Positions 1 through 64,000 of a stretch of 64,000 nt of DNA are shown here, in pieces. The position numbers were made by a program, and so were the translations under genes. Below the pieces are notes generated by a model. The model worked only from the letters and a program-made list of their open reading frames with translations, had not been told where the DNA came from and did no database searches. How positions within the stretch are numbered: the stretch's first letter is position 1; each line of letters opens with the position of its first letter. Location: the NCBI RefSeq assembly GCF_006345805.1, contig NC_043004.1, positions 31,310,001 to 31,374,000 of the forward strand, given 5' to 3'. Source of the stretch: Octopus sinensis. Taxonomy: Eukaryota.

Positions 1-365
1 GCTGTCACTAGGTACTTGCTACTGACAAAGCCCAAAGATGCAGAAATGCACATCTAGCAATACCAGTACCACTGCTGGACCATTTTCTTTTGCTACTGAT
101 ATATTCTTGCGTTATTTAACACAGTACATCTATAAGATATATCTCAGGATGATACTGCAGTTAATTAGGCTTTCCATTATGTATCTGCATTAAGTATGAT
201 ACACGAATGTGTGTGTGTGTGTTTGTGTGAGAGAGAGAGTGTGTGTGTATGTTTGCATGTATGTGTGTGTATATAGATGGCAAACAGACAGACAGACAGA
301 CAGGTAAGTAGATATATAGATAGATAGAGAGAGAGAGAGAGAGTGAGAGAGAGAGAGAGAGAGAT

Positions 366-512
366 GGGTTTCCTTCAGTTTCCATTAATCAAATCCAGTC
401 ACAAGGCTTTCATCAGCACAGATCTGTAGTAGAAAACACTTGCCTAAAGTGCATCACAGTGGGACTGAAGTCATGACCACATGACTGAGCAGCTAGCTTC
501 TTAACCGCCCAG
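366..512 (-). mobile_element. tRNA-derived SINE (family A: head ggtaagaagcttgcttcc...aaagccttgtgagtggatttggtagacggaaactgaaagaagccc), degraded copy
   Basis: Reverse complement resembles the copies at ~8360, ~10330, ~32560 and ~37365. Confidence 0.6.
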
Positions 513-1130
513 CCAGGCGTATGATTAAAGCCACAGGCCCTTCATTTACTGAATCTTGCTGGAAGAAAGCCAAAGTTGGCACTGGTAGGATTTGAACTCA
601 AAAAATAAGGTTTTACAAAATATGCAAAAATGTCTAATCCATTGCTCTACTGAATGGCAACCCATTTCTCTGACCTGTCTTAGCAAACTATAAGGAAATA
701 GCAAAGATCTTTACCATTAAACCATATTACATAATATGAATTCATAAATAACATTCCAAGGATGGCAAATAATCACAAACATGCAGATGGCATTTAAATC
801 AGGAATAACCTCCTGAGAATGTCTGTAAACAGGAATAAATGGAACCAAACTCATATCTCTTGTTTACCATCAGAGATAATTGTCAGTCATTAGACCAATT
901 TTCCTATTAGGTATTCGCAATTTCTCAGTACCTGCACACACACACACACAAACATGCATAAACTCCAACAAATGTATATATTATATATACATGTAGCCAC
1001 ATAGATAAATACATGTATGTATGAATGTTACATATATTACATGTGAAAGATTACTAATGGAATGTTCCTGTCACAACCTTTGTAAAATGTAAGCACAACA
1101 GACCAGCATAATGTTACAGATAAAAGTGAG

Positions 1131-1272
1131 GACGATGACGATGATGATGACGAGAATGACGATGAAGACGACGATGACGATGATGGTGATGATGATGATG
1201 ATGACGACGATGATGATGACGGTGGTGGTGGTGGTGGTGGTGGTTTTTGGTGATGGTGGTGGTGGTGGTGGC
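1131..1272. repeat. (GAT/GAC)n followed by (GGT)n compound trinucleotide microsatellite
   Basis: Directly visible; source of the poly-M/T/V/H ORFs. Confidence 0.95.
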
Positions 1273-1395
1273 AGCGGAAGCAATGAGGATGAAATGAGAA
1301 ACCAAAACATACTAAACCCAGATTAAAACTTTAGAGTTACAACTATGATTATTAAATATCATGATTATGTAACTCACTGCCTGAGCCTTAAAACT

Positions 1396-1545
1396 GAAGA
1401 AGAAGAAGAAGAAGAAGAAGAAGAAGAAGAAGAAGAAGAAGAAGAAGAAGAAGAAGAAGAAGAAGAAGAAGAAGAAGAAGAAGAAGAAGAGGAGGAGGAG
1501 GAGGAGGAAGAAGAAGAAGAAGAAGAAGAAGAAGAAGAAGAAGAA
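1396..1545. repeat. (GAA)n microsatellite with a short (GAG)n interruption, 150 bp
   Basis: Directly visible; source of the poly-E/poly-L ORFs. Confidence 0.97.
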
Positions 1546-1619
1546 TTGACACTGATATAGGGCTAGTGGACTGGTACTTTATGAAGTCTAAATGGATAAA
1601 AGGAACAGCCTTTGAACTC

Positions 1620-1900
1620 ATAATGCGGACAGCTCTTCATCTTGACTGTTGTCTGAACATTTCAACTGGATTCAAAATTCTTTTCACACCACTATAAGCA
1701 CTGTGTTATGTCTTGAAATCCTATCAAAAGTTATCTGAGTCAGGGTTGTCAAGAGGGCCCACATTTCTGCTCCATAGAGGAGAATGGAGAGAACCAATGC
1801 ATTGTAGATGCAGTGCCTTATCTTCCAGGAGATAGAGCAGTGGTGCCAGAGGGGATTCCATAAGGAGTACATGACCCCAGCAACCAGACCACATCTAGGA
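1620..1900 (-). mobile_element. Non-LTR retrotransposon fragment (post-RT region, RTE/L2-like)
   Basis: Minus-strand translation KIRHCIYNALVLSILLYGAEMWAL resembles the K.RIY.ALVLSILLYGAETW motif downstream of LINE RT domains. Confidence 0.7.
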
Positions 1901-2915
1901 AATATGACAGGTTATTTAACAGATACACAATTAAATTTGCTTATTCAACCACCAGAAACTTGGTTGAAATTATAGCAACACATAATGCTAGTAAATTAAG
2001 TAATCATGAACATCTAAATATATGGTTAAAAAAAATTTTTTAACTATTTTACTTTTTAATTATTACTTAATTATTTTTGATTATTTTAAAAATTATTTAA
2101 ATCTTTTAATTTTAATTTCTTAAAATATTTTAAAGTACTTTAATCATCTAATTATTTCAATTATTTCTTTAAATTATTTTTTAATTATCTTTTGATTTTT
2201 AACTATATTGCATTAATAGAATTTTTACTTTTTAATCTTTAATCTTTAATTTTTTCATCTTTTTTAGAGGTTTAACATTTTTATAACGGAGTATATACTT
2301 CTTAGGGTTAACTTACTTATGGATTAAATGACACATAGCAGTTAGAGAAAGTAGCCTCTGATTTAATCTAATCTATTTTATTTAGAATTTTATCTTATAT
2401 TTTTAAAATTGCTTTATCTGATCTATCTTATCTTAACATAAATATCCTTTATGATACATAGTATTCTAAAATGAAATGAAGTATTCCTTAATGAATACCA
2501 TCTTTCCTAATATTTTACATTTAGAATTCTCACTAATTCAGCCTGTCTTCCTCTGTTCATTGTATACATATTGAGAAGTATTACTGATAGCATTAAAATT
2601 TTTATGACCTGATCAATGCTTCTACTAAAATGGGCTTATTTCAACATACACCACCATATCTTTGTAAATGGTCAGAAAAAGTATAAGTGAGGCAGACACT
2701 AAGTATTATCATTAGTATTCAGTTAGCTTCCTGGTTTGCTGGAATACATTACATATTAAATTCCAATTCTATCATGATCTGATAAGTAGGAATATGAAGT
2801 AGATCTATAAAGAAATATAAATATAAATAGAGCAATAAGCCAACCTAAATTTGCTTCTTATTCCCTAAAATGTTCAGTCATATAAACAGCTTTGATAAGT
2901 ATAGAATAATGTTGA

Positions 2916-3156
2916 ATTCTATTGTGTCTGGGGAGAGTCATTTTCTTTTTGTGCCTTATTATGTAACACACTCACCAGTAAAATTTCCACGTTTTTCTTA
3001 TTTTTATTGTCCTAAAATTTTCGTTGCGTCTTGCAACCTTTTCAATAATTTTGACTTTTAGGGCAATAAAAATAAGAAAAACGTGGAAATTTTACCAGTG
3101 AGTGTGTTACATAATAAAGTACAAAAGAAAATTACTCTCCCCAGACACAATAGAAT
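2916..3156. mobile_element. Fold-back/MITE-like element, ~100-bp inverted arms
   Basis: 2916-3017 is the reverse complement of 3056-3156 apart from a few mismatches (attctattgtgtctggggagagt...actctccccagacacaatagaat). Confidence 0.8.
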
Positions 3157-3794
3157 ATGCTTCAACACACAAACTCATATAAAGAATCTTGCAAACCAAA
3201 TCAAAAAACGAAATGTTGAATTCTTCTTTCTCTTTAACATTTTAATCAATCAACTATGGGATCAATTAAGTTGTGCATAACAATGTTAACATTGCAGTAT
3301 TTTGAGGTATGCTATTCTATTTGAAACATATGTAGCTGATATATCATGAACCTCCATTCTTTTGTGTTTTTTTTATTGTACTCTGTGACTATATACTGAA
3401 TTTATACAGAATCCATTGAGTGTTTGAACTTCAGATTTACCAATTGGGCAGGTAGTAAAAAGTGAATTTACAACCTATGCTGATTACCATGGCATTCATG
3501 GGACAATTTAGTTGCTTATAAAGTATTTGCCTTGATTCTTTAATCCTTTTTTTTTTCCTTCATATATATCTACTGAATCCATTCACAATGCTTTGGTCAG
3601 CCTAGGGGTATAGTAGAAGATATTTGCTCAAAGTTTTGTGCAGTAGGACTAAGGCTAGAACTAAGAAGCTGAGAAACAACCTTCTTAACCCTACAACCAC
3701 ACTATAATATATTGAATTCTTAACAAATAGTTGTGTCTTGTAAATTACTATTAATAACAAATTATTTATATAGTATGTGTGTATGTGTGCATAA

Positions 3795-4250
3795 CAACCA
3801 TGCTACATGGGAGTGAAACATGGGCTGTTACTGTTGAGGACATGCGTAAACTTGAAAGAAATGAAGCTAGTATGCTTCACTGGATGTGCAATATCAGTGT
3901 ACATGTATGACAGAGTGTAAAAAGTCTTGAGAGAAAGGTTAGGCATAAGAGGCATCAGATGTGGTGTGCAAGAGAGACAACTGCATTGGTATGGTCATGT
4001 GATGCATATGAATGTGGAGGGTTGTATGAAGAAGTGCTGATCTCTAACTGTGGGAGGAGGCTGTGGAAGAGGGAGACCCAGGAAGACATGGGATGAGGTG
4101 GTGAAGCATGATCTTTGAACATTGGGCCTCAAGAAGGCAATGACTAGTGATTGAGACCTTTGGCGATATGCTGTGCTTGAGAAGACCCATCAAGCCAAGT
4201 GAAATCATAGTTGTGGCCATTGTTGGTGTCACATAACTGGCACCCATGCC
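3795..4250 (+). mobile_element. RTE-clade LINE 3' fragment
   Basis: HGSETWAVT..., LHWYGHVM... and GRGRPRKTWDEVVKHDL motifs; same family as 17.7-18.2 kb. Confidence 0.9.
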
Positions 4251-5028
4251 GTAATGCTGGAGACATTATCTAGTCCTTGGCAAGACTATAAAGACTTCTT
4301 TACTCTGTGTTGTTTCCATTCATATGTTCACCAGCACCAGAAATGTTGTCTCATTTTAGCCTATCTAAGATATATATATTAACAAACTTTAGATCAGTTC
4401 ACATATGTCTGGGATTTATTTCAACTTGTAAAAGCTACTTTGCTGCAATTTAACTGAGGAGAAAAAATTCTCACATTAGGTTAGTATCCAGAAATTTGGA
4501 ATGAAAAATTTACATCAGACTCAAGATGATATATGTGATGTGAGATGTTAATATCAATTATTGCTTTGAAAAGTGATAGTAGCAATCTTATTGTGCCTGC
4601 AAATCAACACTAACTCTGGCCTTCTGTGCATTATTGGTGTCAAATGGTTTAGATGCAATTTCATAGTCAAATTTAAATTGCACTATTTTGAATTGTTTTT
4701 TGTGGTGTGGCTATGTACAAAGTAAGCAATGCAATGTCAACACAATCACATACAATGTCAACACAATCTCCTTTTGCCAGCTGTGCTTACAATAAATATG
4801 TAGGGATTTCTCTTGTGACTCTGTTTGAAAGAGTTCTTATGATGGTATAGTTGGCTCTTAAATGATTTATCTGTTAAGCAGATGAAAAAGAAAGTACTGC
4901 TATCTTATTGCTCATTGTGGTGGTATGTTACACAATGTAGTTACTCAAACACTGTTTATCCAAAGGATCCAACTCTGGGTTGCAAAAATTACAGTTATTT
5001 CCTTTTTTTGGTTTGAATAGTCAATTTT

Positions 5029-5054
5029 ATGTTTGCATATATATATGTATGTTG

Positions 5055-5103
<49 letters not shown>

Positions 5104-5359
5104 TGTCCCATCATGACTACGGCTTTAAAGTTTAAACAATTACAGAGTTGTGTTTGTGTGTGCGTTTGTATGCATGTATGTATCTATTTACACACACACA
5201 CACATATATATATACATACGTACGCACACATGCACACAACAAATGTTTAAACAATCTTACAACATATATTGAGTATTCTTTTCCTCTTACCTTTAAAACA
5301 CACCGACATATATGCTCATACACAGTCACACAAGTAAATCTGTGCATGCGCATACACAA

Positions 5360-5393
<34 letters not shown>

Positions 5394-5621
5394 ATACGAG
5401 CACATGCTCAAATGCATACTCACATTCACACTTCCAAACTCACATACACACACACACACATGCTCGCAGGCAACACACACACACATACACAGAGATAAAG
5501 AACATAAATATTTAAGAATCAGTTATGCACTAATAATGCAAAGTATAAAAGAAACAAAATCAGTCCCACACTACCATCTTCTCCATAGGAATTTACAACA
5601 ACCACTCTCTCTCTCTTTCTT

Positions 5622-5657
<36 letters not shown>

Positions 5658-6218
5658 ACTCACACACATACACACACTCACACACACACACACACAAATA
5701 CATATATACATGCTACAACATATATATAAACATGCATGTACGCACACATGTACATACATGCACACAAGCAGACATACTTGCACTTATACAACCTGACATA
5801 AAAACACAGTATTACACAAAATCAAACACATACATGCACATATGCACAAACACATGCAAGTAAGTTTTGCATGTAAATGTGCATGCATGCATATATCTAT
5901 GTGTGCATATATATATACATATGTGTGTGTGTGTGTGTGTGTACATATATATATATGTATGTATCCATGTGTACATATATATGTATATATATATATATAT
6001 AAGCTCATTATTATTATTTTATAGCTTTATAATTTTATGTAATACATATATGTATGGATGTGTGTATGTATGTATGTTTGTGTATGTATGCATGTGTCTA
6101 AATATGTATACCATCATCATCATCATCGTTTAATGTCTGATGATGATGATGATGATATACATAGATATGTGCATACATACACACACATACATACATGCAC
6201 ACATCCATACATACATAT

Positions 6219-6285
<67 letters not shown>

Positions 6286-6530
6286 GTATATATATTTATA
6301 GATATACATTTACATAATAGACATACATGATATTCTACACCACAGGAATATAGAAAATAGGAGTGAAAAAGAGAAAAAGATAATAGTAAGTAATTATATA
6401 CAAGCACATATAGTGTGTGTTTGTGCGTGTGTGTGTGTGTGTGTGCATGCATGCGTGTGTGTGTGAGCGTGTGTGTGTATTTGTGTATGTGTACAAACAC
6501 ACACATGATATATATATATATATATTTAGA
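5029..6530. repeat. Compound (TA)n/(CA)n/(CT)n/(CAT)n microsatellite field
   Basis: Directly visible; ORFs here are H/T/Y/I/C/V-only repeat translations. Confidence 0.95.
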
Positions 6531-6779
6531 TAAAGATAGTTATAGCCAGTTCATAGGGTTACCCAGGGTTTTGCATCCATAAATTGCCTGGCTTCTCTTT
6601 CACATTTATGAATTACTGACAATATATATATTTATCATCATCATCATCATCATCATCATATATAAGCCATCACTCCACTTAGATTAGCTGTGGATTTTTG
6701 TACTTCTTCAGACTCTACCACCATGAATCCTACTGTTCACTTTTGTTGATGTATATCACACTAATCTACCATAACTCCT

Positions 6780-6900
6780 CGAACTTTCTGAACTTTTTGT
6801 TCTAAGAGAATAGGCTTGAACTGTCAAAAACGTTTTCATTCTTCCCGCGCGTCAAACTGATGCACCTACTCTTTGTTCTTTCACCTGTCTTCGTCTTTTG
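6780..6900 (+). mobile_element. Penelope-like element terminal remnant (degenerate)
   Basis: aagagaataggcttgaactgtcaaaaacg...cacctgtcttcgtcttttgt is similar to the 23.1 kb and 42.3 kb copies. Confidence 0.5.
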
Positions 6901-8359
6901 TCCTCTGTAAATTTGAACTATATATACATACATATATATGTGTATGTGTGTGTGAGGGTGCATGGCTTAGTGGTTAGGACGCTACACTCACAGTTGCAAG
7001 ATTGTGGGTTCGATTCCCAGATTGGGCATTGTGTTGTATATATACATATATATATAATGATTAAGATGACTGGACGCAATTTAAAACCCAAAAGGAAAAA
7101 AACAGTCACTAAAAGTAACTATGAGTGTAGAGCATCACCAGCATTGCTAGAAACAAGAGTCAAAGACTATTTAGCCATGAACAAAGCACAGTTCTGTGTA
7201 CTGACAAGAGAGACAACCTCCAAACATCAAGCAAAGGCATCAAATTGGCACATCAATTTCACATGAAATTAATGCTTATCAGTGATGTTACTCCTCCGCT
7301 GGTGGTGAAGAGGAATTCCACTCGTCAGTATTTTTAGAATTTACCATAGGAATCAAAGGTTGATCCAGCAAAATGGTAATGTGAAAATTATAAAATGGTT
7401 AAGATGGTTAGACACAATTCAAAACTAAAATGGAAAAATGCACCATCACTAAAGGTGACAAGACAATTTGAGACTAATACATATAATAAATGCATGTATT
7501 TAAAAAAACTGAAGAACCATATTCACACACATAGAGAGATAAGAAAATGATGCCCACATCTATCTATAAAATTTGTAGAGACATATCCACAAAGATATGT
7601 ATAACAATATATACATACATACACACTTTTGTATTGATGAACAGGTACATAGATATATAGATGCATATATACATGTGTATTTACTCATCCACATAGTAAT
7701 CACACATGTATCTATGCATACACATATAGATGTACATACATCAAAACACATAGATGCACACATGACTACAGATATATGAATTAGATATTTGGTCATACAC
7801 TCAGACACACATTTTTGAGTATGGAGACAGATATGCTAATAGACATATGTTATGAGCTACTAACAGTTTCATAAATTGAAGATGTTATCTTGGCAGGTTT
7901 TAAAATATGCCTAGTGTCTCCAAGTAATCTTCAGTGTCTCTAGATAATCTCCAAAATTACTTGGAGTCACTAAGCACGTTTTAAAACCTACATAGATAAT
8001 ATCTTTAACTTATGAAACTATTAGTAGTTCTTAACTATATACTGTGCACATTAAGCAATATTTAAATCTCACTGGATAGAGCACTTTTTTGTTGATCTTA
8101 CCTTAACGAATAAGTAAACTGAGTGAGTGTGTGTGTGTATCAATATATTTATATATATTTTGTGTGTGTGTGTGTGTATGTGTGTGCACGAATAAGTATA
8201 TACGCATATCCATAAACACACCAAAGTGTATAGGCAAACGCACACGCAGACAACTTGTTCTCCTTTCATAAGTATTTATGTATATATTAACAGACAAAAT
8301 AGTTTAAAATGAGATGCTGGTTAAAGAATGAAAAAAAAAAAGAGGTAGAAAAATAAGAG

Positions 8360-8760
8360 AGGTAAAAAGCTTGCTTCCCAACAACATGATTCTGGATTCA
8401 GTCCCACTGTGTGGCACCATGGGTAAGTGCCCTCTACAATAGTCTTAGGCCGATCAAAGCCTTATGAGTGAATTTGGTAGACAGAAACTGAAAGAAACTC
8501 ATCATCATATATATATACTTGCGTCTGCTTTTATGTCTGTGTTTGTCCCCCCACCTCCACTGCTTGCCAACCAGTGTTGGTGCGTTTACATCAACATAAT
8601 AGAGCAATTCAAGAAAAAGACCATCTAAAAGACCAACAGAATAAGTACCAGGGTTAAAAACAAAGGTTTTCGGTTCGGTTCATTCAACTAAAAATTCTCC
8701 AAGGAAGTGCTCCAGCGTGGCCACAGTCTAATGACTGAAACAAGTAAAAGATGAAAGACA
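8360..8760 (+). mobile_element. tRNA-derived SINE family A with long tail (...aaggcagtgctccagcatggccgcagtc...gactgaaacaagtaaaag)
   Basis: Same head and tail as 32560-32915; tail-only copies at ~23600-23820, ~40615-40820 and 33900-34050 (minus). Confidence 0.8.
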
Positions 8761-9119
8761 TGCATATGCACAATAAGATAGTCAAGGAAGCATGATAATT
8801 CTAGTAAGACTGATGATGTAGGGTGGAATTTTTTTCTAAGAATGAATTGATGCTGAAGAGAATTATCCTAAAAGAAGAATTCTGATTTTTAAAAAAAGCA
8901 GAGAAAAGCAAGTTGTATATAGATATATATGTATATGTGTTAGTGTGTGTATGTGAACGCATGCGCGTGTGTGTGTGTGTGTGTGCGCGCATGTGTGTGT
9001 GTGCGCGCATGTGTGTGTGTGCGCGCATGTGTGTGTGTGTAAATACATAAAATACATGTGCATGTGCTTGTGTGTGTATGTGTGTATGTATATATATATA
9101 TATATATATGCATATATAA

Positions 9120-9350
9120 AGGCTGCGAGCTGGCAGACATGTTAGCGCGCTGGGCAAAATGCTTAGTGGTATTTCGTCTGTCGTTACATTCTGAGTTCAA
9201 ATTCTGCTGAGGTCAGCTTTACCTTCCATCCTTTCGGGGTCGATAAATAAAGTACCAGTTTTGCACTGGGGTCGATGTAATCGACTTAATCCCTTTGTCT
9301 GTCCTTGTTTGTCTTCTCTATGTTTAGCCCCTTGTGGGCAATAAAGAAAT
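9120..9350 (+). mobile_element. SINE (family D: ggcggcgagctggcagaaacgttag...gagttcaaattc...ggggtcgataaat)
   Basis: B-box-like gagttcaaattc and a tail ending aaagaaata; fragments of the same tail at ~30570-30616. Confidence 0.7.
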
Positions 9351-9946
9351 ATATATATATATATATATTTGCATATATATAAAGACGATAAGAAATGGAG
9401 CAATTAAATCATGACTTTATGACATCTACTTCTTGCTGTTTATTGTTCCATTTCTTATCATCTTTATATATATTAAACCACGGTTTACCTTTTAAATTAC
9501 CTACTACCATATACCTTATAACAAGGACCATACATACTGAGATAATACCAGGAATGACTATTGATATATCTATCCATTAGATGGTTACATTACCTCTAAC
9601 TTATATGCATACATATGTATATTTACATCATCGCCAACCAGTGGTTGTCACACGCTGATGATAGGTTAATACTCAGAAACCCAGGTCCGTGTGTATCACA
9701 TCAAGCTGGAGATGGGAAGGATGACTTCCCTTTGCAAATACTGATTGGACACAGAAAGTGTGTCAATAGCCAGCTGGAGGAGATGTCTTCCTGGGGCTAC
9801 AAGCTACAGTAGCATCAACTCTTATGGGTTAGCCGCATTTAAGTGGCAAATATACTTCACGATATATATATTATATATATATATATATTATTATATATAT
9901 ATTATATATATCTGCATATATATGTATAAATATATATACTTGTGAA

Positions 9947-10267
9947 GGCGCATGGCTCAGTGGTTAGAGCATTGAGCATACGATCGTGAGGTTGTGAGTT
10001 CGAATCCTGGACCGGGCTGCATGTTGTGTTCTTGAGCAAGACACCTTATTTCACGTTGCTCCAGTTCACTCAGCTGTAGAGATGAGTTGCAACATCACAG
10101 GTGCCAAGCTGTATCAGCCTTTGCCTTTCCCTTGGATAACACTGGTGGCACGGAAAAGGGAGGCCAGTATGCATGGGTCTTTCATAAACAACTTTGCCCA
10201 GACTTGTGCCTAGGAGGGTAACTTTCTAGGTGCAATCCCATGGTCAGTCATGACTGAAGGGGGTCTC
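9947..10267 (+). mobile_element. tRNA-derived SINE family B
   Basis: A box TGGCTCAGTGG, B box GTTCGAATCC; near-identical to 14773-15099 (+) and 40128-40450 (-). Confidence 0.9.
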
Positions 10268-10282
10268 AGCATATATACTTAC

Positions 10283-10326
<44 letters not shown>

Positions 10327-10329
10327 TAG

Positions 10330-10500
10330 GGTCAGGAGTGGTTGTGTAGTAAGAAACTTGCTTCCAAACCACATGATGCAGGGTTCAGTCCTCCTGCATG
10401 GCACCTTGGGCAAGTGTCTTCTACTATAGCTTCAGGCTGACCAAAGCCTTGTGAGTGGACTTGGGAGACGGAAACTGAAAGGAGCCTGTCGTGTGTGTGT
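10330..10500 (+). mobile_element. tRNA-derived SINE family A
   Basis: ggagtggttgtgtagtaagaaacttgcttcc...gacggaaactgaaaggagcctgtcg. Confidence 0.8.
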
Positions 10501-11227
10501 GTGTATGCACGTGTATATCTCTATGTATGTATTCACACACACATGCATCCACATATACATGTCTAACTTTATGGTGGAGAAGCAGTTTGCAGTGTATGTA
10601 TTTATATATATATATACACACACACGTGTGTGTATGTGTGTGTCAAAGTACAAAGAAAGTGAATATTTGAGGGGAAGAAAAAGGTGGTGGGGAGGAGGCT
10701 GAGCTGAAAGTATAGAGTGGAAATATGGAAGTAAGCTGTGTATAGGATGACAAATGTCATGGGAGCAGCATTAGGAGAGTCACAGGATCCTGTTCCTGTT
10801 CAGTTGAAATAGTAAGAGAGAGCCAGGAGAATGAGTGAGAGTGACAAAGGGTAGGAGAGAGAGAGAGAGATAAAGATAGACAGACAGTCAAAGAAGAAGA
10901 GCAACAGAGAGAGAGAGAGAGAGAGAGAGGAGAGTGAAAGACCAGCAGTGGTTGTGGGGTGCTAAAGAAGGTTAAGAGTAAGCACATTTATCATAAACAC
11001 ACACACACAAACACACACACCACTCACACACACACACTTGCATATACATTTTGGTACACACACATGCACAAGCAAATGCAGATACACATATACACGTGTG
11101 CATATATATGTGTGTGTGCTGCCTCTCAAATTCATGTACACACATACACATGCACATACTCACAGATACACATGAACACAAAGTACAGACTCATGCATAC
11201 ACACACACACACACTCTGACAACAATG

Positions 11228-11258
<31 letters not shown>

Positions 11259-11429
11259 CACCTACATATCAAACTGTCACACGCACTCAAGAGTACAGAC
11301 TCAGGCATACACACTTAGATTATTACATGCACAGTCACATATGCATAGTCATACACATATTCATAAAGACAGACAACGCACACTCACATACACACATACA
11401 TTTGTATATGTACATATGCACCATAGACA

Positions 11430-12270
11430 CACATGCACAGTTATATACACATTCATACAGACAATACACACACACACATACAAACATACAAATGCACAGG
11501 CACAAATGCACATACACACATGCACACACATACACACATACACACATACAAACACACACACACACATAAACAAATACACACATACACACACACACACACA
11601 CACATGCACACAAACATGCATGTGCACACACACACACAAACATACAAATGCACAGGCACATATGCACATACACACATGCACACACATACACACATACAAA
11701 CACACACACACACACACACACATAAACAAATACACACACACAAACGCACACATGCACACAAACATGCATGTGCACACACACACACAAACATACAAATGCA
11801 CTGGCACATATGCACATACACACATGCACACACATACACACATACAAACACACACACACATACACACACACACACACACATGCACACAAACATGCATGTG
11901 CACACACACACACAAACATACAAATGCACAGGCACATATGCACATACACACATGCACACACATACACACATACAAACACACACACACACACACACACATA
12001 AACAAATACACACACACAAACACACACATGCACACAAACATGCATGTGCACACACACAAACATACAAATGCACTGGCACATATGCACATACACACATGCA
12101 CACACATACACACATACAAACACACACACATAAACAAATACACACACACAAACACACACACACAAATGCACACACATATGCACACAAACATGCTTGTGCA
12201 CACACGCACACACACACAAACACACACACACACTCACACACACACAAACACACACACACAATCACACACA
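11430..12270. repeat. CA-rich higher-order minisatellite (~130-155-bp unit, about 5 copies)
   Basis: Anchor caaacatacaaatgcac(a/t)ggcaca recurs near 11481, 11637, 11786, 11913 and 12057. Confidence 0.85.
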
Positions 12271-12329
12271 CCTCAAAATAGTTTTGTTCTTAGTTCAGAG
12301 AGAGAGAGAGAGCAAGTAAGAAAATTCCA

Positions 12330-12630
12330 GTGAATGGTGGCTGGGTTGAGGAAGTTCTATGTAGTCCTTTGTTGAAGGAGAAACTCTGTCAGCTTATGGA
12401 AAGAATTTATTAATGATGGATGAGGTGAAGAAAGAAAAAAAAACAAACAACAAAAGTAATTCAGATTCCAGCGGAGGGGGGGTGACAACTAATTTAAGGA
12501 ATGGTACCAGTGGAGAGGGTGGAAAGATCTTGTGAGGGGAGAGCTGTTTGGAAAGGTGAACGAAGCCTCTAAGATATAAAATTGTAAAAATTAAGAGGTG
12601 TGCCATTAAGGGATGGCATTACTTACTGTT
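12330..12630 (-). mobile_element. Possible very old CR1/L2-like LINE 3' fragment
   Basis: Minus-strand TSSIINKFFP loosely resembles the RT..F.NSFFP C-terminal motif; weak. Confidence 0.3.
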
Positions 12631-12654
12631 AAAGGAAGCTGGCAGTCATTGATA

Positions 12655-12790
12655 TGTGTGTATGTATGTATGTATGTATGTATGTATGTATGTATGTATG
12701 TATGTATGTATGTATGTTTGTATGTGTGTATGTATGTGTGTATGTGTGTATGTATGTATGTATGTGTGTATGTATGTATGTATGTATGTA

Positions 12791-12821
<31 letters not shown>

Positions 12822-13193
12822 ATGTATATATGTATGTAATATTTACATATGTATGTATGTATGTATGTGTATGTATGTACATATTTACATATGTATGTAT
12901 GTATGTAGTATGTATGCACATATATGTGTATGTATGCATTATGTATGTATGCATGCATGCATGTATGTATGTATGTATGTATGTGTGCATGTGTGTAGGT
13001 ATGTGTGTATGTATGCACGTATGCATGTATGTATGTGTGTATATGTATGCATGTATGTATATATGTATACGTATGTGTATGTGTATGTGTATGCATGTAT
13101 GAATGCTTGTATGTATGTATGTTTGTATGTGTGTATGTATGTGTATGTGTGTATGTATGTATGTATGTGTGTATGTATGTATGTATGTATGTA

Positions 13194-13224
<31 letters not shown>

Positions 13225-13545
13225 ATGTATATATGTATGTAATATTTACATATGTATGTATGTATGTATGTGTATGTATGTACATATATACGTATGTAGT
13301 ATTATGTATGCATGCATGCATGTATGTATGTATGTATGTGTGCATGTGTGTAGGTATGTGTGTATGTATGCACGTATGCATGTATGTATGCATATATCTA
13401 TGTATGTATGTGTGTATATGTATATATGTATGTATATGTATATATGTATACGTATGTGTGTATGTATGTGTGTATGTGTATGTATGCATGTATGAATGCT
13501 TGTATGTATGTATGTTAGTGTGTATGTATGTAGGTATGTAAGTAT
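12655..13545. repeat. (TATG)n-based compound satellite with an internal ~400-bp duplication
   Basis: gtatatatgtatgtaatatttacatatg occurs near 12825 and again near 13225, followed by matching variant blocks. Confidence 0.85.
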
Positions 13546-14068
13546 GAAAATGTGTGTGTGTGTGTGCGTGTATGTGTATATGTGTATATGTGTGTTGTTG
13601 TATACATGCAAGGGGTATTAATGATGAAATGCATGTGCATATGTGCATGTAATTTATTAATGAACTAGTATTTCTGGTATATATTAAATAAGAGTAATGT
13701 AAACATATAAAATTGAATGTGAAATTAGTGAGCTTGTGGAAATACTCACATGCACACTATATATATATATATAAATATAAAACTATATATATATATATAG
13801 ATATTATATATTATATATAATATATACACATATACATATATATATACATATATATATATAGATATATAGATATATATACAATATATATACATATATATAC
13901 ATTATATATACATATATAACATATAATATACATATATATATAACATATACATATATACATATATATATATATATATTATTATATAATATTATATATATAT
14001 ATATATATATCCATAATAATCTGTGTACATATATGTTTATGTATCCATATATATATATATATATTGAG

Positions 14069-14153
<85 letters not shown>

Positions 14154-14322
14154 CAGATAGATAAATAGATAGATGCACACATCTCACATGCACATACATA
14201 ATGTTGGTACATTTTCCTATGTAAATAAATATACATGTATACGAGTGTCTGATTGTATGTACTTATGTATACATATATGTATATATAATATCTATATAGA
14301 GACAAAGACAGGGGAGAAAGGA

Positions 14323-14362
<40 letters not shown>

Positions 14363-14772
14363 GGAGAGAAAATGAAGAGAAATGTAGTGTCTTCTTCAAA
14401 AATAATGACTTCCTTGAAACTATAACAAATGTAATACTATTTAAAAAAAACTCCTTATACATAAGAGTGGGGGTTGTTCATTGTTATGTTGAGTTATAAT
14501 AAAAGCAATTTGACATTAGACTGAAGAATCACTCAATTTCTTTTTGTAGAGTGCATGATCATTATATGTTTACAAGAAGTGGGGTGACAGTGACTTCGAA
14601 GTTTCAGTCTGTCTAATAAAGATTAGTATGCCAAAACTTCAAAACACTGTCACCCCTTTTCTGGTATGTATGTATGTATGTATGTATGTATCTGTGTATG
14701 TGTGTATGTGTGTGTGTGTGTGTATGTGTGTATGTATGTATGTATGTATGTATGTATGTATGTATGTATGTA

Positions 14773-15099
14773 TGGCTCAGTGGTTAGAGCGTCGAGCTTA
14801 CAATCATGAGGTTGTGAGCTCGAATCCTGGACTGGGCTGCGTGTTGTGTACTTGAGCAAGACACTTTATTTTACGTTGCTCCAGTTCACTCAGCTGTAGA
14901 AATGAGTTGCAACGTCACTGGTGCCAAGCTGTATCGACCTTTGTCTTTCCCTTGGATAACACTGGGGGCGTGGAGAGGGAAGGCTGGTATGCATGGGCGA
15001 CTGCTGGTCTTCCATAAACAACCTCGCCCGGACTTGTGTCTAGGAGGGTAACTTTCTAAGTGCAATCCCATGGTCTGTGTCGTGACCGAAGGGGGTCTC
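14773..15099 (+). mobile_element. tRNA-derived SINE family B
   Basis: Near-identical to 9947-10267; embedded in (TATG)n. Confidence 0.9.
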
Positions 15100-15130
15100 C
15101 TCCGAATGTATGTATGTATGTATGTATGTA

Positions 15131-15184
<54 letters not shown>

Positions 15185-15514
15185 TGCTGGTCTATGTGTC
15201 CATTGCTTAGTTGTTTGGCAAAAAGGGACTGGTGAAATAAGTACTAGAGTTTTAAAAATTACTGGGGTCAATTTGTTTCAACTGCAGCCAAATCCTAGCA
15301 TGGGGACTGTTGAAACAAGAAAGCCAATATGTGTGTGTGTGTGTATGTATGTATCTCTTCTACTGTTCTACTTGTTTCAGTCATTTGACTGCGGCCATGC
15401 ATGCATGCATGTATGTATGCATGCATGCGTGTATATATGTATGTATGTGTGTGCATGCTCGTGTATGTGTGTTTATGTGTATCTATGTATGTATGTAGAT
15501 AGATAGAGAGAATT

Positions 15515-17050
15515 TAACTAAAAAAGAGGATGATGACTTTATTACATATGCAGGAACAGTCAACAGAATGTGTGAAAGCTTTAAGCTTAAAGAACTTACT
15601 ACTAAGATGTTTAAGTGCCTCATTTTTGTACAAGGCCTTACAGCAAATGAAAATACAGAAATATGGACAAGAATTCTTTCAAAACTTAAACAGACGAACC
15701 AAGATTTTACCCTGCAGACTATTGCAGAAGAGTGTTAAAGGATAGTGAACCTGAAACACAATGTAAAAAAAAATTCAGGGAAAGGATTTCACAAAAATAC
15801 AGATCCCCCAATAAGCTGGTAGTGTAAAAAATTAAATGGCTGTCCCACCAGTGAAAAGAACTCAATAGCTGAACTGAAGAAAAATTGAATTAAAAACGTT
15901 TTGTGTAATGTTATTCACAATCTGCCAGTGACGGCACATGATATAAAAATGAAATCTGCAGTGGAAAGAAATAAGCAAAATAAAAATACAAATTTGAATA
16001 CTTTTTCATTATGCGATGCTGTTCTAATGTACACGCAAAAAGTACCAACTGCTCTACTGAAATGAGTATCACAGAAATTCCACAGTGGACACCTGGGAAT
16101 GTCAAGAAGGAAAGCCTAAATAAGGAGCTATGTATATTGTCTGACAATGGACTGGAAAATTGTGTAAAATCATGTAGAGGTTGTGTGCTAGCAGCCAAAG
16201 CACCACCAGTGAAATACCAATCATGGTCTGAGATGGATAGTCCATGGTCCAAGGTATATATCGACTATGCTGGACTGGTGAACAGCGCATACTATCTAAT
16301 CATTGATGATAGCAGTACAAAATGGACAGAGGTATGCAAGTGCAATAAACCAACTGCAAAGACAACAAAGTTCCTGTATGAATTATTTGCCTGATACGGT
16401 GTTCCAGACACGTTGGTATCAGATAACAGAATACAATTTAAGGATAGTGAATTCTAAAATTTCTGCAAAATGCATGCAGCCCTACCACCCAAGGTCAAAC
16501 AGGCAGGTAGAAAGATTTGTTGATACTTTCAAACGAGCATTTAAAAAAGCAAGGAATGATGTAGGAAATGACAAAGCACTAACAAAATTCTTGAGATTAT
16601 ATAGAGTAACACCCAATCCGAATACCAAATCAGGAAAGTCTTCGGCAGAGTAATGTCCACATGAAAAATAAAATCGATTTTCGATAAATTATTTCCAGGA
16701 AAGAATATATTTAGAGGAAATACAAAAAAAGGCAACAAAACATTTTGTAGGAGATAAAGTTCATTTTAAAACTTATAAAAATGGTAAAGAAAGCTGGGAG
16801 GATGGTTTTGCAACTAAAAGATTAGGAAACATGATGTATGTAATTAAAGGACAAAGTTGGGAACATAAGAGACACCTAAACAAATTAAAGACAAGACATA
16901 CTGAAAAATGAAAGGAAATACCAATGGAAGTCTGCTTTGATATGTTTGAGGTGTTAGCACCGAAAGAGATTGAGCCTTGCAAAAGCAGCAGTAGAAAAAG
17001 TGAAACAGACTATACACTTAGAAATAATGCCAAAACGAAAAATATATTAA
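15515..17050 (+). mobile_element. Ty3/Gypsy LTR retrotransposon remnant: gag-like region joined to integrase; protease, RT and RNase H absent
   Basis: Integrase zinc-finger region (FHSGHLGM...VKSCRGC), core PWSKVYIDYAG, GVPDTLVSDN and YHPRSNRQVERFVDTFK; multiple stops and frameshifts. Confidence 0.9.
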
Positions 17051-17095
17051 AATTTCTAAAAAAAAAAAAAAAATAAAAAAAATAAAAAAAAAAAA

Positions 17096-17132
<37 letters not shown>

Positions 17133-17231
17133 TTTTAAAATTTTAAAAAAGAGAGGGAAAGGTGTGCTGAAAAAAAAAAAAAGTAAAATAAATTTTACTT
17201 CTTATAGAAGTCAAAATTTCAAAAGGGGAGA

Positions 17232-17445
17232 TGTTGTGATGAGATTCATAACACCCTCTTGCGAGAAATAGACTGGACCGAGTGATTATAAATAGTAGCA
17301 ATCGGAGTGAAGTTTGTGTGTTAGTTTGAGTTGAGTTCACAGTGAAGTCAGAAAGAGTCAGTTGGTCAGTTCATTTGGAATATTGATTGTTGGATTGTTA
17401 CATTGTTATTACAGCTGCATCGCTATCTTGTTTATTGTTACAACA
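17232..17445 (+). mobile_element. Putative 3' LTR (214 bp) of the Gypsy element
   Basis: Polypurine tract aaaaggggaga immediately 5'; TGTTGT...ACAACA inverted termini; TATA-like ttataaatag inside. Confidence 0.7.
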
Positions 17446-17734
17446 CTGGCACAATGTATCAAAACCATCCATCACAATATCATGGTGATACCACAACACT
17501 GGAGAAAGAGGATACAACAAACTGATACCACAATCATGAGCAGCAACACACTAACCACTAAACCATATGCACCCACCAAGCATCAAAAAGAGGGTGTTAA
17601 AATGGTGGTGACGATGATGATGATGATCATCATCATCATCATCATCATCATCACAATAATAGTAATTAGCAACAACAACAATAATAACTAATTAAATGAC
17701 CCTCAATATATTAATGAACTAAAGAACCTAGGCG

Positions 17735-18535
17735 TAAAAGAAATGAAGCCAGTATGCTCCACTGGATGTGTAATGTTGGTGTGCATACACAACAGAGTGT
17801 AAGTGCCCTGAGAGAAAAGTTGGACATAAGAAGCATCAGATGTTGTGCGTAAGAGAGACGACTGCACTGGTATGGTCATATGGTATGTGTTGGTATGTGT
17901 TGCATATGGATGAGGACAGCTTTGTGCACTGGTATGTGTTGCATATGGATGAGGACAGCTTTGTGAAGAAGTGTCACACCCTAACAGTGGAAGGAACCTA
18001 TGGAAGAGGTAGACCCAGGGAGACATGGGATGAGGTGGTGAAGCATGACCTTCAAACATTGGGCCTCACAGAGGCAATGACAAGCGACCAAGACACCTGG
18101 AGATATGCTGTGATTGAGAAGACTTGGCAAGTGAGATCATAGCTGTAGATGATGCCAGTGTCGCATAACCAGCCTGTTTAAAAGTACCCTTCAATCGTCA
18201 GGCAATATGCTGTGTTGAGAAACCCTGTTGAGTCAAGTGAAATCATAGTTGTAGCTGATGCCAGTGCCACCTGACTGGCACCTGTGTCGATGGTACATAA
18301 AAAAGAACCATTCAAGTGTGGTCAATGCCAGTGCCACCTGACTGGACCCTGTGCCAGTGACATGTAAAAATCACCCACTACTTGCAATGGTTGGCATTTG
18401 GAAGGGCATCCAGCTGTAGAAACCTTGCCAGATCAGATTGGAGCCTGGTGTAGCCTCCTGGCTTACCACTTCTTGATCAAACCGTCCAAACCATGCCAGG
18501 ATGGAAAGTGGACGTTAAACGATGATGATGATTTC
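17735..18535 (+). mobile_element. RTE-clade LINE 3' end with 3' UTR and (GAT)n tail
   Basis: WYVLHMDEDSFV (tandemly duplicated), GRGRPRETWDEVVKHDL; tail gtggacgttaaacgatgatgat. Confidence 0.9.
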
Positions 18536-19727
18536 ATGGACTTTGAAAATATAAAAGATCGACTTTATTCAAAAACAGAAATGAGCTCAGAATTTGGAGA
18601 GAAGGGAATAACTATTAGAAAAAAAAAATTTTTTACTATTTCTGCCAATTTTTGATCCCTGGAAATGAAGACACTAATGAAACAAAAGGAATTAATTTGA
18701 GATAAACTTTTAATACTCCTGTTTTCATTCATTTGAACATCTGTCTCTGTTCAATATGTTGTCTCTACAAGCTGGCTCTACAACATCAAACAATATGAAA
18801 CCCACTCAATAAAAAAATAGATGTGAAAATTATTTTTCCCCTTTCTTTATCTTTTTTTTATTTTTGTAATCGATTTTCCCAAGCTAGCTTGGGTGGTGCT
18901 GTTTTTAGATGTTTGTATATTGTTGGAGTAATTAGTTTTACAGCTTCCCTATCACTAATCAGTCAACCATTAAGCAAAGCTGCAAATGTGTATTGAGTCC
19001 ATTGAGGGGTTGCTTTGCCTGCATCTCTTAAACTCTCAGTTTAAGGCTTGAGTAACTACAAAAGTAGTTTACTATATAGCTTGGAATAGGCACTGTTATT
19101 TTAGTAAGATTATCTGTTAACAACTGGTATCCTGTGTGCCTTCAGGATTGCCAGATATTGGCCATAAGGATTCCTAAGGATCACGGAAGCAATGATTTGG
19201 ATATGTTCAAAACACTGTGGCAAGCTGGTTTATATATTATGATGTATGGAAACACAACACAAGATATATATATATATATATATAGTGAGAGAGAGAGAAA
19301 GAAAATAATTAAGAGAAGTATATCAAAAGGATATCCTTTAATACAGTACAACTCATTTGCACTCTTAAGGGGCAATAAGAATATAGGCAAGAATGGAGAA
19401 CCAATTTCAGAGGTCAGGTCCCTTTACCAAATTAAATCCCTTTGTATCATAGGCATATTCATATACAATATCACTTCAAGTACAAATATAAAAATCATGA
19501 AAGCATATGATACATAAATGTACCTGCATTAAAATATTTGGTGTTAAGTATTCAAATTTGATGAATCAATGATGAAGTTAGATGGTAGGAGAATCCAAGG
19601 AGCAGTGGTATACGATGAATCAGGATCAATCATTAGTGAGTACATATTCTTGCAACTGTTTTTAAAAATTGTGGTTTGAAATGGGCAGGTTTTCCATCCA
19701 TAACAATTGACCACATTTCTCTCATCA

Positions 19728-20066
19728 GAGGTACATTAATGATTTAAAATAGTTTAAAATATTATATAATTTCTAAACATAAAAGCGATTTAAGACAATA
19801 TCAAAATTTTTTAAAGATTTGTAAAAAATCCTAAAAATATTTTCCCAAAATTATGGATATTGAATCTAAGAAGCATGTTGTACAAAATACTTCTTCGATT
19901 CAGCATGTACAATATGCTTCTTCGAGTCAACAGCTGTAATTTTAGGAAAATTCTTATTTTTAGGATCTTTTACAAATCTTTTAAAAATTTTAATATTATC
20001 TTAAAACGCTTTTATGTTTAGAAATTATACAATATTTTGAAATCTTTTAAATCTTTAATGTACCTC
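19728..20066. mobile_element. AT-rich fold-back/MITE-like element (~340 bp)
   Basis: gaggtacattaa...ttaatgtacctc; arms complementary over roughly 140 bp with scattered mismatches. Confidence 0.75.
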
Positions 20067-20074
20067 AATTGTTC

Positions 20075-23035
20075 ATCATCATCATCATCGTTTAACATTC
20101 ACTTTCCATGCTGGCATGGGTTGGACTGTTTGCCTGAGGACTAATAAGCCAGAAAGCTGCACCAGTCTCCAATCTGATCTGGCAAAGTTTCTACAGCTGG
20201 ATGCCCTTCCTAATGCCAACCACTCCGAGATTATAGAAGGTGCTTTTTATATGCCACCGGCATGAGGGTCAGTCAGGCTGTACTGGCATCAACCACGCTT
20301 GAATGATGCTTTTTACGTGCCACCAGCAGGACCAGTCAAGTGACAGTGACATCAACCAAGCTTGAATGGTGATTTTTTACGTGCCATTCAGGCAGTACTG
20401 TCATCAGCTGCGACAATGACTTCACTTGACTCAACAGGTCTTTGCAAGCACAGTTTAAAGCCCAATGATTGAAGAGTACTCTTAAATGGGCCAGTTATGC
20501 TGCACTGGCATAGGCCACAGTTATGGTCTCACTTGGCTTGCTGGGTTTTCTCAAGCACAGCATATATCCAAAGATCTCAATCACTTGTCATTACCTCTGT
20601 GAGGCCCAACTTCAAAGGTCGTGCTTCATCACCTCATTCCAGGTTTTCCTGGATCTACCTCTTCCACAGGTTCCCTCTACAGCTAGGGTGTGACACTTTT
20701 TCACACAGCTGTCCTCATCCATACACAACACATGACCATACCAGCACATTCATCCCTCTTTTCTTACCCAGCATTCATCACCATTTTGTATCTTCTGTTC
20801 AAACCAAAATAGTCCATATTTCTCCTCCATACAACGGCTCAAAGCCACTCAGTGCAGTTACATTCTACTTTGCTATATGAGTTGTCATGATCAATCCAAG
20901 AGATCATACCCAATCACATTCTATATATGCTTGTCTTTCACACAGAGAAGGGAACTCTTTATTTCTTTCCTTCCGTTTTTCTAACTAGATACTCTAACTA
21001 GATACTATCATTACAACTCCCTCTGGTATTAATAATGCCAGTTAAGAGAACATACCTACTGTCTGTAGTCTGCCACCTGATTATTTAAGGGTAAGTGCCA
21101 TTAATTAAGAAGAAGCATCGTTATCTCTGTGGTGCCTCTCCTGCTAACAACATCTGTCTTAGCAGGGAAAAGGATTACTTCTTAATCTGTAAGAGATCCC
21201 TCTGTACTCTTTGTATGTCCTTTCTTTCACTGAGTGCATGGTATGCATTTCATACATACATACTACTTTCCTTCATATCAAGCAACGTATTTATTCAAAC
21301 GATAACATTTAATATTTCTTTGCTACTTTACTCAAGTTCAAGGCGAATAAGGACAATCATCAGGAACTGAAGTTTTACATCTTTACACGCATACATAAAT
21401 ATATATATCTATATATACAAATTGAGATAGGGGTTGTAAATGCAACCCTCCATGGGATAACAATATCCATACTGCTAGTGAAGTACCCAACAAGGTTAAT
21501 ACATAAATGTTAAGGATTGTGATGCAATCAATTCATTTACTGTATTATATGGGCAAAGGTAAAATGTTTTTTATCTGGTAATTGATATTTGATTTAGATG
21601 TATTTCTCCATTTTCTTATTTTGTCCAACTTTTCTATCAGAGCACTTACACTTTGTCATGTATGCACACTGACATTACACATCCAGCAGAGCGTACTAGC
21701 TTCATTCCTTGCAAGTTTACACATGTCCTCGGCAGTCATGGCCCATGTTTCACTGCCATGTAGCATAGCTGTTCATACACATACGTCATACAGTCTACCT
21801 TTTACTCTGAGCAAGAGGCCCTTTGTCACCAGCAGAGTTAGGAACTCTCTGATCTTTGAGCAGGCTAATCTTATTCTAGCAGCTACACTGTCAGAGCATC
21901 CCCCACCCCCACTACTGACTTAGTCACCTAGGTAACAGAAACTATCAACTACTTCTAGTTTATTCCGCTGGCATGTGACGGAAGCTGTTTTCTGCACATT
22001 TTCAGTGTTTATTGCCCCTGAGCATTTACCACACACAAAAACTATCTTCCCAGTTAGTCTTCCTTTGATATTGCTGCACCTCTTGTGTATTCATAGCTTA
22101 CACTAGGTACATCTTGTGGAGTTTCTACCTACACCTTTTCTACAAATTGAGCAGGGCCATCTACCTGGTGGGATTTGTGATTTGTCTGCCTTTCTACTTA
22201 TTAAGACTTTGGTTTTTGCTAGATTGACTCTAAGGCCCTACGATTCTAGACCTTGCTTCCACACCTGAAACTTCTCTAGTTCTGATAGTGACTCAGCTAT
22301 TAGAACAAGGTCATCAGCATAGAGAAGCTCCCAGTGAGCATCCTGTCTTAAATTCCTCTGTTATTGCCTGGAGGACTATGATAAATAAGAGGGAGCTGAG
22401 GACTGAGCCTTGGTGGACCCCTACATCTACCCGGAATTCTTCACTGTACTCATTTCCAACCCTCACCTTACTGACAGCATCCCAGTACATGGCTTGTACA
22501 GCTCTCACTATCCACTCATCTATCCCTAGTTTCCACACTGACCACCACATAAGGGATCAAGGGACCCTGTCAAAGGCTTTCTCCATGTCATGAAAGCCAG
22601 GTACAGAGGTTTATTTTTGGCTAGGTATTTCTCCTGCAGCTATCTTACCAGAAATATAGCATCAGTGGTGCTTTTCCCTGGCACAAACCCAAACTGCATC
22701 TCATCTCAACCAACCCTCTCCCTAATTAGTTGGGCTGTGACCCTCTCTGTAACTTTCCTTACCTGATCCAACAACTTGATACCTCTGAAATTATTTATAT
22801 CTAATGCATCATCTTTACCTTTGTAGCAGCTGACTATGGTGCTGCTACACCAGTCATTGGGTATGACTCCTTCATATATCACCTGATTGACTATATGGGT
22901 GACTTGACTATAGCCGACACCGCCAGATATTTTAAGCATCTCTGCACACCTTCATTTTGAGATCACCAATACTTTATTATCTCACCTTCTTCCTAGCTCT
23001 CCTGTCTAACTACCTCTGTTCAGCCAGCTGCTATG
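20075..23035 (-). mobile_element. 5'-truncated RTE-clade LINE (RT to 3' tail), interrupted at 20759-21624
   Basis: RT motifs NFRGIKLLDQ, GVHQGSVLSSLLF, MLHGSETW; 3' end at 20500-20758 and (CAT)n tail near 20075-20090. Confidence 0.9.
20759..21624. repeat. Copy 1 of a direct duplication (~870 bp, near-identical to 24437-25312)
   Basis: Both begin ttttcttacccagcattcatcacc and end ctccattttcttattttgt. Confidence 0.95.
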
Positions 23036-23059
23036 ATTGACCGCTACTTCAAAAGTTTT

Positions 23060-23220
23060 TTTTATTCTGTCTCTGTGTTCCTTGTGTTCCTTTCTGATGA
23101 AGAGCATAGGCTTAAAACGTAAAAGACTTTCTCACCTTCCCAAGCATTAAACTAATACACCTGTTTGTTGTTTATAAACCTGTCTTTGTCTTTTTTGTTT
23201 TTCTGTATATTTCAACTATA
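23060..23220 (+). mobile_element. Penelope-like terminal remnant with minimal hammerhead motif (23089-23126)
   Basis: CTGATGA-a-GAGC-atag-GCTT-aAAAC-GTA flanked by ttt/aaa; downstream sequence shared with the 42.3 kb copy. Confidence 0.65.
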
Positions 23221-23384
23221 CATGTATATATATACTTATGCATATATATATATTTATGTATGCATATTCATGTCTGTATATATATGTGTGTGCATGAGAA
23301 TATGTATATGCATATATATATGTATATATATATATTTATGTATGCATATTTATGTGTGTATATATATGTGTGTGTGTGAATATG

Positions 23385-23415
<31 letters not shown>

Positions 23416-23446
23416 CTGTGTATGTGTATATATGTGGATATATATA

Positions 23447-23479
<33 letters not shown>

Positions 23480-24171
23480 TGTTAAATTTCGGAATGGTCA
23501 TTTTGCCAGTTTAGCCAATAAATATATAAACGTACTATATATATATATATATATATATAAATACATATATGTGTATGTAGAAAGAAGACTGTCATATATA
23601 TTTGTATATTCGTGTGTGTGTCTGTGTCTGTGTCTGTGTTTGTACCCCCCACCATTGCTTGACAACAGATGTCGCTATGTTTACATAACTTAGCGGTTCA
23701 GCAAAAGACACTGATAGAAGAAGTACTAGGCTTACAAAGTATAAATCCTGTGGTCGATTTTTTTTTAAACCAAAGGCAGTGCTCCAGCATGGATGCAGTC
23801 ACATGACTGAAACAAGTAAAACAATAAAAAAATTATGCCATTTTAATCCTGAGCAAGGCCAGGTATCTCTGCTCATATTCTACATAAACAAGTCTGAGGA
23901 AATGGTACATTACATGGAAACAGGTGAGAATTGGTGACAGGAAAAGCACTCAGCCATAGAAAATCCCCTCAACAAATTCCATCCAACCTATGCAAGAATG
24001 GAAAAGTGGTCAGTAAGATGACGGTGATGATGATGATGATAATGATATATAAACACACACACACACACACATACACTCACAGATATACATTCAATGTATT
24101 CTCATTCTTTTATTTTTTACTGTCTCTGTCTCTTTCTCCCTCTCTCTTTTGTAGCTATCTCTATCTATCTG

Positions 24172-24202
<31 letters not shown>

Positions 24203-24436
24203 TGTGTGTGTGTGTGTATGTGTGTGTGTGTGCATGTGTGTGTGTGCATGCATACCTGTGTGTTTTCGATAGCTCTTCCATACAGTATATCATCAGGCAC
24301 CTTAATCCTTTCATCATTTCCTCTATAAAGCTCATCCTCCAGAGATCTAATCTCAGCATACTTTTTCCTCTTTTCTTCAATCCTTCTTTCTCCCTCCACC
24401 CAACACATAATTTCTACTGTCATTAAAAAACAAAGG

Positions 24437-25312
24437 TTTTCTTACCCAGCATTCATCACCATTTTGTATCTTCTGTTCAAACCAAAATAGTCCATATTTC
24501 TCCTCCATACAACGGCTCAAAGCCACTCAGTGCAGTTACATTCTACTTTGCTATATGAGTTGTCATGATCAATCCAAGAGATCATACCCAATCACATTCT
24601 ATATATGCTTGTCTTTCACACAGAGAAGGGAACTCTTTATTTCTTCCCTTCCGTTTTTCTAACTAGATACTCTAACTAGATACTATCATTACAACTCCCT
24701 CTGGTATTAATAATGCCAGTTAAGAGAACATACCTACTGTCTGTAGTCTGCCACCTGATTAATTTAAGGGTAAGTGCCATTAATTAAGAAGAAGCATCGT
24801 TATCTCTGTGGTGCCTCTCCTGCTAACAACATCTGTCTTAGCAGGGAAAAGGATTACTTCTTAATCTGTAAGAGATCCCTCTGTACTCTTTGTATGTCCT
24901 TTCTTTCACTGAGTGCATGGTATGCATTTCATACATACATACTACTTTCCTTCATATCAAGCAACGTATATTTATTCAAACGATAACATTTAATATTTCT
25001 TTGCTACTTTACTCAAGTTTCAAGGCGAATAAGGACAATCATCAGGAACTGAAGTTTTACATCTTTACACGCATACATAAATATATATATATCTATATAT
25101 ACAAATTGAGATAGGGGTTGTAAATGCAACCCTCCATGGGATAACATATATCCAATATACTGCTAGTGAAGTACCCAACAAGGTTAATACATAAATGTTA
25201 AGGATTGTGATGCAATCAATTCATTTACTGTATTATATGGGCAAAGGTAAAATGTTTTTTATCTGGTAATTGATATTTGATTTAGATGTATTTCTCCATT
25301 TTCTTATTTTGT
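24437..25312. repeat. Copy 2 of the direct duplication
   Basis: As above; differs mainly by small insertions in A/T runs. Confidence 0.95.
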
Positions 25313-26284
25313 ATATATCTATATACATATGTACCTATACGCATACATATATACATGCGAATATGGTTGTGTTGTTAAGAAGTTTGCTTCTCAATGCGTG
25401 GTTTCAGGTTCAGACTCACTGCACAGCATCATGTCTTCTACAATAGCTCCAAGCCAACGATGGGCATTAATGATGACGATCATCATCATCATCATCATCA
25501 TCATGACGATGACAGTGACAATGATGATGATGATATATACATGCAGGTATTTAGGCATGTATGTATGAATGCAGGAATGTATGTATGCAGGAATGTATTA
25601 TGCATGTATGCAAGTATGTATACTTTTATACATACATGCATGCATGTATGTATATATGCATATGTCTTTCATCAATATATCAATGAAAAATCAAATTAGT
25701 AAGAAAAAGCAAAAATGTAGTACTTTTCCAACAATCTCCTCGTAATAATTATTGTTACTCGAACAGACACTTCCTTCTCTTGCTGACCATTAGAAATATG
25801 GTGAACCTGTAACCAACAGGTGCATTTGTTCACCAACTGTGATAAAAAAATTATAAATTGCTGTTCCATTTTATGATGTTTATATGCTATGGTTAGTTTT
25901 CGCTTGTAGCTCATAATATTTAATAACAGATTGAATTTGAGAATTTGATATTTTAGCTAAGACTTATTGTATTTCCTCCAGTTACATGACCAACCTTCTA
26001 TTGATCCAGTGAACTTCAACATTTATTTTTATTAAAGCATTTCTATTATATTTTTTATGCATATACAGGGTGGCCCAAAAGTAGGTTTACAGTTATTCGA
26101 CTATCTCTTTTGCATTCATATATTAACAGTTTAGATCTTAATTATAAAAAATATGAAACCATTATTCTATGCTAATTTAGTTAATTTTGCCAAGCTCTTT
26201 TTTCAGTTTGTAATTTTTTTTTAACCAAAATCTGGACACTAAATCTGTGACTTTTGCCATTTAAACTAACTATTGTTTTGTATT

Positions 26285-29200
26285 TTATCTATTATTATTA
26301 CTATTATTTAAGACGTTGCACAGTATCCAATATTGTGATGTTGTTGGTTGATGATATAGTGCCTACCGGGAGTTTGTTCTGTCTGTCAAGTCCCAACAAG
26401 GACCTCAGACAAACACTACTTTATGCAATAAGTATGCAGTTCCAAGTAATGCCGGTTTTTGCAATACACCTAGATTGTAAGATATTTCTAAAGTTTCCAG
26501 ATGCTTTCTCAGGTTGGGTGGTATTGAACCCAATGCTCCAAGGATAATAGATGACTCTTGTAGCTGCCACATCTTGGCAATTTCAATTCTCAGCTCTCCA
26601 TATTTATCAATCTTTTCTCTTTATTTCATGATAATATGTTGATCTTCTGGCACTGACACATTGATTATTAGGCATTCTTAATTGTCCCTCCTAAAGATTA
26701 CCATATCTGGCTTTCGGTGCTCTAACACCTTGTCTATCTGCAAGTCAAAGTCCCAAACAATTTTTGTCTTCCCCTTTTCATCCATTACATTTTCCAGTGT
26801 ATGTTGGTATCAAGCACCTTTTACCTCGTATCCATACTGCTGCATAGTAGCCAGTGAAAGTTTTGGGCTGCCTTGTTCTCTCCGCACTTTTACTCTTTCT
26901 GCACAAGACTTTTACAAGCACCAATAATGTGAGTCATGCTTTCGACCTTCTTACCACACATTCTACAAAAGTTTGTTGCACTTTTGTGGAATATATCCCT
27001 TTTTGCTGAGTTGGTATTCAAAGCCTGGTCCTGGGCAGTGATCATGAGGCTTTCAGTTTTCATTTTTAGGCTACCCTTGCTGAGTCACCTCCATGATGCT
27101 TCCTGGTCTTTTAATTTGTTAGTTTCACAGTGGAACTGACCATGTAATTCCATGGCTATTCATGATTGGTAAATCCTTCTGCATTAGCAGCATACTGCAG
27201 CAGGTTTTGTTTGCTGTTTACCAAATATTCTGCTATGTTTCTTCTTTCACTGTTGATGCACTCCCATATGCTAATCAGCCCACGTCCACCTTTACACTTC
27301 TTCATGTAAAGCCTGTGTACATTTTCCTTAGGGTGGAGGGCACCATGACTACAGCCCATATGTTGATAGTAGTCACAAGGTTCTTTGATTTAAGTTTTAA
27401 TTTCAAGAGAAGTTTGAGGCGCTTCAAATATGCAGTGATGACCTCGTCTTTCATTTCTTTGCGCAAAATATTGTCCAGCTCCAAGATCCCAAGGTACTAG
27501 TACCCATCATCATCCGGGTCTTCCATTCCCTCTCTGTTTGACGATTCTATGCCCCTGCAATCTGCTCTTTTCTCCTGTTTCAAAGTGAGCACTGCACACT
27601 TCGAGATACTGAATTCCATCCCTATATCCTTACTGCACATCTGTACAGTTTCAACCAGCCTCTCCATTTCAGGTTCTGTTTTTGCAAACAGCTTTAAATC
27701 ATCCATGAAGAGAAGGTGATTGAGACAAGGTCCATTCTTTCACAGCTAATATTGTGTGTTGACTTTGCATAGGGCTACAAAAAGTGGGATCAAAACTATA
27801 ACAAATAACAAAGGTGAAGAAGAGTCTCGCTGGAAGATACTTCTTTTGATTGTTACCTCAGTTAAGTGCTGGTTGTTACAGAAAAGACATGTTTTCCAAC
27901 TAGGTATGCTGTTCTTAATCAGTGCACACATGTTCTCAGCTATTCCACATATGTCGAGTGTTTCCAAAATCCACAAATGCGGCAACATGTCGTAAGCCTT
28001 TTTAAAGTCTATCTAGGCCATGCACAAGTTGTTTTGGTATCATTTGCAGTTCTTCATTACAACCTTGTCTATCACAAGGTGATCTTTGGTACCCTTGTAG
28101 ATCTTTTTCAGCATACCTTTTGTTCTACTGGAAGTAGATTGTTTTCTACAAGGAACATATATATTTTCCCTGTGAGGATCCTGTTAGAACTTTCCATAAG
28201 AGGTTAAGACAAGTAATGGGTTGATAATTACTAATTTTATTGCCCTTTGACTGATCTTTCCTCAACCATGTCCTCTTTCCCTCTACAATCCACTCTAGAA
28301 CTACACCACTCTGTGGGCAATTGTCTAATTGCAACGCAATTCACTTGTGTGTTGACCTAAACCACTTAAGCCAACAGCCTTTAATTCTGTCTGGTCCTGC
28401 TGCTTTCCAGTTTGGCAGTTTTGATACCTGTGCAATTACATCAAAGTGTTGTTATGCACCTGGTCCTGTCATAAAACATTCCAGGTGATAGAGTTCGGAT
28501 CTCACGGAATGAATCCACTCAGCACCGTGGTTGTGGAAACTTCTTGCCCCCAGATGTTATTCCAAAATTGGCAGGTTTCCTCTGCTTCGGGAGGTATATT
28601 ATCTTCTGCATTTCCTTCTGAGCTCTTAAAAAACTACCTCTGGTTATTTGAGAATAACTTGTTTTACTGGCACTGTGGTATGCAATCAGTGTAGCATTGC
28701 ACCTTTAATGTTTTTACCTGCATGCGTTGTTTTAGGGTTTCCATAACAGTTTTGAACTCTTTCTTTTCTATTTGGTGTTTTGCATCAAGATATGCCTTTG
28801 CACCTTTTTTAGCATTTTTTTCATTGCCCTTTTATGCAACTCAGATCTTTACGCAAAGTTTTAATAGTGGCTTCAATTTTCTGCTTCCACCATGGCTTCT
28901 TTTGTCCATCTCCTTTCTGCTCTTTCTTTCTTTCCAACCAGTTCACCTACTAAAATTGAAGCAGATTTGATCAAGTCCCTTGTTTCTGTTAGATCTTTTG
29001 TCAGAATGTGTTTCAGAATCTCATCAAACTTTTGGGTCATGCTTTTCACATTGTTACAGTCAAAACTTCTAAAATTCACCAGCTCAGTCTCAGTTCTTAT
29101 AATTATTATATCCTCAAGGCTTGTCTTAAGGTTTTTTTTGTTCCTCAATTATATCCTCTCATAATACAGAGTTTTCTACATTATATTGATTGACTGGCCT

Positions 29201-29600
29201 CTCCTCTACTACAACTTCACCTCACCTATTCATTCGCCACATTAAGAAAGCCTCTATTCCAAATTATTCTTATCTGATTCATAAACCTATTTTCAGTAAT
29301 CTGGAACATACCCAGCTAGTTCCAAAGTTCTAATGATATTTTTCTGACAGCTCTACATTTGCCATTGTTCTTGTCTAGCAAGGCTTGCTCATGGCACTTA
29401 ATTGCCTTTTTGTTCATATCAACAGACCACTTGCATTTGCAAGCACATTGCATATTTTGACCAGTAAAAGGACTATGACTGGTTGGAGTTTGGATTTCCA
29501 CTCCATTGCCCTCTAAAGGCACGGGAGATTTCCAAACTAGGCACAGGAGATCTGGTGTCTTGGACATCCAGGGGGAGTCTTCCTGTTCATACTATTATTT
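26285..29600 (-). mobile_element. Near-full-length decayed R4/Dong-clade non-LTR retrotransposon (RT plus REL endonuclease)
   Basis: Minus strand in order: N-terminal KWS.DMNK, EPWW-like region, NYQPITCLN, KKAYDMLPH, HLLFMDDLKLF, CCHC knuckle CRMCGKKVESMTHIIGAC, RKPDMV...INVSVP; 3' end runs into (TAA)n-like aataataatagtaataataat. Confidence 0.9.
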
Positions 29601-29724
29601 GGGTTTGAAATTGTTATCATCATTACAAAGAATGAGAATGATTTTTTTACAAAGTCTGCTCCCCAGGTGTATTTATTTGAGATTTTCCTGTACAGGATTA
29701 TCCCAAATAAAACACCAGCTCTAA

Positions 29725-30320
29725 CTTGGTTGCTGGCCAGGGCTTTGGGACACCAAGTTCACCGTGTTACTATTATCATTATTATTCTTGAGTGAGAGAG
29801 CAGTGCATGCCATCAAAGTGACACTGGGGTAAAATATATGAAGCCCAGTATACCTATCATGACTACCTGTCTGATAAGGGTACACATGCATCACAGCCAT
29901 ATGTGCATGACATGGTAATCTCATATCAAGATAAAGAGCACATGACCTTGCAGGTGGGTCCCAGTTAGAATTTTCTTCTGGCCGAGTAAAAAAGTCCCTG
30001 AATAAGGATTAAGGATGTTGAACGAAACGCCCATGTTTCCAGAGGTGAATTATTCAAACCCCAAAGAATACCTCTCAACACATGGCTATGATGCTCCCCC
30101 ACTACTTCTCCTTGTGGTCAGAGATGCACATATCGTCAGCCACTAAGGGACATGCTCAACTGGTTACAGTCAAACAACTGACAAGCAAATCTGTGGTATT
30201 GAGCAGAATATTTGCTGTAGCACATCTTTTATACCAAGACAAAACAATGTACATGATAACACTTCCAATCAGTTAAGATCAGAAGCCATGAGAGCCACTG
30301 CCTGGTACTGCATCAGGGCA
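29725..30320 (-). mobile_element. ~600-bp non-coding interspersed repeat flanked by (TAA)n-type tracts
   Basis: Begins gccctgatgcagtaccaggc directly after (TAA)n at 30321-30412 and ends ctctctcactcaagaataatgataat; I recognise it as a common cephalopod repeat; class uncertain. Confidence 0.55.
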
Positions 30321-30339
30321 TTTATTATTATTATTATTG

Positions 30340-30413
<74 letters not shown>

Positions 30414-30630
30414 CATGTAGTTGGGAAGCAAGCTTCTTACCACACAGCTACACCTTATCTTTTTCTCTGCAACCATATTCTTTATAATTAATTATGGTTT
30501 CTAATTTAAGTACAAAGAAAAGAATTAGCCAATAACATTGATCACAAAACTTAACTGGTAAATTATCTATGGACCCCAAAAAGCAAAGTTGACTCTAGGA
30601 TCTGAACTCAGATTGTAAATAGCTGGAATA

Positions 30631-31004
30631 GGAGCACTCCGTCGGTTACGACGATGAGGGTCCCAGCTGATACGATCAACAGAACAGCTTGCTCGTGGAA
30701 TTAACGTGCAAGTGGCTGAGCATCCCACAGACACGTGTACCCCTAACATAGTTCTCGAGGAGATTCAGCGTGACACAGAGTGTGACAAGGCTGGCCTTTT
30801 GAAATACAGGTACAACAGAAACAGGAAGAAAGAGTGAGAGAAAGTTATGGTGAAAGAGTACAGCAGGGTTCACCACCACCCCCTGCAGGAGCCTTGTGAA
30901 GCTTTAGGTGTTTTCGCTCAATAAACACTCACAATGCCCAGTCTGGGAATCGAAACCGCGATCCTATGACCGCGAGTCTGCTGCCCTAACCACTGGGCGA
31001 CTCC
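30631..31004 (-). mobile_element. tRNA-derived SINE family C1 with a 14-bp target-site duplication
   Basis: aaatagctggaata at 30617-30630 and 31005-31018; B-box-like gtttcgattccc. Confidence 0.9.
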
Positions 31005-31380
31005 AAATAGCTGGAATAAATACTGAAAGGTATTTTTTTCAGATACCCTAATGATTTTGTCAGTTACCACCTTATTTTTAATCATTAATAATACAAACTA
31101 AGCAGCAAACAATCTACTGCATATATAAGACACTAGTAGTAGTAGTAGTAGTAATCACAATAGTTGTAACAGTAGTATCAACAGCAGAAGTAATAGCAGT
31201 TGTAGTAGCATTAGCAACAGTGACAGACACACCAGCAGCAGCATTAGTAACAACAGTAACAGCAACAGCACCAACATTTGTAGCAGCAGTAGCATTAGCA
31301 TCAAGTAATAGCAACAACAGTTGCAGAATTAGCACCACCACCATCCCCCACCACCACCATCATCATCACCAGCATTGTCA

Positions 31381-31760
31381 GTGGAGGCACAATGGCCCAA
31401 TGGTTAGGGCAGCGGGCTCGCGGTTGGAGGATTGCGGTTTCGATTCCCAGACTGGGCGTTGTGTATGTTTATTGACCGAAAACACCTAAAGCTCCACGAG
31501 GCTCCGGCAGGGGGTGGTGGTGACCCCTGTTGTACTCTTTCACTACAACTTTCTCTAACTCTTTCTTCCTGTTTCCTGTCCCCGACTTCCTATGCAACTA
31601 CTGAGCCTGGATGCGCATTTATCCATCCGTCGATGCTCTCGGTGTCGGGGGTTGACCTGCTTTCTCTTCTGCGGGTCTTACAAATAGCAAAGGACCACGT
31701 TTTGGACTTCTCCCATTTTGCGAGCTCTGGGACGAAGACTGTTCGCTCAACAAACAACAG
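31381..31760 (+). mobile_element. tRNA-derived SINE family C2 (same head as C1, different tail)
   Basis: Near-identical to 59885-60280 (-). Confidence 0.85.
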
Positions 31761-31887
31761 TAACAGCAACCAGCATTCTCAACATCAGTGTTGCTAATGA
31801 AGTTATATGAGTGAAACATTAGAGAAAACTATATTATGTAAATGTCAAATATTTAAATATCAGTTGTAGTGTTGTCTATAATCTCTG

Positions 31888-32235
31888 AAAGATGTAAATA
31901 CTCCAGATGTAATTAAAGGTAATTATCAGATCCAACAAGCCTGGACAGATGTAATATATCTACTATAGAGTAACAACAGATGTAATTACTCCAGATGTAA
32001 TTAAAAGTAATTAATAGATCTAACAAGTCCTGGACAGATATCACATATCTACTATAGAGTATTGACATGCGTAATTACTCCAGATGTAATTAAAAGAAAT
32101 TAATACATTCAGCAACCCCTGGACAGATATAATGTCTGCTATAGAGTAATGACAGAAGTAATTACTTCAGATGTAATTAAAAGCAATTAATAGCTCTAGC
32201 AACCCCTGGAGAGATATGATTTGTCTGCAGTATAA
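31888..32235. repeat. ~88-bp tandem minisatellite, about 4 copies
   Basis: act(c/t)cagatgtaattaaa starts at 31900, 31988, 32077 and 32164. Confidence 0.9.
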
Positions 32236-32559
32236 TAATTGACCTGAGAGTTTCTTGCTAATTGGTTTCTCAATATATAATATATGGTCTCTTCTTTGAA
32301 GACAAGAAGAGTCTGTTAGTAGAGTAGGGTCTTTTATAAGATTAGGGTATGCTCAGACATCTCATCTCCACTATCTTTTCTCTCTTTCCAGATGGAGTAG
32401 CCATGTATCTCCTTTACCACAGGACACCTGTTCCTATTCCTCTATCATACTTTAACCTCTCATCACCTGGTATAAAGCTACCTCTTTCAATACCACCCCA
32501 CATACACACTTACTTGTGGGATCTTGACTTGCAAGTTACTAGATAATCTACTAGTGGTT

Positions 32560-32915
32560 GTGTGGTAAGTAGCTTGCTTACCAACCACATGGTTCTGGGT
32601 TCGTTACTATAGCCTTGGGCCGACCAAAGCCTTGTGAGTGGATTTGGTAGATGGAAACTGAAAGAAGCCCATCGTATATATGTATATATATGTGTGTGTA
32701 TATGTTTGTGTGTCTGTGTCTGTGTTTGTCCCCGCAACATGGCTTGACAACCAATGCTGATATGATTACATCCCCATAACTTAGCGGTTCGGCAAAAGAG
32801 ACTGATAGAATAAGAACTAGGCTTACAAAGAATAAGTCCTGGGGTCGATTTGCTCGACTAAGGGTGGTGCTCGAGCATGGCCGCAGTCAAATGACCGAAA
32901 CAAGTAAAAGAGTAA
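32560..32915 (+). mobile_element. tRNA-derived SINE family A with long tail
   Basis: Matches 8360-8760. Confidence 0.85.
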
Positions 32916-34204
32916 AGAGAGAGTAGTACTAGATCCACATAAAAGAACACCCAATATTTCCTTCAAGGTAGTTGGCATTTGGAAGGGCATCCAGCTGTAA
33001 AAGCCATTCCCAAGTAGATACTGGCGTTCAGTGCAGTCTTCTGATTCTCAATGTAGAGAATACCAGCATAGAAAATGGCTGTTCAATGATGATGATGATG
33101 ATGAAAGGGTTTGCATTCATGGCATTTGCATGTCCACTTCTTGTTGGAGAAGATTTTGTTGTTTGCAGGGAATACTAAATGATTGTGTAGAAGGTTTCTT
33201 TTTTACTGAATATTCTTCACTAACATGTAGTAAGTCTAAAATTCATTCTTTATCATTCATTTATCATTCTATGCTTGTTTTTGTTTTTCATACTAGCATG
33301 AGTGAGATGAATATATTATTGAAGCACCGCTTTACAACTTAATCACTTCCTGTTGCTAACATTTAAACAATAATAATTTTGGTTGCTTCAAAGTATTGCA
33401 AAATCTGAAAATAATCTTTTTAGAAAGCTCAAATAAAAATAACGAAGCTATAAAATAAATAACTCAGAAAATATCAGGTAGAATGCTCTTAGATGGGAAA
33501 AAAAAGAGGACAGAATCACCTACAAGAATTGGACCATCCACCTGCTGTAGTCCACTTGAGTGTGATGACTAACTACTAAAATAAGGAGAAACTGACATCT
33601 AATTAAAAGTTTTAAGTATATAAACAATATGTGAATAAATTTCTTTTGGTTTGTTTGTAGCGTTTAGATATGTAAAATAAAATTAATGAGTAATAATAAC
33701 AGTATGAATAATAACTGGTGAGACCTGTGAAAATTCCACAGAACAAAAAAGATTAAGAGAAGCTACTTAAGATAGACAAGATGATTTGCATTTTTATTTT
33801 TATGCTAAGCTTTTATAGTGATGTATAATTTTCATATCTTATCACATTTATTGATAGTTATTAAAGCCTGTAACTTCTGTTGCCTTAATTTCAGGACACA
33901 CTGTATGTGTATATTTTTTTTTTACTTGTTTCAACCATTTGACTGTGGCCATGCTGGAGCACCACCTTTAGTCAAAGAAATCAACCCCAGGACTTATTCT
34001 TTGTAAGCCTAGTACTTATTCTATCGATCTCTTTTGCCAAATGGCTAAGTTACGTATACACACCAATATTGGTTGGCCCAAGGCTATAGTAGAAGATACT
34101 TGCCCAAGGTGCCATGCAGTGGGACTGAACCCGGAACCATGTGGTTGGTAAACAAGCTACTTACAACACAGTCACTCCTTCACCTATATATATGTGTGTG
34201 TGCG

Positions 34205-34235
<31 letters not shown>

Positions 34236-34247
34236 TTATAGATATAC

Positions 34248-34298
<51 letters not shown>

Positions 34299-34327
34299 GG
34301 GATGTTAAATGATGATGATGATGATGA

Positions 34328-34372
<45 letters not shown>

Positions 34373-34482
34373 ATATATATATACATTATGTATGCATGTT
34401 TGTATATATATATATATATATGTATATACATATATAGGCATATATGTATATATATGTATGTATATATATATATATATGTATG

Positions 34483-34524
<42 letters not shown>

Positions 34525-36143
34525 TATGCATGTACGTGTACAATCTCACCACAAACTAGATGCAGTGGAATTGCATCAATGACCAAGTTGTTGTTGGTGT
34601 GATAAAAATTTTTACACCAAATAATGGATGTTTAAGTAAAGTCAACGGTCATTGTGAGTTTTTGAATGACTAACATGTGTCTTCTACACCATAATTTTTA
34701 AAATTTCAACTCACTCTCAGATCAATTCACTTACATGGCAAGTACATCTCTGAAATAATAAATTTTATTTGCCACAAATGTAATGAACAAGGAGACATTT
34801 CAGGGAGTGGTATGGTTTTACACACAAATCAAATGGGAAAATGAAAATGTAAAGAAAACAGAGTATAAGAAATCTTTTTAAATGTCTTTAGGATATGACC
34901 GTTACCTGAGGAAAAATAAAGGAATACTATAGATCCTGAAATACCCCATATACCAATGGTAACTATACTGTTCCAGATGTTATCCTCTTTGTCTACAGGC
35001 TGTTATCAAGTTCGCCATTCTCAATTATGAAAGTAACAGTTGTTATGGTTGTAGGGGAATAACAACAGCTGGTTATCCATTTTTTATGATTTAGTGAGTG
35101 GAGGAAGGGTGATGCCTACGACCTTTCTCAGGTTCTCAGAGATTCATGAAAGGTGTTTATTCTCAGAACCAATAAATCTGTTCTGAATGCTCACAACAAA
35201 ATAGACTCAGCTAAAGGTACCAATGAGCAATGAATTAAGTCTACCATCCCACAACAGGAACGTTTCTGTCTACCAAATTTTATTCACATTGCTTTGTGGG
35301 TAGAAGACACTCAAGCAAGGTGCTGTGCCGGAAGATTGAACCAGAAGCTATAAAGTTGTGAAGCAAACTTCTTAACCATATGGCCATGCCTGTGTTACAA
35401 TAAAAAATATTCCATCCATGACCATCCTATCTTTTCAGAGATAATTAAGACTACACTATGTGATGTGACCATCTCATGTAAAATTGGTAAAGTGTGATTT
35501 AAGGAAAACTTGGCTGCCATCTCAAGTAAGTTGGGAAATGATGTTGATTCTATCTTTATAGAAATTATTTTGTGTCTATACCAAACCATACCATTATTTT
35601 TCAGATCATTTGAAACAAAGGGTTCTGGAATCTAGGAATGTGGTCTGTGGAACAAGAAAGTTTTTAAAAGATTATTATAATTATAGTGTAAGTAGAAAAT
35701 TTTCACAGAAAATTTCAGACAAAGAATGGTTGCATTTATTTCTCTCCAATAATCCAGAAGCACAAAAGTAGATTAGCAAAAAAATCTCAATCAATAGACT
35801 TTCTGGCCATGGCCACCTCTCTTTACTGTAGGAACAGTGATTTAAGGTATTACATTAATATAAGAGATTCCATTTAAAAATTTCAAGAAATTATTGAAAA
35901 CATTTGACTGCTATATAGATCTTTCATGGTAAACTCTATAACTAGTAAAACCTTAATTATTTATGTCAACCAAATTATTGTTGATATTATGCTTTAGCTA
36001 TCATGATCAATCAATAGAATAAACATAATATATACTATCATATCCATTAGACCATATCTGATGTTAATTACAGGATATATTTAAAATATAATTGCTTAGC
36101 TTTTGCTATTATTGTTTACTCCACTTCCTGTAACCATAATTAC

Positions 36144-36302
36144 CTTAGATGACAATGCTTTTAAAGTGGGTACATTAAAACACCTTCCTATTGACTTCTC
36201 CCAGTAGGCAGGATGGCCAAGATTTCCTGGAGAAGGTAAACAAGAGCTGCAACAGCCATTCACTTCCTTGAAGCAGTAGAGACACAAATTTCTTATAATT
36301 AG
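36144..36302 (-). CDS. Candidate internal exon (159 nt, phase 0-0, open frame LIIRNLCLYCFKEV...KALSSK); product unknown
   Basis: Strong acceptor ctttctctttgccatttttctttcag and donor AAG/gtaatt; no recognisable homology. Confidence 0.25.
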
Positions 36303-36374
36303 CTGAAAGAAAAATGGCAAAGAGAAAGACAGTACTCATTGTCTTTCAATGTTCTCTTTGACTGAAAGGCATAT

Positions 36375-36935
36375 ATATATCATCATCGTCGTCGTCGTCA
36401 TTTAATGTCCATTTTCCATGCTGGCTTGGGTTGGATGATTTCACAAAAGCTGACCAGCTGAAGGGCTGTTCGGGCTCCATGTCTGTTTTGGCATGGTTTC
36501 AATTGCTGGATGCTTTTCCTAACGCTAACCACTTTACAGAGTGTACTGGGTGCTTTTACACAGCACCAGCATGGGTGATTTTTATGTGGCACCAGCATGC
36601 ATGTGGCACCTACAAGACTGAGGATGCTCAACTGGAAAGAGTCGCAAGGAACAAGCCTGTATGCAAGGGTGACCACACTTTTACTTAGCTTGATGTGTCT
36701 TTTCAAGTACAGCAAACCACCAGGAGTCTCAGTCCCCTGTCATCCCCAGTGAGTCCCAACGTTTGTAGATCCTGTCTCATCCCTTTGTCCTATGTCTTCC
36801 TGGGTCTGCCCCTTCCACACGATCCCTCTACAATTAGATATTGGCACCTCTTAGTGCAACTGTCCTCATTCATATGCATTACATGGCCATACCAGTACAA
36901 TCTTCTCTCTTGTACACTACATCTGATGCTACATA
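36375..36935 (-). mobile_element. RTE-clade LINE 3' end
   Basis: VQERRLYWYGHVMHMNEDSC...GRGRPRKT and the 3' UTR with its (GAT)n tail. Confidence 0.85.
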
Positions 36936-36945
36936 TTCCCATATA

Positions 36946-36976
<31 letters not shown>

Positions 36977-37008
36977 AACACATATACACACACATACATA
37001 CATCCATA

Positions 37009-37043
<35 letters not shown>

Positions 37044-37809
37044 TAACTGAATGAGAGTTGATTTGCTTGAAATTCCAGTTTGGGCCCCTACAAGCTGGTA
37101 GTTGATGAAAAAGTACGAAGAGAAATAATTCCTGGGAGATACGCTTCAGATGAGAAAGATGAAATCTTGGAGAGAAAGTACAATACAAGGAGAAAAATAG
37201 TTAGGTAGTACTTGACCTAGTTTATATTAGAGTGATACGGAATAGGAAAGTTCAGTAAAACACAGATATGTGGTGGGTCAGTGGTTAAACAGTGTTGTTT
37301 GTGTATTCCAGAATGTATGTGGGTGATGGTGGGATAAGGGAAATATTGGAGACATGCAAAGAAATAGGTGTGGCTGTGGAGTTAAGAAGCTTACTTCTCA
37401 GTCATGTGGTGTTGGGTTCAGTCCCACGGTGTGGCACCTTGAGCAAGTATCTTCTACTAATGCCCCAGAATGACCAAAGCCTTGTGAGTGGATTTGGCAA
37501 CAGAAACTGAAAGGAGACCATTGTGCGTGTGTGTGTGTGTGTGCCTTTGTGTCTGTATGTGTATGTGTATCATCCTCATCGTCATCATTGTCGTCATTTA
37601 ACGTCCATTTTCCATGCTGGCATGGGTTGGACGGTTTGACATGGAGCTGCCTAGCTAAGTTGTCCACACTTTGATTGTCTGTTGTGATATGTTTTCTATG
37701 GCTGGATGTCCTTTCTAATGCCAGCCACTTAACAAAGTGTACTGGGTGCTTTTTTACAAGTATATATAAATATATATATTTATACAAGTATATATATATA
37801 TATATATAT

Positions 37810-38740
37810 ATCGGACACACTGCCACCCAGACATACACACAGACACACTCACACATCCACACACATACATACTTACGCGCATACTCGCAGGCGCGCGCAC
37901 ATACGCGCTTGCGCCGGTTCGCGCACGCATACGCGCCGCATACCACCCGCTCTTGGACCGACGAGACCTCCCACCCGTTCCTGGGACCGTCGCGTGTCGT
38001 TGGGTTTTCCCACGCCCGTCTCCGCGGGACCACTCTTCCATCTTCCCCTCAGCTGGAGTCCTTTTTCCTTAACCCCCCCCCCTTTTTCGTTACACACACG
38101 CGCACACATATACACACATTGCCTATATATATACATCACTCTTACACACATTCAATCTACTCGCCATTAATACCACCACGACACTGGACACACACACACC
38201 ACTACTACTCAACACACGCTGGCATGCTACATACGCCCCCACCCCTTCCCCCCCTCCCTTCCTCCTTCCTTCTTTTTTTTTTACTACTGACCTCCCTTCC
38301 TCCTTCCTTCTTTTTCTTACTACTGACCTTGTCTGCTAGCTGACCACTAGTCTCGCCCTACCTCACACGCCTACACACAGACGCACACACTAACACACAC
38401 ATATTTTTTTGTTTTTTCATCTCGCCTCACACACACACATACACACACGCACACGCACACACTCACACATACACACACATCTGTTGCGTTACCAACCTTG
38501 TCTCCACTCTTTTGCCTTTAAAAACCCACTTTGCTCTTGTTATCGTCAACATCCGCCTTTCACCATGTGCAACTCGTAAACACCAGTCGTCTTTTTTCTC
38601 TTTCCCTGTTGCCCGCTCTGGGATCTTTCTTTCCTCTCTCTTCCTTCTTTATGTTTCCGACGAAAGCTCCGCTCGAAACGTCATACCTCCCTGCTTCCAT
38701 TTCCTGAGCGCCTATTAATAATAATACTGTAATTGTTCCT
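37810..38740 (+). mobile_element. CpG-rich Penelope-like 3' remnant with degenerate hammerhead motif (38657-38682)
   Basis: Pyrimidine-rich body ending ccgacgaaagctccgctcgaaacgtc...cctgagcg, related to the 23.1 and 42.3 kb termini. Confidence 0.5.
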
Positions 38741-38793
38741 GTTGTTGTTGTTTTTTTGTTTCCCGTTTGGATTAAAATTATATATATATATAT

Positions 38794-38832
<39 letters not shown>

Positions 38833-38883
38833 TATATAGCTAGATAGATAGATAAATATATAGATAGATAGATAGATAGATAT

Positions 38884-38922
<39 letters not shown>

Positions 38923-39036
38923 TGTTTCTTTATAGATAGATAGATAGATAGATAGATACATACATACATACTATATACATACTACATACATACATACATG
39001 CATACATACATACATACATACATACATACATACATA

Positions 39037-39893
39037 CAGGGTCGATGAGTAAATTGTAGTCCTTCTATATTTCTAATTTCACACATGTACATTGTTTGTT
39101 TTTGATTTTGTCAATTACACAGTATAGTAGGGTCAGTTGGGCACCATCTATGAGAAAAACGCCACCATGATGCAATTCACTCTGCTTGGCATTCATGCCA
39201 GAAGCTCTAGTACGAACATTTCAGAGTGTTTAGGTGTCAATCTGAGGACAGTGCAGTCTGAGGGCATATACCAAGAGTGATAAAAATCAAACATCCAGTC
39301 AATATCATTGTGTTTGGAATGATCACTAGTGATGGTGATGTTATGTCTTTATTCATCTTCCCACATGGCTTCAGACTCAACATGGAGACCTACATCAAGT
39401 ACATGGAGGAGGTAGTGTTTCCCTGGGCCAAGAGGGTGGCTACTGGAAGACCCTATGTCTGACAACAGGACTCTGCACCATGCCACACAAGCAGGAGAAT
39501 CCAGTTATGGCTGTCAGATAATTTCTGCAATTACATCACCCCTAACATCTAGCCGCCTAACTCCCCAGACTGCAATCTCTTTGATTATTATGTGTGGGGT
39601 GCAGTTGAGCGAGAGACCAACAAAACTCCTTGAAACTCCAAAGATGAACTGAAGGCAAGGATTATTGCATCATTCACCAACTTAAACAAGGAGACCATCC
39701 TAAAGAACTGCAGGAGATTTTGAAGTCATCTGGGGGCTGTGGTTGAGGCCAATGGCGATTTTATTGAATAAATTTACTCTTTAGTATTTCAAGATATTTT
39801 TATGTAATTTTGGTAAATATATCTGTTAAAATGAGATGTCGGTGTTATTTTCATTTTTGCATAATTTAGATGAAATTTATTCACTGCACCCTG
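39037..39893 (+). mobile_element. Internally deleted Tc1/mariner-superfamily DNA transposon, DD37D (maT)-like
   Basis: Imperfect TIRs cagggtcgatgagtaaatt / aatttattcactgcaccctg; translation KHPVNIIVFGMITSDGDVM..., QQDSAPCHTS, PPNSPDCNLFDYYVW. Confidence 0.85.
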
Positions 39894-40127
39894 TGTGTTT
39901 ATGTAAACATATATATATATACATACATATCAATATGAACAATGGCTTTTCTATCCATTGCTTTTTCCAAATGTCCTCGAGAAACGATCATAAACCCAAA
40001 ATATAGAAATACAAGGAAAAACTGCAACTTTGTCTTGTTTTGTTTTCCTTTTTCTTTGGTAGTTTACTTTGTAGTTTCTCACATTGTTCCAGCCTTACTC
40101 AACAAATTTCTTTAATATATATATAAA

Positions 40128-40450
40128 AGACCTCCTTCAGTCATAAATGACCATGGGATTGCACCTAGAAAGTTACCCTCCTAGACACAAGTCCGGGCAA
40201 GGTTGTTTATGGAAGACCAGCAGTCGCCCATGCATACCAGCCTCCCCTCTCCACGCCACCAGTGTTATCCAAGGGAAAGACAAAGGTCGATACAGCTTGG
40301 CACCTGTGACGTCGCAACTCATTTCTACAGCTGGGTGAACTGGAGCAACGTGAAATAAAGTGCCTTGCTCAAGAACACAACACGCAGCCCGGTCCGGGAT
40401 TCAAGCTCACAACTTCACGATCGTAAGCTCGACGCTCTAACCACTGACCC
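40128..40450 (-). mobile_element. tRNA-derived SINE family B
   Basis: Reverse complement matches 9947-10267. Confidence 0.9.
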
Positions 40451-42239
40451 ATATATATATATATATATATTGCCAGATCAGACTGGGCCTGGTGCAGCCT
40501 TCTGGCTTCCCAGACCCCAGTTGAACCGTCCAACCCATGCTAGCATGGAAAGCGGGCGCTAAATGGTGATGATGATGATGATGATGATATATACACACAT
40601 GCATGTTTTTAGGTGTCTGTAGCTTTGTTTGTCCCACACCACCACTTGACAATTGTGTTGGTTTCTTAATGTTTCTGTAACTTAGTTGTTTGGAAAAAGA
40701 GACTGGTAAAATAAGTACCAGGTTTAAAAAAATAAGTGCTGTGGTCAATTTGTTTAATTAAACCTGTCAAGGTGTGGCCTCAGTATGGCTGTTGTCTAAT
40801 GACTGAAACAACTAAAAGAAGAAAGATGAAAAACTAGTCCACCTTCTACAGTTTTTGAACTACACATAAGGTTTAAAAGTAGTTCTTATAATTTGTAATG
40901 TGATAATTTAAAAAATAAATTAATGGTTTAGTCAAAGATGGAAAAGCAACACTCATGAACCTTTTCAATGCTTCTGACACTGGTTGGAGAAAGGTTAAAC
41001 TCAATACTCAGATCTGAGATCTTGACCAAGTGTTTGCATCAGAACAACTCTGTTGTAGGAACTAAAGAGTCAGATCATCATCACCATCATCATCAACATT
41101 TATTAGCTGTTTTCCATGCTGGCATGGTTTGGATGGCTTGACAGGAACCAGCAAGGTCAGAGACTACACCAGGTTCCATAGTCTGTTTTGGATGCCCAAC
41201 CTAACACTAACCACTTTATAGAGTGTACCGAGTGCTTTTTATGTGGCACCAGGACCCACATCAATGCTTTTAAAGTAGCACCTTGGTTTTAGGATCTCAA
41301 TTTTATTGTGGTAGGCAAGTCTTCTTGAGTACAGCAATGTGCCACATATCTTGGTCCTCTGTCATCTCCTTTGTAAGATTCAGCCTTCGGTGGTGATAAA
41401 TTGGATGATGCATTATGTCTGCCAGTAAACAGAGTCATATATGTGTGCTCACCATGAAATATTTTCAGATGAGAGGCTAAATATCATTAACTGGAAACCA
41501 AAAATGAACCCCAGACAGTTTTGATAACAAGCTAGCACTACAAACTATAAATTTACTGCTAGCATCTATTTACTTCCTTGAAGCTCATGGAAAAATGTCA
41601 GGTCAACACTAGAAAGTAACTTCATCTTCCTTATACATACTATTCCCTGCTTGCTGACATCAACATATTGTGCCACTGTGTGATACCCATGTACCATACA
41701 GTATGGTTCATTGCCCTAATTTCTTTTTCAGCTGTTCTCATTGTCAAGTAAGTTGTGTGTTTTGAAAATAAACAATACAAAAATTTGTCTGAATTTCCAA
41801 ATACTTTATTTACCTGCTTTGCTGAGTTTACATATATGTGCACCCAATAAATTAATTTTGTGACAATAGCACAGGGGATAATGAATCATGTATGTCATGA
41901 ATATTTGTCAATTGACACTACTACTGAGGGCTGTAAATAAAAAAGTTTAACAAGTTGGGAGGTTACATGCAGAGAAAAAAATGACTGACCCATACCAATC
42001 TTGAAATAAGCTAGCTTTTAAATAACTGTTGGCTCAGAAGGTTCTAGAATCCACTTGGCAGGAAAACTTGGAGACTTCCCGTAAAGTTAGCCAATGCATA
42101 TTCACATAAGCATTACTACCTCTAATGGCAACTCCTTACCCTTTATATTAGGAAATATATTAGGTCATGATTTCAGAGTGGGGAAAATCTGAGTGCTAAG
42201 GTTCAAACCTCAGTTAGGTTTACACTACAGGACCTATTT

Positions 42240-42425
42240 TTTTTCTCTCCTTGTTTCTCTCCTTGTTTTTTTCTGTGTATCTTTCTGTCGAAGAGCATAG
42301 GCTCGAAACGTAAAAGACTTTTTCTATTTCTATTCCTGAGCGCTATACAAATAATCTATTTTCACAACATTTGTTTGTTTGTACTCCACCTGCCTTCGTC
42401 TTTTGTTTATTTTCGTAAACCTTCC
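42240..42425 (+). mobile_element. Penelope-like terminal remnant with minimal hammerhead motif (42280-42317)
   Basis: TCTTT-CTGTCGA-a-GAGC-atag-GCTC-GAAAC-GTA-AAAGA. Confidence 0.7.
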
Positions 42426-43941
42426 TATTTCATAGCTAGGTGTATTAAACCAGGACAGCTAGCTAAATAGTTTTTTATCATTATTAATGACAAAATATAA
42501 ACAATACAGTGTTGTGCTAATACTCCTTTAACTTCCATTGTTAACTCTCTTACACTCACACACAAATCAATGGTGCTGATGTTACACTAGTTATATTTTT
42601 AGAACATAGATGAGTTGAATCCATAACTTAATGAAACTGCTGTGAAATATTTCATAATTTATATCATTAACATCTTTAGTGACACAGTGACAATAATGTC
42701 ATAAATATGTATCAGCAATTACAATAATAATTACATCCATAATTATAAGTAGCATTATATGTGTGCTAAATGCAATGAAAACTTGTTCAAAATTGATCAA
42801 AGTGTTTAATATGAACAAAACTAAAACAAATAATCAGACATTTTTACAATATTTTATCACTTGTTTTGTATATGAAACAGTTAACTTTTTGTTTTCCTTG
42901 CATAACTGTTCACAAGTAGTTACATACTTGAGAGAGAGAGAAGGAAAGAGAGAGGGATTGCGTGTGTATTTATGAGTGTGTGTGTGTGTGTGGTGTGTGT
43001 GTGCGTGTGTGTGCGTGTGTGTGTGTGTGTGTGTGTATCTATTTGTATGTGCATGTACATGTGTGTGTGTATTTTATATTTAGTTATTTATTTCTCCATA
43101 CTGCTGTCAATTAGAGAATTTTGAAAATGTTAAAACTTTCAGTGAATTGTATTTTGATCATTTTAGCAAGTATGGGAAACAACTCAAGACATGTTTTATG
43201 CTTATTAAGACCTCTTCATAACAGCCATCAACTAGTGATGGGAGAACCTCTAAGTAATTACACTCTATGAATAGATACGAAAATAGGGTATTTATAAATA
43301 CATCATTGAGATTAAAAATTACTCAGAAGTGCCATCTGCATAATAAACAATAGATGATAATGATTAATATTGCAAACCTAAAGACCCCAACAACAATGTT
43401 CTACCTTCTCATCTACTAAAAGTCAACAAATATTACTTTAAAAGCATTGTATTAAAACTTACTACAGTACCAACACACCCAGTTTTGGAATAAATAAATA
43501 TAAAGTGTTATATCACATATATATAATAATGGAGTGAAGGCACATGGCTTAGTGGTTAGGGTATTTGGCTCACAATCATAAGATCATGAGTTCAATCCCC
43601 GATGATGTGTTGTGTCCTTGAGATAGACACCTTATTTAGTTACTTCAGTCCACTCAGCTGGCAAAAATGGGTAGCACCTGTATTTTGAAAGGGACAGCCT
43701 TGTCACAGTCTGTGTCATGCTGAATCTCCCTGAGATCTACATTAAGGGTACATGTATCCACACATACACACACACACTCCACTACCATCTAATTCCAAAA
43801 CTTTCCACTGTTTTTTGATGTTTTTTTCTTCATTTTGGGTTTTAAAATACAGGCAGTCTAATTCTGCCATTCATTTCTCATTATAATTTCCAAATAATTT
43901 TTTAGATACTTCAAAGTCAAAATTGTTAAGTGTTTGCATAA

Positions 43942-44086
43942 GAGAAAATCATTTACTAATAGAAAATTATGTTATTAAAATAAATCATCTCTAACATACC
44001 TTTAAATTGTTGTGAGAAAATCATTTACTAACAGAGAATTATGTTGTGAAAATAGGTTATTTGTAACATACCTTTAAATTATTGTG
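43942..44086. repeat. Two-copy 72-bp tandem duplication
   Basis: gagaaaatcatttactaa starts at 43942 and 44014. Confidence 0.85.
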
Positions 44087-45059
44087 GATAAAGTATTAAA
44101 ACTCAAAAACTTGCCCACGAAGTGTACAATCCAAACTTCAATTTGATTGTGATCTTCTCGCTAGGGATCACTCTTGTTTCTAAAAACAGGGGTCTGTTTC
44201 ATTGGAAATAAAGAGAGCATGCGTATTGTGTCATTCTTCCAATTTTCCCAGCAAAGGAAGTTTTGCATACTTGCAATATATGACAACATGGCAAAGAAGG
44301 GTCTCACTCATGTATATTTATTCTACCAACACTGGAGACATGCAAAACATAGTTTACCCAGAACTATTGTTGGTGCTTTTAGATATGATCTCACAAGTCC
44401 AAAGACTGCTTCATGCTCCAATGTCTGCTTTCACATGGTTTCTACAGCTGGATGACCTTCCTGATGTCATACTCTTCCTAACAACATGTATGTGTGTGTG
44501 TGTGCCACTTGCTCGCAATACTACCATGGCCACCTTTTCTTCTTCCTGTCATTTCTATAAAAGTACCTTGGTCTTTTGCACAGTTTCTCAAACACAAAAG
44601 TCCTGGCTATAACATACCACCATGCTAGACAAACAGCAATGATCAGATAAGTTGATTTTTTTCCTTAATGTTTGCATCATTCTATTCATTCACAACTTGT
44701 ATTTCTACCCTGTTTGAACTAACCTGTCTTAATTTAATTTAATATAATTAATTCAAGTTTGCCTCATATTTTGTTTTCCCCTTTTCAACAATACTGTCTC
44801 TGTCCATGAAAATATTTATATCTCATATCCCTGCTTTCATTAATTACTGCCTCTGTTCTGAAAATGTGCATATTTCATCTCATCAATCTGTTCTTTTCAG
44901 GACAATTTTATTTTGTTCCATGCGGACGTTAAACGATGATGATGATAATGATGATGATAGGTTGTTTTTTGGCTGGTTGAAAATCTATATATTTTGTCTT
45001 TCTTGTGAAGTTGTTTGATCCTTTCTCATGTTGCCATGTGGCTTCACTTGCTCGCAATG

Positions 45060-46870
45060 TGCTCACCTATTCCTGCTCCCACCACCTATACCAGAAACCT
45101 CTCTTCTCCACCAGAAACTTCCAACACCTCACACATCACAAATTTGAAATCTGTGTAAGGGACACAACAAAAGTGTGGACAACTAAACGTATCCCTATCT
45201 CTATTTCTAACAAATACTCTATCCACATAAGATCTGCGTGCACTGTCGTTATTACTCCACATCCACTGTGGGATGAGCAGCTCATCCAGTCTGTAACGGT
45301 CTACTAGATTATAGCTCTCTAGCAGACTCTTGATTCTAGGATTTCCCTTCCTATTGGTCAAGCCAACACTATCCACCCATGCATCGAGAATAGTGTTAAA
45401 GTCTCCTAATAAAACTATCATTTTTCTTGTCACTAAAAAGTGCTCCAAGTCTTGAAAAAAACCAGTCTGTCTACTCTCATTGGGAGCACAGACAGCTACC
45501 AACCTGAAGGACTGTTTACTAGCATGAGACAAATCCAGGATGACCACATCCAGGTAAGACTGTACTTACCTGTACATCCAAGTTCTTCCTGAATAAGACC
45601 ACCATGCCCCCTCCTCCTCGTCAGCTAGGAGAAATAAATTTCTCATAGCCATTGTTTTTGGTCCGTTCATCTTAGACTCAGTTACAATGCACATATCTAT
45701 ATCTTGTGACCTGATGTCATCCAGGAGACAAGCTTGTTTCCATTTTGACCCCAGTTCATACTCCCTAACTTAATCATCATGGTAAAAAATGGAAAAAAGA
45801 AGAACTTACAGTAGGAGTTTGGGGAGGGGCTGCACAAATTTGGCTACCTCCCCATCCTTTTCTTTCATTGGTGTAGCCGCTGAGCTTATTAGTAATTTTT
45901 TCTCTGCCATTTCAGAGCTGACGTCCTTGATATCTTCTGGATACCTTTCCTTCAACTCCAAAAATAGGCCTGTGTCCATTTTAGCAAGTCTAATGTTCGG
46001 GGGCGTGTCTTTTGTTATTTTAAAAACTCGTGCCTTATGATGCACCCTTATGACTGTGTTGTACACAGTGTTCTTTTCGAAGAGGGAAACAATTTTTTCT
46101 TGGGTTTTGGGGAGGAGTTTGGTGAAAGGTTTCACTGTGGGGTTGGTTTGGGGAATTTTGTTTTGTGTGTTGCTGTGTGTTTTATGGATTTTTTTGTTTG
46201 GCGAGGTGAGTCTCGGACTTGGACTTTGTTTCTTTTGTGTGACACTGTAGTAAATTCCATTTAGTCATTTTTCTGGTTTTTTTCTTTTGCACTCTCTACG
46301 GTTACACCCTCTCTTGTTTGTGCTGCATTGTCTTGCTTTTCACTTTTTCCTTTGACCACTTTCGTAGCCTTTTGGGAAGGGTTTCATTGATTTTTTTTTT
46401 CTCACACTTCGAGTAAATGTGGCCCTTTTCGCCACATCTGAGGTAATGGGGCCCACGTCCCTCAACAGCTATTCTCATTGTTAGCCCCATCCCCTACAAA
46501 CACCCTATCGGGCAATTTTTCTAGAATTTTATTTGATGCTTACACAACCATCCCTAGGGTCTGGCCTTTCCAGTTGATGGCTTCATGCTTTTTCAATTGC
46601 AAAATCGTTGAAGATGACAACCACTGCTACCCACATAGCCTCGTAACCGGCCAGAATCTCATCCACAGTAATTTTGGCTATTCTGCAACCGAGGTATGTG
46701 GGAAGCAGAATTATTTCTTCATTTCGTAAGGTTTTTGTGGAGATTTCCTTTGCTATGTTGGCCATTTTGAATTGCGCTTCTACCGTTGAGCTTCTTGTCC
46801 TACAGCCACGAAGGTTCTTTTTTTTTCTTTGTGGTGAACTAAAGTAAGGTGTATCTTGCACCATGCCCAC
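45060..46870 (-). mobile_element. L1/Tx1-clade LINE, 5' half: ORF1 with a decayed CCHC knuckle plus the APE endonuclease of ORF2; RT missing
   Basis: ORF1 HYLRCGEKGHIYSKC; APE motifs FRLVAVCAPN, IVLLGDFN, NLVDRYR, RSYVDRVFV, YTDFKFV. Confidence 0.85.
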
Positions 46871-47416
46871 AGCAGACTATACTCTCAATAACAATATGCA
46901 GAAATTTTTTTTTATACTAGGCACAAGGCCGTTTGTTGTTTTTACTTCCTTTACAAAACATGGTAATACAGTGATAAACTCTACTATGTTGCTGTAAAGT
47001 ATAGAAATTGAAAACAAGCAAAGATCTAACGTTTTAAAAATTAGTCCAGCCTTCAACTGTATCAGGTATCAGGAATGGATACGAAAATATTCTCTCAAGT
47101 TTTTAAACAGACAAGTAATATAAATAAGAGATAAAAAGAAAATTAGCTGGCTTATAACAGCTGCCCTCAAAGTATACACAATCCAGGGACAAATTATAAG
47201 TGGGGTTAAAAGAAAAAGTTCAAGTCAGGTCATATAATTCATCCATGAGAGTCCGTTGTTCAGTAGCTGTTGGCTTTACTTACCAATCGAACATTGTTCA
47301 TTATTTAATCGCACCTGTCACCACACATCTTTTTTCGTGTTATTCTTTCACTGTCTTTTTTTTTTCTTAAATAAATTTGGTTTCTGAAATCTCATCATGT
47401 CAGTTTATTTTGTTCT

Positions 47417-47658
47417 TCAATCTCATTTGAAAGTATAAACAGTCTTGGCTCCTTCTTTCCAGGCCGAATAGACAAACAACGCTAGGATAATGTGAACATT
47501 GAAAATGGAAATAATGGCTGCATAGAAATAGGAATTGCTGTTGGAGATTTTGAAGATATTCTCTAAGATAAGCCATTTACTGAGGAAATAGCTGAGAATC
47601 AGCAATGTTTCCATACTGGGGACAAACATCTTTCTATGACATCATTATTTGCGTCCAT
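47417..47658 (-). pseudogene. VMA21: VMA21 (V-ATPase assembly factor)-like intronless, disrupted copy; probable processed pseudogene
   Basis: SNSNSYFYAAIISIFNVHIILALFVYSAWKEG aligns with human VMA21 SNRDSYFYAAIVAVVAVHVVLALFVYVAWNEG (recalled). Frameshift after MDANNDVIE, apparent ~11-codon deletion in the first TM helix, and TGA two codons before a second TGA (K*D*). Confidence 0.8.
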
Positions 47659-47734
47659 AATTCGTTTCTCTTTTAAATTGTAAATTTTGTAGAGTCAGCT
47701 CATCTTACTGATTCCCTTCATGCCTCCAACACTT

Positions 47735-48680
47735 CAACAACCTAATCTTTTGAGAGACTTGAATGCTTAGTCAATGTCAGACTCTCTCCAACATCCCACG
47801 ACCAGGCTGCATTGTCCAAGCGATTTGGAGGTCTTGGTCGTCATAAGTGTTCATTCCCCTCTCCCCCCTGCTTCCTTTCCTCCACTTACACCTGCTCCAC
47901 CCTCTCCTCTCCAACATGAACCAGTTCCAACAGGGAATTGCATGAAGCTTTCCAACACTGGAAGGAATAGGGCTTGTCTGTTCCTGGGAAGGAGAAGGAC
48001 TGTCAGAGTCAGAGAGCTTGGAACATTATTTCAAAGGCTACCTTCAACTCTCTCTTCATCCAGTCAGACCAGTTTTCAAAGTGCTACTTGGTCTGCTAGC
48101 ACCAAATACTCAGGTGAGTGGATTGATGCCATCCCAGTGGCTAATGTTGGTGACCTACTCAGCTTGGACAAACTTCATGATTCTATTGCCCTCAGAGTGG
48201 GAGTTGACGTATGCACAGGTTTGATCTGTCATTGAGGAAGGCTCCTCAATTCCACTGGCCTCCATGGTCTTTCCTGCCACCTGAATGCTGATCATTTATG
48301 TCATATGGAGTTGAACTTAATACTCAAGAGGAGCTTGGCCCAGGCAAACATCCACTCCATCTAGGAACCATCTGGACTGTCCAGATCGCAAGGCAGATGC
48401 TTTGTCTGGGATGTCACAGTTGGCGACTCCTTTGCTTCTTCTCACATCCTGGATGCTGCAGTCAGAGCAAGATCCACAGAATAAAATCCTGAAATACCAT
48501 AATCTGTCAGCCAACTACATTTTCCATCCTGTGGCGTTCAAGATGTTCGGCGGGGTAGGACCACTACCTGCAAGATTCCTGTCTTCACCGGCATCTTCCC
48601 TTGCAGAAGTAACTGGTGAGGCTTGTGAGGGCACTTGGCAACGCTGCATGCTGACGTGCCCCAATAGCCATTAAAGAGGT
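47735..48680 (+). mobile_element. CRE-like REL-endonuclease non-LTR retrotransposon, 3' fragment
   Basis: QAALSKRFGGLG, SGEWIDAIPVANVG, zinc-knuckle remnant (CH.G...GLHGLSC), FVWDVTVGD, KYHNLSANYIFHPVAFKMFGGVGP, (G)NAAC. Confidence 0.75.
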
Positions 48681-49592
48681 TTCGCAACGCCCCCCAACTT
48701 TTCCACCCAAGATGGTGAACTTTGGTTTGTTTTTTTTCTTTTTCTTTTAATTTTTTCAATTGTGCTCTCTGTTTTGTTCAGTTTTCTAATTTAATTTTGT
48801 AAAACGGTAAACACTGTAAAGACAATAAACTTAACATTAACTAAGGAACAAATAATTAACTTAATGGAACAACTGAATCCTGATCGTCGAACGACAGAGA
48901 TCCGCCACCACTACCTTCACCATTTAGGACTTCATTATCTAACGTGTCCTTAGTTTTATAAAACAATAGTGTGTAATATGAGAGATTTGCCAGTTAATTC
49001 TAGCAAGGGGGAACGACCAGCTAAGTATCCATCTCATCGGTCAGAGATTAATTTGACTAAAATTAATCTGTGAAAAGTGAAAGAGAGAGAGAGAGAGAAA
49101 AGGAGCGGGAAGGAAAGACAGTCTGTCAAACTAAGTTAATTCCCCTTAGTTACAACTGTTCCAGGAATTGTGCCGGTCTCAAAAAACAATACATTACTCA
49201 TTTTAATATGTTCCGTTCGTTCTTCTAATTTAATATTTATATAATTATATATAACTACATAATCCCAAGTATCTACCTAACAGCCTTTCTTACACAATGG
49301 ATAAATTAAAGCGTACTTTAAGTGGTGATGATACCGATGAAGAGCATGGAATCGTAACACAGGTTCGTCTCACATCAAACTTAATTGACTTATAATTGTT
49401 TGTCACCTGAAATATTTCGTTTTCAATCTAATATACACGTCATGCTTTTCTTTTTAACTTCCTTCTACATATTGTTTACTAAAATATTACCTACTTATAA
49501 ACTGTGTGTCCCTTAGAAATCATGGCAGATAAATAATCGACACTAAACACATGGTCCATTCATATGGAGTTAATAAATCTTAATGTAAGAAG

Positions 49593-49667
<75 letters not shown>

Positions 49668-51137
49668 TATATATATGTATATATACCGACAGCAAAAGAT
49701 TAATTAGACCAAAGCTTATTATTAGCATATAAAATGTTAGAATTACTTTAAAAGTCTGCCTGTCTGTTTGCATTAGTTACAATGTCTTAAATGTATTTGA
49801 TGGTTATTCAGTGCCAGTTAGTATGAAAATAATATAAATAAAAACATGTAGTAATAAGGACTGGACCGTATGAACTTTAGAAATCAGTTCGATATCTTGA
49901 CATCAAATTTTTAATTTAGTTTTCATTTCAACGAAAATAGATCCAGTGGTTTATGAAACAGTGAAGGAAAATCCATTTATTTTAGTCATATTTCTATAAT
50001 CACCTAAAAGTTTTATCTATATATATATATGAAATTATTCATGTAATCTTACACCTTAAATTCATTTCTTTTAAGAAATTATTTTCCCTGATACTTTCTC
50101 AAATCTCTCAAACCAAACTTTATATAAAAGAAAGAAAAAAATATGAGTGCAATAAATATTTTGATAATTTATATGCGTGTTACTAGATTCTGTATTTTAT
50201 TTAAGTTTATGTCCTGTGTACAAATGTTGGATTGTTTTTAACGGGCAATGGTTTGGTGTTGGGATCCTCCCACACTAAATACAGGCAACACAACTAGAAT
50301 TTAAAATACAAATTAATATGTATATTTGTAATTAGCAATCATAACTGTTTGTATTGTGTTTATTTAAGTTACATTTGGTAATACTCTAAAAAATCAGAAT
50401 ACATCTGTGTCCAAAAAAAAGCGGCTCGTGTCATCGAGAGTAAACCTGTGTCGTCACTCGATCTCTTAGAAACAAAAGCTAAATTCCACTTAAATCACAT
50501 CTTACTGTCTTTAAAAAAGAAGTAGACGCTATGATCCTAGACACTCTGTTAATAAAATATATATGTTGTTTACTTTATCTTCAACTGCTACGTGGAAACA
50601 AAACTTTGTCAACCTTCCATTTGTCAGATTTGCTTTTACGTTTTCTCACGTTTAACAAACAAAACATCAGACCCGTTATATATTTGTTTATGGTGATGAT
50701 ACTAGGTTCCTAATTATTGTTCATCAAAAAGAAAGAAATGATAACCTGTATTCATTAATTAAAATCCTTTTTAATATCTCACTTGTTGCATTTTGTCTGT
50801 GGTGCTTCACGTTTGACAATGGTGTCCTGACAAACAGGATTCCTCAATTTTAGACTATCACAAACCTCTCTTCAATGAACTTACATTATTTTACCAAATT
50901 ATTGTTATGGTTATTTTATATAACAATAGATATAATGTTACTATTGTTTTCATGTTTTATATCCCGCTTCCCCATCTATTCTACTTTAATCTCTATTATG
51001 TCGGTATTCTTTCGCCTTCACAATTCAAACAAACTACGTCTATTTAAGGAGGCGGGTCTCTTAAAGTTTCTCATTTAAACCCGGAATTTATTTGTAAATA
51101 TAGTCGTTTCAAATTCACTTATTTGAATTATCTGTAT

Positions 51138-51173
<36 letters not shown>

Positions 51174-51789
51174 ATAATTGGTACTTTTTAATCATTAATG
51201 ATTTTCTGGGCGAGTTTGGCGATATTTTTTCTATACTAGTTAAACGTATTAATTTTATGCATCAAAAGTTTTTCCTTAACTCTTCATAACTCTTTTATAC
51301 TATAAATTTATAGCTGTTTAATTCTGCTTTTGTGGTCATTTAAGGTTTTACCAATCAATTTACACAAAAACTCGGAAGTTATAATTATGATGCTGGTGAG
51401 CTTTTAATCCTGTTCAATACGTTGAATTAGCAGGAAGGATTTAAGTATTTGACCATCACTTTTCATCAAGTATAGGGAAAGCTCTTATGAAAATTTATTC
51501 ACTTTTTAAAATTAATTTCATGTATGAGTAACTCTTTCAAGGATGCCTTTATGTAGATATTCGAGTTACAGAAATCGCACTCAAATATTCCCAAATCACA
51601 TCCTGCCAGCTAGTTATCATACAAAGACGGCAAAACACATAAGAGACTGTAGTCCTAGATACACTTTATCTGTAGGGGGGGGGGCAGAATAATGACGAGA
51701 ATTCCTTTAATCGCAATTCTGCTCAGTTCGAGCTGGCCTGGGGATTAAACAACAACAATTTTCGCTTATGATATTCATTTTTATGTTTA

Positions 51790-52230
51790 TTTTGGCGTAA
51801 CTTCGGTATGCGTACCGGAAGTACCGGATACATTTCAAGAAAGTGTTTTTTTATATATATAAATGGGGGGTTAGGGTTAAGAGTGGGAGAAAAGGGTTTC
51901 TGTTATCTTCATAAATGTAAACAGAGCCACTTCCGGTATTTACGGTACGTATACCAAAGGATTACCTTTATCTTATATTTATTCAATCTTTTAACAATGG
52001 GATTGTTAGTTGTTGCAGGTATTTGAAGCAATCGCTGGTTCTCGACATCTTTGGCAGCAATATTGACAAGGGACTTTGTTCGTAAAGCACCGGCTTTTCG
52101 GGGTTTCGCGCTGATGTTTACATCCTTCGTCGAAAAATATGCATACTTGTTTATTTGAGGGACTTCTTTCTGCTCACTTTCCGACTGCCGAAAAGACACA
52201 CGGGATAATGTAGTGTTGGATGTTCTGTTA
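51790..52230. promoter_or_regulatory. CpG-enriched promoter-like patch with two ETS-type sites in opposite orientation
   Basis: ACCGGAAGT at 51814-51822, ACTTCCGGT at 51929-51937, E2F-like TTTTGGCG near 51790; many CpGs in an otherwise CpG-poor window. Confidence 0.45.
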
Positions 52231-52959
52231 GGGTAATATGGTTATGGCTGCAATGCTTTTGATAATGAGTCTACTGGACCATGACTAGTCTCGAGCTATA
52301 AACATCATCAATAATTCAAAGAGAAGCTATAGTTGTTTATGTGCAGGTATGGTTATGTGGTTAAGAATTCGTCTTTGCTGATGGCAACATGACCTGGGCG
52401 GAGGTGAACAGGAGAGTGGGTGAGGAAGGAGAGAACCAAGGCAAAAGATTTATAGGAAGAGAGATTATGATAGGATAAACAGAGGTAGAGATGCGAGGTT
52501 GACAGAGGAGATAGTAATAGTAAGGGGAAAGAATAGAAAAAAAAAATGAGTGTTGTGGTTGTGGGAGAGAGAGAGAGGAGGCGAGGGTGATTGAAGAGGA
52601 AGTACTGGAAGTGAGGTTTGTCAGTAATGGGTAATGAAAGTAATAATGTGAGAAAGTGATGGTTAACCATAAAGATTTGGAATGGTAAAGTAGGGAGTAA
52701 GTGATGGACGTCAGTGTGTGTTGTAAGGGAAAGTCATAGAGATTGCTAGTACTAAAGAAGGCTGATTGATGATAGTAGAGTCTGAATACAAATAGATCCT
52801 ATGGTGTCCTTCAATATGCAGGTAGCATGATGAGGAAAATGTAGTATGATAAAAAGGTTTTGGTAGTGTTCGATATAGACAGATCTAAATCTCAACTTCC
52901 ACCATTCTAACATCCATTTTGCTATACCAGCACACATTAGCAGGTCTTTTTTCCAACAC

Positions 52960-54750
52960 AACACCATTTGTTGTGATCCTTGGTCTCCTTTATGAGGCTC
53001 ATCGTCTTGAGACCAGTCATCAACTTATGTCTTAAGTTTCCTTCTACTTTGAGTACTTCACACTTCTTTACATTACTGACACTACATCTGTTTTCTCTTA
53101 TATCCAGTTCAATTGTTTACGGGTATTCATACATCTTAACATTACATATCCCAAACTCTCTGGCCATCTCAAATCTTGTACAGCTAAGAAAACCTCCTCG
53201 AGGAATGTGAAGACGCAGGCTGGAAAGCGGAACATTTTCCTATCGAAGTCGGATGTAGAGGGTTTGTAGGACACAGCGTGAGACGACTGTTGTTATCGTT
53301 AGGCCTAACTCATCGTAAAGTCAATACCACCATGACTGATATCCAATCTACAGTGGAGAAGGCTAGCCACTGGATTTGGTTAAAAAGAAACGATGAGCGA
53401 TGGCTAGAAGTATATTGAGTTCTTCATAACCAGCTGATCTAGCAAGCGGGGCATCATATCAGTGAGGGGGGCCGGTGCGCATTGATGCCGTCGAGAGGTA
53501 GGCCCCGAAACGGCGCGCATTCTCTCCTGATGACCCCATACACTTGCTAGCTTCCGATATAACTGGTAGCACTTGCATGTGCAAGTTGTTTGCAAGACAT
53601 GTCTCACTATGGTACAGTTTCACACTTCATACAAAAAACATCATAAAATTTGTCCTTCACCCTAAGAGGGGGAAACACTTTGTTACCAATGAAAGTAATA
53701 GCTCCCTGGACTTCTTACAGCCCATTCTTATTCTGCTTTCCAAACTTCTACATCTACACTAATTGCATCATCTAGCTAAGAAAAACTAGCAACAATTTCA
53801 AGGGAAGCTTCCAAGTATTTCAATGAATGTTTCTTGAGTACTCTCATTGTTCCCATGCTACTATCTCATACAAAGCCTCTTCTGCATTCAAAGTTTATAC
53901 TGGGCCCACCATCTGGAAATTTACCTGTCTCTTTTCTACATATCAAACGAGTATTTCCCTGTCCTCTTGATTCTAGGTTTTGCTCCCATGTCTAGAATTT
54001 TTCCTCCAAATCTGCTTTAGATTCATCTATAAGAATAGATCACCACCATTCATGAGTTCTTTATGGTAACCAGACTTAAACTCTGTGGGCTTTATTGGAG
54101 GGCTGTAATAAACAGTAGGGGAATGAGGACTAAATCCTAGTTTACCTCTCCCTGCTCATTTAATTTGTCACTGAACTCATTACTAACTTTTCCTTGCTGA
54201 TGGCACTGTTGTACTTGGTTTGTACAGTCGTAAAAAAAACATTCTCCTATTAGTTTCCTTAGTAACAACCAAACTACAGTATGTGAAACTCTGTTAGTGA
54301 CCCTCTCCAGGTTCAAGCATACTAACAAAAAGCCAAACCACATCTCATCGATGTTAATTTTCTTTCTCACCTGTTGTGCAACAACTTTTTCTATTACGTG
54401 GTCCATCAATTTGACACCTCTGTAGTCGCTTCTTTCTCAAGCAGCTTTTACTTATGTAGCAATTGACAATGATACTGCTACATTAGCCATTTAGTATGAT
54501 ACTTTGCTCAAAGCACTAGATATATTAAACATCTCAGGAACTATCCCTCATAGTCCAGCAGTTTTCTCAGCCTTTACGTTCTTAATCATGACTTTGACCT
54601 ACAGCGATCATCAATGCAATACAAATACTGTGTGTGTCCCTGTTTTTGAATAACCATACCATATCCCTGCATTTAAGAGAACACTAAAAGGGCTTGGTAA
54701 CATGAAGACAATCCAGGAGCCTTTAAACTTTTATCTTTCATGCTGGCACA
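52960..54750 (-). mobile_element. Old, heavily decayed RTE-clade LINE (RT region), interrupted by the 53.2-53.55 kb element
   Basis: DHVIEKVVAQQVRKKINIDEMWFGF, degraded YADD region, 3' region near 52990-53190. Confidence 0.65.
53195..53555 (+). mobile_element. HERO/NeSL-like REL LINE 3' end with a structured 3' UTR
   Basis: EECEDAGWKAEHFPIEVGCRGFVGHSVRRLL...EKASHWIWLKR, stop at 53416-53418; open, CpG-rich, apparently young. Confidence 0.75.
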
Positions 54751-54799
54751 CAACATACTAGGTGCATTCCAGATGTTTTGAAACTTTTTCAGGGGACAT

Positions 54800-55910
54800 T
54801 AATTTCAAAACAGTACAAAACTCTAATCTCCTTCAAAATAAGATCCTCTGACTTCTATGCACTTGTTGGAGTGCTCCAGCCACTGAAAACCCCATGGAAG
54901 TCTTCCAAAGTGAAAGTGTCCAGGACTCTTGTCACAGCCTCCTTCATCTTAACATCTTCCAAATGACTGTCCCTGAGGTTCTTCAGTTTAGGGACAACCA
55001 AAAGTCACAGTGAGCAAGGCCTGAATTGTAGGGAGAGTGAGGGACAGTTTTGATACTCGTCTGTAGTTGGTAACCAGGATAGAATTGTGGACTAGTGCAT
55101 TGTCCTGATCCTGGTGCAGGTGCCACTGACTCCAGTCTAAAAGCTCTAGCCTGTTGCATTGAAATCTCTTCCCCCTCAAAACTTCCACAAAGTACTTTTT
55201 GTTGACCTTTTGGCCAGAGGGAACCCAATGAATGTAGATGATGTCTTTGCTATCAAAAGAGGAGATTATCCTGAGCTTCCTGGTAGACTTGCTCTACCTG
55301 CCCTTCTTGGGTCTAGGGGAGTTGGGATGTTTTTATTGGGCACTCTGGATCATTACAGTAGATCCCTCTTTCATCACAAAACACCAGAGACTCAAGTGCT
55401 CTTGGATTGGAGGAAATGAGCCCAACCCATCTTTCTGTCTGTTCATTTCTGAGCACCCTGGGAACAAAACTTTGCACAAATTTTGTGGTTGTTCAGATTT
55501 TCATGAATAATTGCCACACCAACTCCAAACTGTATGCTTATTGTCTTTATAGATAGCATGTCTTTATAGATAGCATCCTGAAAATTGCAAATTTTCTCCA
55601 CCAGTTCTGATGTCCCTCACTCTCCCACACCCCTCTTCTTACCTCCTCTCTACAGTCTTTCAACCTCCTGTGTCAGCATAAAACAGATGCTCAGCTCATA
55701 CAGGTTAATCCATAAGTATTCAGGAGCATTTCATAAGTTTCTGTAGTGTTTTTGCCCAGTTTAACACCCCACTTAATTGCAAGCTTCCAAATTGTCTTCA
55801 CACCTCAACAGCATTCTGCAAACTAGTCAGTTATGACAAGCAGTGTTTGGTAGAGTGTGTTCGAAGTGCTGTTACAGCCATCTCCTTCAATCTGGAATAA
55901 CAAAAGTTGG
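54800..55910 (-). mobile_element. Decayed mariner (DD34D) transposon
   Basis: KLGKNTTETYEML, KFVPRVL (WVPHEL-equivalent), HQDQDNALVH, PHSPYNSGLAHCDFWL; TIRs not clearly resolved. Confidence 0.8.
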
Positions 55911-56089
55911 CTGGTCAGCTTATTAGATGTATAGTAATGCTATACTAAAATTACAATAATCTAGGACAGGTATAACTGCTTCTCATAAAAAAAAGTCTCA
56001 AAACTACACACACACACTCATATATACATATATGCATATAAACATATGACTTAATATATCCACTTATGTGTACCTTTCCTTCATTGGAC

Positions 56090-56620
56090 ACTAAACTCTG
56101 CTGGTGAAGACCTGTTGAGGCAAGTGAAATCAAAATCAAATCAAATTCACAAATTTGATGACTGGCACCTGTGCCAGTGGAGCACTGAGAGAACCATCTG
56201 AGCATGATCGCTGACAGAGCAGCTGACTGGTTTCCGTGCCATTGGCACATAAAAAGTACCATTCAAACATGATCGTTACTAGCGTCGCCTTACTGGCACT
56301 TGTGCTGGTGGCATATGAAAAACATTCAAGCGAGGTCATTACCAGTGCTGCCGGACTGGCTCCTGTGCAGGTGGCACATAAAAAACACCACTTGGGCATG
56401 GCCGTTGCCAGTACCATCTGACTGGCCCTCGTGTCAGTGCCACATAAAAGCACCCACTACGCTCTCAAAATGGTTGGCGTTAGAAAAGGCATCCAGCTGT
56501 AGAAACTCTGCCAGATCAGATTGGAGCCTGGTGCAGCCATCTGGTTCGCCAGTCCTCAGTCAAATCGTTCAACCCATGCCAGCATGGAAAGTGGACGTTA
56601 AACGATGATGATGATGATGA
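56090..56620 (+). mobile_element. RTE 3'-UTR-derived repeat with internal tandem units and a (GAT)n tail
   Basis: Same 3' UTR as 18170-18535; repeated ctgactggc...ggcacataaaaag units. Confidence 0.8.
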
Positions 56621-57539
56621 TAATGACTTATGCAGTGTCTTGGGTGTTTTTGTCATGGTATTATTGCTAGAAAGGTTGTCATGTCCTTGTCAGGTCAAGA
56701 TTAAAGCGTCCACTGAACCCCACATTTTCTCTGCATGTTCTACAACCACTTTGACAAGATTGTACAGGGTGCATCTTGTTAGAGTGTTAGCATCAAGAAA
56801 GTTGCCTTGTACTTCACAAGACAAAAGGGGTCATTGATGCTTAGTGTTGTCACTATTTGTTCTGGGTAAAGTTAAATAGAGATGATAGAAGAGAAAGTGA
56901 TTCAAGAAAATTAAGGTGGGATGGGTGTGCAGGAGGAAACATAGTGACTGGGATGACTGAATGGAAGCTAAGAAGAGAGAGGTGACAGCATGGGATAGGA
57001 AGGTGAAATGGGAGAGATTAACGGCTGAGGGTAATGAGTGAGAGAGTGATGCATAGATGAGAAAATCATTAGAGATATGAGAGTGTGATGGATTTCAATA
57101 ATGCATGACTTGGGAGAAGAAAGAGGGGAGGGGTGGTGGTCAGAAATATTGTGAGAGTGGTGTTTGTTGGTGAGGGAGAGCTTAAGTGACAGGGAGTTTA
57201 GATAATGATGGCAAGAGTCTGATGTCAGTAAATATATTGGATACCAACAGATCTAATGCTGTTCTTCATTATCAGAGAGCTGATGAGGTATGGATTTACA
57301 TAGGGAGGATTTGTATATGAATAAATCTCAAGTTGCCCTTATTAAACAAGTGACAATTTGCAGTGAACAAGAGAGTGAGTAATAGTTGAGAATCTGCTGA
57401 AGATACGAAAGGAGACAGCAAATGAAGATTTTATAGGTACAAAATAGACAAACAGTCCAAATGCAAATATATATTCCCACCTCCATTACTATCTAAATTT
57501 CATCATAAATTTTGCCATGTTTGCATGGGTGGTTGGACA

Positions 57540-58070
57540 ATTTCAGCAATCACCATGGTCGTTTTTTACTTTGTGAAATGCATCATCTTGAGAGTGGTGT
57601 TTGTCACTGTCCCAAGTCCTCAGCCACTTATCCAGTTTGTTGTAGCCCTCTGCATGTTGTTCCATAGGAACTCCCAGTTGTCTGCCAAATTGCTTTGTAT
57701 CTCTGAGTCTATGTAGTTAATACTGTAAAGTTGGGTAGTACTTTCTTCATTTGAGAAAGACAGTATTTGCAGCCATCTATATTTCAATTATTCTGGTGAA
57801 TGAAATCTCTCTACTTGTTTCACCTTTGTAGGTGGCCAAGTATCTGGCTGGTTTCTTGAAGTTAGTGTTGGAAATTGTCGAGTCATAGTGTCACAGTACT
57901 CTGTGACATGCTCCTTGAATCAAAACCATAGCCTCCATGGAATCCATTTGGATGCTGCCCAACTTATCTATTGAAGTCACCAGCCATGATAATAATTAGG
58001 TCATTGCCATTTGTCTATGAGGTAGTCTACATGATGGTCTCATATAATTGGTTCTTCTGTTCATATATCA
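57540..58070 (-). mobile_element. RTE-clade LINE endonuclease fragment
   Basis: DLIIIMAGDFN..VGQHPNGFHGGYGF motif. Confidence 0.7.
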
Positions 58071-58189
58071 GTTTAGACTGTGAAGTTTATGCAAAGTTAA
58101 AAGTTGTACTATTCAAGACTAGTATAAGCTTAATTATTCTATCATACACTCCAACTTGATTACTTTAACTACCCCTTTCTCTACTAGTA

Positions 58190-59473
58190 TTAGGTTGTTC
58201 CTAAAATAATGGCCAATTTCAAAAACACTATTTTACTCTGGAAAAATTAACAATAGAAATGTTTTGATTAGTCAAAGTATGAGCCATGAACATCTATGCA
58301 TTTCTGCCATCAATCAGCAAGATTATTTATGCCTTGTTGGTAAAATCTTATTGGCTTTGATGCTAAGAAATCTTTTAAAACTGATTCCACCTCTGGTTTA
58401 GACCTGAAAGTTTTATCATTTAAAAACTTGTTTAAATGCTTTAAAAGATGGTAGTCAGTGAGTGAACAATTAGGAGAATATCGAGGATGTGGTAAAGTAT
58501 TGTATCCCAAGTCTGTGAGTTTCTGCAGTGTCATTCTTGCAACATGTAGTTTGCATTATCATGGAGCAGAATTGGGCCATTCCGATTCACCAATGCAGGT
58601 CGCATTTTTCACAAGTGAGCATGCATTTCAGTGAGTTGATTGCAGTAAACCTCTGTTGTAATGCTCTGATTAGCTTCTAGAAAGCTGTAATAGATAACAC
58701 CAATTGCAGACCACTAGACAGTCATCATAATCTTTTGCTGATGCAACTTTGGCTTTGGGAAATGTTTGGGGGACTCATCACGATCAAGCCATTGACCTGA
58801 TTGTTTATGGTTATCATAAAGGATCTACTTTTTATCACAAGTCACTATTCGGTCAAGAAAAGGATCATTGCCATTTCACCGAAAGAGCATCAAGCACACT
58901 TCAAAATGCCAAACTTTTTAATTTTCATTGAGCTCATGCAGTACCCATTTTTCAAGCTTTTTCATCTTACCAATCTTCTGCAGACTGCGTGAGACCATTG
59001 CAATACCAACACCAAGTGCTTGAGATATTTCTCTGACACTTCGACATGGGTTTTGTTCAACAGTTGCTTTCAATTTTTCATTGTCAAGACTGCATGACCG
59101 TCCTCTACCTTCTTCATCTTCAAGGCTCTCGTCACCACTATGAAATTTCTGAAACCACCTTCGTACTGTGCAATCACTTTTGGACCCTTCTCCCCATGCT
59201 CTGTTGATATTGACAGCAGTTTGGGAGGAACTGAGCCCAAGCTTCAACTCCTGCAAGAAAAGTAAGCAAAGGTCCTTTTTTTGTCATGTTCATAATTAAA
59301 GGCACCTATACTTCAAGAATGTTTTCTGTCTGAAATAAGTAGAAAATTATTAAAAAGCATACATCAATTATTAAGTATGTCAAAATTCACCTAAAATATA
59401 ATTAAAATACTATGATAAAATTGCATTTCAAAACATAACACTTAGAGCGGCCATTATTTTTGGAACAACCTAA
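58190..59473 (-). mobile_element. Full-length (1284 bp) Hsmar1/SETMAR-like mariner; transposase inactivated
   Basis: TIRs ttaggttgttcctaaaataatggcc / ggccattatttttggaacaacctaa (1 mismatch) with TA on both sides; VRRWFQKFHSGDESLEDEEGRGR, KWVLHEL, PHPRYSPNCSLTDYHL. Confidence 0.95.
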
Positions 59474-59884
59474 TAATATGAACATACTATTGGCAGAGAG
59501 TGGGGCACTGTTACTGCTGCCTACCCAGAAAAATTTGTACCCTTGTTCTTTGTCCATAAGAGGTTAGATGACAAAGCTCCTCACCATCTAACTTATTATA
59601 CACTACATACATCTAAGTATGTTCTATTACCCCAACAATCACCCTGGACCTTCCTTTCTTTACACCTAAATTAACCATGGTGGTTGTAAAGTTTTGGACA
59701 TGCACAATAAACATGTTTTCTATAATAATAACTAGCCTTGTACTTAACTACATCAATACTCACTGATATTTTAACTAATTAGATCCACTTACTTACTTTT
59801 GGCCACTCACTTTACACACTGTTTAAAACATCATTGAAAATATATATTATAGGTGGTGAGGGTGGTAGCTGCTGCTGCTGTTTA

Positions 59885-60280
59885 TTTGTTTGTTTGTTGA
59901 GCGAAGCGGTCTTCGTCCCAGAGCTCACAAGATCGCGCCTCTGTAGTGGGAGAAGTCCGAAACGTGGTCCTTTGCTATTCGTAAGACCCACAGAAGAGAA
60001 AGCAGGTCAACCCCCGACACCGAGAGCATTGACGGATGGATGAATGCGCATTCAGGCTCAGCAGTTGCATAGGAAGTTGGGGACAAGAAACAGGAAGAAA
60101 GAGTGAGAGAAGGTTGGAGCGAAAGAGTACAACAGGGGTCACCACCACCCTCTGCCGGAGCCTCGTGGAGCTTTAGGTGTTTTCGCTCAATAAACACTCA
60201 CAACGCCCAGTCTGGGAATCGAAACCGCGATCCTCCGACCATGAGTCCACTGCCCTAACCATTGGGCCATTGGGCCTCCA
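59885..60280 (-). mobile_element. tRNA-derived SINE family C2
   Basis: Reverse complement matches 31381-31760. Confidence 0.85.
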
Positions 60281-60676
60281 CTACTGCTGTTATATAAACC
60301 TAGGTCACTTCTGAAGGAGCAGTCTTCTTGTATGTGGGTACTTGACTGAACAGCTAGAAATGATCTGGTTTTTTTTCCAGTTTTTCCCAGTTATACTATA
60401 TCTCTACCCTAATGTGAACTATACTGAACTCTGCAATATGCAGTGATGGATTGTGTAAAATACAGTTTGGACATATCACAAACCCCCTCACTATCCACTT
60501 CTGCCTGTCTGTAGATTTCAATGGTAGCAGGGTTCACATCTGGTCATTTCTCCCTTTTTGGATACATTTTACCATACCACAAACACTAGAGACATCAGTT
60601 ACAATAAGACTAAACTGTCCCCTCAACAATGCATTAAGTTTTTTTTTCTTCCCAGAATCCAAATAGAACCCTTTTA

Positions 60677-60897
60677 TATTACATACAGAGGCAACCATTA
60701 GTATTCCCAGTAGCTTTACATTGCTATTAAGAATTCATTGATAGTTAAAACACCTCCTTTATATTGTAAAGAGGTACTGTTTATTTTTCATCTTTGGTAC
60801 CTCTTTACAATATAAAGGAGGTGTTTTAACTATCAATGAATTCTTAATAGCAATGTAAAGCTACTGGGAATACTAATGGTTGTCTCTGTATGTAATA
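60677..60897. repeat. Long near-perfect inverted repeat: 101-bp arms, 19-nt loop
   Basis: 60677-60777 is the reverse complement of 60797-60897 except for G60691/T60883. Confidence 0.95.
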
Positions 60898-63204
60898 ACT
60901 AGTTAGTTATAACTACCAAAGAAGCTGACAGTAACAATCTTTAAGTGTCACTGAGTGGTCACCTTAACTTTTGAGAAACTTAAAAGAGTCCTCTTAAAGC
61001 AAAAGTTATAAAACATAGCTATGTAACAATACAATATAATTATAAAATAAGTTTTCCCTCTTCCAAATAGCTGAGAAGTAATTTATGTAAACCTTGAAAA
61101 TAAGTACGATATTTGTAAAAGCGATAGTTAATCGTCAATTATGTTTTGAATTAATATTTTGATTGATACAGATTCAGTCAGTGAATTACTAAGTTTATTC
61201 ATCGAAATAACTAAAAGAGCAGTTTTCTGCTGGTCACTAAATTTTTACATATTTGATTCCCAATTTGCATAATTTTTCTGGGATGTTTAATTTTCCTTTT
61301 TATCCTTTATTAGTACTCACTTGCTCGATAAATGAATTTAAAATTATACCTAATAGTATTAGAATTTATGAAGAAATCAGGTGTTATATTACTTTAACTT
61401 AGCCAAGTTAATTTCTCTCTTTTAAACAAATTCAAAGGTAACCCATCCTCTGCATGGTATTTTAGTATTCTAGAAATAGCAGTGATCATTTGGGTATATT
61501 CTAAGGTTTATAGCATACCAAATAACCTAACCAACAAATTTTCCTCTGGTTTTTTTTTTTTTGTATCTTCAGCTACCTCAGGGAAATTTCATAATCCAGA
61601 AGGGAAAGGGTGGAATAGTCCTCGAATATAATTTTTTGTTTGCAACACCTTTGTAATCTACATCATCAGAATGTGAAAGTTATAAGGAAACAAAGTTTAG
61701 GCATGTAGTTTATCTGAAACTCCTCCATCTTTGAAAAATTTTTCAGAAATAATTCCAATATAATCATAATCTACACTGAGAGGTATTTGTAAAAAATTTC
61801 ATTAGAAAATATCCATTTTTCAGAAAGTTATGAGGAAACAAAGTCAGGGGATAGGGAAAATACTTTGGGAGAAAGGAAATTAGGCAAGCTTATATTTTGT
61901 ACAATTGACATAAATAAATTAAAACTACTTTTCTTCTTCGGCTTTCTATTTCTTCAAAAACACCCAACAAATATATGAAAGGATATTGGAATTAGCATAA
62001 TTTGGTTAATGTTGGATTAAACTTATAATTTGGAGAAATGGTTTTACTGTTATGTCTGTAGATAGTAGCACAATGAAGTGTATGTGAAAGAGAAAGAAGA
62101 ATGAGAGAGAACGCTATTCTGCAATTTTAAAAATTAATGCTAACTCACAATGAATTAAAATTAATTTTCTGCTATTGAAATCTTCAGTAGTAAAAAATTC
62201 TTGAAAATCACATTTTGATAAAAAAAAAAAATATACTAAAATTAGAATTTTCACCCATTTTCTAGACAGTGTAGACTTTAATAATTGCTTTCTTTTAGTA
62301 AAATGACATACTCCCAACAAATTAAGCAGCTTTCTTCGTTAGATATAAATTGTAATTTAACAAATGGTTAGTCGTTGTTGCATAAGCTTTGATAAAAATG
62401 ATCAAACCATATGGTCAAAAATGATCCAACCATAACAAGCCATATTTCTGGACATATATTATCTGAGATTACCTTATTTGTTTTTTTTTTCTTCTTTTTC
62501 TTTCAATAGATTGCGATTTGAGGAAGATTTGAATTTTAGTCTTTTTTTTTTTTTTTTTTCCCATTGCAAGTCAAGTCACCATATAGAAGTCCCTAATCCA
62601 ATACATCAGTTAATTATAAGATCTAATTTAAAACAGTTTGTGTGTGTGTTGAATGAGAATATATAAAGATATATTTGCAATAAAAACTGAAATTGTGGAA
62701 AGCCATGGATGCTAGCTAAAAACGCAATAATGTCTGCTAGTAACTGAATTCAACTGAAGTTATCATCTGAAATATTATCTGAAAAGTTGCAACTTTAAAA
62801 TACTAACATATTTTGTATTGCATATTTTTCTTCTCTGCATTATACCACTAAGAATAATTAATACTTTTTAATTTCAGCAAAATATTTATTCACATTTTAA
62901 TTAACCTTTTAAATTTATTTATTTCAAGGGACACACTTTAATTTTAACAAAATTATTACAATTTAACTCTCCACTCTGTTCTTGGCATGTTCTGTATGTA
63001 TAAATAATATACATTCTTTTTTTAGGCCTTGCTGTCACCATCGGAGAGAAGTGGGGTATATATAAATATGTTTATATAATCTTTGACATATTTAAATTGC
63101 CTTTTCTTTTTTTGCATGGGTTTAAAGTTGTGTTTTAACACGCTGCGAGTCAGTGTTTCAGGTTTCCATTAGTTGGAAACTATCCCTGTCTTGCACAGTT
63201 TATA

Positions 63205-63208
63205 TAAG

Positions 63209-63264
<56 letters not shown>

Positions 63265-63319
63265 GTATATATATATATTGTATATATATATATGTATATA
63301 TATATATGTATATATATAG

Positions 63320-63354
<35 letters not shown>

Positions 63355-63355
63355 G

Positions 63356-63452
<97 letters not shown>

Positions 63453-63505
63453 GTATATATATATATGTATATATATATATGTATATATATATATATGTAT
63501 ATATG

Positions 63506-63578
<73 letters not shown>

Positions 63579-63761
63579 GTATATATATATATTATATATA
63601 TATATGTATATATATATATATGTATATATATATATGTATATATATATATATGTATATATATATATGTATATATATATATGTATATATATATATGTATATA
63701 TATATATGTATATATATATATGTATATATATATGTATATATATATATGTAATATATATATG

Positions 63762-63793
<32 letters not shown>

Positions 63794-63798
63794 TATAT
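63205..63798. repeat. ~600-bp (TA)n array punctuated by TG
   Basis: Directly visible; source of the Y/I/M/C-only ORFs. Confidence 0.97.
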
Positions 63799-64000
63799 AG
63801 TGTTGCTTGTAACTTTTTCCTCTTTTTATAGCATTCTGCTATTTCTTAAAATGGCATATTTTTTTCTTAAAATTTCTATTCAAAATTAGTTGTAATTTTC
63901 ACAAATAATTATGTAAATGAAATAAGTAATCTTTTAATTTTTAGTTGAGCAAATACTTTGCTAAACTGCATGCTAAAACATAAGGGTTTTAACTGTGTTG

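What the first reader, a model, noticed from the sequence alone, without database searches (positions are those of the whole stretch)
60677..60897. Almost perfect 101-bp hairpin in non-repeat-like sequence: candidate hairpin-RNA (endo-siRNA / young miRNA / ADAR substrate) locus
Seen: two 101-bp arms around a 19-nt loop with a single difference (G60691 vs T60883). That pair is a G-U wobble if the + strand is transcribed, so a + RNA would form an uninterrupted 101-bp duplex. I do not recognise the arms as any repeat in this window and see no TSD. Established: long dsRNA hairpins are Dicer and ADAR substrates, and coleoid cephalopods have very extensive A-to-I editing and many lineage-specific miRNAs. 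Inference: a very recent inverted duplication, the proposed route to new small-RNA genes. A fold-back MITE or an assembly fold-back is also possible.
Basis: partly seen in the sequence, partly recalled or inferred. Interest (0 to 1): 0.72.

Follow-up and report, generated by a model that had tools for sequence, protein, structure and literature searches.

The report
Young 221-bp palindrome in octopus DNA
A real, almost perfect 101-bp-arm inverted repeat sits in transposon-rich non-coding DNA of an octopus-type genome; it is most likely a young fold-back mobile element or a local inverted duplication, a kind of hairpin already known to be common in octopus genomes, and not a demonstrated small-RNA gene.

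Summary
Arms 60677-60777 and 60797-60897 pair at 100 of 101 positions around a 19-nt loop. The one difference (G60691/T60883) is a G:U pair only in + strand RNA. The structure is far beyond chance (z = -33).

The window is octopod DNA full of transposon remains. It shares SINE and mariner repeats with Octopus sinensis and O. bimaculoides.

The palindrome ends in TA...TA, which fits the target duplication of a Tc1/mariner-type fold-back MITE. That match has about a 9% chance of occurring anyway. I found no second copy in the window or in about 51 kb of other Octopus sequence. Genome-wide copy number and the orthologous empty site could not be tested.

An assembly fold-back is unlikely: both flanks are unique, there is no gap, the loop is asymmetric and the arms differ at one base.

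The window holds three more unrelated whole-length palindromes of 196-339 bp, with arms 83-97% alike. Published work reports that octopus is exceptionally rich in long, near-perfect dsRNA-forming loci, at roughly one per 64 kb.

Molluscs appear to lack an endo-siRNA pathway, and the hairpin is not miRNA-shaped. Incidental ADAR hyper-editing, if it is transcribed, is the most plausible consequence. Interest is low to moderate.

The parts
60677..60777 (.). Left arm of the inverted repeat (101 nt). It carries G60691, the only position that differs from the right arm.
60778..60796 (.). Non-palindromic spacer or loop of 19 nt (TGTTTATTTTTCATCTTTG). In + strand RNA two G:U pairs shorten it to 15 nt. 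It contains a TTTTT run on the + strand.
60797..60897 (.). Right arm (101 nt), the reverse complement of the left arm except at T60883.
60677..60678 (.). Left TA. It is the outermost dinucleotide of the palindrome and a candidate TA target-site duplication. The element proper would then be 60679-60895, beginning TTACATACAGAGG.
   Evidence: The TA dinucleotide frequency in the window is 0.093, so the chance match is about 9%.
60896..60897 (.). Right TA, the candidate second copy of the TA target-site duplication.
58190..59473 (-). Context only, not part of the hairpin. A degenerate 1284-bp mariner copy with TIRs TTAGGTTGTTCC... and TA on both sides. It shows that TA-targeting transposases have acted at this locus. 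Its ends do not resemble the hairpin ends.
   Evidence: (Pfam HTH_48, 'HTH domain in Mos1 transposase', E = 1e-9)
59890..60282 (.). Context only. A SINE-type repeat copy 395 bp upstream. Other copies lie at 30817-30998 and 31380-31757 and in Octopus loci L002 and L006.

Best explanation
This is a genuine and evolutionarily young whole-length palindrome in transposon-rich, apparently non-coding DNA of an octopod. It measures 221 bp, or 217 bp plus a TA on each side.

The most likely origin is a fold-back MITE: a non-autonomous cut-and-paste DNA element that consists almost entirely of its two terminal inverted repeats. A Tc1/mariner-type transposase would have inserted it at a TA dinucleotide and duplicated that TA. 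One difference in 101 bp puts the insertion on the order of 1 million years ago, and under about 8 million years on a simple clock.

It has no coding capacity and there is no evidence of a selected function. If it lies inside a longer Pol II transcript, either strand would fold into a duplex of about 101-103 bp. That duplex would most probably be hyper-edited and unwound by ADAR, as happens with other young palindromic repeats. It would not feed an siRNA pathway, which molluscs appear to lack. It would not be cropped as a canonical miRNA precursor.

Shown: the structure, its statistical significance, the TA ends, the unique flanks, the octopod and repeat-rich context, and the absence of relatives in every collection searched. 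Inferred: that it is mobile, the transposase superfamily, its age, and all RNA-level consequences.
For: - Structure and significance.
- The palindrome ends exactly in TA...TA, and no other TSD type fits: there is no 8-bp, TTAA or TWA direct repeat at or within +/-4 bp of the ends.
- It has the size, A+T richness (30% G+C) and lack of open reading frames typical of MITEs. The longest stop-free stretch is 37 codons.
- A mariner with TA flanks lies 1.2 kb away.
- In O. vulgaris, Tc1-Mariner is the TIR superfamily with the most recently active families (73 families, 1553 insertions at 2% or less divergence). The same pipeline also reports 65 single-insertion 'MITE' entries averaging about 196 bp (PMC13282606, read).
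- Base rate. In O. bimaculoides, 0.44% of random 50-bp loci have a >95% identical reverse-oriented match of at least 40 bp within 2 kb. That is exceptionally high among 19 species (PMC5625713) and amounts to roughly one such structure per 64 kb.
- My own scan with that criterion finds five complex-sequence dsRNA-capable structures in this window.
- Three more unrelated whole-length palindromes of 196-339 bp are present in the window.
- Precedent. The most edited repeat in Xenopus tropicalis is a palindromic Harbinger MITE of about 200 bp. The figured example is 221 bp, with 65 of 77 adenosines edited (PMC5625713).
- A-to-I editing mainly targets dsRNA from young repeats (PMC9989829).
- No siRNA machinery or endo-siRNAs were found in molluscs (PMC12479628).
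Against: - The defining property of a transposable element, multiple dispersed copies, was not shown. There is no second copy in the 64-kb window. There is none in about 51 kb of sequenced O. sinensis and O. bimaculoides DNA (72 kb of fetched loci, 9.5 kb of it N and the rest Logan contigs of unknown organism), where ordinary SINE-type repeats recur many times.
- TA is palindromic, so it is absorbed into any palindrome, and it occurs by chance about 9% of the time.
- The hairpin ends (TTACATACAGAGG...) do not resemble the TIRs of the mariner copies in the window.
- Two of the three comparison palindromes in the window (2916-3156 and 19728-20066) have no recognisable TSD at all. This hints that a TSD-less process also makes such structures here.
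- Arm identity may also be kept high by template switching between arms (PMC13100816 abstract). The age estimate is therefore soft.
Confidence: 0.5

Rival explanations
1. De novo local inverted duplication that is not a transposon. A replication template switch or fold-back priming at a break copied about 101 bp of pre-existing unique sequence in reverse complement, 19 nt away from the source. This would create a perfect hairpin in a single mutational event. One arm and the loop would be ancestral and the other arm new.
For: - The arm is single-copy in everything that could be searched.
- There is no TSD other than the ambiguous TA.
- The window contains three other whole-length palindromes of unrelated sequence with similar geometry. 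Arms are about 83-155 nt, loops 21-38 nt and arm identity 83-97%. Two of them have no TSD. That is what a recurrent mutational process would leave behind.
- Template switching is documented to create perfect hairpins in one step, and to have seeded over 6,000 hairpins and at least 18 miRNA genes in primates (PMC10710096).
Against: - The documented template-switch hairpins discussed in that paper are of miRNA-precursor size. A 101-bp copy is long for that process.
- Ending exactly on TA...TA is expected for a Tc1/mariner insertion but has only about a 9% chance here.
- Mollusc and octopus genomes carry many low-copy TIR and MITE families (PMC13282606). Missing a second copy in about 115 kb (the window plus about 51 kb of Octopus sequence) is therefore expected even for families of thousands of copies.
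Confidence: 0.33
2. Assembly artefact: a fold-back produced by chimeric reads or by the assembler, and not present in the animal.
For: Such artefacts exist in octopus assemblies. The fetched O. bimaculoides locus L002 has a 262-bp, 100% perfect, zero-loop palindrome at 11225-11486 that directly abuts a run of N.
Against: - The focal structure looks quite different from that artefact. The window has no N at all.
- Unique sequence continues on both sides, so two switches exactly 101 bp apart would be needed.
- The centre is a 19-nt asymmetric spacer rather than a pivot point.
- The arms differ at one base.
Confidence: 0.05
3. A functional small-RNA gene: a hairpin-RNA (endo-siRNA) locus or a very young miRNA gene, whatever its mutational origin.
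For: - The perfect long stem has a strand asymmetry, G:U on the + strand against A.C on the - strand.
- Octopus has gained 90 novel miRNA families of unknown source (PMC9699675).
- Palindromic mariner-derived MITEs (Made1) gave rise to the human mir-548 family (PMC1784062 abstract).
Against: - Molluscs have a single miRNA-type Dicer, no siRNA-type Dicer or Argonaute, and no endo-siRNA signal, including in O. bimaculoides (PMC12479628).
- A 221-nt hairpin with a perfect 101-103-bp stem is not the imperfect precursor of about 60-70 nt that Drosha crops.
- No Rfam family reaches its threshold. The sub-threshold hits are long-stem plant MIR families matched on structure alone (MIR161, 60 bits against 90 required).
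- The arms have no protein-level match, so there is no evident coding target gene.
- Twelve-mers from the arm are absent from the supplementary files held for the octopus miRNA paper. This is weak evidence, because those files may hold no sequences.
- One difference in 101 bp gives no sign of selection either way.
Confidence: 0.05

Closest known systems
Palindromic Harbinger MITE of about 200 bp in Xenopus tropicalis, the most hyper-edited repeat in that genome (Porath et al. 2017, PMC5625713)
   Same: Both are whole-length palindromes of about 220 bp; the published example is 221 bp. Each folds on its own into a tight dsRNA with a short loop. Each is non-coding and sits in a genome singled out for an exceptional abundance of long near-perfect dsRNA.
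   Different: The frog element is a high-copy family with a consensus and a PIF/Harbinger affiliation (3-bp TWA duplication, from my own knowledge), and its editing has been measured. Here the ends are TA, the copy number is unknown and editing is untested.
Made1 MITEs and the hsa-mir-548 family (Piriyapongsa and Jordan 2007, PMC1784062)
   Same: Made1 is a mariner-related fold-back MITE that is nearly all TIR. It forms a hairpin when transcribed and is the standard example of a MITE becoming a small-RNA gene.
   Different: Made1 is about 80 bp, which is miRNA-precursor size. It is present in many copies and has demonstrated mature miRNAs (sizes and copy number from my own knowledge of that paper). 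The element here is 221 bp with a stem of about 101 bp. It is unlike the local mariner TIRs and has no expression data.
Template-switch-generated hairpins and de novo miRNAs (Monttinen et al. 2023, PMC10710096)
   Same: A perfect inverted repeat with a short spacer is created in unique sequence in one event. There is no target-site duplication, and mismatches accumulate afterwards.
   Different: Those events were inferred from ancestral reconstructions and yield miRNA-sized hairpins. Here no outgroup sequence was available and the arm is 101 bp.
Drosophila hairpin-RNA (hpRNA) loci that yield Dicer-2/AGO2 endo-siRNAs (Okamura et al. 2008 and Czech et al. 2008, from my own knowledge)
   Same: Both are long, near-perfect intramolecular dsRNA hairpins encoded by a genomic inverted repeat.
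   Different: hpRNA function needs a dedicated siRNA Dicer and Argonaute, which were not found in molluscs (PMC12479628). hpRNA arms are typically homologous to target genes, and no such homology was found here.
Assembly fold-back palindrome, for example O. bimaculoides locus L002 11225-11486
   Same: Both are near-perfect palindromes of a few hundred bp in an octopus assembly.
   Different: The artefact-like case is 100% perfect, has no spacer and abuts an N gap. The focal hairpin has a 19-nt asymmetric spacer, one mismatch and unique sequence on both sides, with no gap.

Membership tests
MITE / fold-back non-autonomous DNA transposon (Tc1/mariner-type) | Terminal inverted repeats at both ends | tested here: met
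   The arms are 101 nt and 100 of 101 positions are complementary. The whole element is TIR plus a 19-nt spacer.
MITE / fold-back non-autonomous DNA transposon (Tc1/mariner-type) | Target-site duplication of the superfamily (TA) | tested here: inconclusive
   TA is present at both ends (60677-78 and 60896-97). However, TA is self-complementary and cannot be told apart from the palindrome. The chance expectation is about 9%.
MITE / fold-back non-autonomous DNA transposon (Tc1/mariner-type) | Small size and no coding capacity | tested here: met
   It is 221 bp. No ORF of 30 aa or more starts inside it, the longest stop-free stretch is 37 codons, and no protein relative was found.
MITE / fold-back non-autonomous DNA transposon (Tc1/mariner-type) | Multiple dispersed copies in the genome | tested here: inconclusive
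   No second copy was found in the 64-kb window or in about 51 kb of sequenced Octopus DNA. This sample could only detect families of tens of thousands of copies. The genome itself was not searchable.
MITE / fold-back non-autonomous DNA transposon (Tc1/mariner-type) | Ends related to those of an autonomous partner element | tested here: not met
   The hairpin ends TTACATACAGAGG... do not resemble the TIR TTAGGTTGTTCC... of the mariner at 58190-59473. They also match nothing around the second mariner-like fragment at 54.9-55.6 kb. Other Tc1/mariner families of the genome could not be examined.
Hairpin-RNA (endo-siRNA) locus | Genomic inverted repeat that folds into long dsRNA | tested here: met
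Hairpin-RNA (endo-siRNA) locus | Host has a dedicated siRNA Dicer/Argonaute pathway and makes endo-siRNAs | not testable with these tools
   The literature argues against it. No siDicer, siAgo or endo-siRNA signal was found in molluscs, including O. bimaculoides (PMC12479628).
Hairpin-RNA (endo-siRNA) locus | Arms homologous to a target gene | tested here: not met
   A six-frame translation of 60440-61110 gave no hit at E <= 1 among 5.8 billion proteins. That collection demonstrably holds O. sinensis and O. bimaculoides proteins. Non-coding targets could not be tested.
Hairpin-RNA (endo-siRNA) locus | Transcription and phased 21-23-nt small RNAs | not testable with these tools
   No expression data were available.
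Canonical animal miRNA gene | Imperfect hairpin precursor of about 60-70 nt, or membership of a curated family | tested here: not met
   It is a 221-nt hairpin with a perfect stem of 101-103 bp. Rfam gave 0 matches at gathering thresholds in the window. Only sub-threshold matches to long-stem plant MIR models were found.
ADAR hyper-editing substrate (self-folding palindromic repeat) | Long near-perfect intramolecular duplex (at least 40 bp, >95% identity, partner within 2 kb) | tested here: met
   The criterion is taken from PMC5625713.
ADAR hyper-editing substrate (self-folding palindromic repeat) | Transcribed, with clustered A-to-G mismatches in RNA | not testable with these tools
   No RNA-seq data were available.
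Assembly fold-back artefact | Lies at a contig end or gap, with everything beyond the pivot mirrored and no asymmetric spacer | tested here: not met
   The window has no N. Both flanks are unique, the spacer is 19 nt and asymmetric, and there is one mismatch. Contrast L002 11225-11486.
Template-switch / fold-back inverted duplication | The ancestral or orthologous sequence carries one arm only | not testable with these tools
   No orthologous locus could be retrieved.

The most novel reading that the evidence does not exclude
The hairpin is not a transposon. It is the youngest product of a recurrent, TSD-less inverted-duplication process (replication template switching or fold-back repair) that keeps creating hairpins with arms of about 100 nt and loops of 20-40 nt in octopod genomes. 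This 64-kb window alone would hold four unrelated products, with ages of roughly 1 to 27 million years on a simple clock. Such a process would be a direct mutational source of the unusually large pool of ADAR substrates in coleoids, and possibly of their lineage-specific miRNAs.
Probability: 0.25. Interest if true: 0.6.

Novelty: new member of a known kind. Interest (0 to 1): 0.22.

Why it matters
On its own the locus is ordinary for an octopus genome. Published counts predict about one long near-perfect inverted repeat per 64 kb, and palindromic repeats that fold into ADAR substrates are already described.

Its value is as a clean, datable test case, with 1 difference in 101 bp and unique flanks. 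A single genome-wide search plus one orthologous site would show whether octopus dsRNA-forming loci arise by MITE insertion or by in-situ inverted duplication. One stranded RNA-seq track would show whether a perfect 100-bp duplex is edited, diced or ignored in an animal that appears to lack an siRNA pathway.

Tried and rejected
1. Copy number through public collections. Exact arm patterns found nothing in viral contigs, bacterial and archaeal genomes, or JGI metagenomes. These collections hold no cephalopod DNA, so the result is uninformative.

2. Six-frame composite of 60440-61110 as a protein query. The aim was to catch spurious ORFs from other copies or other assemblies. There was no hit at E <= 1. 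This rules out derivation from a coding exon but says little about copy number.

3. Exact-protein look-ups of three ORFs next to the hairpin, to fetch independent assemblies of the locus. Nothing is on record.

4. A composite query of 14 transposon ORFs. It failed because only the 8000 candidates sharing the most words were scored, and it returned one irrelevant hit. A clean mariner query then worked.

5. ENA protein P0067 as a possible same-species contig. Locus L005 shares only the mariner with the window, so it is not octopod.

6. Relation of the hairpin ends to the mariner TIRs in the window: none.

7. Internal direct or inverted sub-repeats in the arm, which would mark IR/DR-type transposase sites: none.

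8. TSDs other than TA (hAT 8 bp, piggyBac TTAA, PIF TWA and others): none above chance.

9. tRNA scan and Rfam at gathering thresholds: nothing. Rfam in E-value mode gave only structure-driven, sub-threshold matches to long-stem plant MIR families.

10. Arm 12-mers in the supplementary files of the octopus miRNA paper: none found, and those files may contain no sequences.

11. Host-gene exons in the window, to place the hairpin in an intron or UTR. Only transposon-derived ORFs were recognisable.

Full report
**1. Observation**

- Two 101-nt arms (60677-60777 and 60797-60897) are complementary at 100 of 101 positions around a 19-nt spacer.
- The single exception is G60691 opposite T60883.
- As RNA, the + strand forms an uninterrupted stem. 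Two G:U pairs extend it into the spacer. The energy is -173.9 kcal/mol, against -45 +/- 4 for dinucleotide shuffles (z = -33).
- The - strand has an A.C mismatch at that position and folds at -167.8 kcal/mol.
- As DNA the hairpin is also extreme (-110.5 kcal/mol, z = -32).
- Chance is excluded.
- Neither arm occurs anywhere else in the window.

**2. Whose genome, and what surrounds the hairpin**

The window has 36% G+C, contains no N and is full of microsatellites. Every recognisable reading frame is transposon-derived:
- reverse transcriptase, integrase and LINE endonuclease fragments;
- a Mos1-type HTH domain.

I saw no host exon.

A 1284-bp degenerate mariner lies at 58190-59473. It has TIRs TTAGGTTGTTCC... 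and TA on both sides. A SINE-type repeat lies at 59890-60282.

Proteins related to the mariner include annotated Octopus sinensis and O. bimaculoides entries. The loci fetched around them (L001, L002, L006) share dozens of interspersed repeats with the window at 70-94% identity. A non-octopod contig carrying the same mariner shares nothing else.

The window is therefore octopod DNA, but the species is not fixed. The immediate flanks (60283-60676 and 60898-63200) are unique in everything I could search.

**3. Is it an artefact?**

Probably not. A fold-back produced by chimeric reads or by an assembler mirrors everything beyond a pivot and typically ends a contig. Locus L002 of the O. bimaculoides assembly contains just such a case: a 262-bp, 100% perfect, zero-spacer palindrome that abuts a run of N.

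The focal structure differs in four ways:
- unique sequence continues on both sides;
- there is no gap;
- the centre is a 19-nt asymmetric spacer;
- the arms differ at one base.

Read-level confirmation is still needed.

**4. Origin**

Two explanations remain open, and I could not separate them decisively.

*(a) Fold-back MITE*
- The palindrome ends exactly in TA...TA. This is what a TA target-site duplication of a Tc1/mariner-type element looks like.
- No other TSD type fits.
- Size, A+T richness and lack of coding capacity all fit.
- TA-targeting transposases have acted 1.2 kb away.
- In O. vulgaris, Tc1-Mariner is the TIR superfamily with the most recently active families. The same annotation lists 65 single-insertion 'MITE' entries of about 196 bp on average (PMC13282606).
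- Against: TA has about a 9% chance expectation. The ends do not resemble the local mariner TIRs. No second copy was seen in the window or in about 51 kb of other Octopus sequence. That sample could only have detected a family of tens of thousands of copies.

*(b) In-situ inverted duplication by template switching or fold-back priming*
- This process makes perfect hairpins in one step and leaves no TSD (PMC10710096).
- The window contains three further whole-length palindromes of unrelated sequence and similar geometry:
  - 2916-3156: arms about 101 nt, 91-97% identity, loop 38 nt;
  - 7845-8040: arms 83 nt, 83% identity, loop 21 nt;
  - 19728-20066: arms about 155 nt, 83-91% identity, loop 21 nt.
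- A short fourth example lies at 9373-9473.
- Two of the three longer ones lack any TSD.
- This pattern fits either many low-copy MITE families or a recurrent mutational process.

I put (a) at about 0.5 and (b) at about 0.33.

**5. Age**

The O. vulgaris study equates a Jukes-Cantor distance of 0.09 with 25 million years. One difference in 101 bp between the arms then corresponds to about 1.4 million years. The Poisson range is about 0.03-8 million years. The other palindromes would be roughly 10, 17 and 27 million years old. Homogenisation of arms by template switching could make all of these underestimates (PMC13100816 abstract).

**6. What it would do**

Nothing here shows transcription. 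If the locus is transcribed, a perfect duplex of 101-103 bp is the preferred ADAR substrate.
- A-to-I editing across Metazoa mainly targets dsRNA formed by young repeats (PMC9989829).
- Octopus and Xenopus have the strongest hyper-editing signals among the species compared.
- In octopus, 0.44% of random 50-bp loci have a near-perfect reverse-oriented partner within 2 kb (PMC5625713). That is about 280 qualifying positions per 64 kb, roughly one structure like this per window.
- My own scan with that criterion flags 1.27% of this window, TA microsatellites included, and finds five complex-sequence structures. The focal one is the longest and cleanest.
- The frog's most edited repeat is a self-folding palindromic MITE whose figured example is also 221 bp.

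The endo-siRNA reading is disfavoured. Molluscs, including O. bimaculoides, have one miRNA-type Dicer, no siRNA-type Dicer or Argonaute, and no endo-siRNA signal (PMC12479628). The arms also match no protein.

The miRNA reading is disfavoured by shape, because a perfect 100-bp stem is not a Drosha substrate. It is also disfavoured by the absence of any Rfam family match. The source of the 90 octopus-specific miRNA families remains unknown (PMC9699675), and Made1/mir-548 shows the route exists (PMC1784062).

**7. Verdict**

The locus is a new example of a known kind: a young, self-folding palindromic repeat or duplication in a genome already known to be exceptionally rich in them.

It matters mainly as a clean test case for how such hairpins arise in octopods. 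The decisive tests could not be run with the tools at hand:
- genome-wide copy number;
- the orthologous empty or half site;
- long reads across the locus;
- RNA-seq and small-RNA-seq.

Noticed in passing
window 2916-3156; 7845-8040; 19728-20066; 9373-9473: There are four more whole-length palindromes of complex, mutually unrelated sequence. Arms are about 101, 83, 155 and 35 nt, arm identity is 83-97% and loops are 21-38 nt. None has a copy in the window or in the fetched Octopus loci. The first and third have no recognisable TSD. That is about one such structure per 16 kb in this window.
   Followed up: partly
L002 11225-11486 (O. bimaculoides GCA_001194135.2, CM046612.1): A 262-bp, 100% perfect, zero-spacer palindrome directly abuts a run of N. 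It looks like an assembly fold-back artefact. Such artefacts could inflate published estimates of dsRNA-forming potential that were computed on this assembly line.
   Followed up: no
window 58190-59473 (- strand): A degenerate mariner with intact TIRs and TA/TA flanks. Its closest proteins (65-73% identity) come from a Logan run, the amphipod Trinorchestia longiramus (dozens of copies) and Octopus. The pattern suggests horizontal spread of this mariner lineage between crustaceans and cephalopods.
   Followed up: partly
window 30818-30998 / 31395-31575; 18388-18450 / 20160-20222; 32803-32851 / 33978-34026: These are inverted pairs of interspersed repeats 0.4-1.7 kb apart, with stretches at 90-95% identity. 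They are further potential dsRNA-forming structures of the classical 'two inverted SINEs' type.
   Followed up: no
L001 4632-5060 (O. sinensis): A 429-bp element with 32-bp TIRs and a perfect 8-bp target-site duplication AGTCTTTC, which makes it a hAT-type MITE. It shows what a clear TSD looks like in this genus.
   Followed up: no
window 60640-60655 (+ strand): A polypyrimidine tract followed by CAG (TTTTTTTTCTTCCCAG) lies 21 nt upstream of the hairpin and looks like a 3' splice acceptor. If it is real, the hairpin would lie in an exon or UTR of a + strand transcript. It could equally be chance in A+T-rich DNA.
   Followed up: no
window 11447-12271 and 12653-13603: A large CA-rich compound microsatellite is followed by a TATG/TG-rich array. 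Together they form a long imperfect inverted repeat of about 70% identity and give many spurious long ORFs on both strands.
   Followed up: no
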